A stretch of 63,548 bases of DNA, filler included, from Reticulomyxa filosa (lineage: Eukaryota > Protista > Foraminifera): assembly GCA_000512085.1 (NCBI GenBank). It is 17 parts of 17 records of this genome, joined end to end, with 100 filler letters (N's around TTAATTAATTAA, not from the genome) between each part and the next. Parts side by side here need not be neighbours in the genome. Positions count along the whole stretch, not along the records: positions 35,719 to 50,476 come from ASPP01008022.1; 16 more parts are not named here. One strand, 5' to 3'. The position numbers and the translations under genes were made by a program. The notes beneath the pieces are model-generated. The model saw nothing but the letters and a program-made list of their open reading frames with translations. It did not search any database and was not told the origin of the DNA. Position 1 is the stretch's first letter. Each line of letters begins with the position of its first letter. Shown piece by piece: positions 1 through 63,548 of this stretch.

Positions 1-2687
1 GGGAAAGGGAGATAGCACACAATGGAGACAATGAAGACAACGCTAGTCAAAATTCTCAAGAAAGCAAAAACGACAGCGATTTTCAGCAACAAAGCATACC
101 GGAAGAAGAAGAAGAAGAAGAAGATGATGATGATAAAGAAAAAGATGATGATAAAAAAAAAGGATGAAGAAAAAAAAGAAAGAGAAGACAAATCAAGTTC
201 ACCAAATAGAGAAGAAGATTCCGAGAACGACGACAACGGGAACACGAAAGAACAAGTGCAAACAGAAAGTGATTCGTCACAATCACAAAAGAAGTGTATG
301 AAAACGAATATTACGCAACAAAAAAGCAAAGACAAAAAGAATCCTCAAATTCAGTTTAGTGAGGCAGTGGGGATTATGTTCAATAAAGCAGAAGATAATG
401 TTGAGCTATCCTCGTCGGGATCAAGCTTTGGCGTGAAGAACGACACAAAGGGAGATAAAGTTGTTGAAGCGACACATCATTGTTCTGGCGATACCAAAAA
501 GGGCAGTATCTTGTTGGAATCAACCGCTTCAGACCCTGTTTCCGTTCCGTCCACCAGGAAAAAAAATGAGAATGCCACAATTACGATATCGGACAGTGAC
601 GACTCGGAAACGCTGTGGATAACAAATCCAAAGTCAAATACAAATCCAAATCCAAAGACAGCCTCCAAACGTAAGACATTAGAGGACACCACGGCACCTC
701 CGACGAAAAAGCGACGACTGAATGACTCAAGCGCTCCTTACAATAGTCCAACAAAAATATATCAATGTTTGGATGATTACCAATGGTTGCTGCAAGTGCA
801 AGCACCCCAACACTATCGCAATGCCAATGGTCGCGGCAATCGAGCCAGCCACACCAAACACGACGCTTTTTCCGCACAGTATTTTGTCCCGCAAATCGGA
901 GACGTTGTTATGTACTTGCCAGCTGGCCATCAGGCATTTGTGCAACAGTTCATGCGTTTGGAGGCAAAATGTCTTCCGCGCAGAGACACTCCAGTTTGCT
1001 GCGTCATCGAAAAAATCCAATTTGAACACAAAGCGCTTCCCAGTCCGGTCAAGAAAACGTTTGTACGATTGCAAATGAAACCATGCACACCTAGTCAGCA
1101 TTTGCGATTTAACATTCCTTCCCAGCCCATTTCCATTTCCATTTCCAAAAAACAGCATCCGAAATCGAGTGTATGTAATGCCAGTTCGCCACAAAACCGT
1201 GCTTGCAACAACAATTTGCACCTTTCCAAAGCACAATCCCCGTCAAGGAATGAAGATGCCACCCATCACAAACTTATACATATTGACGTGGAATCGCTAC
1301 CTCGTTTTCAAGTGGAACCAATGGATAATGACAAATTTGAAGTCCTCATGTACTATGCTCCAGGATTTCCCTCTTTTATTATTCCTGCTTGGTATTATTT
1401 TGTCGGACTATTGCAACAATGGCACAAACACGATGCCGTTGCAACTACTGATGAGAATGGGTATCTATTTTTTTTTGTCTGTTGTCGTAATGTGATCTGT
1501 TGACAAAACTCCAAATGGCAAATAAATAAACAAACAAAGCGAGTTAGTGAGTGGTGAAATCGTAGAAATTATCAAGGACGAACACAATGGCATGCCGGCA
1601 TGGCAAGGTATTCGCTGCGATTGGAATACATCTGCAATGTCTTGTACAAAATTTAACCCCTGGGACCTGGGACGTGTCGATCCCCTTGACCAACAGAAAT
1701 TTGATTGCATTTTTGAACTACCGAAACTCAACAAAGACGGTACTTATATTATTTGTTTATTTTTAAATTGTGAAATGTTCAAATTTTAATGGATTGGCAC
1801 GTTATACTTGGAAAATATAGAGGTCAGTGCCTTGTTGGAATGTGTGGAAAAAGCAATTGCAATCCAACCTCCTTGCATGTTGATGGCCAATACTAAGGAT
1901 GAAAGGGATGTCTCATCACTCCAACACATTGTTTTGCCAATTCGTTTCGAGGAAATAAAAGAAAGACTTCAGTTTCAATGGTACCATTCTTTGAAGGTTT
2001 GTCATTGTTCTGTTATTCTTTAACTAATTTTGTAAAAAAAAATAAAAAAATAAAAAATCAGTCCACAAAATAAATTGTAGAGTGCCTCTTTTTTTTTCTT
2101 GTTTGTTCTGTTAACGATTTTTTTTTGAAATGTAGAGCGTATTATCGGATGTCGAGTTGATTGAAACGAATACCAAAGCAATGCACGCAGAAGAACCGTC
2201 TATCATTCACAAAGCAAAAGAAATCACACAGCTTTTCTCCGATACTATCAAAAACTTGAGCGAGTTTTATAATTTGATTTGTTGTCACAGATATTGCAAT
2301 GACTTGTGTTGCATATTTGTCTGCTCTTCACCTTTGTATATTTTGAATAGATTACCTACGATGTTATTTGATGAAAAAAATAAAGCAATCCACGTTCGAA
2401 TGAATTTGAAGTCTCTTATACCGGCGAAACGGGCTCAGTCTTCAAATAATGCGGCAGAGCAAAACAGCCATCCATCCATTTTGAAGAACAACAAAGACGA
2501 GCTATCTTCTACTAAGACAAAAAAACTGGCGAATAACTCCAAAAAAAAATACCAATTCAAAAACAAAACAAAAAACAAATTTTCGTCTCCTAAGCATAGC
2601 CTACATTTTCAAAATAATTGGAATAAAGAAACTACAACGTCTAGTGAAGATATACCTGGAGGCTATACGAACGTGGAAACTGACTAA
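1..2687 (+). CDS. BRWD/PHIP-like chromatin protein (cryptic Tudor region + degenerate bromodomain), 5'-partial, spliced
   Basis: YFVPQIGDVVMYLPAGHQAF and WQGIRCDW...FNPWDL resemble the BRWD1/PHIP Tudor-like region. PIRFEEIKERLQFQWYHSLKSVLSDVELIETN is bromodomain-like. Frame-preserving GT-AG introns at 1461-1539, 1740-1820 and 1997-2135. Apparent 1-nt indel in the A-run near 153-161. Confidence 0.7.
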
Positions 2688-3229
2688 CACTCAAGTGACA
2701 ATTGATCAATGGATCTTTGCTTTTTAAAAATGCTATAATCTAAATCCAATAAAAATATTTTGTAATTCTTTTCTTCACAAAGAACAACACAACATTTGGA
2801 GAAAAGTGACAATTTATTTATTGTTGTGGTAAGGTATGTTGATCAGCGAAAGTTTGAATCGTACATTCTTTCGTTTATCCATAATTTGTATCGTAAATGA
2901 GATCATTTAAGGTTTTTGTTGTTATTGCTTGTTTTGTTTTCGATTCCGTTTGTCATTATCTTGAAGAAATCAACTTAATTTACAAAACATCCTTTATCAA
3001 ATGCAATAGTAGCTAACACAAAGAGACAAGTTCTTGTATTTGCCAATAAGCGAAATTTGCTGTCTGAAACTTATAACATTTCATTTTAAAAAATTAATTC
3101 GTAGTCACAAGGCGCTGGTGAAATACGTTTTATTTCGAGTCTCTTTCAATGGCCTTTGGTCAAACTAATTTCACTTTGCCTTACTTTTGCAGAAATTGAA
3201 TATGTTGATCAAGTAGATCTATACCAGAG

Positions 3230-4030
3230 CCGAATGTTATACGCTGGTAGAATCTTAAAGGGTTTGTTTTCCATAGTGGTACAAATGACTGTCCAACATT
3301 GATCAACGTTACAATGTTGTACCTAATGAAGTGATGAAATACTTTGCATTGGAGTTGCTTAGATATTATGCAATTTTTACAATTAAAATTGCCTTTTAGT
3401 ATATTAGTGTTGCCATTAGCATTGAAACAATTATCATTTTCTTTGACTGTTCAAGTTCAAACATAGTTTTTGAAGGGGCATTGACATAATGTAAAAAAGC
3501 ATAATTTGTGATGATCAATCCAATAATCGAGAATATCAAGTAAATACTTCGTGTAATGTGTAAAAAAACCACCAAATCCATTTATAACAAATAAAAAATT
3601 ATTATCATAAATCAATATAAAGACTTAACAGAAAATATTCAATGAAGTGCGTTTTACGTGCTATGATACTGAACAAAGATCACCACACAACATAATTAAA
3701 CTTGCATATGCAATGATCGGTAAGCTAATGGAATCAAAGTTGCTGTCAACACGTTATTGCAAACTTTACTTGAACATTTTTTTCTTTTTTTTGACTTAAC
3801 TGAAATAAGTCTTTTTTTCTTTTATTTTTGACTTTGAAGCAATGCTATCCTAGTAAGACTATTAAGTGGTACTAATGATTAAGTAGTAATTGCATACCAT
3901 TCAGAATTACAATAATTGAATACATGCTTAATATGCTGGCATTTTCTTGTGATTGTTGGGCTATCTGAAGTACATGATATTATCGTTGACCCAATTGGAA
4001 AAATTCTATTTGCACACACACTAATGTTTG
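3230..4030 (-). pseudogene. Possible decayed membrane-protein gene
   Basis: Hydrophobic ORF fragments (e.g. 3396-3581, IYLIFSIIGLIITNYAFL) interrupted by stops; no family recognised. Confidence 0.25.
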
Positions 4031-5789
4031 AACTTGTGTTTGTCATGATCAAACTAATATGGCGACATAATTAATTAGCCAAGTCCAACAAACACAATCG
4101 GATTATTACAATGTTAATGATAATAATAATGAAGTTATAAAGGAAAATCGTCAAAAAGTCTGTCAATGACGACAAACAAGGCCATACAAAGATGACGTCC
4201 CAACAAAAAAGTGCAGTCCAAGAAGAAAGAACTTGACTACAGAAGCGACTAGTCTTTATAGTTTGTTCATGATAAGCACGCCGGAGAATATACTAAATAG
4301 TGACCTTTGAAATGAACAAGATTTGATACAATAAAAGCAATGATCATGTAATTATTTATTTTTTTGTACATTATACTAATTTAATTTTTGTTTATCATTG
4401 ACTAAATATTTGCTGGTAATCTTTGTTCTATGTAAAAAATTCATATTGAATAAGATTGTCATATATGATTGGATCAGTCAAAAGACTAAGCATTGCAAGA
4501 CTTGAAAATATAACACACAAATTATGCTGTGGATGAAACTGATATAATAATTATTTTTAATTATTTGAAAATGAAGAAAAAATTTCGAAATGTTCATATT
4601 ACATATTTACACATATTAAATAACAATGAAATAAAAAAATATAGTTATAATTTGACTTTTAACGCAATGTGTTGTGGTGACCATACAAGTGGATTTCTTT
4701 TGTGCCATTTCGACAAGCAAATGTAAGATGTGTATTCACTTGAACATCGTGCTGAAGAAAGTCAAAGGAGACAAAACAAAGACATTTGCGCAAGCATTGA
4801 AAAGCACAAATCGAATTTATCAAAAGTCTTCAAAAAAGGGTTAATGTAGAATATCAAAGTTTTGATATTTGAATTAGTTTCAATTTTTTAAAATTTTTTA
4901 AAAGTGATATATTTGATAGGCGAAGCAGAAACTACATAAGCAAGTATTACAATAAAGAGTATTGTATAATAAAAAGTGACACAAACTGATTGCTTTATTT
5001 GGAGAATTGAGCCAATTGTTAAATGTCAGCAAATGTTTGAAAAAAGTCAAGGAAGCTGATAAAGAGTGAATATTTGAACAGAAGCAAGTGGTGGAAGAAT
5101 GTGTAAAGCATATGAAGCAGCAGACCAATCAGTAAGTAGAACACGATGTACTGACAAATTTGATCATCACACTGAAGTAGAAAATAGTTTATTAAAAAAT
5201 TTGTGAGTTATACAGATTATACTTGCTGAATTTGATATGCAACGATTAACGAGATAAAGCTGTTGGAATAATTATGCGCTGTTGTGTTCTATCAACTATG
5301 TATGCTTTCATGATGCAATCTTTCAATCGATTAAGTCAAAGTTAATCAATATTTTTTTTCAACTTATACATACATATCTTTTCATTGATTGTGTTCAGGT
5401 TTGAATAATTTAGATTGAAATCAAATATTTTAATATCGTTTTGTTTAAATCATTCTTTTTCTGTAGTTGCTTTGTAGCTAAAGTCATTATCTTGCTAAAA
5501 TATACAATTTTCATTATCTTATAAACACGAACAATAATTTTGATCATTCATAACATATAATTTCTTTGTATATGTTTGCATTGACACCTCTATCACTTTC
5601 ACATGAATATCCATGTCCTAATACTCCAAAGCGAGATTACGCATTATACTTCCAACAATAAATTTTGATTTCTTTTGGTTGCATTTTCAGTATGTGCAAC
5701 ATATCTTCCAAGTATAACATCTTCAATCACCACCTTTTAAATTAATTTTGCTTTCATCATATAAAAGTACTTTTTGCCAATCATTCAGT

Positions 5790-6029
5790 CATTTTCAAAA
5801 AATCAAAATGATTAAAAATCTCAAATATCGAACTAAAAAAAATAAATGACAAATATTGAAATAATTATTAAATATTTAATAAAAAACTAAATTCAAAACG
5901 ATATTTAAAAACTACACTATTCACATATTTTTTAAAAGAATTCTGTCCAGATATTGTTTTTTCATGAAAAAAATCAATAATCTATATAAGATGCATTTTT
6001 ACTTTTTAATTTTACTTTGCATTCTACTG
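5790..6029. mobile_element. MITE family copy 1 (right arm), ends ...TTTGCATTCTACTG followed by TA
   Basis: Aligns by eye with 28300-28456 (ATATTTAAAAACTACA...GTTTTTTCATGAA...AATCAATAATC...TACTTTG.ATTCTACT). Confidence 0.7.
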
Positions 6030-7199
6030 TAGTTTAATAAAACGTTTTGTATTTTTCATCATTTGTTTTTTTTTAAAACCAAAAATGTATCCAATAAAAA
6101 TGAAAAATAAAAATTTGTAATGGACGTATGACTAAAAATTTTTCCCGTAGAAAGCGTATATTCGATGCAGTTTTCAATTGCGGATCTAATGTTTTTTTTT
6201 TGCATTACGAATTTTTGGTATTTATGACTATAAAAGGTAGTATCTACGTGCTATTTTTTGTTGATAAAATGAATGTATGTTTGTTTTTGTTTGCAGACGT
6301 TGATACATAAACTTTTTAGTAGTTCTCTATAATTTTTGTTTATAATTTTTTGCAGACTTTCAACAGAACTTTAATGTTTGCATTTTTGTTAACGTTGAAA
6401 CTTTTGACCTACACTTTTGCATACCTGCAGCTTGACTTGCTATTTTTTTTAACATTTATGTATCTTTTGATGGAATATCATATCACATTTCAATCAATGC
6501 CTCTCACAATTAAATATTGTAATTGAATTGCTCTAAACAATTTGAATAGTATAATGTGCGAAAAAATAAGCGATCATATCTTAAAAAAGATATCTCAAAA
6601 GAAAAGTTGATCAGTTGTAATTACAATCTGTATAGCCTACTATTTACTTATTTACAAAATAGCGCAGACAATGATTTCAAACGACAATTGAAAATGTTCC
6701 ACAGATTAGCCCGAAATACAATTACACTTAAAATCGCAAAAAATTTGAAAACAGCACAAACACAATGACACAATGTGGCACTAAGTAGTTACAATATTTA
6801 TTCAAAGGTCAATAAAAGTTAGACTTGGAAGGCGAATCAGTGTAAGTCTCTTTATTATTATTAACAGTTTAGCTTGCAGCAATATTTATTTTTTTTCTTT
6901 TTAAACGTGTATCCTATTTTAGAACGAGATCTGGCTGATATCTTGATGCGCTTTACTTTTAAAAAACTTATTTTTTTGCGTTTTACTTTTGATTATTTAT
7001 TCTTAATTTGTATAATTTTTAAATATATAAACGTTAAATAATATTTCTAAAAATTGAATAGTATTTGATGATTTTTGTATAATTTTTTAGTTTAAAGTTT
7101 AATGGCTTAGTTTTTTTGTTTTGTCAAATAGCTTGAATGTCGTTTTTTTGTTTTTTGCTATTCCTGTTTATTTTGTGTGCTCTGGTTAACACATGGTAT

Positions 7200-9522
7200 C
7201 ATCATGACTTGCGAAAATTGTAATGTAACTCACTGAAGTTCGTTGTAGTCTGTGGACACCTTTATTGCATGCTTTTTCTTTGTCCTTCCTTTAGTTGTTT
7301 TTTTTTTGGAAAATCTTTGAGTGTCGGTATTTGACAAGTGTTTGTTTCCGTTTCTTTGCTTTCTAAGTACTCTTTTAGTAATGTAAAGAGTTTTTCTTTA
7401 TCCTTGTTTTCCTCTTGGATAATTTGTCCTTTGTTATGTGGGGATTGCTGGGTCTATTGAAGAGCAAACTTTTAAGTAAAAAGAGATCTGAAACAAAGGT
7501 GGTATTATAACATACATTTGTGCCTTGAGTTTCAGAAGACGACTGCGATTCATCACTTTGTTTGTGGTGATTTGGTGAAGCTAAATTTTTATTAGCAGAG
7601 ATAATCACTTCATCTTTTTTGTCATCAGCTATTTTTCACCCGGTTCTTCAAATGAGTCAGTTTTCTTTCTGGACGTAGGACGGGTTTGTTTGTAGCCCCT
7701 TTGCAGGCTTGCTTTTGTTGAACCGTGAAAAGTCGATACTAATTTTGGCGTATTCCTTTCATTCTATTAAAAAGATTTTTGTTATATTTTCAAGAAATCA
7801 ATACACAAATATATACTTATTTCATAAAACATTGTCTTCATGTGGCAGAGTTAAAGAAGTCACAAGTAGGTTTAAAAGGGCTTTTGACAAAGTACAAAAC
7901 TGCTTTTTTGGAGGACAAAGGAACAATAGGATCCTTTTCACACAAAGCATCTTTTTTTTTGCTTGGTGATATGTTTTGATTTTGTATGTCTTCGTCAAAA
8001 ACAAAACATCGTGGTGTTTTTTTTGTGGTAGCAGGACTCTTAATTCCTTCTCTTCCTGAAACTACTGAAGGAAGATTTGATTTTGAGTGACTTTGAGGTA
8101 CTTTGCAGCTTGCACTTGAAACTATCTGCTTTGATTTTAATTTTGTCTTTTTTTTGTTCATTTTTTTTTTCTTGGTCTGATGTGTTTCAGTTTGGGACAC
8201 ATTTGGTATGTTTGGCGTCGATTTTTTTTGCAACGCTGTAATAACCCCATTGTCAGAGTGCATACTCAGGCTTGCACTACGTGCAGTGTTGATTTTTAAA
8301 GTTAGGTCTGTTTTGCCGCTGTTGATCTTCTTGGAAGACAAGCGCTCGGATTGGATACTTTGTTGCAATAAATCTTTGTTAGCTGGTGTCTTTTTAAACT
8401 TCTTTTTTAGTTTTCTTTGGAGAAGGTGAAGAGTCGATGTAATTTACTATCTTTGGAGAAACAATTTTGTTGGCCTCGTGCTATGATTTTTTTAATTATG
8501 TATTGCAGAATAAGCCATTAATTCCTTAATTTTTAAACTTGTTCTGACTTCAAACTTGTAAAAAACTCAAAGCAAACTCCTGTACTAGATAAAAACATAG
8601 ATATTACGTCAGTTTCATTGTCTAATTTGTTTACATGAACATCTTGCACTTTTTTTTTGGAGTACGAGGGAGACTCTACTGCGAGTTTTTTGTATTGCTC
8701 AGTTTCTGGCATTCCACTGTCGTCTTTCCGAAACATTGCGTAAACAGAAATTTTTTGTGATTGAAGAGTTGCTTGTTCTTTCTGATAATCATGCCAAGCT
8801 GTGTAAATGTCTGCTAGACATTTCCAAACACGTTGCCAACAACGTACTCTTCGCAACATGACTGCTATTGAGGTAATAACAGCAGCAAATAATACTCCAT
8901 AAAGAAGCCACCACTATTGTGAAATTTTTTGTATTTTTATCTCAAAATACAATAAATCGAATTTCTGAAGTCCAAAACTTTGGCAGTGGTATCAGGACGA
9001 GCACGACGCTGCTGATAACTGTGCCAAGTTTCGCATTGTTGGGTCTTGTTGTCAAAGACCTGTACATTTTCCAGTTGAAGTCAGAAAAAAACTGGCGTAA
9101 TTTTGACCAAAGAAACTTACGTAGTTCTGAGTGCACATGTTTTCACAAACGGAAGTAGATTTGAAATGACTTGTCACCGTTCCCCATTCGCATGAAAGTT
9201 GGACCAAAGTTAAACCTACAAAATTTAATTGGTGAAAATTAGTCATCAGATAGTTGCGATAAGAGGCCAGGTTGAAATTTTCCGTCGATTTATAATCTTT
9301 TAAATCATTGAAAAAAATAGTATATCCCATGTCTGTGTATTTGCTTTGAAATTCGTCCTCAACGTAGTCAATATGCACATCTCCACTTGAGATATTGAAG
9401 TACACTTGATTGGCCAAAATGAAGCTCTTCATGTAAAAAGTCGTAAAATCGAAAGAACTTGTGTATAAAAAACTAGTTTCGAATACTACCGGTAAAACTA
9501 ATTGTGACCTTGTTGTGTCCAT
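7200..9522 (-). CDS. Uncharacterised, probably single-pass membrane protein with long Lys/Ser-rich tail (spliced, with frameshifts)
   Basis: Co-oriented ORFs 9052-9522, 8533-8859, 7838-8368 and 7375-7608; hydrophobic segment WWLLYGVLFAAVITSIAVML follows an AG acceptor near 8915. The 3' end is approximate. Confidence 0.4.
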
Positions 9523-9865
9523 GTCACCAAAGTGGTCAGGTGTTTAAGAAATTATTGTTTTGCGTAATCTCTCTTTAATAAGCGGAAAAAAAAAGTAATA
9601 ATAAATGAATTAAATCATTATGAACGCCTTTCTGCTCACGTGTGAATTGAACAAAACTCAACAAGTTCACGTATTTTAACATATTTTTAAATGGAAGATA
9701 ACAGCAAAAAAGTATTGTCCAAAGCTAATTAGTACACAAAGGACTATACATCGATTATTTATTTATTGTTTATTATGTTCTCACCTCCCGCCTTACACCC
9801 TCTTCATTTCATTTTGTACAATTTCAAGAAAGAGGGGCAAAAATAAAGAATAAGTGTTGTCAAAT

Positions 9866-10780
9866 TTATGAAGTTTGTTCCAAGTATTGAATCATGTTTT
9901 TGTGATGATTGATATGTGCCTCAATGCCGTTCAACCAAAAGTTTCTATCTTCTTCACTGACAGCTTTGAACTCAAAGGTTCTTTTTTTCTGTTTGTCAGT
10001 ACTGGCAATAATGAAGAATTTATTATTGCTTTTTGTTTCCACAGGACCGAGATTGTCGATATGCATGATAGGAAGCTGGCCATTGAATTTGTTGCGTTCC
10101 TGTGCATTACTGGCATCAGGAATGTCTCTTTGTTTGTCACTCCACAGCAAGTGGCCGTGCTTGACAACAACCCAGCGTTTTTGCCACGAATAGGGTGCCC
10201 GAGGCTGTTTTTTTTCTAAAAAGGCCTCGAGCACAGGTAATTTCGCTTGTTCTTGTTGAATTTTTTCCATTTGTTGTAACACCACTTGTGTTGATTGTTT
10301 TTTCAAGCGACGATTGTAAGGATTGTCAGAGCCTACCTTCGGCTTCACACTTTTTTGTAATCTAAAAACAAAAAAAAAAAAAAAGCAAAGGGGGAACACA
10401 CCAAAAAAAAAAAAAAAAATACGATTGAAAAAGTACAAAAAATAAAAAAATAAAAATCACTCAACTCTTCGTAATAGCCTCTGTTGAAAGCTAACTCTTT
10501 CGTATTTTTTTGTGATTCGCTATCATTCGCATTTTCATTTTTTTGTCATTTTGGGCCCCACTCGTTGCGGCTCGAGTAATGACCTCATTACTGGAAGTGG
10601 AATTTGCGTCGTTCATATCAGCACGATCGTCTAAAGTTTTTGATTTCTTGATCATTTGGTTACCAGTTGGTGAAGTGGTGCTGCGCTCAATCTCTTTCAA
10701 TGCATTCGCATCTTTGCTATTCGCCGCAATGGGTTCACCCACCAAATCACTTAATTCCTCAAGCGCAGTTTCTTATTGTA
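9866..10780 (-). CDS. PH-domain protein (C-terminal part)
   Basis: LEAFLEKKQPRAPYSWQKRWVVVKHGHLLW...FEFKAVSEEDRNFWLNGI is a canonical PH signature. Intron at about 10361-10460; homopolymer frameshift near 10540. Confidence 0.85.
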
Positions 10781-10828
10781 GTTTTGTATATACGAATATG
10801 TTAATTGTATATATTCTATCAAGTGATT

Positions 10829-10870
<42 letters not shown>

Positions 10871-10970
10871 NNNNNNNNNNNNNNNNNNNNNNNNNNNNNN
10901 NNNNNNNNNNNNNNTTAATTAATTAANNNNNNNNNNNNNNNNNNNNNNNNNNNNNNNNNNNNNNNNNNNN
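10871..10970. other. Artificial contig spacer (N-run TTAATTAATTAA N-run); 16 such spacers start at 10871, 12639, 16625, 17843, 23207, 24463, 28957, 31661, 35619, 50477, 51845, 55991, 57231, 58608, 60654 and 62449
   Basis: Identical 100-nt cassette with stops in all six frames; the flanking sequences are unrelated to each other. Confidence 0.98.
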
Positions 10971-11439
10971 TTGTGCCCATTCCCTAGAGCGCTGGCTTTT
11001 TTACCACTGTTTTTAGCTATTGACTGCCAATGATTATGAGGGGCTTGATATTTTTTTTTTTTAAAGCACACAAGATGCTGAACCGACGACGGAACCCCCC
11101 AAAAATGAACTGCAACAAAAAACGTTGTCAAATGGTAACAAAATGGTTTACAGTCACACTCCAGCCACAATCTCACAAAATCCAACTACTATAAAAAAAA
11201 CTTTATATCAATATAAAAAAAATTTTTTACTTAGAATTTTCTTTCTTTCTTGGTCCGGAACTTTCTTGAACTGGACGACGTTTGAAATACTGACTTGACT
11301 TTTAAATCTCCTTCAAAACTTAAGAGACGTCGAAGTATCTTGACACTTCCAACCACAATCTCTTTCAAAATACAGCTTTTTAAGAAAAGTTAATATTAAT
11401 GATGAAGTGGGTAAATATTAATTATTTTTTTTTTTGCCC

Positions 11440-12638
11440 AAATATTAGAGCAAAACTTACATTATAAGCCATATCTGTTTATTGCAAGAAGGATTTAGAT
11501 CGGAGAAGAAGGACATCGATTATAATTTCCAGTATCTTTATGTTCATCACTTGAGTGAAACAGGAAGATCTGGAGTGTTATGTCGAAGAGATTTGCATTC
11601 CACATTACGATCATTCAATAACATGACTGATACATTCAATATATTTGGCTATGAATCGTGTTGAGTGGAAATCTATTGTTCTGTTCAAAAGAAATCGTTA
11701 TTGTTCTGCAGTTTCTATCGAAATCTGATTGTAAGCAATTTAATATACAAGCATTAGAGCAAGAATTAAAATCAGCTAGAAAATAACTGAACACATTATC
11801 ATTGGAGGATATTGGAATGTTCATCATCCTGCATGGTTGGATTAGAATACTGACGATGTGGGTGAGTGTATTCTCGATTTTATTACATCCAATGGATTGC
11901 ATATTATCAATATATTGCCATTTGATATGTTCATCATCTATTCTTCCATTTATTAGCAATTGGAGAACAGATGATGTTGAATTGGATGTGCACTCACAAT
12001 ATCAAACCGCGTGGTCTTCACCACGAATTGAACGACAAAAGATTGAGACTTGAAATCTGAGAAGTAATAAATGGGAACAATTTAAATTGATATTGAAAAG
12101 AAACATCGATAATTGGATGCAATCTATTGATCCTATTGTATTGGAAAACACAGAGACATTAGACAAAGCAGTTGAATCTTGGACCAAATGTGTTGTTGAA
12201 GCTGGAAAGTCAATAAACCTTGGTGGAGTGACAGTTTATGTCGATTACGAAAGACAGTTCAAAAATCAAAGAACCGATTTCGTAAGCATAGGACACCGAG
12301 GGATTTAATGCTATATAAAAGAATTTCCAAGCAGTTGCAACGAAATTATTATTTGAAAAACATCAACACATGGTAAAGAGTATTGACTCATTGCATGAAG
12401 GGAACACCAGGAATCTATTCACACAATTTGAACACCAATAAAATCTGTATTATTCCAGCATTGCAGATAAAGCGTATCTGTTGGCAAAGGCGTTTGCAGA
12501 CCACGTCAACCTCCCAAAGATGTGGATGAGAAGCACCATGAGATGGTAGAAAAATTTAAAGTGGCGATATCCAAGCCATTAGAATTGGATGAAAGTGTAT
12601 TTGGTCATTTGATATCCATCAAAGTGACATTACAAAGG
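11440..12638 (+). mobile_element. Decayed non-LTR (LINE-like) retrotransposon, APE endonuclease region
   Basis: Fragments ICLLQE...GRSGVL, HIIIGGYWNVHHPAW (GDFN.HH..W motif), ILDFITSNGLHIIN and DVHSQYQ (SDH position), with many stops and frameshifts. Confidence 0.7.
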
Positions 12639-12742
12639 NNNNNNNNNNNNNNNNNNNNNNNNNNNNNNNNNNNNNNNNNNNNTTAATTAATTAANNNNNN
12701 NNNNNNNNNNNNNNNNNNNNNNNNNNNNNNNNNNNNNNAATT

Positions 12743-15700
12743 GTGAAAAAACATTACAAATTGATTAAGGCCACAGAAACTGAAAAAAATTACAAATTGA
12801 ATAGTACAATAACAAAGGATTCCGATTGGATTGATTTTGTCATTGCGTTCAACAAGGGCAAAAGCTTTCTTACCAAAACGGATGCCTCTATTCAACAACT
12901 ATTAACATGCTATAACGATTGTGCAAGCTATTTTAAAGATGTAGATTCGGAGTGTGTAAAATTACTAGATCTGATTGCAAAACATAAAGAAACATTGATT
13001 AAAGAGTTGACAACCACGCATTTTGTTAACAAAAATCATTTTGAAAATACCATAGAAACTTTGAACAATAGCAAAGACCCCTCACTCCAAACGTTGGTTG
13101 GTGCATTACGTACAGTCAATGAAAACATTCGAGAGTGTATCTGGAACGTTTCATTCGAACGAGTCACGGACTTGGCAAATGCACTTTTGAAACTACATAA
13201 AACTGATCAAATGTTTGTTCACAAATTTCGAAAGTGTTGCGATGCAGACCTAAACAGTGTGTCGTACCTTGTGGAAGAGGCGGGACAATTACAAGCAGTG
13301 CAAAGTTTGGAGGTGTTAACACAGGCAGCACAAATTGGGAAATGGGTATTTGCAAGTTGCAATCAGGTGCTGCAGCACAATGACTCCGTTGCCTCGAATA
13401 AAGAAAGGAAAAATACGTGGTTTGTCTTGCAAATTGATACTAACAAACTCTATTATGATCAAATAGAGCATAAAATTGATCTTATTTATCTTGGGTATTC
13501 AAAGGAAAAGGAGTTAAAACAAGTAGAGGCACTAATCCAACAGTTCAAAACGTGCAAGGAGATTGAGAGGCTACGTGTACGTTTTTGGAAAAAAGGAGGG
13601 CGACAAGAAACCGGATCACTATCTTTGGCAGTGAAAGAAGAAGTGAGTGTATATGACCAACTCCAAATGAAATGGGAAAGCATATTGGAATCATGGCAAA
13701 AGAAATGTCTTCAATTGAGAACCGATTATCCAGCATTGAATTATTTCACGTTCAATGAAATACGTTTTCTTGCAGAAAAGTTAAATACAATTGCAACTTG
13801 TCCAGAGAAAGACAAAAAGCTGCTTGCCTCCAGATTTTTGTTACCATTTTTACAACGCATTGATCATAAACTATCCGATGCGTCGACAGTATTAAAAAAA
13901 TGGAAATGTGTAGCCGCTGACAGTGACGAAGTACTCTCGCAATTTGGAGAGATATGTTCGGAGATGTGGAGCAACTCCGACAATAACAAAATAAGAGATG
14001 ACGCTTCATCTAGAATACTTGAGTATGGGAAACCCAATTTGATTGTCCAAAATTCGAGCCAAATGCTAAATGTTTTGGAATTGTTTGAATCTGTTGGAGT
14101 CATTCCCCGGATTGAACACATATTGATATGCAAGGAAAATACAATGGAAGAAGAAGTGGAGTGCCTACTGTTTCGAGCTGTCACTTGTGCAAGGAAACGA
14201 CAACAGCAAGAAATTGAAGAAGAAAAAAAAGAGTCAGTTACGCCAAACAGAAAAGCAGCTACAAATAGCTGGAAGCCTCCATTGTATTGCTTAATGTGGC
14301 CAGAAATGCTGACAATTGAAACACTGGAACACGTAACGCAATTATTTCGTACTTTGCTATTGGATGACAACGCTTTGAAAGAATTGAAAAAAACGCCTTA
14401 TTTATTGGCAATTATATCTTCTTCACCTAATAGCATGCTGTCACAAACACTGTCCACATTTCGCCTGTCACAAAGGATTGTCATGAAAAATGAGACTCCA
14501 AATCAACTTGTTGAACATTTATATTGCAACGATTTGCACGTCTTTGCTTCGCGGAAATGGTCACATCATGATAACAAACCTTTTGTGCGCCTGTACGTCA
14601 GTGAACAAGTTGGCATGGGGAAGAGCTTCAAAATTCAACAAGACATTGCGTCTATTCGCAGCATTAAGGATAGTATGAATGAAGAGGAAAAAAAAGAAGA
14701 AGAGGAAGAAGAAGAGAAAGAGGAAGAAGAAAAGAAAGAGGCAGGCAAAACAGTGCTAGAGGCTAAGTCAAAAGTGCAAGATGTGCGAGTTGCATTTAAC
14801 AGTAGTAACATAGATTGGAACAATACAATGGAAAGTCTTTGGAGGCATCATCCGTACAATAATAACAATCAAGTACAAGACAGTGCAACTGACACCAAAA
14901 GCAAGAATATAAAAAAGGCAAAGTATCGCCATAACACTCTCATTGTGTATCATTTGGATGTGTCCTCTTGCATTTCTTCTTCAATGAATACATTCTTATT
15001 TGAACTGCTTTTTTTGCAACATATCAATGCCACGATCAATTCGCAGTGTTTCCATGTTAATACAAACATGGCATTTTTGATCGAAATACCTTCCCAATTG
15101 AACGGAGTGGAGCCAATCTGCACAAAGATGTTGCACACGGTATTTTCAGTGTCGAGTTTTCCTGTTGTTCGTGTAACGCAGGAAACCAACCCTTATGTAT
15201 TTGGCCCAGAAGCGAAATTTTCGATCAAATGGATGAAGGAATTTTATGCTGGACATTTAAAGTTTCCAAAATAAATAAATACATATTTATTTATTTTTAT
15301 GCACCCTTACTCTTTCTTATTCTATTAATTGGATATTGATTACAGAAATACTGATGTATGTGCACATAAAAAGTAATTACAAATAATGTGAATAGGAACA
15401 AAGATCCTAATATGAAGGAAATAGCCGACTTGGAAACAAAGGAAATGAAGGAAATAATGGAAAAACATTGTTCACATGTTGCACGTGCTTCTCCTTTGCA
15501 TCAAACTGCTTTTTATAAATATCTGTATAATCAATTTCAGTTTTTGGCTTACTCTGTTCTTTTGGCAAATGACATGAAAGAGAGTAAATACTGGCCAATT
15601 CGATTTAAACATGCAGTCACTGATTCAGTGATCAAAATTGGCGCAGGTCTTTCTTATCGCTGTTACCAAAGAAAAGGAGTCGGTTTAGAAGAAAGTAATG

Positions 15701-16624
15701 GAGAGGATGAATTTTATCTGTGCGAACAATGGCGAATAGCACAAGACTTTCTTTATTTAGTAAATCAGGACGACGCAGGTTTGAAAAATTTTTTTATCTG
15801 GGCTGTTTTGCAATAGAAGAAGCACTTATTTGTGTATATGCGTCTCCCCTCCCTATATTCTCTGTGCAATAAGGTACAATTTCGATGCTCATTAATGACA
15901 CAAAACTGCAGTCCCGAGAATGCTTACAAGCTTTGCACGACTTGCATTTCACAATTTTGAGTTGGGATAAGGAAATGAAAGATCGAAATGCCTTAATTGA
16001 AACCCAATGGAAGGTACTTTTTTCAACACCCTCCAAACTTTATGTAATATACATATGCATACGTATACGTATATACGCACGCATATACGTGCGTATTTAA
16101 ATGAAAGACTATGTTTAAAAAAAAACAAAGGTAACAAAAGATAAAAAGCCAAAGAACAACGCAGAAATTGAAGAAAAAGAAAAAAGAACAGAGTTACTAT
16201 TTCGTGTGGTTGGCACAAAAGAAACTTTAAAACCAAAGATCAAAGTAGAGTTATGGGGAATGGAGTTCAAGATGGAAAAACAAGAGATAAGTAAAGATAT
16301 GAAAGTGGGAGAGTTTCGACATTACGTTTTAACTTACGACAACATCCTAAAGATGATTGCAATTTATTTGCGTATACAATCCAATACCCCGGTGATTTTA
16401 ATGGGAGAAACAGGTTGTGGAAAGACGTCGCTAATCAAATGTTTAGCTAAAGTGGCCAGCGTTCCATTGCAAGCCATTGATGTCCACAGTGGATTTGGAA
16501 GACAAGAGCTTCGAAATATGATCCAAAAATGCCTGCAGAAATGCAAAGAGGCTGAACAAAGGGGTGAGAGTAAAATAGAGCAATGGATATTTTTAGATGA
16601 AATAAATACATCTCCGGACATTGG
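12743..16624 (+). CDS. RNF213/mysterin-like giant AAA+ ATPase (internal fragment, spliced)
   Basis: YVLTYDNILKMIAIYLRIQSNTPVILMGETGCGKT (Walker A) and WIFLDEINT (Walker B). Upstream blocks SEQVGMGKS, YHLDVSS...FLFELLFLQ and ILICKENTMEEEVECLLFRA are collinear with RNF213 as I recall it. Confidence 0.85.
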
Positions 16625-16724
16625 NNNNNNNNNNNNNNNNNNNNNNNNNNNNNNNNNNNNNNNNNNNNTTAATTAATTAANNNNNNNNNNNNNNNNNNNN
16701 NNNNNNNNNNNNNNNNNNNNNNNN

Positions 16725-17305
16725 CCTAATCCATCCAAACATTAACGTGATAAAAAAATCATTGGCTCAGAACATGAGGACGTAGAACAATTGGCTGACT
16801 TGAGTGAGCAAGACCCCAAGCAAGCCAGTACACCAAATGCAAACTCCACCCGTGAGGTGTATTTTTCAGAACAAACATTTAGCAATGTCTACCAAAAATT
16901 TGATGACATTTCCAATCAAAACAATAATTCGTGCAATGTGAAAGTGTTTGACAAAATGAGGCGCAGGTTTGTATTGAATGGACGCGTTGACCTCATAAAA
17001 ATTGAAAACGCGCCGCTTGATCTGTACATCTCCGCGGCATGGGTTTTTGGTAGCGATGTAGTGTTTGTGTCATTGCTATTCAAGTGTTGAGTTTTGTCCT
17101 TCCTGATTGAGCTCAGTACAACAGTTGTAGTAGCGTTCGAGACGTAGAGTTTTTTGCCACTTGGACTATCTTTTTTTTTAAAAAAATTATATCACAATAT
17201 GAAAACTACAATTATGTACTTATTAGTAGAAACTGCCGTCGTTTTGTAAGCGATATCCTTGCTATGTTGGGTCATGCAAACCATGCTCAAATATTAGATT
17301 TATGA
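16725..17305 (+). pseudogene. Decayed PPPDE/LRAT-like (permuted NlpC/P60) peptidase
   Basis: YNYVLISRNCRRFVSDIL (NC at 17231-17236) matches the Y.L...NC..F catalytic-Cys motif; upstream frame has in-frame TGA/TAG and a homopolymer shift. Confidence 0.4.
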
Positions 17306-17942
17306 CAGTGAATCGCAGTCAACCCAAATTGAAAGTTTCCGTACTAAGATTCAGCTCCAGCTGTCTTTAATTTTTTGCGCTTGAAAATTGTGTGGTAAAG
17401 CAATCACTGTTGTAGTTGATTTTTGCTCTATGTAATCAGCGACACACGTTTGACAAAATAATTCCTTAAAAAAATGCGATTTATCGGTTCAACTGGTGAA
17501 CTCTTTACATATTCATTCAACCATTTTGTCAAAGCAAATGTAATGAAATCAGTTTTTGTTCAGCTAACCAGAAATACCTTACTGAATAGTGTTTTTTATT
17601 TGATCATTTTTCAGACTTTTCTGTTATTTTCGACAAGACAAGAAAGAAAGGAATTAGTTTCAGCAATTAGGAAAAGAAATCTTTTTCATTCGATGAAATA
17701 AATTAATTTAAAAACTTAAAGTAAATGATAGATAATGAAACAAATAAGACATTATATTGTTGTTCTTTGCTCGGGTATTGTTTGACCACTCACCGTTCAG
17801 TGATTGCCCAAGATAAGAGCAAGTAGAGCCATTCGCACGTACNNNNNNNNNNNNNNNNNNNNNNNNNNNNNNNNNNNNNNNNNNNNTTAATTAATTAANN
17901 NNNNNNNNNNNNNNNNNNNNNNNNNNNNNNNNNNNNNNNNNN

Positions 17943-17979
<37 letters not shown>

Positions 17980-17982
<3 letters not shown>

Positions 17983-19522
17983 AAAGAAAAAATTGGTGCA
18001 ATGGCGATCAGTAGAGTCGGGTGAAATGGAAGAAGTGAATGATTTGATGCAAACATTCCAAAATTTGAAAAAAGACATCCATAGAACGTTCTCAAACAAT
18101 CGTATTATGACGCTGTCTGATGAACAGTTCTTTTTTTTTTTTTTTAATTAAATAAAATAACATAAAATACAATAATAACAATAACAATAATAATAATAAT
18201 AACAATAATAATAAATAATAATAATAATAACAAAGACAACAACAATTACAAACTTTACTTGGAGTATATTCACTACTCGATCCCGACGTTGCATATGTGC
18301 AAGGGATGAATTTTGTGGCAGGTGCTGTTGTATTTGCAATTGTGGATGAGTTTGATGCGTTTGCCGTGTTTTGCCAACTGATGAAACTGAACGAGTCTGC
18401 CCCCTTTCCTATTTCTTTTCCTGTTTCTGTTTCTGCTTCTGTCCCTGTTGTGGACATGCCTGAACTAAAATCCGCTACTTGCACTAATGTCGCCAGTGTT
18501 GCTGCTCCAGAATCTGCCAACGAGGATATCGACCTGTCTTGTAGCTCACACAGCTCAGACATGTCGTTGTCACCATTGCCACTACCCCCACTGCCACCAA
18601 CGTCGACAACGTCGGAAGTAATCAATACTGACATTACATTGCATTGTGATGGTATCGAAAACGGATCAAAACCTGATCAAGAGCAAGCGCAAGAGGTACG
18701 ACAGGATCAAAAACAAGAGTGCAAAGAAAAAGAAGAAGAAAAAAAACAAGAAAAAGAAGAAGAAAAATATTTGAAGCAAGATGTAGACGAAAATGGAAGC
18801 AAGTTTGTGCAAAGCCATTGTAGTGGAGGAAGGATATCGAAAACTGGACAAAGGGGCTATGGGTTTCGGTACATGTTTACTGAGACTTTGCCGGGCTCGA
18901 CTGTGGCGTTGCGACAGTTTGATAAACTGTTGCAAAAACATATCCCCGAACTATTCCAACATTTTTCCAATAATCAGATCCATGTTCCTTCCTTTGCATG
19001 CGAGTGGTTTATCACCTTGTTTTCCTATGTCTTACCATTAACTGTTGTATTTCGCGTTTTTGATTTGTTTCTTGTCGATGGCTTCAAAGTTTTGTCCTTC
19101 TTTTTCAAAAATAATATAATGTACAACATTTGTTTGAATATTGGTTATAGGCGCTTCATCGAGTGGGGTTGGCAATCCTTTCTTCTGCAAAGAGTTGAAT
19201 TTTAAATATTTTTTTTTATGACTTCACAATTGAATGTTTTTTGTTTTTCACATATAAAAGCACATTTGATGCAGCTGGAAGCGGATGACATCTTGATGTA
19301 CTTGAAACAATTCCCTGATAGTGGTATCTTTTTAAATTCGACGGATGAAGAAGATGGAGACTCATTCATTGAACATGCGATGTCTTTCAAAATTACCAAT
19401 TCAGAGTTACATAACATTTGTGCCGATTTACTTGCCAATGTTGTGCCTATTTAATTTTATTACTGGCTGATCTGCAATACATTTATATTATTTTTTTATG
19501 CACACAACAGGAACAAATGTAA
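17980..19522 (+). CDS. TBC-domain Rab GTPase-activating protein (5'-partial, spliced)
   Basis: KDIHRTF (Arg finger) and YVQGMNF (Gln finger) are joined by intron 18127-18235; also FACEWFITLFSYVLPLTVVFRVFDLFL. Confidence 0.9.
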
Positions 19523-19983
19523 AAGGGCATAAATGTATTTCGCTTTTTTTTTCCCCTCATTGTCTTTTGTTCGGTGATGCAAGTTTTAATTATTGACAAA
19601 ATCTTTTTTCTTTCCAAGTGTTTAATTTTTGATTTTTTTTTTTTTCATTAATTTTGGTTTGGTGTTGAACTCTTCATTGTGCTTCCACGGATTTTCCTCA
19701 AAAGTCATTAATTGAAAAAATGCATCTCCACAGAAAGATCTTCAATAATTTTTTATTTTTAAGGTGAAGAGCTTATCGTTTAATGCGATAAAACATAATG
19801 TAGTTCTGCTATTTGTGCAGCGGAAAGTAAACCTCTGATTACATTTTTAGTGAAATTAAGTGGTAACGAAAGACACAACACTCTCATTAACATTCATATC
19901 TGCATACGTGAGTGCAAGTAGAGTGTGAAAGGAAATATGTATTGTTTTATTACAATTCTTTTGTAACATTTTTAAATTTTTCT

Positions 19984-22136
19984 TCAATTCCCACGGTCAA
20001 AGAAATCGAAGAACCAGGACACCCAGCCTGGATCTGCAGTATTGAAATTTTGTTGACCGTCCAATATCTTTTTTGTGTCAAATTCCTCTTTAATACGAAT
20101 AGTGGGCAAGATCGGAGAAGTTTCCTCTTTGATCTTTGTTTCCTTATCCTTCTGTTGATTTTTTTTTAAACAAAAAAATTCCATAAACAGCCGAGATGTA
20201 GAAAATGGTAAACAGTAAAATAGATTTACCACGTCAAATTTATCAGGATCACTGAGAAAATCTGGCTTGACATCAAGTTCTGGAATTTTGATATCTGTTG
20301 AAGAGAAGTCAAATACGTCTTAACAAATATGTTTGCAATGCTCAAACAAGAGAATAAACAAGATAAACTTTTGATTTCTTCCATTTTGATTGTCTGTTGA
20401 AATAACAAATTACAAACAAATAGAACTTTTGCACATCAATCTCTAAAAAAACAAAAATAGAAAATATCCAGCAAAATTTCGTGTGTGATACCTTTTCTAA
20501 TGGCTTGTGAAATTTGCCACTGCTTTCCAAATCTGGATGTGGAGTTACCATTTTATCTATGCACATATTATTGTAGCCTAAACAAAAGAAAAGCAAAGAG
20601 AAAAAAAGAGAGAAAAAGATTTCACCATCTGTGAAAAATTTGTCATATTCTTGTTTCACTGTTTTTTCTTCTATCTTAAGCTTGTGTTCAAAAGCCTACA
20701 AAAACAAAACACAAGTGAATATTTACACTTTTTTTTTTCAAAGCAGAGTACATAACCTCAAGTTTAATCGGTGACACTGGTATTTGCAATTCAGTTTCGA
20801 TCATGCGCTTCATTTTTTTGTTGGGTGTTGGAGGAGAATCTGTGTTCGTTTGAATGTTTGAAATGGTGAACGAGTGGTCCTGAAACCAATCAAATTCTTC
20901 ATTTACCATCGTGTCTTCTGGACAATTTCTCAACAGCTCTTCCAGTGACGCGTTGATATGTTTCAGTAAAAAATACTCTCTTATATATGGTAGCAACTGG
21001 TCAAAAGCCATCAGCTGATAGATAAACTGAGCATCCCTTTTATTGTTATGTTAACTTCTTTTGCACATTATGTATTCTCCTTTAAAAAAATAAAAATAAA
21101 CAGACACATAAACTGTTGCATTTGGCTCCTCAAATGGCTTAGTGCCATTACAATCATGTGGCTTCGTCCATAGACATTTGCTATCATACGTAGCCATTGG
21201 TCGTCGTATTTCATCACACTTTTTTTTATTTTATCCCCCCCCCCCCAAAGGAAGCACTACATTTTTGGGTCTTTTTTTCCTCTTAAAAATCTCAAAACTT
21301 GGGAATATTTTCTTTTCCAAAGACGTTTTTAACAGAAAACAATGGCATGTTTGGTACGTATTCATCTTCATCATCTTCTAGTAGTTGCATCACACCAAGT
21401 TTGTTAATGTATGTGACGTCTTCAGTGTTTGCGCGATTGCTTTCAATTCGAACAATTTCATCGTCCAAACTGTTGTTAATTGCAAGGATGCAACTCAAAT
21501 CAACAAATGTGGTGGAGTGAGAATTGTTGTCGCTGCTGTCTCCCACATTGGCTTGGCTTCGTGTATTCAAACATTTCGATGATGTTCTTATTCTTACCAC
21601 GTCTTCCACTCCGCTCATGTCTTGTTGATTCCTCTGCGTATATTTTGGAATTGAAAAAGAAAGGGAGAACAAAGATTCAAAAAATTTTTATTCAGCAACG
21701 TTTTTTTATTACCAATCGTATTACATTTTTTTTTTTTTTTGATTGGAGTGAAAAATACAGCCAAGTCAAAAAAAAAAAAGCAAATAAATTCTTCAAAGTA
21801 TACACAACTATTTAACTTTTTTTTTTTCAATTGTTTTGAATTCCAAGGTATTCCGTTGATTCTGCTTTTTTGTTGCCTGTCTTTGTTGGGATGCATATAT
21901 TCTATGTCAATATAACGATGGCGCCGATTTGAGTTAACGACCACACCTTGATACCAAATGTGGTCGCTTGCATTTTTGTATTCGACTTCATCTCCTTTTT
22001 CCCATTCGTCTTTCTTGAAAAGTTTGTTTATCGGTTCCAGTTTTTTCTTTGTTACCACAACAACAAAAGGAAAGAATGCTGAAAAGAAAATTAACCAGTT
22101 TGCATTGTTCAAGCGAAGGCTTATGATCCAGTTCAC
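19984..22136 (-). CDS. Uncharacterised multi-exon gene(s); Tudor/Agenet-like module at about 21830-22020
   Basis: WEKGDEVEYKNASDHIWYQGVVVN...IDIEY is Tudor/Agenet-like; several co-oriented ORFs follow downstream. Confidence 0.4.
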
Positions 22137-23035
22137 AGAGAGAATGAGTTCAAATGCAACAAAACTTGAAACAACATAAAAAAAAAAAGCAAAAACCTTT
22201 CTTCACTTTGTCGAGCAAAACACCTAACACAATTTTTTAAAAAGTTTCTTAAAGTTAAATCCAATAATGCAATAAATTACAAGATCTCATAGATACAAAT
22301 TACTTTCAATCCAAATAATTAGAATAATACAATTGGTGAGTATTTATTATCGACAATTATTTATGTATTTGTTGTTGCCAAATGTTGGGCCGAGAAAAAA
22401 CGACACAATTACAAAATGCATCACACCTCTTTTTTTTGTTAGGTTGAAACAACGCATAAATACATTTTGGGTTTCGATATAGCCTCGTTTTGTTTTGAAA
22501 GTAGAGTTACTTCATACACTATTTCAAGAAAATTTACCAAAAAAAAAACAAAATAAACCAACAAAAACACACAACCAAAATAATTTTGAACTTTCGAAAA
22601 GTCAAAATAATAGAGAAGGACACTCAAAAAAAAAAAAATGGAACTGACTCTTTTTTTTTTTATTCGAGATTGGTGTGGGTTGATATGTTCCAACAGAAAG
22701 GGAAAACCCCTTTGTCTCCCTCTCTTAGAAAAGAAAACAAGGAACTGATCAGTGAAAAAACAGAGTCTCGCTGGTATTGTCCTCTTTTCTCTCCTGATCT
22801 TCTCTTATGGCGCCAACAAGGCCACAAAAAAAAGAAAGGCAATACCAACAACAGAAATTTGATCCAACAAGCATTTTTTCCTTTTTTTTTTTTAATATAG
22901 ATATTTTTTTTTTTTCAATCGAATTGTATTACAATTGTCAATATTTGCGTGCGACTTTACTATTATATATATGTATACATATATATAATAGTAAAGCAAA
23001 CGTATGGATACTTGAATATATTTGAAGGATCAGAT

Positions 23036-23206
23036 TTAATCGGAGGAATCAGGATCAACAAAAGACGAAAGATGCATAAAGCCAGCGCTGACGATGCGTT
23101 TGACATTTTGAACGAACCCGGTATTGTCGGCGTCAGTATTGCGTGGCGATGAGACGGGAGTGGTGCGATTGGTGTCTTTGGAGGTGTTTGCAGTTTGAAG
23201 ATGAGA
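23036..23206 (-). CDS. 3' end of an unknown gene (…VKRIVSAGFMHLSSFVDPDSSD*)
   Basis: Open frame from the contig edge to TAA, with coding-like composition. Confidence 0.45.
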   Translation of the reverse strand, partial: SHLQTANTSKDTNRTTPVSSPRNTDADNTGFVQNVKRIVSAGFMHLSSFVDPDSSD

Positions 23207-23399
23207 NNNNNNNNNNNNNNNNNNNNNNNNNNNNNNNNNNNNNNNNNNNNTTAATTAATTAANNNNNNNNNNNNNNNNNNNNNNNNNNNNNNNNNNNNNN
23301 NNNNNNCAAATAAATATTAGTTTTCTTTATTTTTTTTTTTTAATTATTATTATTTTTTTCTTTTTTCCTCCCTTTTTCATCTTTCACTTTTTTTTTTTT

Positions 23400-23738
23400 T
23401 TTGTTGCAAGGACCTCCAGGTTGTTTGCCAAAGGCCATTGCTGCTGGTTGGATTGTATCTTGCAATGATAGCTTTTCCTTCAATGTGTCTGCAAAAAATT
23501 GCTCAAATGATGCCTTGAGGCATTTCATGTTACTTATCTTTGCTGAACTGTTTTGCGGAGATGTAGTGATGGCACTCAGGGGAAAGTGCTTTGGTGACAA
23601 AATCCCCATGAGTCGATAGATTACCACTCCGTCGGAAAGCTCTTGCGGCTCTTGAATTGGTGCTGATGTTAAGTGAAACAAGTTTATCCAACGCAACACT
23701 ATCTCATATGTACGCTCTTCTTCTCCGATGGTTGTCAT
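23400..23738 (-). CDS. HOOK-family N-terminal (CH-like) domain, dynein adaptor-like; 3'-partial
   Basis: VLRWINLF...QELSDGVVIYRLMGILSPKHF...KISNMKCLKASFEQFF matches the HOOK domain pattern (LSDG...P..F...K.SNLK). Confidence 0.7.
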
Positions 23739-24130
23739 TATTCCCACCAAATTGCTTGCCTACTTTTTTTTTTTTTGATTTTAGCGAATATATCAACAAA
23801 ATTTTTTTCAGAAAAACGTGCAATTACGGTATCCCTATGAAATTCACATGCTGTTCTTCAAATTTTTTAAATGAAAACATTGGATAAGTGGAAACCGTTT
23901 GATTAACGGAATTTTAAAAATTTGCCAAACAATAAAGTGTTCAAACTTGTAAAAATGTTCTTTAAAAACTTATTTTTTATTCAATGATCGCCGTTATACT
24001 TTATTGTTAGCATAAGCTCGAGAATGTGTCCCTTCCAACAAGAAACAAACAAGAGAGGACCCGTTTGTCCTGGTGTTCAGCGAACTGCCAACCCCCAATT
24101 TCAATAATTTTGAAATTGAAGAAAAAAAAA

Positions 24131-24440
24131 ATGACAACAAATGATAACGAAAGTGAAATCACAATAACTGTAAAGCAACTGGATGGAACAGTGTTCAACG
24201 TCCAAGTGGCGTCCACAGGGTCAGTGAGACAGTTGAAGGAAGCAATTCAAAGAGCACGAGACATTTCCCCAGAGCGACAAAGATTGATTTACCATGCACA
24301 AGAGCTAAAGGATGGGAATGTGCTGACAGACTACCACATCGCAGACAATGTACATTACACATGGTCATTCGGCCTCTGGCAAGCATTTCATCCAATAACA
24401 ACGTCAATCCAGTTGTCGTTGTGAACTTGTCTCAGTTTCA
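24131..24440 (+). CDS. Protein with N-terminal ubiquitin-like domain (BAG6/ubiquilin-type), 3'-partial
   Basis: ITITVKQLDG...VRQLKEAI...ISPERQRLIYHAQELKDGNVLTDYHI; the beta-5 strand TLHMVIR appears after a 1-nt shift at about 24349. Confidence 0.85.
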
Positions 24441-24599
24441 AAAAAAAAAAAAAAAAAAAAAANNNNNNNNNNNNNNNNNNNNNNNNNNNNNNNNNNNNNN
24501 NNNNNNTTAATTAATTAANNNNNNNNNNNNNNNNNNNNNNNNNNNNNNNNNNNNNNNNNNNNTTAAAAAAAAAAAAAAAAAAAAAAAAGGGGAAACCAA

Positions 24600-25853
24600 A
24601 CTGCTTCCAAGAAGTCTTCCAACCACACAGTACACCAGTGTATTTGACAATACAATGCACGATAGCCAAAAAACGACTATCGTTGATTATTAGTCGCTCT
24701 TGCCATCTGTTGCTGGAGTGTTTATCCCTTGCTTTTGTCTCTGTTGATGTCGACGCGGTGGTATCTTTCTTTGTTTGTCCTTTTCTTTCGTTCTCTTGTC
24801 GTACTTGCTCCTCGCTTCCATATGATTCATCATTGTCGTCGTCCATTTCTTCGATAATCGCCTGCTCGATTCCTTCACGTCTGCGTTGTTGATGTCGTTG
24901 TCGCCATCCATCCATTCCTTGATATTGGGCAACGACAGGTGTGATGAATTTGTCGAAGCGCTGCTGCACTGTCGAGTCACGCGCGATACTGGACTACGCA
25001 ATCCAGCTTTTTTCCCCCATCACACACACACACACACACGCACATGCACATACAAAATATATACACATACATTATTTGTATGCCGGCATCACATGCCGTT
25101 TGCAAAAAAAAAAAAAAAAAAAAGTGTATACGTATATTTGCAAGAGGGGAGGAAAAAGGGGGGGGGGGGAGGGGAGAAAGGGAAGGTGTTTGTACGTGTT
25201 CGAAAGAAAAAAATGCCAAAAAAACTTGGTTGGGATGAAATATCAAAGGAAGATAGGGTAGTAGTGTCAATGTGAGGAATAGACCGTATTCGCATTTGCG
25301 TTTGTGTTTGTGTTTGTGATTGCCATTGAGATTGACAGTCACTTAGTTTTGATAACGGTCGATTAAGATGACGATCGTTTGTGTACTGTGTTTCCTCATT
25401 GCTGTCCAAATCCGTGTCCACGATGCTATCATCATCATCGTCGTCGTCGTCGTCGTCATCATCATTGTTGTCATCGTCGTCATCATCATTGTAATTATCG
25501 TAATCTGCCATTACGTTGTTTTGATCGCTGCAGTAATAGTCATCTTCATTTTCGCTAAGTCCTAAGTATTGCGTGAGCAGTGACGTATTGAAGGCGGGCG
25601 TCAATGGCGTATCCAACTGTTTGCTCGAGACCGTGCGAATGGTTCCCGGCGTTGTCATCGTGGTGCCACTGCTTGGCGTTGCTTGTATAATGCTGATACG
25701 CTTCTTGCTTATCAAGTCTTCGTTGCACTTCTCCTCCTCACTTGGATACGCTGCACCATGCAGTAACACTTTCATAAAATATCGTGATGTCAAACCCAAC
25801 GCTTGGTGGAGCCAGAGCCACACAATTACCTCCGCTTCCGTGCTACCGACCAT
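24600..25853 (-). CDS. Uncharacterised protein with poly-Asp tract (spliced, 3'-partial)
   Basis: ORFs 25089-25853 and 24511-24969 have coding-like composition and are separated by a homopolymer/(TG)n-rich intron-like segment. Confidence 0.5.
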
Positions 25854-26178
25854 TTTTTAACACCAACCTCGTCACTTCTAGTTCTTCTTTTTTTTTTTTT
25901 TTTTAGTTGTTCCAAATGATTTCAATTATATTTTCTTTTTAGATTGCAAATGATTCGTTTGTGTATTTTTTTTATTCTCCCCTTTTGTTTGTTCAAAGAA
26001 GGAGGAAACCCGTTTTTGTTTTGTTTTTGAAAAAAGGATTTTTATTCTTGTTTAAATCAGAAAATAAGCATCTGCTCTATTGAATAAGGAGATATGTAAA
26101 GTTTGGAAAAATTTAAAAACGTAAACATTCCTTTTCGCTGAATTAAAGAATAAACAGATAAAAGGTAAAAATACTTTG

Positions 26179-27048
26179 TCAAATGTTGTCACTTCCTCGA
26201 ACAATTTTTCCATTAACAATCTTAATGGAAGTGGTGGTAGTTGGAGCATTACCGTGCACACTTGTAGCAAAGGTATGCAAATTTAAATCGATATTTGTAG
26301 ATTGTGATTTAAAATAGCTCACACACATGACGACCAGAAAGACAAGGAAGAGCAACCACGTGAAAAGGCCTTGAAAAATATAGCCAATGGGTTTGATCGA
26401 TAATAAAAACCCAGCAACGATACCACTGCCATGCCCAACTAAAGACGCATTTGGAACCAACAATTGAATGATTACCAAAGATACCAATGGTGCTAAGTAA
26501 TAAGGTACCGTCATTCCAAACATTGACCAACTGCCTCCAAACAAATTGCATTGATATGTCATCCAACCAAACAACACTCCTTTTTTTTTTGTTATTTTCT
26601 TTTCTTTTTTTTTATCAGTTTAAATTGTTGTTGTTATATTTTAACCTGAGTATCCAATATGATAGGAACGTGAAAAATCTGAAGAGAAAAATTTGGAGGC
26701 AGTCCATCCATATATGACCATTGATATATTACAACATAATAATAGTAAAAATGTCAACTCAAAGTAACGCACGCTGCCCAATATTATTTCCATCACTGCA
26801 ATGTTCCATAAGCTGCTCATGTTAAACATCAAGTGTAGTAGCTTGATGTGACAAAAGGAACTCGTTAGCATTCTCCAATACTCTTGATTTTTTGTTATGC
26901 GATTATAATTGAACGCTATCTGCTCGAAAGGGACCTTGTACTTCCATAAATAAAACCATAATGCACCACAGACTAGTTCTAATGCTGTTGTTAAAGGAAC
27001 TTCACTGAAAGAGGACACCATCAATTCCTTTCTATCAATATCAAACAA
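26179..27048 (-). CDS. Rhomboid intramembrane serine protease (RHBDD1/RBL-like)
   Basis: YWRMLTSSFCHIKLLHLMFNM, HIGYSG|VLFGWM (catalytic Ser) and SLVGHGSGIVAG (catalytic His); one intron at about 26580-26645. Confidence 0.9.
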
Positions 27049-27851
27049 TAGACAATTAATTTGTTTCAGGAAAAAATGTAGCCCCTTAAAACTAAAAAAA
27101 TTTTATACTTGAAAAAAGTAATGCAATATGTACCACACACATAGCTAGAAATTTTAAATAAAAATTATATGGTTATACATATATGTTATATGTACATTAC
27201 GTACTTATTTATGTACGACTTATTATTTTTTAAAAATGTGCTTTTCTTGAAATCGAAATTTAAAAAAATATGCAAGACTACAAGTGCAATCTGTTGCAGC
27301 AGCGGAACTGGAAAAAAAGACTTCAACAAAAGGTGGGCAAAACTCCAAGTTTGCAAAACTAAAAAATTAAAGAACATTCGTTTTAATTACAACGGTGCCA
27401 CTGATTATGATGCCATGAAGAAGCTTTTTCATTATATTGTATTTGTTGATAGAAGACAATCAATCAACAACATGTGTCACTTGTGCAAGCAAAATTTTGG
27501 TTGAAAGTTTGACTGTTGTTGCTGCTGTTTGTGTATCACGAGACTAGCGAAAGAAGAATTGCAATGATGGTATAATTACTCATTATTACATTGGAGAATC
27601 AAGCCACAAATTAGACATATATAGCAAGACATTGAATTTACAAGATGAAATTGCTTCTTATGAGCGATAAATCGGTATAAAGCAAAAAACAAGCTTTTGT
27701 CATTTGAAAAAAAAATTTAATAAAAAATTGTTTTGTGTGAAAATAGTAATATCTTCGTAGTTTTTGTGCAAGAAACGAAATTTTAAAGAGAAAATATAAG
27801 ATGTTGTACATTTAAATAACATCAACTACGAAGTAATAATATTTTTATATA

Positions 27852-28456
27852 CATTAGAATGCAAATTAAAGTTGACACGTAAAACTGCACTTTATATAGT
27901 GATTGATTTTCTTAAAAAATATCTACGATGTGTAGTTTTTAAATATCATTTTGGTTTTGTCATTTATTTTTTAGTTCAGTATATATTGATCTTTGATTTT
28001 TTAATCATTTTTATTTTTTTTAAATGACTAAATGATCGCAAAAAATACAATTAATGGACATTCGATAATTTGAAAAAAGTACTTTTCTCTTATGAAAAAA
28101 TTTTTGAAACAAAAAATAGAGTTTTCTCAAAAACCACGCAACATAAAATGCTACTTTTTTTTTAAATATCTATTCATTGAGCACTTTCTGAAAATGCTTA
28201 AAAAATGTTGTCAAATTTCATTGTTACGACACAGTCACAATATCAACTTTTTCTCGAAAATTTTCAAAAATCAACACAATATTCAAACTTTTTAAACAAT
28301 TAGTAAATATTTAATAAAAACCAAAATGATATTTAAAAACTACAATATTCGTAGATATTTTTTAAAAAAATTATGTCTGGACGTTGTTTTTTCATGAAGA
28401 AAATCAATAATCTCTAAGGTGCGTTTTATGTGTCAACTTTACTTTGAATTCTACTT
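27852..28456. mobile_element. Complete ~605-bp MITE (Tc1/mariner, pogo-like) with long imperfect TIRs and TA target-site duplication
   Basis: Left end TA|CATTAGAATGCAAATTAAAGTTGACAC; right end GTGTCAACTTTACTTTGAATTCTACTT|TA; inverted similarity extends about 100-150 bp. Confidence 0.75.
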
Positions 28457-28792
28457 TAGCAAATTTTTTTTACTAGTTGAAAATATTTTATTGTCAGTTA
28501 AAGTATGATACTAGCGTGAACTTGCAAATCTAAATGTATGTATATGATCTATGATAATATGGAAACATAAAAAAAATACTTATCAGAAATAACACTATCA
28601 ATTAGCCAATAGAAAAGAAAAAAAGTGGAAATTCTATTAATTTTTGACATTACGTTTGTGATAAATCATGTCCAAATACACATAATCTTTTATTTGTGAA
28701 TGTGACTCCGACAGAATTTTATCACAATACGAGTTTGCATGATGAATATCAAAATAATTATGATGAGCTTATAGTAATGTATATAGAAAATA

Positions 28793-28956
28793 CAGTAAGA
28801 TAAAAAAGAAAATTGACACCTAAAATGCCACCTTATAGAGATGATTGTGTTTCTCCATGAAAAAACAACATTTAATCAAAATTAAAAAAAAAATATCTAC
28901 AAATCGTATATTTTTTAAATATCATTTTGGTTTTTTATTAAGTCTTTCTAATTTTT
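28793..28956. mobile_element. MITE family copy 3 (left arm, cut by contig end)
   Basis: TA|CAGTAAGATAAAAAAGAAAATTGACAC...AAATATCTAC...TTTAAATATCATTTTGGTTTT matches the left arm of 27852-28456. Confidence 0.65.
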
Positions 28957-29149
28957 NNNNNNNNNNNNNNNNNNNNNNNNNNNNNNNNNNNNNNNNNNNN
29001 TTAATTAATTAANNNNNNNNNNNNNNNNNNNNNNNNNNNNNNNNNNNNNNNNNNNNAATCAGAAAGAATGAGTTAAAGGGGGTCTCCAAAAAAACAACAA
29101 AAAAAAAAACTAATAATAGTTTGAAGAATTCCAAGGTCGATTAGAGCAA

Positions 29150-30832
29150 TTGTTAAAATATCAATCCTTGACCGAATCAGGACATCTTCAAACAGCTCGA
29201 ATCCGTAAATCCGAAATAGATGAAGCAAAAGAGGACGATGAGTACAGTCGTCAGAACTCGCATTCCAGCGAAGAGCAAAAAGAGAAGGAAGCGAAGGATG
29301 ACCTATCAAAACTGACATCAATGGATTGGGTGAATTTTGACACGAATTTTATCGATCCGTCAGCAACGGATCGGGTGTTTGCGCAATTTGAAACAAAGTT
29401 TGCAAAAAGATTTCTGTCACAGTCGTTGCGACAATCCGTGTTTGAATTATTGCCCCCCGAGTTTCGCATTCAAAAATCACAAACGACAATACTGAGCGAC
29501 GTGAAGCCAGGACGTGATTTGTATTTTTACATGTTTGTGATTGAATTGTTGCAAGTATTCTACTTGTTATTTTTATATAATTTTATGGCGGAAAAAGCGG
29601 GCAGTGCATCGTTCAATACATCGAGGTTCAATGGAGAAATGGTGTTTTGGCTGTTTATTCAAGTGTTATTCTTGGTGGGTGATCGAGTGGCATATCTGCT
29701 GCGAAGTATTCCCGGGAAATTGGTATTGCAAATTATCAGCGTCATTTTGTATCATTGGCAAATATTCATTGTGTGGCCGCGTACCAAAAATGAAATGTTC
29801 AATCGCATACCCGCATTGGTCATTTTTTATCTGATCAAAGTCACGTATTGGATTTTGTCTGCTCTGCAAATCCGTTACGGCTATCCCACTTTCGATCGAA
29901 CGCATTCGCGAATGGCCAAAGAGCATGGCAGTTGGTATTCCTTATTCTTCACTTTGTATGGGTCGATCCCGTTTGTATTTGAAATGAGAACTATTTTGGA
30001 ATGGCTGTGTCTGCCAGTTTGTATATAATTTATTGATATCTATAAAAAATAAATTTGCATCCATACATATATGTACATATATATATAAATATATATATTT
30101 TTTTTTTTTTTTCCAGACCACTTTGACATTTGCCGATCTATTAAAAGTTGAAGAGATTTTCAGTACATTGTTCTTAGCCAAGTGTGATATATTGGCAAGC
30201 AAGGATAGTCGATCACGTGGGGAGTTGGTCCCTTTGTTCCCAGACAAATGCATTCAAGGTGGCTGTGTCTTTGTGGCCATACTCTTGTTTTTGATTTTGC
30301 CGTTGCTACTGTTTAGCACTGCCAGTCCCGCTTCTCAAACCAATGAGGTCTATCAAGCAAACATTAACATCAAGCTTGTCAAGTTTTGTGAAGAAAGAGA
30401 AATATTATGAAATCTATATTTTTGTATATTAGTTTTAATACTGTGCAATGTCTTTCACTATATTATGTATATGCACATATTTTCCTCGAACAAAGTGTGG
30501 CAGGCTTTGGTGACATAAACATATTGTCGTTGAGCAATTTTGAATTTCCTTCTAATGTGGTTTTACCTGATGCATTGCGCACCTCCTTTTCGGGTCGTTC
30601 TCAAATTTACCAAAATGTCACATTCCAAAAAGATGGAGACTCGATATGGACAATCCCTTCGCCAATTCGTCAAAACGTGGGGAAGATGTTTCTTAACACC
30701 TCGCTCGACGAAACATTATCTACACAGGTTGTTCTCTACTACTCCTTCACCAGGCAAGGACCTGCCACCGATAACCCCATTCAAGCCACGCAGGAGTTGG
30801 CGTCGTCACTGACTGGTATTTAAAATATATAT

Positions 30833-30868
<36 letters not shown>

Positions 30869-31637
30869 GTCGCGAAATCAAAAAATAAATAACAATGAAC
30901 AGGCTCGGAAGCAAGAAAATTAGGTAATGTGTTGGTTGGAACGGCAACTGCATGGACTGCACCTAAACCTTTGGCAGTTTGGCTGTCATTACCAGCGAGT
31001 GGGTCGGTTATAATTTTTTCAAGTTCACGCAAGTATCCAGTGACACTAGGAATTATTCTCAAATGTGGAAACCGTGTCAAATATTACTTCCAACAATGGA
31101 TTTTACTGGACTGTTTCCATGTCCGTTCCCACTGATGTTGGCAGTCCGACCTCTGCACAATACCAAGCGCCACTGTCATTTTTATTAGTTTCAGACAACT
31201 TTGTATCCTCTTCGATCTTGTCCGGATTGGGGGTATCATCTTACTCGGTTGTCGGTTTTTACGTCATTGTCGTTTACTCATTTTCTCAATTGTTACGATT
31301 GTTGTATAGTGATAAAATGAAAGAAATCATTTACACGGATTTACAAAATGTGGATTACTTATTACGTTTGGTCAGCACTGTCAAATTGGCACGCAAACAA
31401 AGAAACTTTTATGTTGAAGAACTGTTATTTCGACGTCTCATTCGAATATATAGAGATCCTGCTTTATTGATTTCTTTGACGAGAAGACTAAGTGAACAGG
31501 AACAATCTTCATTGGGCTGGGATGGATACACTGACACAAGTGAAGATGATCCCAACCAATTGGGTTTCTTGTTGAAGGATAGAGCGCCCAGATTTGACAA
31601 ACAAAATGACGCTGAAGATACACAAGAAAAATCATAA
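29150..31637 (+). CDS. PIEZO: Piezo-type mechanosensitive channel, C-terminal (anchor, cap, pore) region, spliced
   Basis: LSALQIRYGYP; PFVFEMRTILEW (PFEW motif); outer helix KCIQGGCVFVAILLFLILPLLLFS; inner helix VVGFYVIVVY; EELLFRRLIRIYRDP. Confidence 0.92.
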
Positions 31638-31869
31638 GAGAAAGGGGATAAAACTACAATNNNNNNNNNNNNNNNNNNNNNNNNNNNNNNNNNNNNNNNN
31701 NNNNTTAATTAATTAANNNNNNNNNNNNNNNNNNNNNNNNNNNNNNNNNNNNNNNNNNNNAAAAAAAAAAAAAAAAAAAAAAAAAGGGGGAATTTTTTTT
31801 TTTAAATTAAAAAAAAAAGCACTTTTTTTTGTAGAATGTTTTGGAACATTTTCGAAAATGTTCGAAATG

Positions 31870-32859
31870 TATATGTACACATACCAATCCATAAGCAGAA
31901 AAAATTCCCTTTAAATTTTGTTGAACGTTGGCATTGCCATACCATTTCTTAAGTGTCTTGAAGTAAAACACTTGTATCATTTGCAGTTTTTCAATGAGTT
32001 GATGGGTCATACCGTGCTTTAAATTTTCCTCGTTTTGAAACGACGCGCCAATTTTGGTGTGAAACAAAAACGGCACCGGTAAGCGACCAATGTGATTTTT
32101 GCTGTCGTGATGGTGGATTTTTTTGTTCGACTTTTGTCTGGGCGGCACTATCAAAACGTTGGTTGAAGACACGGTTGGTGTCGTTGTGGTCGTCATTGTT
32201 GCTATGGTTGGTGTTGAAGTGGCTGATGTTGATGTTGTTGTTATTGTTGTCATTGTTATTTCGGGCACTTTTGTATTAACTCCTACTTTCAATGTCTCTG
32301 GCTTCTTTTCAATGATCATCAGATCATGGTCGAAATAATATTTGCTTATGTCGTTGCTGTTTGTTGTTTTTTCATCGGTGGTGTTGTCATAGTTGCCCGT
32401 CATTTCTTGGGAAAAGTCTTCTATTGCAAAACTTGGCAATCGGTAAATTACTCCTTTTGCTCTTTGTTTTTTTGCTTGTATTGCTGTTTCGTTTGTTTTG
32501 CTCTCGTTGTAGCTTTCTTCACTTTCGCTTATGTATAGGCAGTCGTTGCTTGGGTTTATCCAGTCTTGTAGTGTCCCTTCGTCCTCTGATGGCAAATCAA
32601 ACAACTCATCGCCTTGGTTTCTCGAGTAGATCGCACATTGTCCCAAGTGGTCAATGTGTTCCTTCGTTAGCCATATCTCGAGCTTGTTACTGTTCGCTTT
32701 CAGTTTCTTCAGTAGCTGCCCGCGAACACTCTTCACGAGCTCTGCTAAGCTCAAGTCGCCTTTCCACACATGCCACAATTTCACCAGGCAGTCTGTCGGA
32801 TGTTGAGTGGATTCTATGAATAGTACCAATCTTAGCTTTTGCTCATCATTGCTTGTCAT
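31870..32859 (-). CDS. Uncharacterised protein with Thr-rich linker
   Basis: Long ORF (31807-32949), probable start MTSNDEQKLRL; no family recognised. Confidence 0.55.
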
Positions 32860-33196
32860 GATTTTTGCTGCCAAGAATGGTTTTTTTTTTTTTTTTAGTG
32901 TGTCTGTTTTGTTTCTGTTGTAAAAAAAAAAAAATATAAATAAATACATTATTAACTTTTTTTTTTAGTTTCTTGACAGTGAATAATATTTAAAAATAAA
33001 ATTGGTTTTTGGAAAAAAAAAAAATTTGATATCTCCAATACCTGCATCAAGTTTATTTGCAGACTCTTGAGATGGTGAGCGAAAGTAGTAATGAAAGAGT
33101 TAGCGTTATTGGTGGCAGAAGAAAAGAAAGAAAATAAAGATAAAATAAAACGTGTAAATAAGTTGATGTGTAGAATACAATGTAAATAAAAAAAAA

Positions 33197-34231
33197 TCAC
33201 CGAAAAAAGTGAGAAAACTCAGGGTCTTGAGGACGATTGAAGCGCATACAAAAATCGCGAAAAAGAGACTCTGCCTTGGGAGATAAGACCATGTTGGTGG
33301 TACGACAAAACTGGAGCAAATGTTCAATCTGAAGCGGACGAGATAAAGTGACGAAGGGATGTTGCAGGAGCTCCTCCAAAGTAGGTCTTTGTTTGGGATC
33401 CCTGCTGAGCGATTTGCGAATGATGCTGTTCAGCATGGGATTGTTGGGATGTTCAAAGATGGTGATTTTCTTGGAAGGGTCTGTGATAGTGCAGATTTTG
33501 CCAAGGAGGGATAAGTGAGAAAACGGAGTGCAGCCAAAGTACATTTGGTGCAAAATGCATCCCAAAGACCAAATGTCAGCACTGCGTCCGATTTTGAATT
33601 CGGGAGTCTGTCCCTTCATGTCATTGTCTTTGTGTTCCAATATGGCCTCCGGAGACATGTAGTTCAAAGTACCGATTTGGGCATCGCGATACACGCTAGT
33701 AGTGTCTTCGCCCTCCATTTTTTTGGCAATGCCAAAGTCGATGAGTTTCAACACGCCATTGACCAGCAAGAAGTTGGCCGGCTTCAAGTCACCATGCACA
33801 ATGCGCTCTTTGTGAATGCAGTCCACGCCTTTGAGCATTTGCAAGTAGTACATGCGAATCAGCGCTTCGTCCTTCAAACGTCCCCCTTCCTGTCTCTTTA
33901 GGATATGAGCGAGATCAATGTCACCACACTCCAGCAAAATAAACACGCGATTGTTCTGCTCGTCCATGCACCAGTCGTGTAAAGAGATGATAAACTCCTT
34001 TCCTCGAAGACGATTCAGCAGCGCAATTTCGTTGCGATACGTCTTGCACATCAAGTCGTTCTTGGTGTCTTGCACGACCCACTTCAATGCAAAGATGCGT
34101 TTGTCTTCGGCGATCACTTTGTAGACAATGGAGGAGCCCCCTCTCCCTAGTTCCTCCAGCATTACATATACCTTCCCATTTACCACAATCTTGCGTGCCT
34201 TTGTCGCCGTCTCAGTAGTAGTAGTAGTTGC

Positions 34232-34271
<40 letters not shown>

Positions 34272-34409
34272 TCTGTTGCAGATGATGTCTCTGATGTTCC
34301 GGCTGTCTTTTTTGCTTGTGTATCAATCACGTTCTCTGACTGTCGTCTTCGTTTTCGTTCCGACATCGATACAGACATTGATCTCGATCTTCCATCTTCT
34401 TCATCTTCA

Positions 34410-34444
<35 letters not shown>

Positions 34445-34787
34445 GTTAATATTATTATTGTCGTATATTTGTCCTCTTCTTTCCTTTATTTTGTCCAGTT
34501 GTATCTTCACTTCCATATTGTCGCCGACACTCTGTTCAACCTCTGTCTCGACGTCGATTCCCGGCTGTTTCTCTCTGCCCATATGTTCTCCTTCTTGTTG
34601 CTCTTGCTCGTTTCCGTTTCCTTTGTTTCGGTTTTCAATGTCTTCGTCGTCATCGTCATCGTCATCGTCGTCGTCGTCGTCGTTGTCGTTGTCGTTATTG
34701 TCGTCATCTCTGTCTTGAATCACCACTCGCTGAGGTGGTTGCTGCAAGCCCACATGCGGAGATGACGCCCCATCATCATCATCATCA

Positions 34788-34828
<41 letters not shown>

Positions 34829-35539
34829 ATCATCATTGTTATGCCTCAATTTGGAAGGCGTGAGAACGCTCTTTGTGTATTCCATAAACGACGACGACGA
34901 TGACGACATATCGTCGGCATCGTTCTCTCGGTCATTATTACCCATGCTGCATTGATAGGCGCGATAGCGCTGCACCACTTGGTCCATTTCGTCCTTTGTC
35001 ACTGCTCCGTAATTCAATCCCTTTTTCAACACTTTGACTGCTTTCTTTATCTTGTTCTGCTGCAGATAGTACTTGGCCCAGCTGTGATACAACAACGGCT
35101 CCGATCGACCGATCCCCACGCAATACATCTTTTCGTACACCTGTTTCCCCTTTTCTCGGTCTTTCTTGTCTACACATCCCAAATATGTCTCTCCGTACTC
35201 TAGCCACAACTGCACGTTCTTCTCATCCCTTATCCATGCTTTCTCTTCTTTCAACACATAGTCCAAAAACTCTCCTCGTGCTCTTTGCAAACGCTCCCAT
35301 TCATATCTTTGTTGGCTTCCCATGTACATCAGCATTTTGTACCAGAGCTCCAGTGTCTCTGCATTGTGCTTCCGCTTGTTCTGATTATATGCTTGCCACA
35401 ATTTGCTTTCTAGGCTACGGCCAAGTTCGTCATTTGCATCTGTGATCAATGAACGCCCCCACATAATCAAGCATTCAATTTGTTTTTTTTTTTCTCCCTT
35501 CGGCTCTCCACGCCCTTTCTGCTTCTTAATCAAAAACAT
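33197..35539 (-). CDS. MPS1: Mps1/TTK spindle-checkpoint kinase with N-terminal Mad3/Bub1-type TPR domain
   Basis: Kinase: VNGKVYVMLEELGRGGSSIVYKV, HGDLKPANFLLVNGVLKLIDFGIAK, QIGTLNYMSPEAI, ADIWSLGCILHQMYFGCTPF. TPR: VQLWLEY...MYCVGIGRSEPLLYHSWA. The start may be the ATG at 35464. Confidence 0.9.
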
Positions 35540-35757
35540 GACAAATGTCCACTCTGTTTTTACGCTCGTCTTGAAAGCGAGTCGAAATATACGCTTTTTT
35601 TTTTTTTTTTTTTTTTTTNNNNNNNNNNNNNNNNNNNNNNNNNNNNNNNNNNNNNNNNNNNNTTAATTAATTAANNNNNNNNNNNNNNNNNNNNNNNNNN
35701 NNNNNNNNNNNNNNNNNNTTTTTTTTTTTTTGTGGAGGGTCCATTATATGTAACAGT

Positions 35758-36228
35758 TTGTATAATCCTTTTTTTTTGTTGATTTTGCAAGGTCGCGTAA
35801 TTCAGGAAACCTCACCAAAGCTGGCCATACAAACTTTCAATCGAATCATGAATTATTTCAATACTGAAAAAAAAACAGAGATTGAGGACGAAGAAGTCAA
35901 AATGAAAACTAAGGTGCATTTGGAATTAGGAAGAACCTACTTTTATGAATTAGATGATTACGACAATGCTTATGAACATTACAATAATGCCTTGGACATA
36001 GCCGTGATTTTCCCACAGGTTTTTGACGACACCACTGTCAAATGGGAGCTGCACTATGAAATGGCCATTTTGTTGGCTGACAAAAACTTTAAACATGAAA
36101 ACGTTCAAAATTCATTTCAACTTGCGCAACATCACGCCAGTTTGTGCTTGTCTGTGTGTCTTGACACCGAAGATACTCAAGACATCTTGCAAGTGTTTCA
36201 AGAGCATGGACTTGTTTCTGTAAACTAG
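35758..36228 (+). CDS. TPR-repeat protein, C-terminal exon
   Basis: VHLELGRTYFYELDDYDNAYEHYNNALDI is a typical TPR. Confidence 0.65.
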   Translation: MYNPFFLLILQGRVIQETSPKLAIQTFNRIMNYFNTEKKTEIEDEEVKMKTKVHLELGRTYFYELDDYDNAYEHYNNALDIAVIFPQVFDDTTVKWELHYEMAILLADKNFKHENVQNSFQLAQHHASLCLSVCLDTEDTQDILQVFQEHGLVSVN

Positions 36229-37327
36229 AAGCCTGTTTTTTTTTTGCGTTGTTTTGTTTATTTCCTCGTTCAAAATATTTGATCTGCGTAAAGAATTGTT
36301 GCAAAACTCGAAAGCAGACTTGCTTGTAGTTTTTATTTGCAAAAGAAAAATTCGCACAATGAAAGTCATTTTTACCAAACACGCCTGAAGACTTAAAAAA
36401 GGAGCAACACGTAAAAAACTGGTTTGTTTAGTTTTTTTCAATTTTATTACTTCTTTCTAATGTTAGTTTTTCTTTGTCGAAGAAATAAAACATCATCAGT
36501 GTTTGAGACGAGTTAAATGCCTTAAAGCTATTTTTCCAAAAGAATTTGCCAAAAAAAAAAAGGCAGTTTTTTAAAAGAAAACAAGTTGGGACTATTACAA
36601 TGCTGTTGATAGCAGAAATTGAAGGTTTGTTTAAAATGATTGCACTCACCCACACCGCAAATGCGCATTTTTTTATGTGCTTTCGTGCAATTGATGTTGG
36701 CAAATACATTCCAAGCATCAATTTTTTAATTCCAAGCACAAAAAAAAGCAAGTTTTTCAAGCGTGAGTAAAAATGTTTCTCTGTGCAAAACAGAGCGGAT
36801 GCACTTTTACTTACTAGTACTCTGCGACATTATAAATGTATTTTAAATATTTTGTTGTTTTTAGAATTTGTATGTACAGTTTTTCTTTGTTTTTTAAATA
36901 GGTGTTCCTTTAAAGGTACGCAAAATAGCAAGGAAAAAATAGAACTTGTTAGTCTTGTTGTAAGTGGTTTTGGTCACCCGCTTTGTTTAAAAATTAAATT
37001 GTTGAAAAAATTGAATTTTTTGCACTTTCGGTACTCATATATGAAATCAAAAAGATTGTCGTAATTTTTGTTAAAAAAAGACATGTCCATTGCACTTAAT
37101 TTTTCATAAAATGAGGTTCAATAATTGCGGATAACGAGTTTTTCATCCAAAAATCCTAAAATTTCGTAATATTTTTGCTGATGACAGCTCCAGAAGTAAT
37201 TTGTAGAGTTTTTCCTGCCTCTCTAATGGGCTTAACACAAAATAATTGGTTAGGTAACGTAAACTGGTAAAAACTAAGTAAAAAAATCGAAACAAAAAAA
37301 ACTACAATTTTGGCCCCATTTAAGGTC

Positions 37328-40300
37328 ATGCTCCAACCCAACCAACAAAACAGCACGTCTCCTGGCCTTTTGCCAACTGAAAATAACGAAAAAGTGGACA
37401 ATGATAATCCAGCTGATCAAGAAATTGAAGGAGTACTCAAAGTGGAATATACTGGCAGTTAACATTTTCTTCGTTTTCTACATTAAGATACGTTGCAAAT
37501 AAAACAATTGTTATACGTTCGGACTTTTTAATTTTGCTCTCTCGACCACTTCGCTATAAGTTTGGAAAATTCTTATTAAACTTTTATTTTTTCATTATTA
37601 CTTTTTTTTTTTCACTTTGGCGGAGTGTACGTAGCTTTGCCGATGCTATCTTTTGTCCCCTTTTTGTTAACTCTTTCATTGCTTGCAAAAATAAAATGCA
37701 AGAAACGAGAGAAAAAATTGAATGAAAGAGCAGAGTTAAAAAAAAAAGCGTAGAGAGAAGAGAACATATCTACAGCAAAAAATTTTTGTTGGAATAGAAA
37801 GACGAGGTATCGCGTCGATGGAATGTCCTTATTGTCTCGAGAAGCTCTATCGAGTACCCAAGTTTTGCAATGTTTTTTGGTTTGTGGGTTGGGTTTCTAC
37901 GTTTCTCAAACCTGTAAAAATAACTGGAAAAGGGGAAGGGAAAAACGTATGAGTAGTATACATACTTTTTTTTTGTTTGTGTGCGTCAAGCTTAAGGGAT
38001 CATTTAATTCAGAAACACAAAAACGTCGACTTGAAGAGATTTTTTCAATATCATTGCACGCATTGTAACAAAAAGTTTCTTCACAGAGCGGGGTTACAAA
38101 GACATTTAAAAGTCACTAAGTTCACTTATCCATTTATTTATTATTTATACGTAACTATTTCAATTGTTTCATTTGGAAGCGATTAGAAATAAACAAATAA
38201 ATGTTACTTTCACAAGTAGTAACGATAATTTTTTTTTTTTGCTCACCAAATTTGCACTTTTGTATTTACGTATCATGCACGTGTGAGACTTTTGTTTTTC
38301 TCCAAAAAAAAAACCAGAGAAGTTTGCGTTGTTTTTTTAAGTAAAATTACAAACATACGCACACTACAAATGTGTGCATTGCAGCCATGGATCGTCGGGC
38401 GTGAATGAAAGTACTTGTCATCGTGGTGACGACGGAAAATTATTTTGTATTGCGAGCAATTCAAATACTCCAGAGTTAGTGACGGTTTCCGGGGGGGACA
38501 CGAGTGAATCTTTGAAAATTCGAATAAAAAAACAAAACATTGGTTATGACCCCTTGAATCATAGGAAAAGGCCGTTCGATGACATCCATGAAGATCAAAT
38601 GTCACCTCCTCCCAAACGACGAAAATTGTGTTGTCAGGAGGATGGTATGTATATCGTTCTCTTTTCTCGTCATGTGCTCCTTCACCAAAAAAAAAATCAT
38701 ACATGAAATGTCGTATGATGTGTGACACTGGACACGATTTATCAGGAATGAAGTGTGAAAACAAAGAAACGGATCAAAATAATGAACAAGTTAGAAAAGA
38801 GTTGTATGCAAAATATGGCGATTGTTGCACCAAGTGTGGAAAGTTATGGAGCGAATTCCGCGATGAAGTTGCGATCCTAAGCCATATCAAAGCGAAGCAT
38901 ACCTATAGTTGCAATTTCAACCAATGTCCACGTCGCTACACCCGATTTCAGTTGTTGGTGGAGCATAGGCAAGTGACTGGACATTACGGTTCAAGATGTA
39001 AAAACCCTTTTTTACATGAAGGTTTGCAAGGTTTTTTTTTTTGATATTTGTCAATTTTTTTTTTTTTTAAATGTTACCTTAGCAGTTAGAACAACTTTAT
39101 CGCTTAATTTTTTTTGAGGGGTATTGTTGAAGGAACATGGCGAAGAATTAATAGCTTACCACAAATACCAAAAAAACAAACAAACTAGGACGACCGTGGC
39201 AAACATACCTAAAGATGCCACACCCAACATTATGCTCGCATTGGTATGGCTCCGAGTTAGATCAAGGCACACCTCAGACAAAGAGTGCACGTGCGGTGGA
39301 TGGGCCTGTGGAAATGGAGGATACTCCACCGGTCGACGATAGTGACTGTGCGGCCAATGGCAAAGCGGTGATAGGCACGTGCGAGACAGCAGACAACGTG
39401 ATGACGATGGAAAGCAACGTCCAAAGCATTGAGGACATAATGTTTAAAGGACAGCTGCTGTGTCCGATTTGCTTGAAAACACTGAAAATCGAAGACAGTG
39501 GATTGCAACAACAATATGAAACGTATTTGCGTTCGAAGCAAATCGAATGCGACACTAGCAACGAATGGATGGACTATCGGTTCACTGATGAGCCGATCAT
39601 GTATGGTATTCAAAAATCGATGTTGAAATTCCATGTCGCCACACATCATCCCGACTTTGTTGTCAAGTCATTCAAAAATAATCATTCCATTCATCGACGC
39701 AGTAACACTGCCCACAACGGTCATAGCAATGGCAACAGCAACGGTAATGGTCACTGTCACAGCCATGACATTTAAATGGCCATGTCAGCAGCGTGGAAGA
39801 AAAATGAAAGTGAGATCGACGAGGAAGCTGTTAAAATGTATTGCAGCGGTGATCATCACCACGACGACAAGGGTATCGATGATAAGTCGAGTCATCCCAA
39901 TGTACTGGATGACTTGATCGGCCCTTGTTCCGGTGATTCCGGCAAACTCAAAGCAGTTCCCACTACCGCCACGTCATCTTCCAATACTAACACTTGTCCA
40001 CTTCCCACTTCTTCTTCGTCGTCCTTGCAGTTCAAAACTTTTCGGCACTTTTTTTTTTTTTTTTTTTTTTCAAAAAAAAATTATACGTTGTTGATTGTCG
40101 ACACAATTACGTGCACATATACATACACAAACATATCAAGGCCAAATAATCGGCTTACTAATCACAAGACAAAGAACGAGTTTTTATACAACCGAACAGA
40201 TCGATCTAACTTAATTGATTTTGTTACCAAAACAGTAGAACGTTTTCACTCCAATCAAGTCAACACTATTATTGCTCTTTTTGATTTTTTTTTTAAAGTT

Positions 40301-43164
40301 TTGTTGCAAGTTGGAAACAAATTTTTTTTTTTTTTTGAAAAAAAAGGAAACGTATGAAAGCATATTGCATGATTTGCCAAATGATCCACAAATGTTATTA
40401 GAGTTGATAAAGTTTTCATTTGTTATCTTGGATACCAATAAAAAATATTGTGAAAGTGTGGACCGAATTGTAACTGAAAAAATGATTGATATGACGGTAT
40501 CCATGTCGTGTTTTATTAGTTTTTTTTTGTTGTTTATTGACCATTTATAGTCTTGATTGGTTTGAAATGCCTTGCATTCTTCTCTTTCTAATCTTCTCTT
40601 CACTGTGACTGGTCAAAAAAAAAAAAAATGTGTAAAAGGCATTGGACGAAGAAAATAAGTTATTAAAACAGATGATGAAAGAACATCTTTCGGAAATGAA
40701 ACCGCAGTTGGAACAGAGGCTGCGAGACTCTCGACCTTATCAATTGTACAAACAACGATACAAGGCGGATTACTTGACGAAATTGCAGGAACAGACGACA
40801 GAAGAAGAGCGCCAATTGTTGAATAACATTGGCACGTATTATCAAGAATTGTACAAAAAAGAGGCGAATATCATTGGCAAACACAGCCAGTCGTACAAAC
40901 CTGTGGAAGAGTCATCTTCGCAACCAACCAAAATCATCCATTACAAGAATAACAATAATAATAGTAATGCATTTGGCACGACACACACCATTACCATTCG
41001 TAATATTCCCAACGGCTTGCATATCACCAAACCCTCATTTCGTAGTTTTCAAAGCAATGTCATCGCCATGGACACTAATTTGTCCCAAACCGGCGCTCCT
41101 GGTATGCATGCTACGTCGATTGCTAATATCAACGCACCTGCAGCATCCAACCATTGCGTGCCGCCATTGAAACCAACCACCATTATCACTCATAATGCGC
41201 CCACAGTTTTGAGTAATTCGTGTTTTGCAACGTTTGTCGACTTCGATTTTGTTATGTTAAAAAAAAAAAAAAAATTCACAAAACATGCATACAAAAAAAG
41301 ATGGCATCCAAACGCAACGAATACCAAAAATTAATGGAAGAGCACGCGCAACAGACATCGAAAATGGAATCAGACAAAAAAAACGGACACCGTTGGCAGT
41401 CGGGTCACAACTCCTGTCAAGCGAGCATGTGCGGTGGTAGTGGGATGGCGACGACAGACACGGATCAAATGAACAAGGAGTCTTCAGCCTTGCTATCAAA
41501 ATGAGTCAGAGTTCGATCGCCTTGGACACCTTGCAGAAACAAAAGAAGTCGCATTCGCATTTGCAAAGACAAGTCTCACATGACACGCATCCATTGTCGG
41601 GTCCACTTATTATGACAATTGGCAATGGTGCAAATGACAATCATGCAAAAAACGAAACAGTGAATTACTCTGGAGTTATAGATGCAGATGGGATCAAATT
41701 GAATATGACTAATGGACGACCTTCTTCTGCCTCGGCTTCTCATTTGAACTATGTGAGAAATGGAGGAGGAAGCGAAACAGTGACGACACCGACGGCAACG
41801 ATGTTGTCAATGATTCCGAACAATGGCTCTGCTGGCAATCTCTCGCAAGTGCGAACGCATATGTCCAATGCATCAAATGACCCTCTGGTTCAACATATGA
41901 ACCTGCCTTCGTTTTTGCTTCCACCCAATTCCAAACTGCGGCCCACGACCATTGTGACTTCGTCTCGTCCGCTGAATATTCCCAGTCTGTCCGCGGCTCC
42001 ACAGACCACTCAGCCCTTGGTCATTCGGCTCGACACTTCGAACCACGCAGGGACGACTGTCAACATTACCAACAGCAATGTTAGCTGCGCTCACAACAAT
42101 GTCAACAATTCCACCCATGTTTGGAACAAAAACAATATGGTCACTATCCCATTCCCTCTCGTCAATTTTGCAAATAATGATCCACACAGTCCACTCACAC
42201 AGGCACGTTTCATTCCTTAGTGTCATGTTTTGATTGAACCAAATAACCCCATACACACTTGAATTAAACTCTTCAGGACAGAATCCGATTTAACGAAACC
42301 ACAAAGCTCATTCAATCTCCTCCTTTGCCTGCAATGGAACCTGCGGTTTTGGCCACTCCAACGTTGAGCACCAATGCTCCAAGCCCCAGTGCCAATGACA
42401 TTACGAATGCAATTGATCAGATGCATCATCTAAATAAGTCCACGTGCAATGAAAGCGTTGGGTTGCGTTTGGTTCACTCCTTAAAAATTTCACAAGAGTT
42501 GATGCAATGCAAACAATGGCTTGAACAGCTTATGAAGGATCAAAGACTAGCCTTTGTGCGAGAATCGTCTTACTTTAGTGACAACACCGTCAAAAAAATT
42601 TATGAAAAATTGTGCAAGAATGAATACAAGAGTGTATTTGCTGTTTTTGATGATCTTCAAAAACTGTGGAGTGTTGTTCTTGCCAGACTTAAAGTTATAT
42701 TTATTTATTTTTTAAATTCTTTTTTTTTTACCTTTTTTTGTGTATATATGTTTACACAGAAGGGTTCCGATGCAGCACGACTTGCACATGGTGAAGAACA
42801 ACGTCTACATCAAAAACAGGAAGAAATGCTTGGTGTTGAGTACTGTGACTAACGATTATTAATACAATACCGAACAAAAGAAGATAATTTGATTTTCTTG
42901 TTTGTTCTTTTGTTGTTTCAGAATTTGTTAACCTGGGCCCCAGAACGTGTCAAGGAATGGTGGGACTGTAATCATTATCCTGAAACTGATAGCGAAAGGA
43001 TTATCATGACACAGATAAATGGCGAGCAGCTGGTGAATATAGTAAATAATCACACACAATTTGAAAAAATTTTTCCTCATTCTATGCATATTTATGATGA
43101 ATTAAAAAAGTATGTTAGCAGATGGGTTGAAGCAGCAAATAATCCCAGAAAGTATACATTTTGA
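37328..43164 (+). CDS. Multi-exon C2H2 zinc-finger protein with C-terminal degenerate bromodomain and SAM domain
   Basis: Fingers: CPYC...LRDHLIQKH, CTHCNKKFLHRAGLQRH, CTKCGK...HIKAKH, CNFNQCPRRY...EHRQVTGH. Bromo-like: IYEKLCKNEYKSVFAVFDDLQKLW. SAM-like: TWAPERVKEWW...QINGEQL. The start and single-gene status are uncertain. Confidence 0.6.
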
Positions 43165-43388
43165 CAATGCTTTATTTGTATTTGTGCAAAATAAAAAAAA
43201 TTTATTTGTTTTTTAAAAAAATTCTCTCCCCTTCCCATTTTTCTTAGCAAGTGCTTCCCTTTGCAAAATTTTCTGTTGTTGTGCAGTGAAAATTTTGTGG
43301 AAACATCTTACAATTGACTTCGATCTCCACACAGATCAACCTCAATGGTTTTGTAGAACAGAAAAACTTTCACAAACTATACTTTCTA

Positions 43389-44055
43389 CAGTAGAATGCA
43401 AAAGAAAGTTGACACATAAACGATACCTCATGTAGATAACGATTTTTCGATGGAAAAACAACATTTAAACCTTTTTTTTATATTAAAAAAATATCTACGA
43501 ATTATATTAATTTTTCTTTTTGCATTTGCAGCTTTTATTAAAGTTATTTTTCATCTTCTTTTTATTAAAATGGTAATAATCACCAAAATGATGTTTATTT
43601 TGGAAAAATAAATCATCTGAAAGTTTTTGCTTGATTTATTTTTGAACAGCATTTATCTCGTTTATTATTGCTAGTGCGTTTGAGCAAAGATAGATTGTGC
43701 AAAAAAATAAGTAATTTTTAAATACATGCCGAAAAATTAACACACATTGAAAAATAAAAATTCAAAAAATTAAAAAATCAAATAAAAAACTCATTTAAAT
43801 TATAGCGTCTTTAACATAAAAATTACTTTGCGAAATGTTATTTTTTGAAAAAAATTGATTATGTGACATTTTTTGAAAATGCTTAAAAAAAAGTTGGTAA
43901 ATTTCATGGCTCAATACAGTCACTATTGTAACTTTTCCTAAAAATTTTGAAAAATCAATGTTTCAAATTTTAGAAACACAGTGAAGATAAAAAACCAAAA
44001 TCATATTTAAGACTACGATTTTTTTTTGGCTATTTTTCCACAAAAAATGCTATCT
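43389..44055. mobile_element. MITE family copy 4 (left TIR intact, right end eroded)
   Basis: TA|CAGTAGAATGCAAAAGAAAGTTGACAC; internal TGAAAATGCTTAAAAAA...AAATTTCAT...ACAGTCAC...AAAAACCAAAAT matches 28190-28330. Confidence 0.7.
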
Positions 44056-44458
44056 AATGGGTAACCTCCGTATGACTTCCGGAACATGCCATTTATCAGA
44101 TAGGTCAGTCCCCAAAAGTGCAGCTACTACCTGTACGAAGCGGTTTATCTTGGGCGACTGTTTGCTACAGACGGTTAATCTCGGAGAAGAGGAACTTCCT
44201 CCACCTTTTTTTTATTGTAATTCATATTACCGCCGATTTAAAATTGATATATGCTGAATATAAATGTAGAACATAGTACAGAATGCAGGTAATCTTTTCA
44301 AAATATATGTTGTCAATCAATCCAAAAACTTTTTTTTAAAGATTAAAAAGAGAGGAAATTGAGACGTTGGGAAAATCTTCAGTAATACACGCACACAAAT
44401 ACAACTGTACAAAAAAAATGATATTATCTCTCTTTTTTTTTTTGAAAGAATTGATGGA

Positions 44459-47056
44459 TCACTTTTCAACAACTTTCCATTGGAAAATGGACATGTCAGC
44501 TCCACCAACACTTAAAAGATAAGAATCATCATTCAAGAAATCAACGCCAACAACAAATTCGGCATGTCCATTATAAGCACGACATGCTTCAGAATCAATA
44601 GCTGGATAATTATGTAATCTAACAGTGCCAAAATCATCACCAGAAGCAATTAAACGGGAATCAGAAGTAAGAGAAGTAGCATTTAAATCAGTTCCGTCCC
44701 ATCCTCTTTGATATAAGCCTTGAACATCCCATCCAGCAACTAAAGGATCACCATGCCATTGAACTTTATCAGGATCTGGTATTTTAGTGCTAAATTCAGC
44801 TGTTTTTTTACTAAAATCTAATAACCAATGAACTACTTCATAATCACGAGTTAAACATTTAACAATAGTACCATCAGTTGACCATTGTAAATGAGAAGGA
44901 GCAGCTCTATGATTTAAGCCTTTCCATTGTTTTAAAGTAATGTTTTCATCATCACCAACATTAACATTAATTATATAACAATGTGCATCACCATGTGCAA
45001 CTGCTAAATATTCATTATTAGGAGACCATTTTAAAAATTCAATACCTTCTAAAGCATTGTTTACATTAGCTAAAGGAATAAAATGTGTAGCTTTTAATTC
45101 TAATTTTGGATAAGATAAAATGGCAAGAGTAGAACTAGTAGTACCAACAGCAATCCATTTACCATCACCACTTATAGCGCAATTTTGTAATTGCCATTTT
45201 TCAGCAGAAGGAGAAGAAGATGCTTTTGGTGATGTTGTTTTTTCATCTGATTCATTATTATTACTACTACTATTATTATTATTTTTTTTATTAATATGAT
45301 CTTCTGGAGTATCTTTATCTGAAAATTCATATGTACCAGTACAATGATGTATTGCAGGATCCCATATTTTAACAGCTTTATCCCATCCTGCAGTAATAAA
45401 TGTTCTATCTGTTGGATGTGCTACTACACCCCATATTTGACCATCATGTCCATCAATAACCATATCCGTTTTTTGTGTTTTAATATCAAATTTTGCAATT
45501 TGATTAGTTTTAGTACCAATGAAAATATAACCACTATTTTCATCAATATCTATAGCAGATGGTTGTGATTTAAAATCAGAACCATCTATATGTATATTTT
45601 TAGTTTGCCATTTATCTTTACCACTAATATCTAATGCTTTAATAGTTTCATCTGTAGATGCTGTATAAATAGTATCAGCTTTACTATTAATAACAATACT
45701 TGTAATAGGTTTTTTATGTACTTGTTTTAATTCTTTTGTTACTTTATTATCACTACCAAAATATAATGTACCAGATGCACCACCTATTACCCATGAACCA
45801 TCTGGTAAATAAGCACCACTTATAAATGCTTTTTCTTTAGTTTTTGTTGTTACACCTCTTAATCTTTGTCCTTCTAATTTTTTATTTTTTCCTAATATTA
45901 TTTTGGATACATAAATAAATCCATCACAAAAAAATATTACTTCATCTACACATTCACTAGGTTTAGGATTTATTATAAGTCCGTGAATTATTTGTCTTGT
46001 TGTAGGATGATCTAATAATACTGTTTGTGCTTGTTTTGTAGCTTTTTTATTTGGTCCTAAGCCACTAGTATCATATACTCTTAATGTTTGTTCTTCACTA
46101 CATAATACATATAAATATCCTGTTGCTGGACTCCATTGCACACGACGAATTAATCCAGTACATACTTTATCTATTAATACTACTTCTTTCATTGTTTTAT
46201 AATCCCAAATCCATAATTTTGGCTATTTATTATTTTATTTATTATAATTATTTTTCAAATATCCAAATTATTAATAAATAAGTAAATAAGTAAATAAATA
46301 AATAAATTTACCAAATCTTTTCCTTGTCCTGGTCGATCTTTTGGATCTTTTTGACCTGTACAAACTAATGTTGAGCCTGGTCTCGGATCCACGCAAATTC
46401 TATTCATTTTTTTTTTATACGTTTTTTTTTTTTTTTAAGGTTTTTTTTTAAAATAGAAATAAAAATATTATGCGTATTTTTTAACGTTGTCACATCATCA
46501 TTATGATTCAAAAAATGCTTTTGAGTATTTGTTGCAATATCATGAACAATTCCTGCTGCTGCCATAAAAAAAATTAACTATATCATTTTTATTTTTATTA
46601 TTATCAAAATACATATATCATAATATTTTATTTTATTTTTTCTTTTTTCTTAACTTGTCCATCCTTTGCAATCAAATGTTGCTTGTAACGATAATACTTG
46701 TTTGCCAATGCACCACCATTAAATCCATACACGTGTTCCAAATGTAATTCACTTGCTGGTTTTCTCTTTGCGTCTTCTGGTGTTGGATAACCTTTGCTTG
46801 GCTTGTAATATAATATTTTTCCTTTTCCAAACGTGTAATCACCACGTCTGTTTAAAATACACAATTAACAAAAGATACAATACACATTAACATTTAACAC
46901 AAAACATAATCATAATTTCTTCAATTATGACAACAAAAAAAACACCCCTTTTAACACGTTTTGCGAAAAGTAGGTCTGGCTTTTTTCCTACTCTTTCATA
47001 CATAAAACTCACCGATTTTGATCTGTTCCAAATATGCTTTCCGTACTTTGTGCCAT
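44459..47056 (-). CDS. EMAP/EML-family microtubule-associated WD40 (HELP/TAPE) protein
   Basis: HELP motif LHLEHVYGFNG; C-terminal DGTDLNA...SGDDFGTVRLHNYP...GHAEFV...SVGGADMSIFQW. Start MAQSTESIFG at 47056 is in frame only through introns 46988-47012 and about 46848-46957. Confidence 0.9.
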
Positions 47057-47526
47057 TGTTAGCTTTTTTTCCTTTTTTCACTTCACAAAACTAAGGGTTT
47101 TTTGGCTAGTTTAAAAAAAATTTTTGTTAACCTTTCGAATTTTTTTTTTGCGTTTGATATTCAAAATGACCAACAAAAACTGGTCTTTAACTTTAAAAGT
47201 ATTTTAGAAAAAGTTTTGTGCAGAGATTGATGTTTCTAGAACATAAAAAAGATTTGAAATTGTGGCCGAAAATGGTAAATTGAAAAACAAAGGAATATTG
47301 GCAGCACATTTTGAAGTCAATGTGTTATGAATAGTTTATTAGTATTTTTTATGAATTGATCTGTTTTGTGTCGACGATGCTACTTTGTTTGTTCAGTTTT
47401 AATATTTCTTAAGTGTTATTAGAGAGGGAAAAAAAAAGCAAAATACAACTAAAAAATCACAAGAAAGACCTTCTTGTTGATGTTAGTTTTTGCGATTTGT
47501 TGAGAATTAAAGTTGTAGATATGTAA

Positions 47527-49575
47527 TTATTGATATTTTTTGTAGATCTGGATGAAAACGTTGACAGGGCCCTCATAGTGATGAAAAACATCGTTACAAA
47601 GAGGGTTGTTACAGTGATGGAAAGCAATGTTTGGAGTGGCGCACGCAGCATATAATTGATAAAAGTTGTACAGCTTGAAAAAGTTGTCGTCGATATCACA
47701 AAAGAGAGGGAATAATCCGGGGGCTTTTGCAAAAGTTTTTAAGAATCGGAGCATAGGATTTCGTTTAAACTCCTGCCAACGTTTTGCAGCTTCAGGACGG
47801 CGATAATATGCTAAAATATACTCGATATGTATCTCAACCTCTTTTATTTGGATTGGCACCAATTCATACTTGCAATAAGCAAAGCCACATTGTAAATGTT
47901 CAAAGATTGGGAGTAACTCTTTTCTCATTATTATCAGTACTTTTACATATTGCTCGCCTTTTCTCAGCAATTTATGGATTTGTTGTACAAATTGTTTCAT
48001 TTTTTCGACCTCATTGCATCTCATTACTTTGTCCAATCCATCGATTGCCACAAGCGCATACTTTCGGTGCGTGATAATGTCCTTGATATCCGGCATGTCA
48101 ATTAGATCCGTTTTGGAGTCTGTTAAATCTACGTATTGAATGCATTTACGAAACTGATACTTTTCGCCACAAAAATCGCGTGACAAATAGTAGGAAATGT
48201 ATTTAAAAACGTGCGTTTTCCCATAATGACCAACAGGTGCTGTTAACTAAATCAGGTTTTTTTTTTTTTAAACGATACGTTAAAAAAAAAAAGAGGGGGA
48301 GAAAAAAAAGAGTGGAAAAAAAACAATACAAAAAAAAAAAAACAGACCACAAAAAGAGTCGTGCGTTGAAAACTACGTTTCAACGAATATAAATGTTTGT
48401 AGCCTTTGAAGATAGTAGAGAAAGTTTGTTCAAGCTCAGACGTAATAGCATCGTGATAGGCAGCATCAGAAATCAGCAAGTTGAACAATATGAGAGCGTC
48501 ACATCTTCGCTGTTGTATGAACCCAGGACGGAGGTTAACATACAAATAATCGGAGTCGCTGGACGATTCCAATGGAAGTGATGCTTGCGATATATGCACA
48601 CTCTCACTTGCGGAGATACAATTGAACGTATACGTCGTCCGCATCTTCTTCGTCTCATCATGCAAACATTGTATCCGTTCACTTACTTCTCTGTCGTGCG
48701 GGCCAAGTCGCAACTCGTTGCTTCGGGTGTACATAAGAGCTTCCACTGCGTCCCCGCTCGCAAACAACTCGTCTACAAATCGCTGTCCAATTCGATTCGA
48801 AACGTTCATTCCGATTTTCTCGCCATGTTTGACGTATATTACATAGGGAACTCCAACTTGTTGTCATTGTGGATTATTTTTTATTTTTATGGGTATTATT
48901 TTGTTGGTTGATTGATTGGTTGGTTGGTTGGATTGTTTGTTATTTGTTTACATTTGTATGCCTCCAAATTAACATATATGTATGTATATATATATATATA
49001 TATATACGTACCTATGCGCAGTACAGAAGCAATTCTTTCAGAATTACACACCGACAAATACACAATTTTGGGTAGTTGTGCAGAACGGAGTGCCTTTTTA
49101 ATGTCCTCACAGATCATAAGAGTGAGTCCACCAAACCCGTTTTCCACGCAGAGGTCACCTTGTTGGTTCGCATGAGCGTGAATCACCACCATGTCTGAAA
49201 TTTTGAAAAAGTGACTCAATGACTGCACTGTCAGCACTTTTGTCTGCACGTCTACAAGTCTCTTATGCTTTTCCGCCATCGTCGTGATACTTTCGTCAAA
49301 ACTATGTTCCAAGTCTTTTTCACGCAACTGTCCGATTGCATCTGTTGACAATATCGTGACTGTCGCTATTATTTCCTTCGTTTCAGGTTCGTCCTTTTTT
49401 TTTTTAAAAAAAAAAAAAAACACACACACACACACACAAAGCAAAAAAAATTCAATTTCTAATATAACATTCCAATACAAGTTTTCAATGGACATTTTCG
49501 TGAATCATATACACTCCTTCTTACCTCATGTTTGCTTTCCAAAGTTTTCTTTGATTCGTCTCGTTCAATCTATTT
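47527..49575 (-). CDS. CHAT (caspase-like) peptidase fused to STAND-type P-loop NTPase
   Basis: Exons ...-49525, 49393-49012, 48856-48348 and 48246-47527 splice in frame. CHAT: VVIHAHA and IVYLSVCNS. NTPase: LFVLTAPVGHYGKT, LVAIDGLD, VKVLIIMR. The 5' end is unresolved. Confidence 0.7.
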
Positions 49576-50576
49576 TTTTTTTTTTTTTGCTCCTTTGCGT
49601 CCTTTCATATTCTTTTTTTTGTTTTTTCTAGGTTTGTAGTCACTTCCTTTCCTTTTTATCCTTATAAAGAAGTATTTATCACATTATTAAACGCTGATGC
49701 TTCCGTACTTGAGCACGACACATGATCTGTCACTTCCTTTGACAGTCGCGGCTTGTCTTGAGCTGATACTTTTTTATGTTTGCTGTTCGTTGCTACTGTC
49801 CTTAAAACAACCTGTGCAAACACAAATACATACTTGAGACATTTTGCTTCTTTTCAGTCATTTGCTAGTAAAAAATAATCCGCTGGGATTTGTAAATATC
49901 TTTCTCTTTTTTTTTCCTTTTTTTTTTTTCCTAAGACAAAACATTTAATCCTCTCCTCCAGTGTGTTTACGTTGTTACGTAGACAAAAAAAGACTATAGG
50001 AGCAAAAAATTTCAAACTCTGTTCTTATTCATAGAGCAAGTACGTTTCACTTTTTTTTAGAGGTACCTACATGACCTCTTTGAGACAATTTTTTTAATTT
50101 TATTGTCTTTCGGATGAACAGAAGACTCCTAGAACAGTATTCAATATTTGCCTCTTTGTGTCGCTAGTACAGCGTCAAAAAGGGAACAGTGCAACGAAAA
50201 AAACACTTGAAATTATCTTGTGTCATTGAAAACTTGAAAAAAAATGCAAGTGTCAGAAACAAATATATTCCATGGGCAACGTGTCAGTTGTTCAGTCTTA
50301 TTTTTTGTTTTGTCTTGGAATTTAACAAAAGTAACCGTGACAACAAAACAATAGCGGAAACAATCACGAAAATCGAGCCACACAAGCTTGTGTACAAAGC
50401 AATACCAGCACAAGTAAAATGGAGTATGCTTTAATAGAAAGCAGACCGCATTTTCGACTTGGTTTTTTTTTTTTTTNNNNNNNNNNNNNNNNNNNNNNNN
50501 NNNNNNNNNNNNNNNNNNNNTTAATTAATTAANNNNNNNNNNNNNNNNNNNNNNNNNNNNNNNNNNNNNNNNNNNN

Positions 50577-51806
50577 TTAAAGATAATTCGTCGTGCGTTG
50601 AGATTTTGCATCATATCGTAATAAATCTTGACAAAGGTTAGTGTTATGTTTAACTCGACTGAATATCTCCTTTTTTTTTTCACACCCTTTTTTGAAAATC
50701 TTGCATGTCAACTTTAACGTTTACACTTTGGCCTGGTACTGGAAACAAATAAAAGAACTTGAGCAGTGGGAGTTTGATGTGCTTAAAATTGAACATGTTG
50801 GAAATGCCTATCTTGTCTGTGGTGGTGTGATGTCTCCAGACCAGTCTTTTAATCACGCCGAAGCAGGTTAGAAACATGTGTTTCTCTCAGCATTGTAAAA
50901 AAGAAAGATATTTAGCAAAGAACAACAATCAACAAAAAGTGATTCGTTTAGGACTAAGATTTCGTCGAATTGTGGACAAGGTCAATGCAAAATTGCATGT
51001 GCACAGCGAGTTGACCATGGGAATCCACAGTGGGCCAGTGGTCGGAACGATTATCGGCACGACCCGAAAATTCTTTCGAATTTTCGGTGACACTGTCAAC
51101 ACTGCGTCGCGCGTTTGCACAACAGGATTGGAAGGATGCATACAAATCACCCAACAAACGCAAAGTTTTTTTTTTTTTTTTTTAAAGCAAAAAGAGGGAG
51201 GAGAAGAAATGTAAATATAGATATCCGTACGTCTTATTATTATCTTCGATATATGTGTGTATGTGTAGACTTTGCAGGAGTTTCGAAGTCATTTGATTGG
51301 ATAGTTCGGGGTGACATACCAATGAAAGGAAAAGGAAATATTTGCACATACATTGTGAGAGGACTTAGTTACAAAAACACACACAATTTTTATACGTATT
51401 AAAAAAATTCTTTTTTATTTTATTTGAAAGTGTATACGTACATAAACTTATACACATATACATATACATATACGTAATGTAAAAAAAAAAAAAAAAAAAA
51501 AAAAGAGGAAAATAGCAGCACATTCTTATCGACACCAGCATGGATAAAAAAAAATATCAAACACAAAACTACGGATAATGCAAATCTGTTAGAAATGAAC
51601 TTTTATCAGTTTCTAAATTCACCAGATACTCATGCTAATCCTTTTACGTTGCGTTTCCCGACACAAACGTGCGCTTTCATTTGCACTGGACAAGCCCTTT
51701 TTGCTAAGCTGGCCTCACTTTTTGCCAAGTCCAAGTCCAATTCCAAGCCCCCAGTTGAAAGTAAAAATTTTAACAATGCTCGGTTTTCAAATCCACAAAA
51801 CAAGTT

Positions 51807-51810
<4 letters not shown>
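50577..51810 (+). CDS. Class III adenylyl/guanylyl cyclase catalytic domain (partial, spliced)
   Basis: VLKIEHVGNAYLVCGG, MGIHSGPVVGTIIG, IFGDTVNTASRV and RGDIPMKGKG. Confidence 0.9.
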
Positions 51811-51844
<34 letters not shown>

Positions 51845-52558
51845 NNNNNNNNNNNNNNNNNNNNNNNNNNNNNNNNNNNNNNNNNNNNTTAATTAATTAA
51901 NNNNNNNNNNNNNNNNNNNNNNNNNNNNNNNNNNNNNNNNNNNNTTTTTTGATATTTTTTGCAACTAATTCAGACAAAATTCCGCAATAAAGACACAAAA
52001 TAACTTTTTTGAGCATATTTACATGAAGTGGAGATCTGAAAATACAACAAAGAGTTTTGAAATTGTCATTGCCACAAAATAAGTGAAGCTAAGCCATTTT
52101 TCTGCAAAATCAGAACTTATGAAAAGGAAAGTTCAGAAATACTAATACTTAAAAACGTCGACGCTCACACATTGAAAATATGATCAATTTTAATTTTATG
52201 GTGAAAATATATTCTTCATGAAGTACCATTTTATGTGTAACATTTTTTTGCAAACTGCCAATAATTTAATTATTGCCTCAGCTAACAATTTTTTAGTCAT
52301 ATTTTGAATGTGATGTAAATGCCTCAGGTTATTGTGCGTTAAGTGAATATACAAACAGGAAAATACAGTAAGGAGACTGTGACAATTATAGAGACCAGAA
52401 GAAATTCCAGTATTTGTAGGACAGTATTCACTGAAATATTAAATACTAAATATCAATCCAAAAAGCCACAACAAATTTCTAAAAATTAAACACTCATCGT
52501 TGTAATGCGCTCGATTTAATTTGCTGTCTTAAGACTTAATTTCCTTATAAAAGCAACA

Positions 52559-53755
52559 TTATCTCCACAATCTTATTGTTTTATCATGAGAAGATGACAC
52601 AATAGTTTGTCCATCTGGAGATATATCAACAGACGTAATGTATCCAGAATGTCCTTCCAATTTTTGTATCTCTTGTCCTGATTTCACATCCCATATTCGA
52701 ATTGTTCTATCATTTGAACAAGACACAACAGTTTGACCATCTCGAAAAAATTGCACATCTCTAACAGTATCTGTATGTCCTTCCAATATCTTCATTTCTT
52801 TTCCTGATTTTACATCCCATATCCGAATTGTCTTATCACTTGAGCATGACGCAATGATAACTCCATCTGGTGAAAATTGTGATCTCTGTACATAGTCTGA
52901 ATGAGTGTTTAATGTATGTAATCTTTCTCCCGTTTCTACATTCCATATTCCAATTGTGTTATCAAAAGAAGACGATACAACGCTTCGCCCATCAGGTGAA
53001 AATTGAGTATCATTAACTTCATCTACATGTCCTTGAAGTATTTTCATTACTTTACCGGTCTTCACGTCCCAAAGACGTATTGTTTTATCTTGAAAAGATG
53101 ATACAAACGTAAAACCATCTGGTGAAAATTTAACACTTCGTACACAACTTTCTTGTTCTTCGGATTTTTTCAGTTGTCCAGAGTTTACATCCCACAGCCG
53201 AATTGTGTTGTCATACGAGCACGATACAATCATACTGCCATCTGGTGAGAATTGTGCATCATTAATCCAATTTGTATGTCCAGTGAATATTTGGATTTCT
53301 TTTGCTGATGCAACATCAACTATTCGAACAATACTATCACATGTTGAAAATACAATTTTGCTGCCGTCTGGTGAAAATTTTACAATCGTTACTCCCTCGG
53401 AGTAAGGCAGTATCTTCAAAAGACGGAAATATTTTGCCTATTTTTTTTTTTTTTTTTTTTTGCAACAGTTTTGAAGGATCAAAAACAATTTATTTGGAGA
53501 TTACTAATGCTTAACATATCTTGCAATAATTTTGTTAAATTCGTCAATCCAACCTAATTCAATTAAAGACAAACCTGACCCAATTATCCAGAATTGTTTT
53601 TATCACTTTTTCTGTCTATTTATTTATTTTTTTAATGCATGTTGTTAATCTCAACAAAATTAAAAACAAAAAAATTGTTAGGAAATGTCAAAGTTAATAC
53701 CGATTATTACCAAATCTGTCTTATAATTTTGTTCAGTTTTACATGTCGTCTGCAT
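52559..53755 (-). CDS. WD40-repeat protein (7 similar repeats) with short N-terminal LGWIDEFNKII helix
   Basis: Repeated GH...V....FSPDG..IVS.S.D.TIR.WDV.SG; upstream exons MQTTCK...|TEKVIKTILDNWVRLSLIELGWIDEFNKIIARY|AKYFRLLK (one homopolymer indel). Confidence 0.9.
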
Positions 53756-54793
53756 TCCTCCACAAAGTTTATATCCTTGGAATTCAGCAATGATGTATTG
53801 TTTGTTTGTATTATTTCCAATTTGAAAATTAAATTTCGAACCAGAAAGAAGTTGAAAATGTAACCATAACGTAGGTATATTTCTGTCCTTAGCAAAACTA
53901 ATCATTTGATGCCTTGTGTGGCCATAACTACTTGACTTGCTGCCATAATTAATTTCATGAATACATTCAAAATTCTGCCATCCCATTGCTATCAATCCTT
54001 TTTATTTGTTGCACAGATAGAGTACGGTTTGATTCAGGAAAATTTTATGTAAGTCAATCAAAATAAATCACTATGTTAGTTTGCTTGCGTCCTCCTATTA
54101 TCTAGCATGCTTAAAAGTTTCAGAATTTTCTTGTTGCTTACCTGGTCGCGAGTTGCGCTGCACTAGCAAGTCATGGTCATCCTTACAACATTTTCTTTTT
54201 GATTCAATTGTCGGGATGGCCATGCTATGGAGAAATAATCTACAAGAGCTTCAATTTTTACTTTCAATCACTTATGGAAAAGGAAGTATTTTTTATGGCC
54301 AAGGAGAATTTTTTAGCACTACGCAACTTGAACCTCTCTTTTATTACATTACTCTTGAGGAGAGGTTTTTTTGCAAATTGTCAATAAAAAATTAGAAAAC
54401 ATTTTAATTATTGAAAATTGTAGCTGGTTGCTACATATTTTTTTTTTTATATATTTGAAAATTGTGCCTTTAATAAAAACATTGCCACTATTCAAACAAC
54501 CAGCTAACTTTTAAAATTCATGTACATATTTTTATTTTTATTACTCAAAGCATCACAATGAAAGTAAATCTCAAACAAAATTTGGAGTCTTGGATCTAAA
54601 TGTTTAAAGTTTAGTTACATTAAGTTTTTAAAATAGAAGTAAATTATGCCTTACGATTAACATTTTGAACAAAATAATGAAAATACATTGAAAGTCAACA
54701 CAAGCGCAACAAATTTGGACAAAAGGAATTAGCAGGGGCAGCAGTGGTGAGACGGAAAGAGTTTTTTTGTGGTTAATTGCATATTGCGGAAGC

Positions 54794-55345
54794 ATGCCGT
54801 CTTTACCCACAGACAATGCTTCTCCATTTTCGTGTTATGATTGCTATCGGCGTTTTCTGCCCTCAGATATTGATAAATCTCAATTTCATTTGAGTCGTCG
54901 CTCGCACTTGAAAACAGCGCGACACACGACCTCAAATTCGTCGATACAGCAAGGGGGAGCAACATTGGAAAGTACGAGTAACGAAGGGTCGACAATGACC
55001 GACGTAGCGCCGCAAGCACGAATGCCGCTGTTACGGCTGTGTCGTCAGTATGCAACAATTGGGATAGTGTCATCGTTGATAGGATATGGATTTTTGTATG
55101 TGATATTGTACTTTAACGTGCACTATTACAGTTATTACATAAAGCATCACTTTTATCTAATCTATGATTGTTTGGTATGCGTGTTATATTTCGGATTTGT
55201 GCAGTGTTTCATGTTGATGTGCAATTACTGGACATCGGAGAAGAAAGACGACCGAAAGAGCAGAGACAAGGAACAAGAACAAAGGAAGAGGAAGGAAGCG
55301 AGCAGGAACGGCAAGGAAGCGAACGGGAACACAAACATACAGACG

Positions 55346-55376
<31 letters not shown>

Positions 55377-55935
55377 GTAAGCATCAGAAGCAAGAAAAAG
55401 GGAAAAGTAAGAATAGTCGTCGAAAGCGAAGAACAAAGAGAGAGGAAAATAAGAAAGCATGGATGAAATGGGTGAAAGAAATATGTTGTGCGAAAAAGAT
55501 TCAACAAGTGTATGTGTTGACATTGTTGATGGTGGTGTTGTCATTGTCAGTGCAAATGTATTTGAACTACCGCGGCAATCACCATAAGACGTCAACACGT
55601 CTGTACGACGACGAGCACGAGTACGCATGTCGAGTGATGATGAAATGTAAGCATATGACGGTGGACACCTTTTATTGTCACTTGTGGCCGCTTTTGGCGT
55701 GTCTGCTGTCGTCACTGGCCTTGCATTTCTATGTCATGTGCAACAACCAGCGTTACATACAGCCTATGGAAAGACTGTCCCAAATCTATCGTCGTCACTC
55801 GAGCACCGCACTCCCATATGAGCATGATCATGACCGGCACGAGGATGACCATCATGACGATGACGCCAATGCCAGAGCAATTACTCAACACCAACCTGTT
55901 GGCGACAAATTGTCATCACCTTTTATTGGGTTTGA
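54794..55935 (+). CDS. Uncharacterised multi-pass membrane protein
   Basis: Long ORF with about four hydrophobic segments, a basic loop and a poly-Asn tract. Confidence 0.55.
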
Positions 55936-56158
55936 AATAGTGGTGGTTTTTTTTTTTTTTTTTTTAATAAATAAACTAATTATATCAAATNNNNNNNNNN
56001 NNNNNNNNNNNNNNNNNNNNNNNNNNNNNNNNNNTTAATTAATTAANNNNNNNNNNNNNNNNNNNNNNNNNNNNNNNNNNNNNNNNNNNNACGCAGCGGC
56101 CGCGGGCCGGAGCCGATCATGGCCGCAATGCGATGCAATCTGGAGATCTGGAACCCCG

Positions 56159-56731
56159 ATGACGCCTCCCAGAAAAGGCCCCTGGACCATCCTCTCCCAA
56201 CAGGACGTGTACGCGAATCCATGGATCCGGTTGACGCACCACGAAGTGCTGACACCGGCCCAGACGCCCGGGATCTACGGGCTGATCCACTACAAGAACC
56301 TGGCCGTCGGGGTCGTGCCGGTGGATGCGGAGTTCCACACCTATCTGGTCGGCCAGTACCGATTCCCGCTCGACGCCTACAGCTGGGAAATCCCTGAGGG
56401 CGGCGGGGCGCACGGCGTCGATCCGCTCGACTCGGCGGCCCGCGAGTTGCGCGAGGAGACGGGGTTCGTGGCGCGCCGCTGGCGGAAGCTGCTGGAGGCC
56501 GACCTCTCCAACTCGGTCTCCGACGAACGCGCCGTAGCCTATCTCGCCTGGGGCCTGACGCCGGGCCAATCGGAGCCGGAAGCCACCGAGGAGCTGGCGG
56601 TGAAGCGCGTTCCGCTGGCGGAAGCCTTCCGGATGGTCGAGGCCGGTGAGATCCGCGACGCGCTGAGCGTGTTGTCGCTGCAGGCCGTCCGACTCCTCCA
56701 GCTGGAGGGAAAGCTCGACCTGCGGGACTGA
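56159..56731 (+). CDS. Bacterial NUDIX hydrolase (ADP-ribose pyrophosphatase-like)
   Basis: WEIPEGGG...SAARELREETG Nudix box and GQYRFP; high-GC intronless contig. Confidence 0.92.
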   Translation: MTPPRKGPWTILSQQDVYANPWIRLTHHEVLTPAQTPGIYGLIHYKNLAVGVVPVDAEFHTYLVGQYRFPLDAYSWEIPEGGGAHGVDPLDSAARELREETGFVARRWRKLLEADLSNSVSDERAVAYLAWGLTPGQSEPEATEELAVKRVPLAEAFRMVEAGEIRDALSVLSLQAVRLLQLEGKLDLRD

Positions 56732-56807
56732 GGGGCTGGCCGGGCTGGTCCGCTCACCGCAAATCGGAAAGACTGCGGTCCGACGGCAGTCCGGAGGTTC
56801 GCGCGCC

Positions 56808-57230
56808 ATGCCCCAGCTTCGTTACGAAGAACTCCATCCCGAATTCGGCATCCGCATCCGCGGTATCGATGTCAGCAAGCCGCTTGCACCCGGCCTCGTC
56901 GCGGAAATCAACGCGGCGATCGATCGCTACTCGTTCGTCTGCTTTCCCGACCAGTCGATGGACGACGACCGCCAGCTCGCGCTCACGCGGCAATTGGGCA
57001 ATCCGGAGCCGAGCCATACCAGCGTCGGCAGGATCGAGTATTTCGGCACCATCGGGAACGTGCAGCCGGACGGCACGGCGCTGGGCAATTCGCACAAGAA
57101 GACGATCTTCCTGACCGGCAACAACATGTGGCACTCCGATGCCTCGTTCAAACCGGTGCCGGCTTTCCTTTCGGTCATGTGCGCCTACGAGACGCCGTCC
57201 GAGGGCGGCATCACCATGTTCGTCTCGCTG
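56808..57230 (+). CDS. Bacterial TauD/TfdA-family Fe(II)/2-oxoglutarate dioxygenase, 3'-partial
   Basis: LHPEFGIRIRGID, NNMWHSDASF (HxD) and EGGITMFV; GGAGG ribosome-binding site upstream. Confidence 0.9.
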
Positions 57231-57330
57231 NNNNNNNNNNNNNNNNNNNNNNNNNNNNNNNNNNNNNNNNNNNNTTAATTAATTAANNNNNNNNNNNNNN
57301 NNNNNNNNNNNNNNNNNNNNNNNNNNNNNN

Positions 57331-57997
57331 CCAATGGTGAAGACGCAAGGGTAATCGGATATGGATACAAAGCATATGGAGGAGGCCCAACCGCGACATT
57401 GCAATACGCAGACATTGAGGTGACCGACTTCGATATTTGTTCCAAGTACATTGCCTTATGGGTCTACTATTACACTTCGAAGGGCGCTAATTACACAAAA
57501 AATTTCAACTACAGTCTTGTCGATTGGGACTCTGTTTCCTATACTTCAACTGGCTCTTATCTTTTTCCAGGTTTTTTTTTTTCTAAAAAAAAAAAAAAAG
57601 AGTACTCTTCGGATCTGTGTCATTTGATCGCTAAACACATGCACATACATATCCACATAAATAAAATAAAAGTAAATGTATATATTATATGATAGGAATG
57701 CTTTGTGCATATGATCGCAAACGTGATGCTTGTCAAGGTGCTTTATTTTTGTTGGTGTTTTGTTGCAGCCTTTGCTTGGTTGGACGGAATAAACCCGGCC
57801 AAACAAACAAACAGGAGACAGTGGGGGACCTTTGCTGAAAGGGCATTCCAATAATGGCACACAAATTGGGATCGTGTCATGGTATGTGTATTTTGCAATT
57901 GACTGCCATTATTCAAATGCATTCACTGATTTTTTAAACATATATATATGTATATATATATGTCACAGGAGATTTGAATGTGCGGACAATGTGCCAG
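57331..57997 (+). CDS. Trypsin-like (S1A) serine protease, C-terminal half, spliced
   Basis: VIGYG...LQYA, G|MLCA...DACQG|DSGGPL...QIGIVSW; introns 57571-57695, 57738-57814 and 57882-57968. Confidence 0.85.
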
Positions 57998-58330
57998 GTA
58001 CTATAATAATAATAATAATAATGACAATAACACCAAAAAATAAACAATGTTCCAACAACGTGTTATCAATGGAATCTTAACGTTGACTCATTTCAATTTT
58101 TTTTTTTTTGAGTGATTATCTTCTTCACATCCATTTTGTCCTGTTTTGGGAAGAGGGTTTGTCCCATTTTTGACTTGTATTTCATAATACGATTGTAACA
58201 AGTTTACATGTAACTAAAAACACTTTGTCCTGTGCAGCTCGTTAAAACCAGAAAAATGTTCATAAAACTGCATAGCAGAAGACAATGTTCGCACTATTAA
58301 AAAAAAAAAAAAAAAGGGGGGCAACTGATA

Positions 58331-58607
58331 ATGTCGTCAACGAATGAGAACGAAGGCGAAGAAAGCCTGAAAGATTTTTTGAAAAAGAACAATGTGAAAA
58401 ATTTCGAAGATGTGTCAACAAAACTGACAGACTTGGGGATCTCTCTAGCGTATTTGCTGGAATACAGAGAAAAGGACATCGAGTGAGCTGATTGCATTTA
58501 AATCTTTTAGAGTTTTACAATTCACTTTTCTTCTCTTTGTCTCCCTCCCGTCCACTCCATTCCAAAAAAAAAAAAAGGGACATTTGTGTAGAAGCCAAAA
58601 TTGGAGT
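58331..58607 (+). CDS. N-terminus of a protein with a SAM-like helical domain (not in the ORF track)
   Basis: MSSTNENEGEESLKDFLKKNNVKNFEDVSTKLTDLGISLAYLLEYREKDIE|DICVEAKIG, with a GTGAG...AAAG intron. Confidence 0.5.
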
Positions 58608-58866
58608 NNNNNNNNNNNNNNNNNNNNNNNNNNNNNNNNNNNNNNNNNNNNTTAATTAATTAANNNNNNNNNNNNNNNNNNNNNNNNNNNNNNNNNNNNN
58701 NNNNNNNCCTGCTGCGCCAGCAACCAACGCGACCGCCGCCATCCAGTAACCAGCCGCACCGGCTCGGCCTGCGGCCAACCCTGCAACAGGGGTGTTCTGG
58801 TTGGCCGCAAACGCGCCGGCAAGGCAGGCTTCGCAGCGCCGCTGCGAACATTTCCCCCCCTTTAGC

Positions 58867-58890
58867 CCCCGCTTCGGCGGGGATTTTTTT
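58867..58890 (+). terminator. Rho-independent terminator
   Basis: CCCCGC-TTCG-GCGGGG stem-loop followed by A and T7, downstream of an ORF end (…ATAAIQ* at about 58749). Confidence 0.85.
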
Positions 58891-59132
58891 GCCCGCTGCG
58901 CCACGGTGCCCACTGCTGTTGCGGCGCTGCGACGCCTGGCGTTCTGCAGCGCGGGCCGCCCGCCTGGCCAGAACACCAATCTGCCACTCGCAGCGGCACG
59001 TTCATGTTTCGTTACATTTCACACACAGTTACGCAAGGTTGGGCGTGAATCATCGGTGCATAACAGAGCAAACGCTCTACGCAGCCGCCACAGAGCGGCA
59101 CCCCGCAACACTACCGAGAAGCAGGAGAAACC

Positions 59133-59444
59133 ATGTCCGACAACGTGTCACACGCCATCCGGCAACATCCGCAGTTTTCCGCCTTGGTCAGGAAGCGCAC
59201 CAGCCTCGCCTGGCTGCTGGCAGCGCTGACCCTGGCCAGCTACTACCTGTTCATGCTGGTCGTGGCCCTGGCGCCAGCCAGCCTGCACCAGCCGTTACAA
59301 AGCGGCGGCGTATTGTCATGGGGCGTCCCCGTGGGTGCAGCCATCATCGTGTTTACCTGGGCACTGACCGGCTATTACGTTTACCGCGCCAATACCGAGT
59401 TCGACCGCCTGACCGCCACCATCCTGCAGGAGTGCCAGCCATGA
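59133..59444 (+). CDS. yjcH: DUF485 / YjcH-like inner-membrane protein
   Basis: [16 protein letters not shown]...[11 protein letters not shown]; AGGAG RBS; stop overlaps the actP start (ATGA). Confidence 0.88.
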
Positions 59445-60653
59445 TGCGCCGTCTCGCTAGCTTGCCTGGCCTGCTGGCCAGCCCCTTGGCCCTGGCCGGT
59501 CCGGCCGTGGCCGGCGCGGTGGGAAAACAGCCGCTGAACGTGGCCGCCATCGGCATGTTCATGCTGTTCGTGTTGCTGACACTGGGCATTACCTGGTGGG
59601 CTTCGCGCCGCACCCGCTCCGCCAGCGACTTCTACACCGCGGGAGGTGGCATTACCGGCTTCCAGAACGGGCTGGCCATCGCCGGCGACTACATGTCGGC
59701 GGCCACGCTGCTGGGGCTGTCCAGCATGGTGTTTGCCAAGGGTTACGATGGCTTCATCTACACCGTCGGCTTCTTTGTCGGCTGGCCCATCATTACCTTC
59801 CTGATGGCCGAGCGGCTGCGTAACCTGGGCCGCTTTACCTTTGCCGATATCGCCAGCTACCGGCTGGACCAGACCAAGATCCGTACCTTTGCCGCCTTCG
59901 GCTCGCTGACGGTGGTGAGCTTCTACCTGATCGTGCAGATGGTCGGTGCCGGCCAGTTGATCCAGCTGCTGTTCGGTCTGGATTATCCGGTAGCCGTGGT
60001 GGTGGTAGGGCTGGTGATGATGGCCTATGTGATTTTTGGCGGCATGATCGCCACCACTTGGGTACAGATCATCAAGGCCGTGTTGCTACTGGCCGGCGGC
60101 ACGGCACTGGCCCTGATGGCAATGTCGCGCTTCGGCTTCAGCTACGAAACGCTGGCGCGGGAAGCCATCTCCGTCCATAAGGACGGCCTGGCCATCATGG
60201 GGCCCGGCAGCATGCTGGCCGACCCGGTGAACGTGGCGTCGATGTCGCTGGGCCTGGTGTTCGGCATTGCCGGCCTGCCACACATCCTGATGCGCTTCTT
60301 TACCGTGCCCAACGCCAAAGAAGCCCGCAAGTCGGTGTTCTACGCCACCGGCTTCATCGGCTTTTTCTTTCTGGTGGTGTGTACGCTGGGCTTTGCCGCC
60401 ATCGCCATCATCGGCAAGGACCCGCAGTATTTTGTCGGCGGCGAGCTGGGCGGCAAGCTGGTAGGCGGCGGCAATATGGTGGCCATGCACCTCGCCAAGG
60501 CCGTGGGCGGCAACCTGTTCCTGGGCTTTTGTCTGCGGTAGCGTTTGCCACCATCCTGGCGGTGGTAGCCGGCTTGGCGCTGGCCGGGGCCTCGGCCATT
60601 TCGCACGACCTGTACGCCACTGTGATCAAGAAAGGCAAGGCTGACGAGAAGAG
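59441..60653 (+). CDS. actP: Cation/acetate symporter ActP (solute:sodium symporter family), 3'-partial
   Basis: [53 protein letters not shown] and [14 protein letters not shown]; 1-nt deletion in the T-run at about 60527-60530. Confidence 0.93.
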
Positions 60654-61369
60654 NNNNNNNNNNNNNNNNNNNNNNNNNNNNNNNNNNNNNNNNNNNNTTA
60701 ATTAATTAANNNNNNNNNNNNNNNNNNNNNNNNNNNNNNNNNNNNNNNNNNNNAAGATATTTGCAGCATTAAGAAATGTACACAAACATGAAAGGACGCA
60801 AAGAATCGTCAGTTAATAAAATGACAGGTACCAAGTCAATACGAAAGTCATACCAATTGAAATATTTCATTGCATCTTTGGTGTGTCAATATCGGGAGTC
60901 ACACACACACAGCATAATTATCAACAAATATTTGGCCGAATTATGCGCATTGACTGATTGAGTGAATCGAGTAAAAATAATGCGTGCTAATTTGAGTTTT
61001 GTTGTATGATTGTAAACATATAAGAATTCATTGTCGGTTGTGTTTCTTTTTCATACATATAATCTCTAACCACCCAAAGTATTAATGAAACGGATTTATT
61101 GTATCCTTTGTTCACATTATCTTCTTGCCTCTCTCAATAGCTCACACTTCTTGTACGATCCATTGTAAGTCTTCATAATCCATATACCACAACACTACTG
61201 GTCCACATTTTTGCTTCATCTTTTTCCTTTCTTCTTCCCTTGATGTACTCTTCTTCTTGCCCTTCCTTCTCTTCCTCTTCTTTCATTACAAATCTACAAT
61301 TAAATGATCTATGTTTCATATTTTGGCAAAGATATTTCACAACAACTGAAAATATGATAAAAATAACAT

Positions 61370-62400
61370 ATACCTTCAGATAGAGATGATGTTCTTCGTG
61401 ATCGGTTGGCATTTGCCCATCTATAACATTCAAACATACAATCCCACACATACATTTTTTAAAACAAACACAAAGAGAAAAACTTACTCCATCAATGTTG
61501 TTATCCCGCGCGGGATATAATCACTTTTCAAATTAAAAAAAATAATAAAAAATTAATATTTCTAATATAATTTTTTTACTTTATTAATCTTTTTCTTTTT
61601 CTTTCTTTTTTCATATAAAATGTCACCTTTTTTTATTTTTTTTTGCAATCCTTTTTTATTTTTTTCTTTCCTTTTTCTTTTTCTTTTTTCCTTTTTCTTT
61701 TATTATCACTTTTTTTTTCTTATTACTACATTTTTTTTTCTTCCCCCTTCTTTTTTCTTTTATTATTCAATTTTTTTTTCCCACTTATTCTTTATTTCCC
61801 AATTTTTCCAATTTTATTTTCAGGATAGTACCTCGACCGACCTATATGCACAAACAAGTTACTTTTTATAATCTTTTAAATAATAGACAAAAAAAAATAT
61901 TTATAACATACTTGTGACTTCATCTGCTCCTATATTTCTTTTTTTCTACACAGAAACTAACAATACTTTTTTTGGGGGATGAGGGACAAATAAATAAAAA
62001 GTATACATATATTTTTTTTATTTGAAGGGGGAATCCTATTGAATCACACAAACACAACATTGCATAACAAAAAAATATATATCTATATAAATAAATATAA
62101 AAAGCACAAACCATTTTTCCTTATTTAGGATACGGGGGTAGATTGCGACCCCTATTTTTCTTTTTTTTCTTTTGTGTGAAGGGGATGGGAAATATAATTT
62201 TAACGAGCTTTGCGGACGGAGGAACCTATGTTACGCAACACAAAACAAAACACTTACACATATTTTAATAAAAAGATAAATAGGACAAGCCTTTGTTTCT
62301 CCTTTCGGAGACGGGGGTGGTTTCTACCCCGTATTCTTTTTTCTTTTGCTCAAATTCATCCAATAATTTGCGCGATCGATGTTCAATATTTGTCCAGTCT
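61370..62400 (-). CDS. Possible intron-rich gene with very short exons, product unknown
   Basis: Short coding-like blocks (WTNIEHRSRKLLDEFEQKKKEY; VAIYPRILNKEKW) lie between AT-rich intron-like tracts. Confidence 0.3.
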
Positions 62401-62548
62401 ATACAAGTAACAAAAAACATATGCTTATGTTATCACAACAAAAAAAAANNNNNNNNNNNNNNNNNNNNNNNNNNNNNNNNNNNNNNNNNNNNTTAATTAA
62501 TTAANNNNNNNNNNNNNNNNNNNNNNNNNNNNNNNNNNNNNNNNNNNN

Positions 62549-63150
62549 GTCGTAATTGAACAGTATATTCAGCATATTGTGATATGCATGCAAATTCTAA
62601 ATTGTCTAATCACAATTCGCAATCGATGATCCGATAGATTGTGACATTCGAACCGTTGTCATAATGTTTGTGAAATTTGTAAGACGACAGTCGCCATGGG
62701 ATCCAACATCAACGCCTGCATTTTCGAAATAATATAAATTGGTACATCCAAACGAAATGGGTTAACTTAGATATCGTCCAAATTCATATTAATGTATTTT
62801 TGCTCATCGGTCGCAAGAAAGCTAACTTTTTTCACACGTCGAAAAGAGTCTAAACTGCCTTCATTTGTCGCTTCCGGAATGACTCATGCAATGTATGTAA
62901 AGTCTTGATTCAAATCCAATCCATACTTAATCTGACAAAATATTAAAAGTACGTATCTTCATCGGTCCAATCGAGATTGCTGCTTCCACCTGTCATGGAG
63001 TACTGGTGATGTTGTCTATATTTTGTTTCATCAAATGCAATAAGTCTTGGAGTGCGCTGTGTTCATTTACATTACTGTCATTCGCCGTCTTATTGCTATG
63101 CAAAGTCTCATAAGCTTTGTTTCTCCAAGTTTGTATGCAAAAAAAACAAT
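62549..63150 (-). pseudogene. Coding-like but interrupted sequence, unknown family
   Basis: Balanced composition with scattered stops in every frame. Confidence 0.25.
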
Positions 63151-63548
63151 GTAAGTGTAGCAACTGGGACAACAATACATGCACGTTTACAAAGATACCA
63201 ACAAAAACTCTGTTAGTTACGAAAACGGTCAGAAAGAACTTTAAGGACCACACAAAGAAAAGCCATAAATACCGTTTTCGCTTTGATGAAAAAGATAAAG
63301 ACAAGAAGAAAAAGTTAATTATTAGATAGAACAACTAACAGAGTTTGCAATTACAAAAAAATTCATTCATAAGAGATTTCCTTTTTGTTTTGAACGTTTT
63401 GTTTTTGCCAGCAATACTTTTTTTAATTTGTAATTTCAAATTTATGTTTTAATTTGTTTTGTGTCATTAAAAAATGAAAATATCTTTACAATTGAGATGC
63501 CAAAAAGAATAAATGGAAACAATCTTTTTGAATGTCTTGGTTCCAATT

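Follow-up and report, generated by a model that had tools for sequence, protein, structure and literature searches.

The window, that is the whole stretch of DNA analysed (63,548 nucleotides from the foraminiferan Reticulomyxa filosa), carries three minus-strand exons on contig ASPP01008022.1 of assembly GCA_000512085.1. With the GT-AG introns removed, these exons (49393-49012, 48856-48348 and 48246-47527) form one continuous frame of a predicted 536 codons. They are 382, 509 and 720 nt long, leaving phases 1 and 0 and then the stop (127 + 1 + 169 + 239 = 536 codons). Their GC contents are 0.43, 0.44 and 0.37; the AT-rich blocks between them, at 0.25 and 0.24, contain microsatellites and homopolymers. 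The features of the gene, in the direction of transcription, are the following.

49683..49811, minus strand: possible upstream exon (uncertain), in phase, GC 0.40-0.44, CACAG acceptor
49525..49569, minus strand: probable 15-codon exon upstream of exon A; 45 nt, in phase, bounded by a TAG acceptor and a GTAAG donor at 49524
49394..49524, minus strand: probable intron, 131 nt, GTAAG..AAG, GC 0.25
49012..49393, minus strand: exon A, which encodes the CHAT-like domain except for its C-terminal third
49172..49174, minus strand: putative catalytic His (His74 of exon A), context AHA; register read by eye, the profiles did not align the His
49046..49048, minus strand: putative catalytic Cys (Cys116 of exon A), context LSVC; aligned to the CHAT Cys in profile alignments
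48857..49011, minus strand: intron 1, 155 nt, phase 1, GTACGT..ACAAG, TA and CAAC microsatellites, GC 0.25; within the CHAT domain
48348..48856, minus strand: exon B, remainder of the CHAT domain (a GVP strand plus two helices, ending near 48723), then linker, 37-residue insert and first NTPase strand TLFV
from 48521, minus strand, in exon B: candidate hhGRExE motif FIQQRRCD, from its match to environmental contig L003 and its spacing
48247..48347, minus strand: intron 2, 101 nt, phase 0, GTCTGT..TTTAG, poly-T/poly-A, GC 0.24; at the boundary of the first NTPase strand and Walker A
47527..48246, minus strand: exon C, which covers the STAND-like NTPase core and the helical domain; the AP motif is at 47724, and the stop follows 63 residues later
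48219-48217, minus strand: Walker A Lys, exon C
48042-48040, minus strand: Walker B Asp, exon C
47925-47923, minus strand: sensor-1 Arg, exon C
47578..47622, minus strand: Cys/His-rich tail, present here, conserved in neither homolog

The donor of intron 1 is strong and that of intron 2 is weaker. The possible upstream exon could use a donor at 49733 or at 49682, both of phase 0; it would add 26-43 codons, encoding a short charged N-terminal extension. A 22-nt GT-AG segment on the minus strand (49833-49812, GTATGT..CACAG) would link an ATG at 49842 in phase to the exon at 49811, and is either a very short intron or a product of chance. No long frame is present upstream of 49811 as far as the contig end at 50476, so an N-terminal sensor is unlikely. 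The full protein is predicted to be roughly 550-600 residues long.

In the NCBI annotation, the same region appears as two hypothetical proteins, one of 199 aa (49495-48896) and one of 382 aa (48809-47527, RFI_10941, P0002 below). The 199-aa model reads through the TA and CAAC microsatellites and an upstream poly-T intron. The second intron of the annotation (48373-48240) is rejected here: its donor is GTTTTC, and it deletes the first NTPase strand, which L003 retains. A preliminary description of this DNA stated that an intron separates Walker A from its preceding strand, which the homologs support, and that Walker A lies outside the public proteins, which it does not. RFI_10941 includes Walker A, but its splice sites differ at both ends of the intron, and the preceding strand is lost.

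Evidence for intron 2 comes from relatives of exon C. A search across 1.84 billion representatives returned two real ones, P0003 and P0004. P0003 is the paralog RFI_12151 (36% identity), which begins at the same LTAP, at the edge of its contig, with a CAG acceptor immediately before. P0004 (32% identity) lies on L003, a 1,130-nt JGI environmental contig without an intron at the intron 2 site. The upstream frame of L003 matches exon B residues 104-150 (E 5e-8) and, after one frameshift (200-225), runs through a hydrophobic strand into LTAP (IVVLTAP). This frameshift, near T-runs, is probably an assembly error and, less likely, the mark of a pseudogene. The intron-free contig fits an mRNA; both it and the paralog's acceptor at the same LTAP thus support intron 2 as the preliminary description drew it, over the NCBI version. 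The three exons of that description, at 536 aa or more, are borne out by the phases and, for intron 2, by the homologs. Most likely, then, the NCBI gene model is wrong and shows one gene as two hypothetical proteins.

A further alignment search for homologs (proteins of 210-668 aa) gave nothing new, and one candidate, P0005, was set aside as a repeat protein matched by chance. Paralogs, which the preliminary description proposed to count, are represented by RFI_12151 alone, making two copies found in the R. filosa genome by a search that was not exhaustive, unlike fast-expanding immune families. In RFI_12151 itself (L002:722-1165), a GTAAGT donor overlaps the stop as annotated and, with the acceptor at 960, which is in phase, would allow a possible last exon of 66 codons; at most 715 bp remain before the neighbouring gene.

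The CHAT-like half

The top language-model feature match of exon A is a CHAT-containing cluster (0.91); the two share 147 features, as many as remote relatives, or proteins that match by chance, typically do. A tblastn search with exon A against 72,556 plasmids at E 10 gave two hits, one of which, over the Cys region, is a Streptomyces CHAT-NACHT protein. Exon A scores 14.1 bits against a CHAT profile made from 79 relatives of this hit (0/1000 shuffles), 10.8 bits against a profile of 29 more diverse CHATs (1/2000 shuffles) and 12.8 bits against a further CHAT profile (0/3000 shuffles). Because the CHAT profiles were seeded from exon A's own best tblastn hit, these scores are not fully independent; the language-model result is independent of the seed.

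Signal is also found on the other side of intron 1. The first 55 residues of exon B match a CHAT C-terminal sub-profile (20/3000 shuffles), and the helix-GVP junction, read by eye, is in register with reference CHATs across the intron. With signal and register on both sides, the CHAT domain would span intron 1, and exon B is stop-free into the NTPase. Since the CHAT fold is complete only when exon A is joined to exon B, protease and NTPase would share one frame. The CHAT similarity is remote; judged from sequence, the two exons very probably encode a CHAT fold, and the spliced gene in all likelihood produces one fused CHAT-NTPase protein.

Other searches with exon A were negative. It has no Pfam, NCBIfam or PADLOC match, and CHAT (PF12770) is unmatched at the Pfam cut-off by exons A and B scanned apart, the domain being split by intron 1. 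The homolog search (proteins of 70-222 aa) returned exon A itself only, and metagenome, genome and viral scans returned no homologs. Its single-sequence model (pLDDT 34) was too poor for a caspase fold to be retrieved, with a best Z of 3.3 to unrelated chains. A haemoglobin (1it2) in the solved-structure sequence search is a chance match, and these searches were otherwise null.

It could still be argued that the NCBI split into 199 aa and 382 aa is correct, or that the CHAT likeness is chance and exon C a stand-alone AAA+-like ATPase. In its favour are the two genes of the public annotation, the lack of any curated family match and the modest profile scores, the seed of the first CHAT set having been exon A's own best hit. 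Such a reading is highly improbable: the 199-aa model has to pass through microsatellites and a poly-T intron, the signals of intron 1 are strong and keep the phase, CHAT similarity is present to either side of that intron, and the language-model result does not depend on the profile seed.

The putative catalytic residues resemble those of reference CHATs in part. The Cys stands in LSVC, where the references mostly have LNAC and some LSAC. His and Cys are 42 apart, towards the bottom of the 29-78 found in the references, and in the low-confidence model of exon A predicted strands end just before both residues. Exon A has His-Ala, whereas His-Gly is present in 29/29 and 77/77 reference CHATs (overlapping sets). 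Because His-Ala replaces His-Gly, protease activity is unproven; the balance tips slightly towards a catalytically active enzyme.

The STAND-like NTPase half

By language-model features, exon C falls among the NACHT, NPHP3_N, AAA_22 and nSTAND3 clusters (0.95). All ten of its ten family hits belong to one clan, but a third of shuffled proteins also reach 10/10. Its motifs are invariant in the two homologs at 29-35% identity. Walker A reads LTAPxxH[YF]GK[ST]H in 3/3 sequences, with a loop one residue longer than [AG]x4GK[ST]; the Lys and Thr/Ser are retained in all three despite the extra residue. Walker B is hhhhD[GHE][LV]D and sensor-1 is hhhhMR, spaced 37-39 apart versus 39-68 in references, with Met in place of the small residues ([ST]) before the Arg. 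Columns invariant across the three sequences cluster in LTAPxxHxGKxHV, hhhhDxhD, hhhhMR, YxLV and APxL, a pattern expected under selection on an NTPase core.

The structure model of P0002 is confident at residues 178-263 only. Every top match in a fold search with this model is a P-loop NTPase; Avs5, a STAND protein, ties with an AAA+ complex at Z 8.0, and the search therefore indicates the P-loop class and not the family. A profile of the three sequences places Walker B, sensor-1, a strand-helix unit and AP/GHP in register with bacterial CHAT-linked NACHT (E 0.13; 3/150 in a column-shuffle control). As a sign of STAND kinship, this register is suggestive, not strong. Exon C alone scores weakly against the NACHT profile (21/1000 shuffles). 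The NACHT (PF05729) and NB-ARC (PF00931) Pfam models give no match, NPHP3_N alone appearing at E 0.11-0.3, and the homologs show weak AAA and AAA_22 matches.

Two more motifs deserve comment; the motif names follow PMC6713354. FI[QH]QRRCD is kept in L003, lacks Gly and lies 67 residues before the Lys versus 30 in references; it may be the hhGRExE motif, set back by the 37-residue insert. The invariant AP aligns with GHP of the references, Gly being absent at that position. Where a winged-helix domain would come next, only 42-63 residues follow this GxP-like AP, and the model has pLDDT under 50 in that region. Exon C is almost certainly a P-loop NTPase, and one that probably belongs to the STAND class.

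These results agree with much of the preliminary description. The His, Cys, Walker A, Walker B and sensor-1 are each where it had placed them, the non-canonical P-loop is real and shared by all three sequences, and its proposal that a single spliced gene encodes a CHAT-like domain and, after it, a STAND-like P-loop NTPase gains support from profiles, features and motif register. Of the CHAT (PF12770) and NB-ARC/NACHT-like folds it expected, none gave a family match at Pfam cut-off with the exons scanned singly. The protein is assigned to none of CHAT, NACHT and the tripartite NLRs, because its scores stay below the cut-offs, it has no His-Gly and it carries no sensor.

The departures from consensus in both halves allow a different reading of the same fusion and folds. 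The CHAT domain might lack protease activity (a pseudo-protease), and the whole might act on a full-length NLR-like protein as its decoy, scaffold or negative regulator, as some truncated plant NLRs do. His-Ala and SVC differ from reference CHATs, the P-loop is one residue longer, and no acidic residue follows the second Asp of Walker B; 10.1101/2021.01.27.428547 and PMC7562919 describe truncated NLRs as antagonists or partners. Yet neither His nor Cys is missing, their spacing falls within the reference range, though low in it, and the residues Lys and Thr/Ser of Walker A have survived in every copy. A pseudo-protease is considered unlikely.

The missing sensor and the neighbouring genes

A fused C-terminal sensor is missing in 3/3 sequences. 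The reading frame ends at 47527 with no TPR, WD40, LRR or ANK repeats; the stop comes 63 residues after AP, compared with 42 and 57 in the homologs and about 580 in most bacterial relatives. L003 continues for 143 nt past its stop, with stops in all frames, and the next gene begins 471 bp downstream of the CHAT-STAND gene. The absence of a repeat sensor had been noted in the preliminary description and now extends to both homologs. Its Cys/His-rich tail does exist, though in this copy alone; P0003 and P0004 do not conserve it, and it was discarded both as a meaningful feature and as a sensor.

The gene directly downstream (47056-44459, minus strand) encodes an EML-type WD40 protein (Beta-prop_EML_2, E 2e-63), with a likely start at ATG 47056. 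NCBI has split this gene in two as well (176 + 577 aa), and its exons are much more AT-rich than those of the CHAT-STAND gene. As a spliced-on sensor it was rejected: it has its own start, an EML-type N-terminus, a GC content near 0.29 and an EML Pfam match.

Three further genes or frames lie on the plus strand of the contig. A 156-aa frame (35758-36228), 11 kb from the CHAT-STAND gene, has weak TPR hits (E 0.006-0.03). A multi-exon gene at 37977-39917 encodes 631 aa with C2H2 zinc-finger-like motifs. Another at 40642-43164 encodes 508 aa and has no Pfam hit; by eye, it seems to contain bromodomain and SAM-like parts. A gasdermin-like substrate gene, as the preliminary description envisaged, is not among the called downstream genes of this 14,758-bp contig, on which the upstream DNA amounts to only about 0.6-0.9 kb.

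The setting could also suit an active, nucleotide-regulated clan CD protease of ordinary cell biology (development, network remodelling or protein turnover) with no immune role. The low copy number found, the WD40 EML and zinc-finger-type neighbours, the missing sensor and the similarity of CHAT folds to separase (PMC12881547) would fit such an enzyme. Described CHAT-STAND fusions, however, occur in immune or death contexts, and the non-immune reading is distinctly unlikely.

A possible mechanism and comparison with known systems

STAND domains restrain an effector, which is released once nucleotide exchange has led to oligomerisation; caspase-like domains become active when they are brought close to one another. 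The R. filosa protein would consist of an N-terminal CHAT cysteine protease (caspase-HetF, clan CD), a STAND-class NTPase, a helical domain and a short remnant. At rest, the nucleotide-bound NTPase module would hold protease domains apart. A partner protein or signal would then cause nucleotide exchange and oligomerisation, bringing CHAT domains together to cleave a substrate in a defence or cell-death pathway.

This model starts from observed properties (the exon phases, CHAT-like and STAND-like sequence signal, conservation of motifs and lack of room for a sensor). The switch, oligomerisation and proteolysis would be as expected from the two families, while the trans partner, the defence role and any immune function are suggested by analogy only. 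A partner-triggered, truncated-NLR-like CHAT-STAND protease without a sensor, acting in defence or cell death, is given an even chance. A more specific idea is that these conserved sensorless proteins form a small family and one part of a two-part inflammasome-like system in this protist lineage, with the sensor as a separate protein. It is unlikely; if true, it would provide a first handle on NLR-type protease signalling in Rhizaria.

No report of a CHAT-STAND protein in Rhizaria was found in the literature, within incomplete coverage. If the protein is active, it carries the NLR-type CHAT protease design into a far-off eukaryotic lineage; its sequence has diverged beyond the reach of Pfam, and an erroneous gene model has concealed it. 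Since at least two organisms retain a version that naturally has no sensor, it would offer a simple system in which to study how a STAND switch is controlled when no repeat domain is fused to it. If the protein is inactive, it would be a pseudo-enzyme specific to this lineage and only modestly interesting.

The same order, CHAT then STAND, is found in the bacterial CHAT-NACHT/STAND-TPR proteins of actinobacteria and cyanobacteria (WP_330262019.1, on L005; 80 relatives, L006-L085). Their Walker B, sensor-1, RNBS-C-like and GxP positions are in register with the R. filosa protein. The distance from Cys to Walker A is similar, at 191 in R. filosa and 152-174 in 77 bacterial proteins, with an excess that matches the 37-residue insert. 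That insert before Walker A and the spliced eukaryotic gene are both unlike the bacterial systems, and after GxP most of these continue for about 580 residues, compared with 63. The bacterial motifs GxxGxGK[TS], GHG, LNAC and FxGR correspond to HYGKT, AHA, LSVC and FIQQRR.

One Streptomyces plasmid gene of this type (L005:2245-6043) stops 179 residues past GxP, the TPR array being a separate next gene. This is either a broken gene or a bacterial sensor in trans.

CHAT domains serve as N-terminal effectors of NLR-like proteins in fungi (PMC8851545, PMC12881547, PMC9815663) and as effectors of such proteins in multicellular bacteria (10.1101/2020.01.06.895854). Other eukaryotic CHAT effector proteases likewise use CHAT as the effector, sometimes on an NLR-type NTPase. 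Their genes lie next to gasdermin genes and encode TPR, WD40 or ANK repeats; neither feature is seen at the R. filosa locus.

An example of an NLR without a repeat sensor is provided by the truncated plant NLRs TN2 and CHS1 (PMC7562919), which have an effector and a nucleotide-binding domain without LRRs and act with partners. They combine a TIR effector with NB-ARC, unlike the R. filosa protein, and the likeness is one of analogy, with no kinship shown. Reticulomyxa also has C14 caspase-like proteases (ETO10778.1; PMC5982838, PMC10959488), which share organism and protease clan with the present protein. They are Peptidase_C14 proteins near animal caspases, whereas the CHAT-STAND gene resembles CHAT, gives no C14 hit and joins its protease-like part to an NTPase. 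CHAT-STAND fusions as such have bacterial and fungal precedents; new in this one are its lineage, how far it has diverged and its lack of a sensor.
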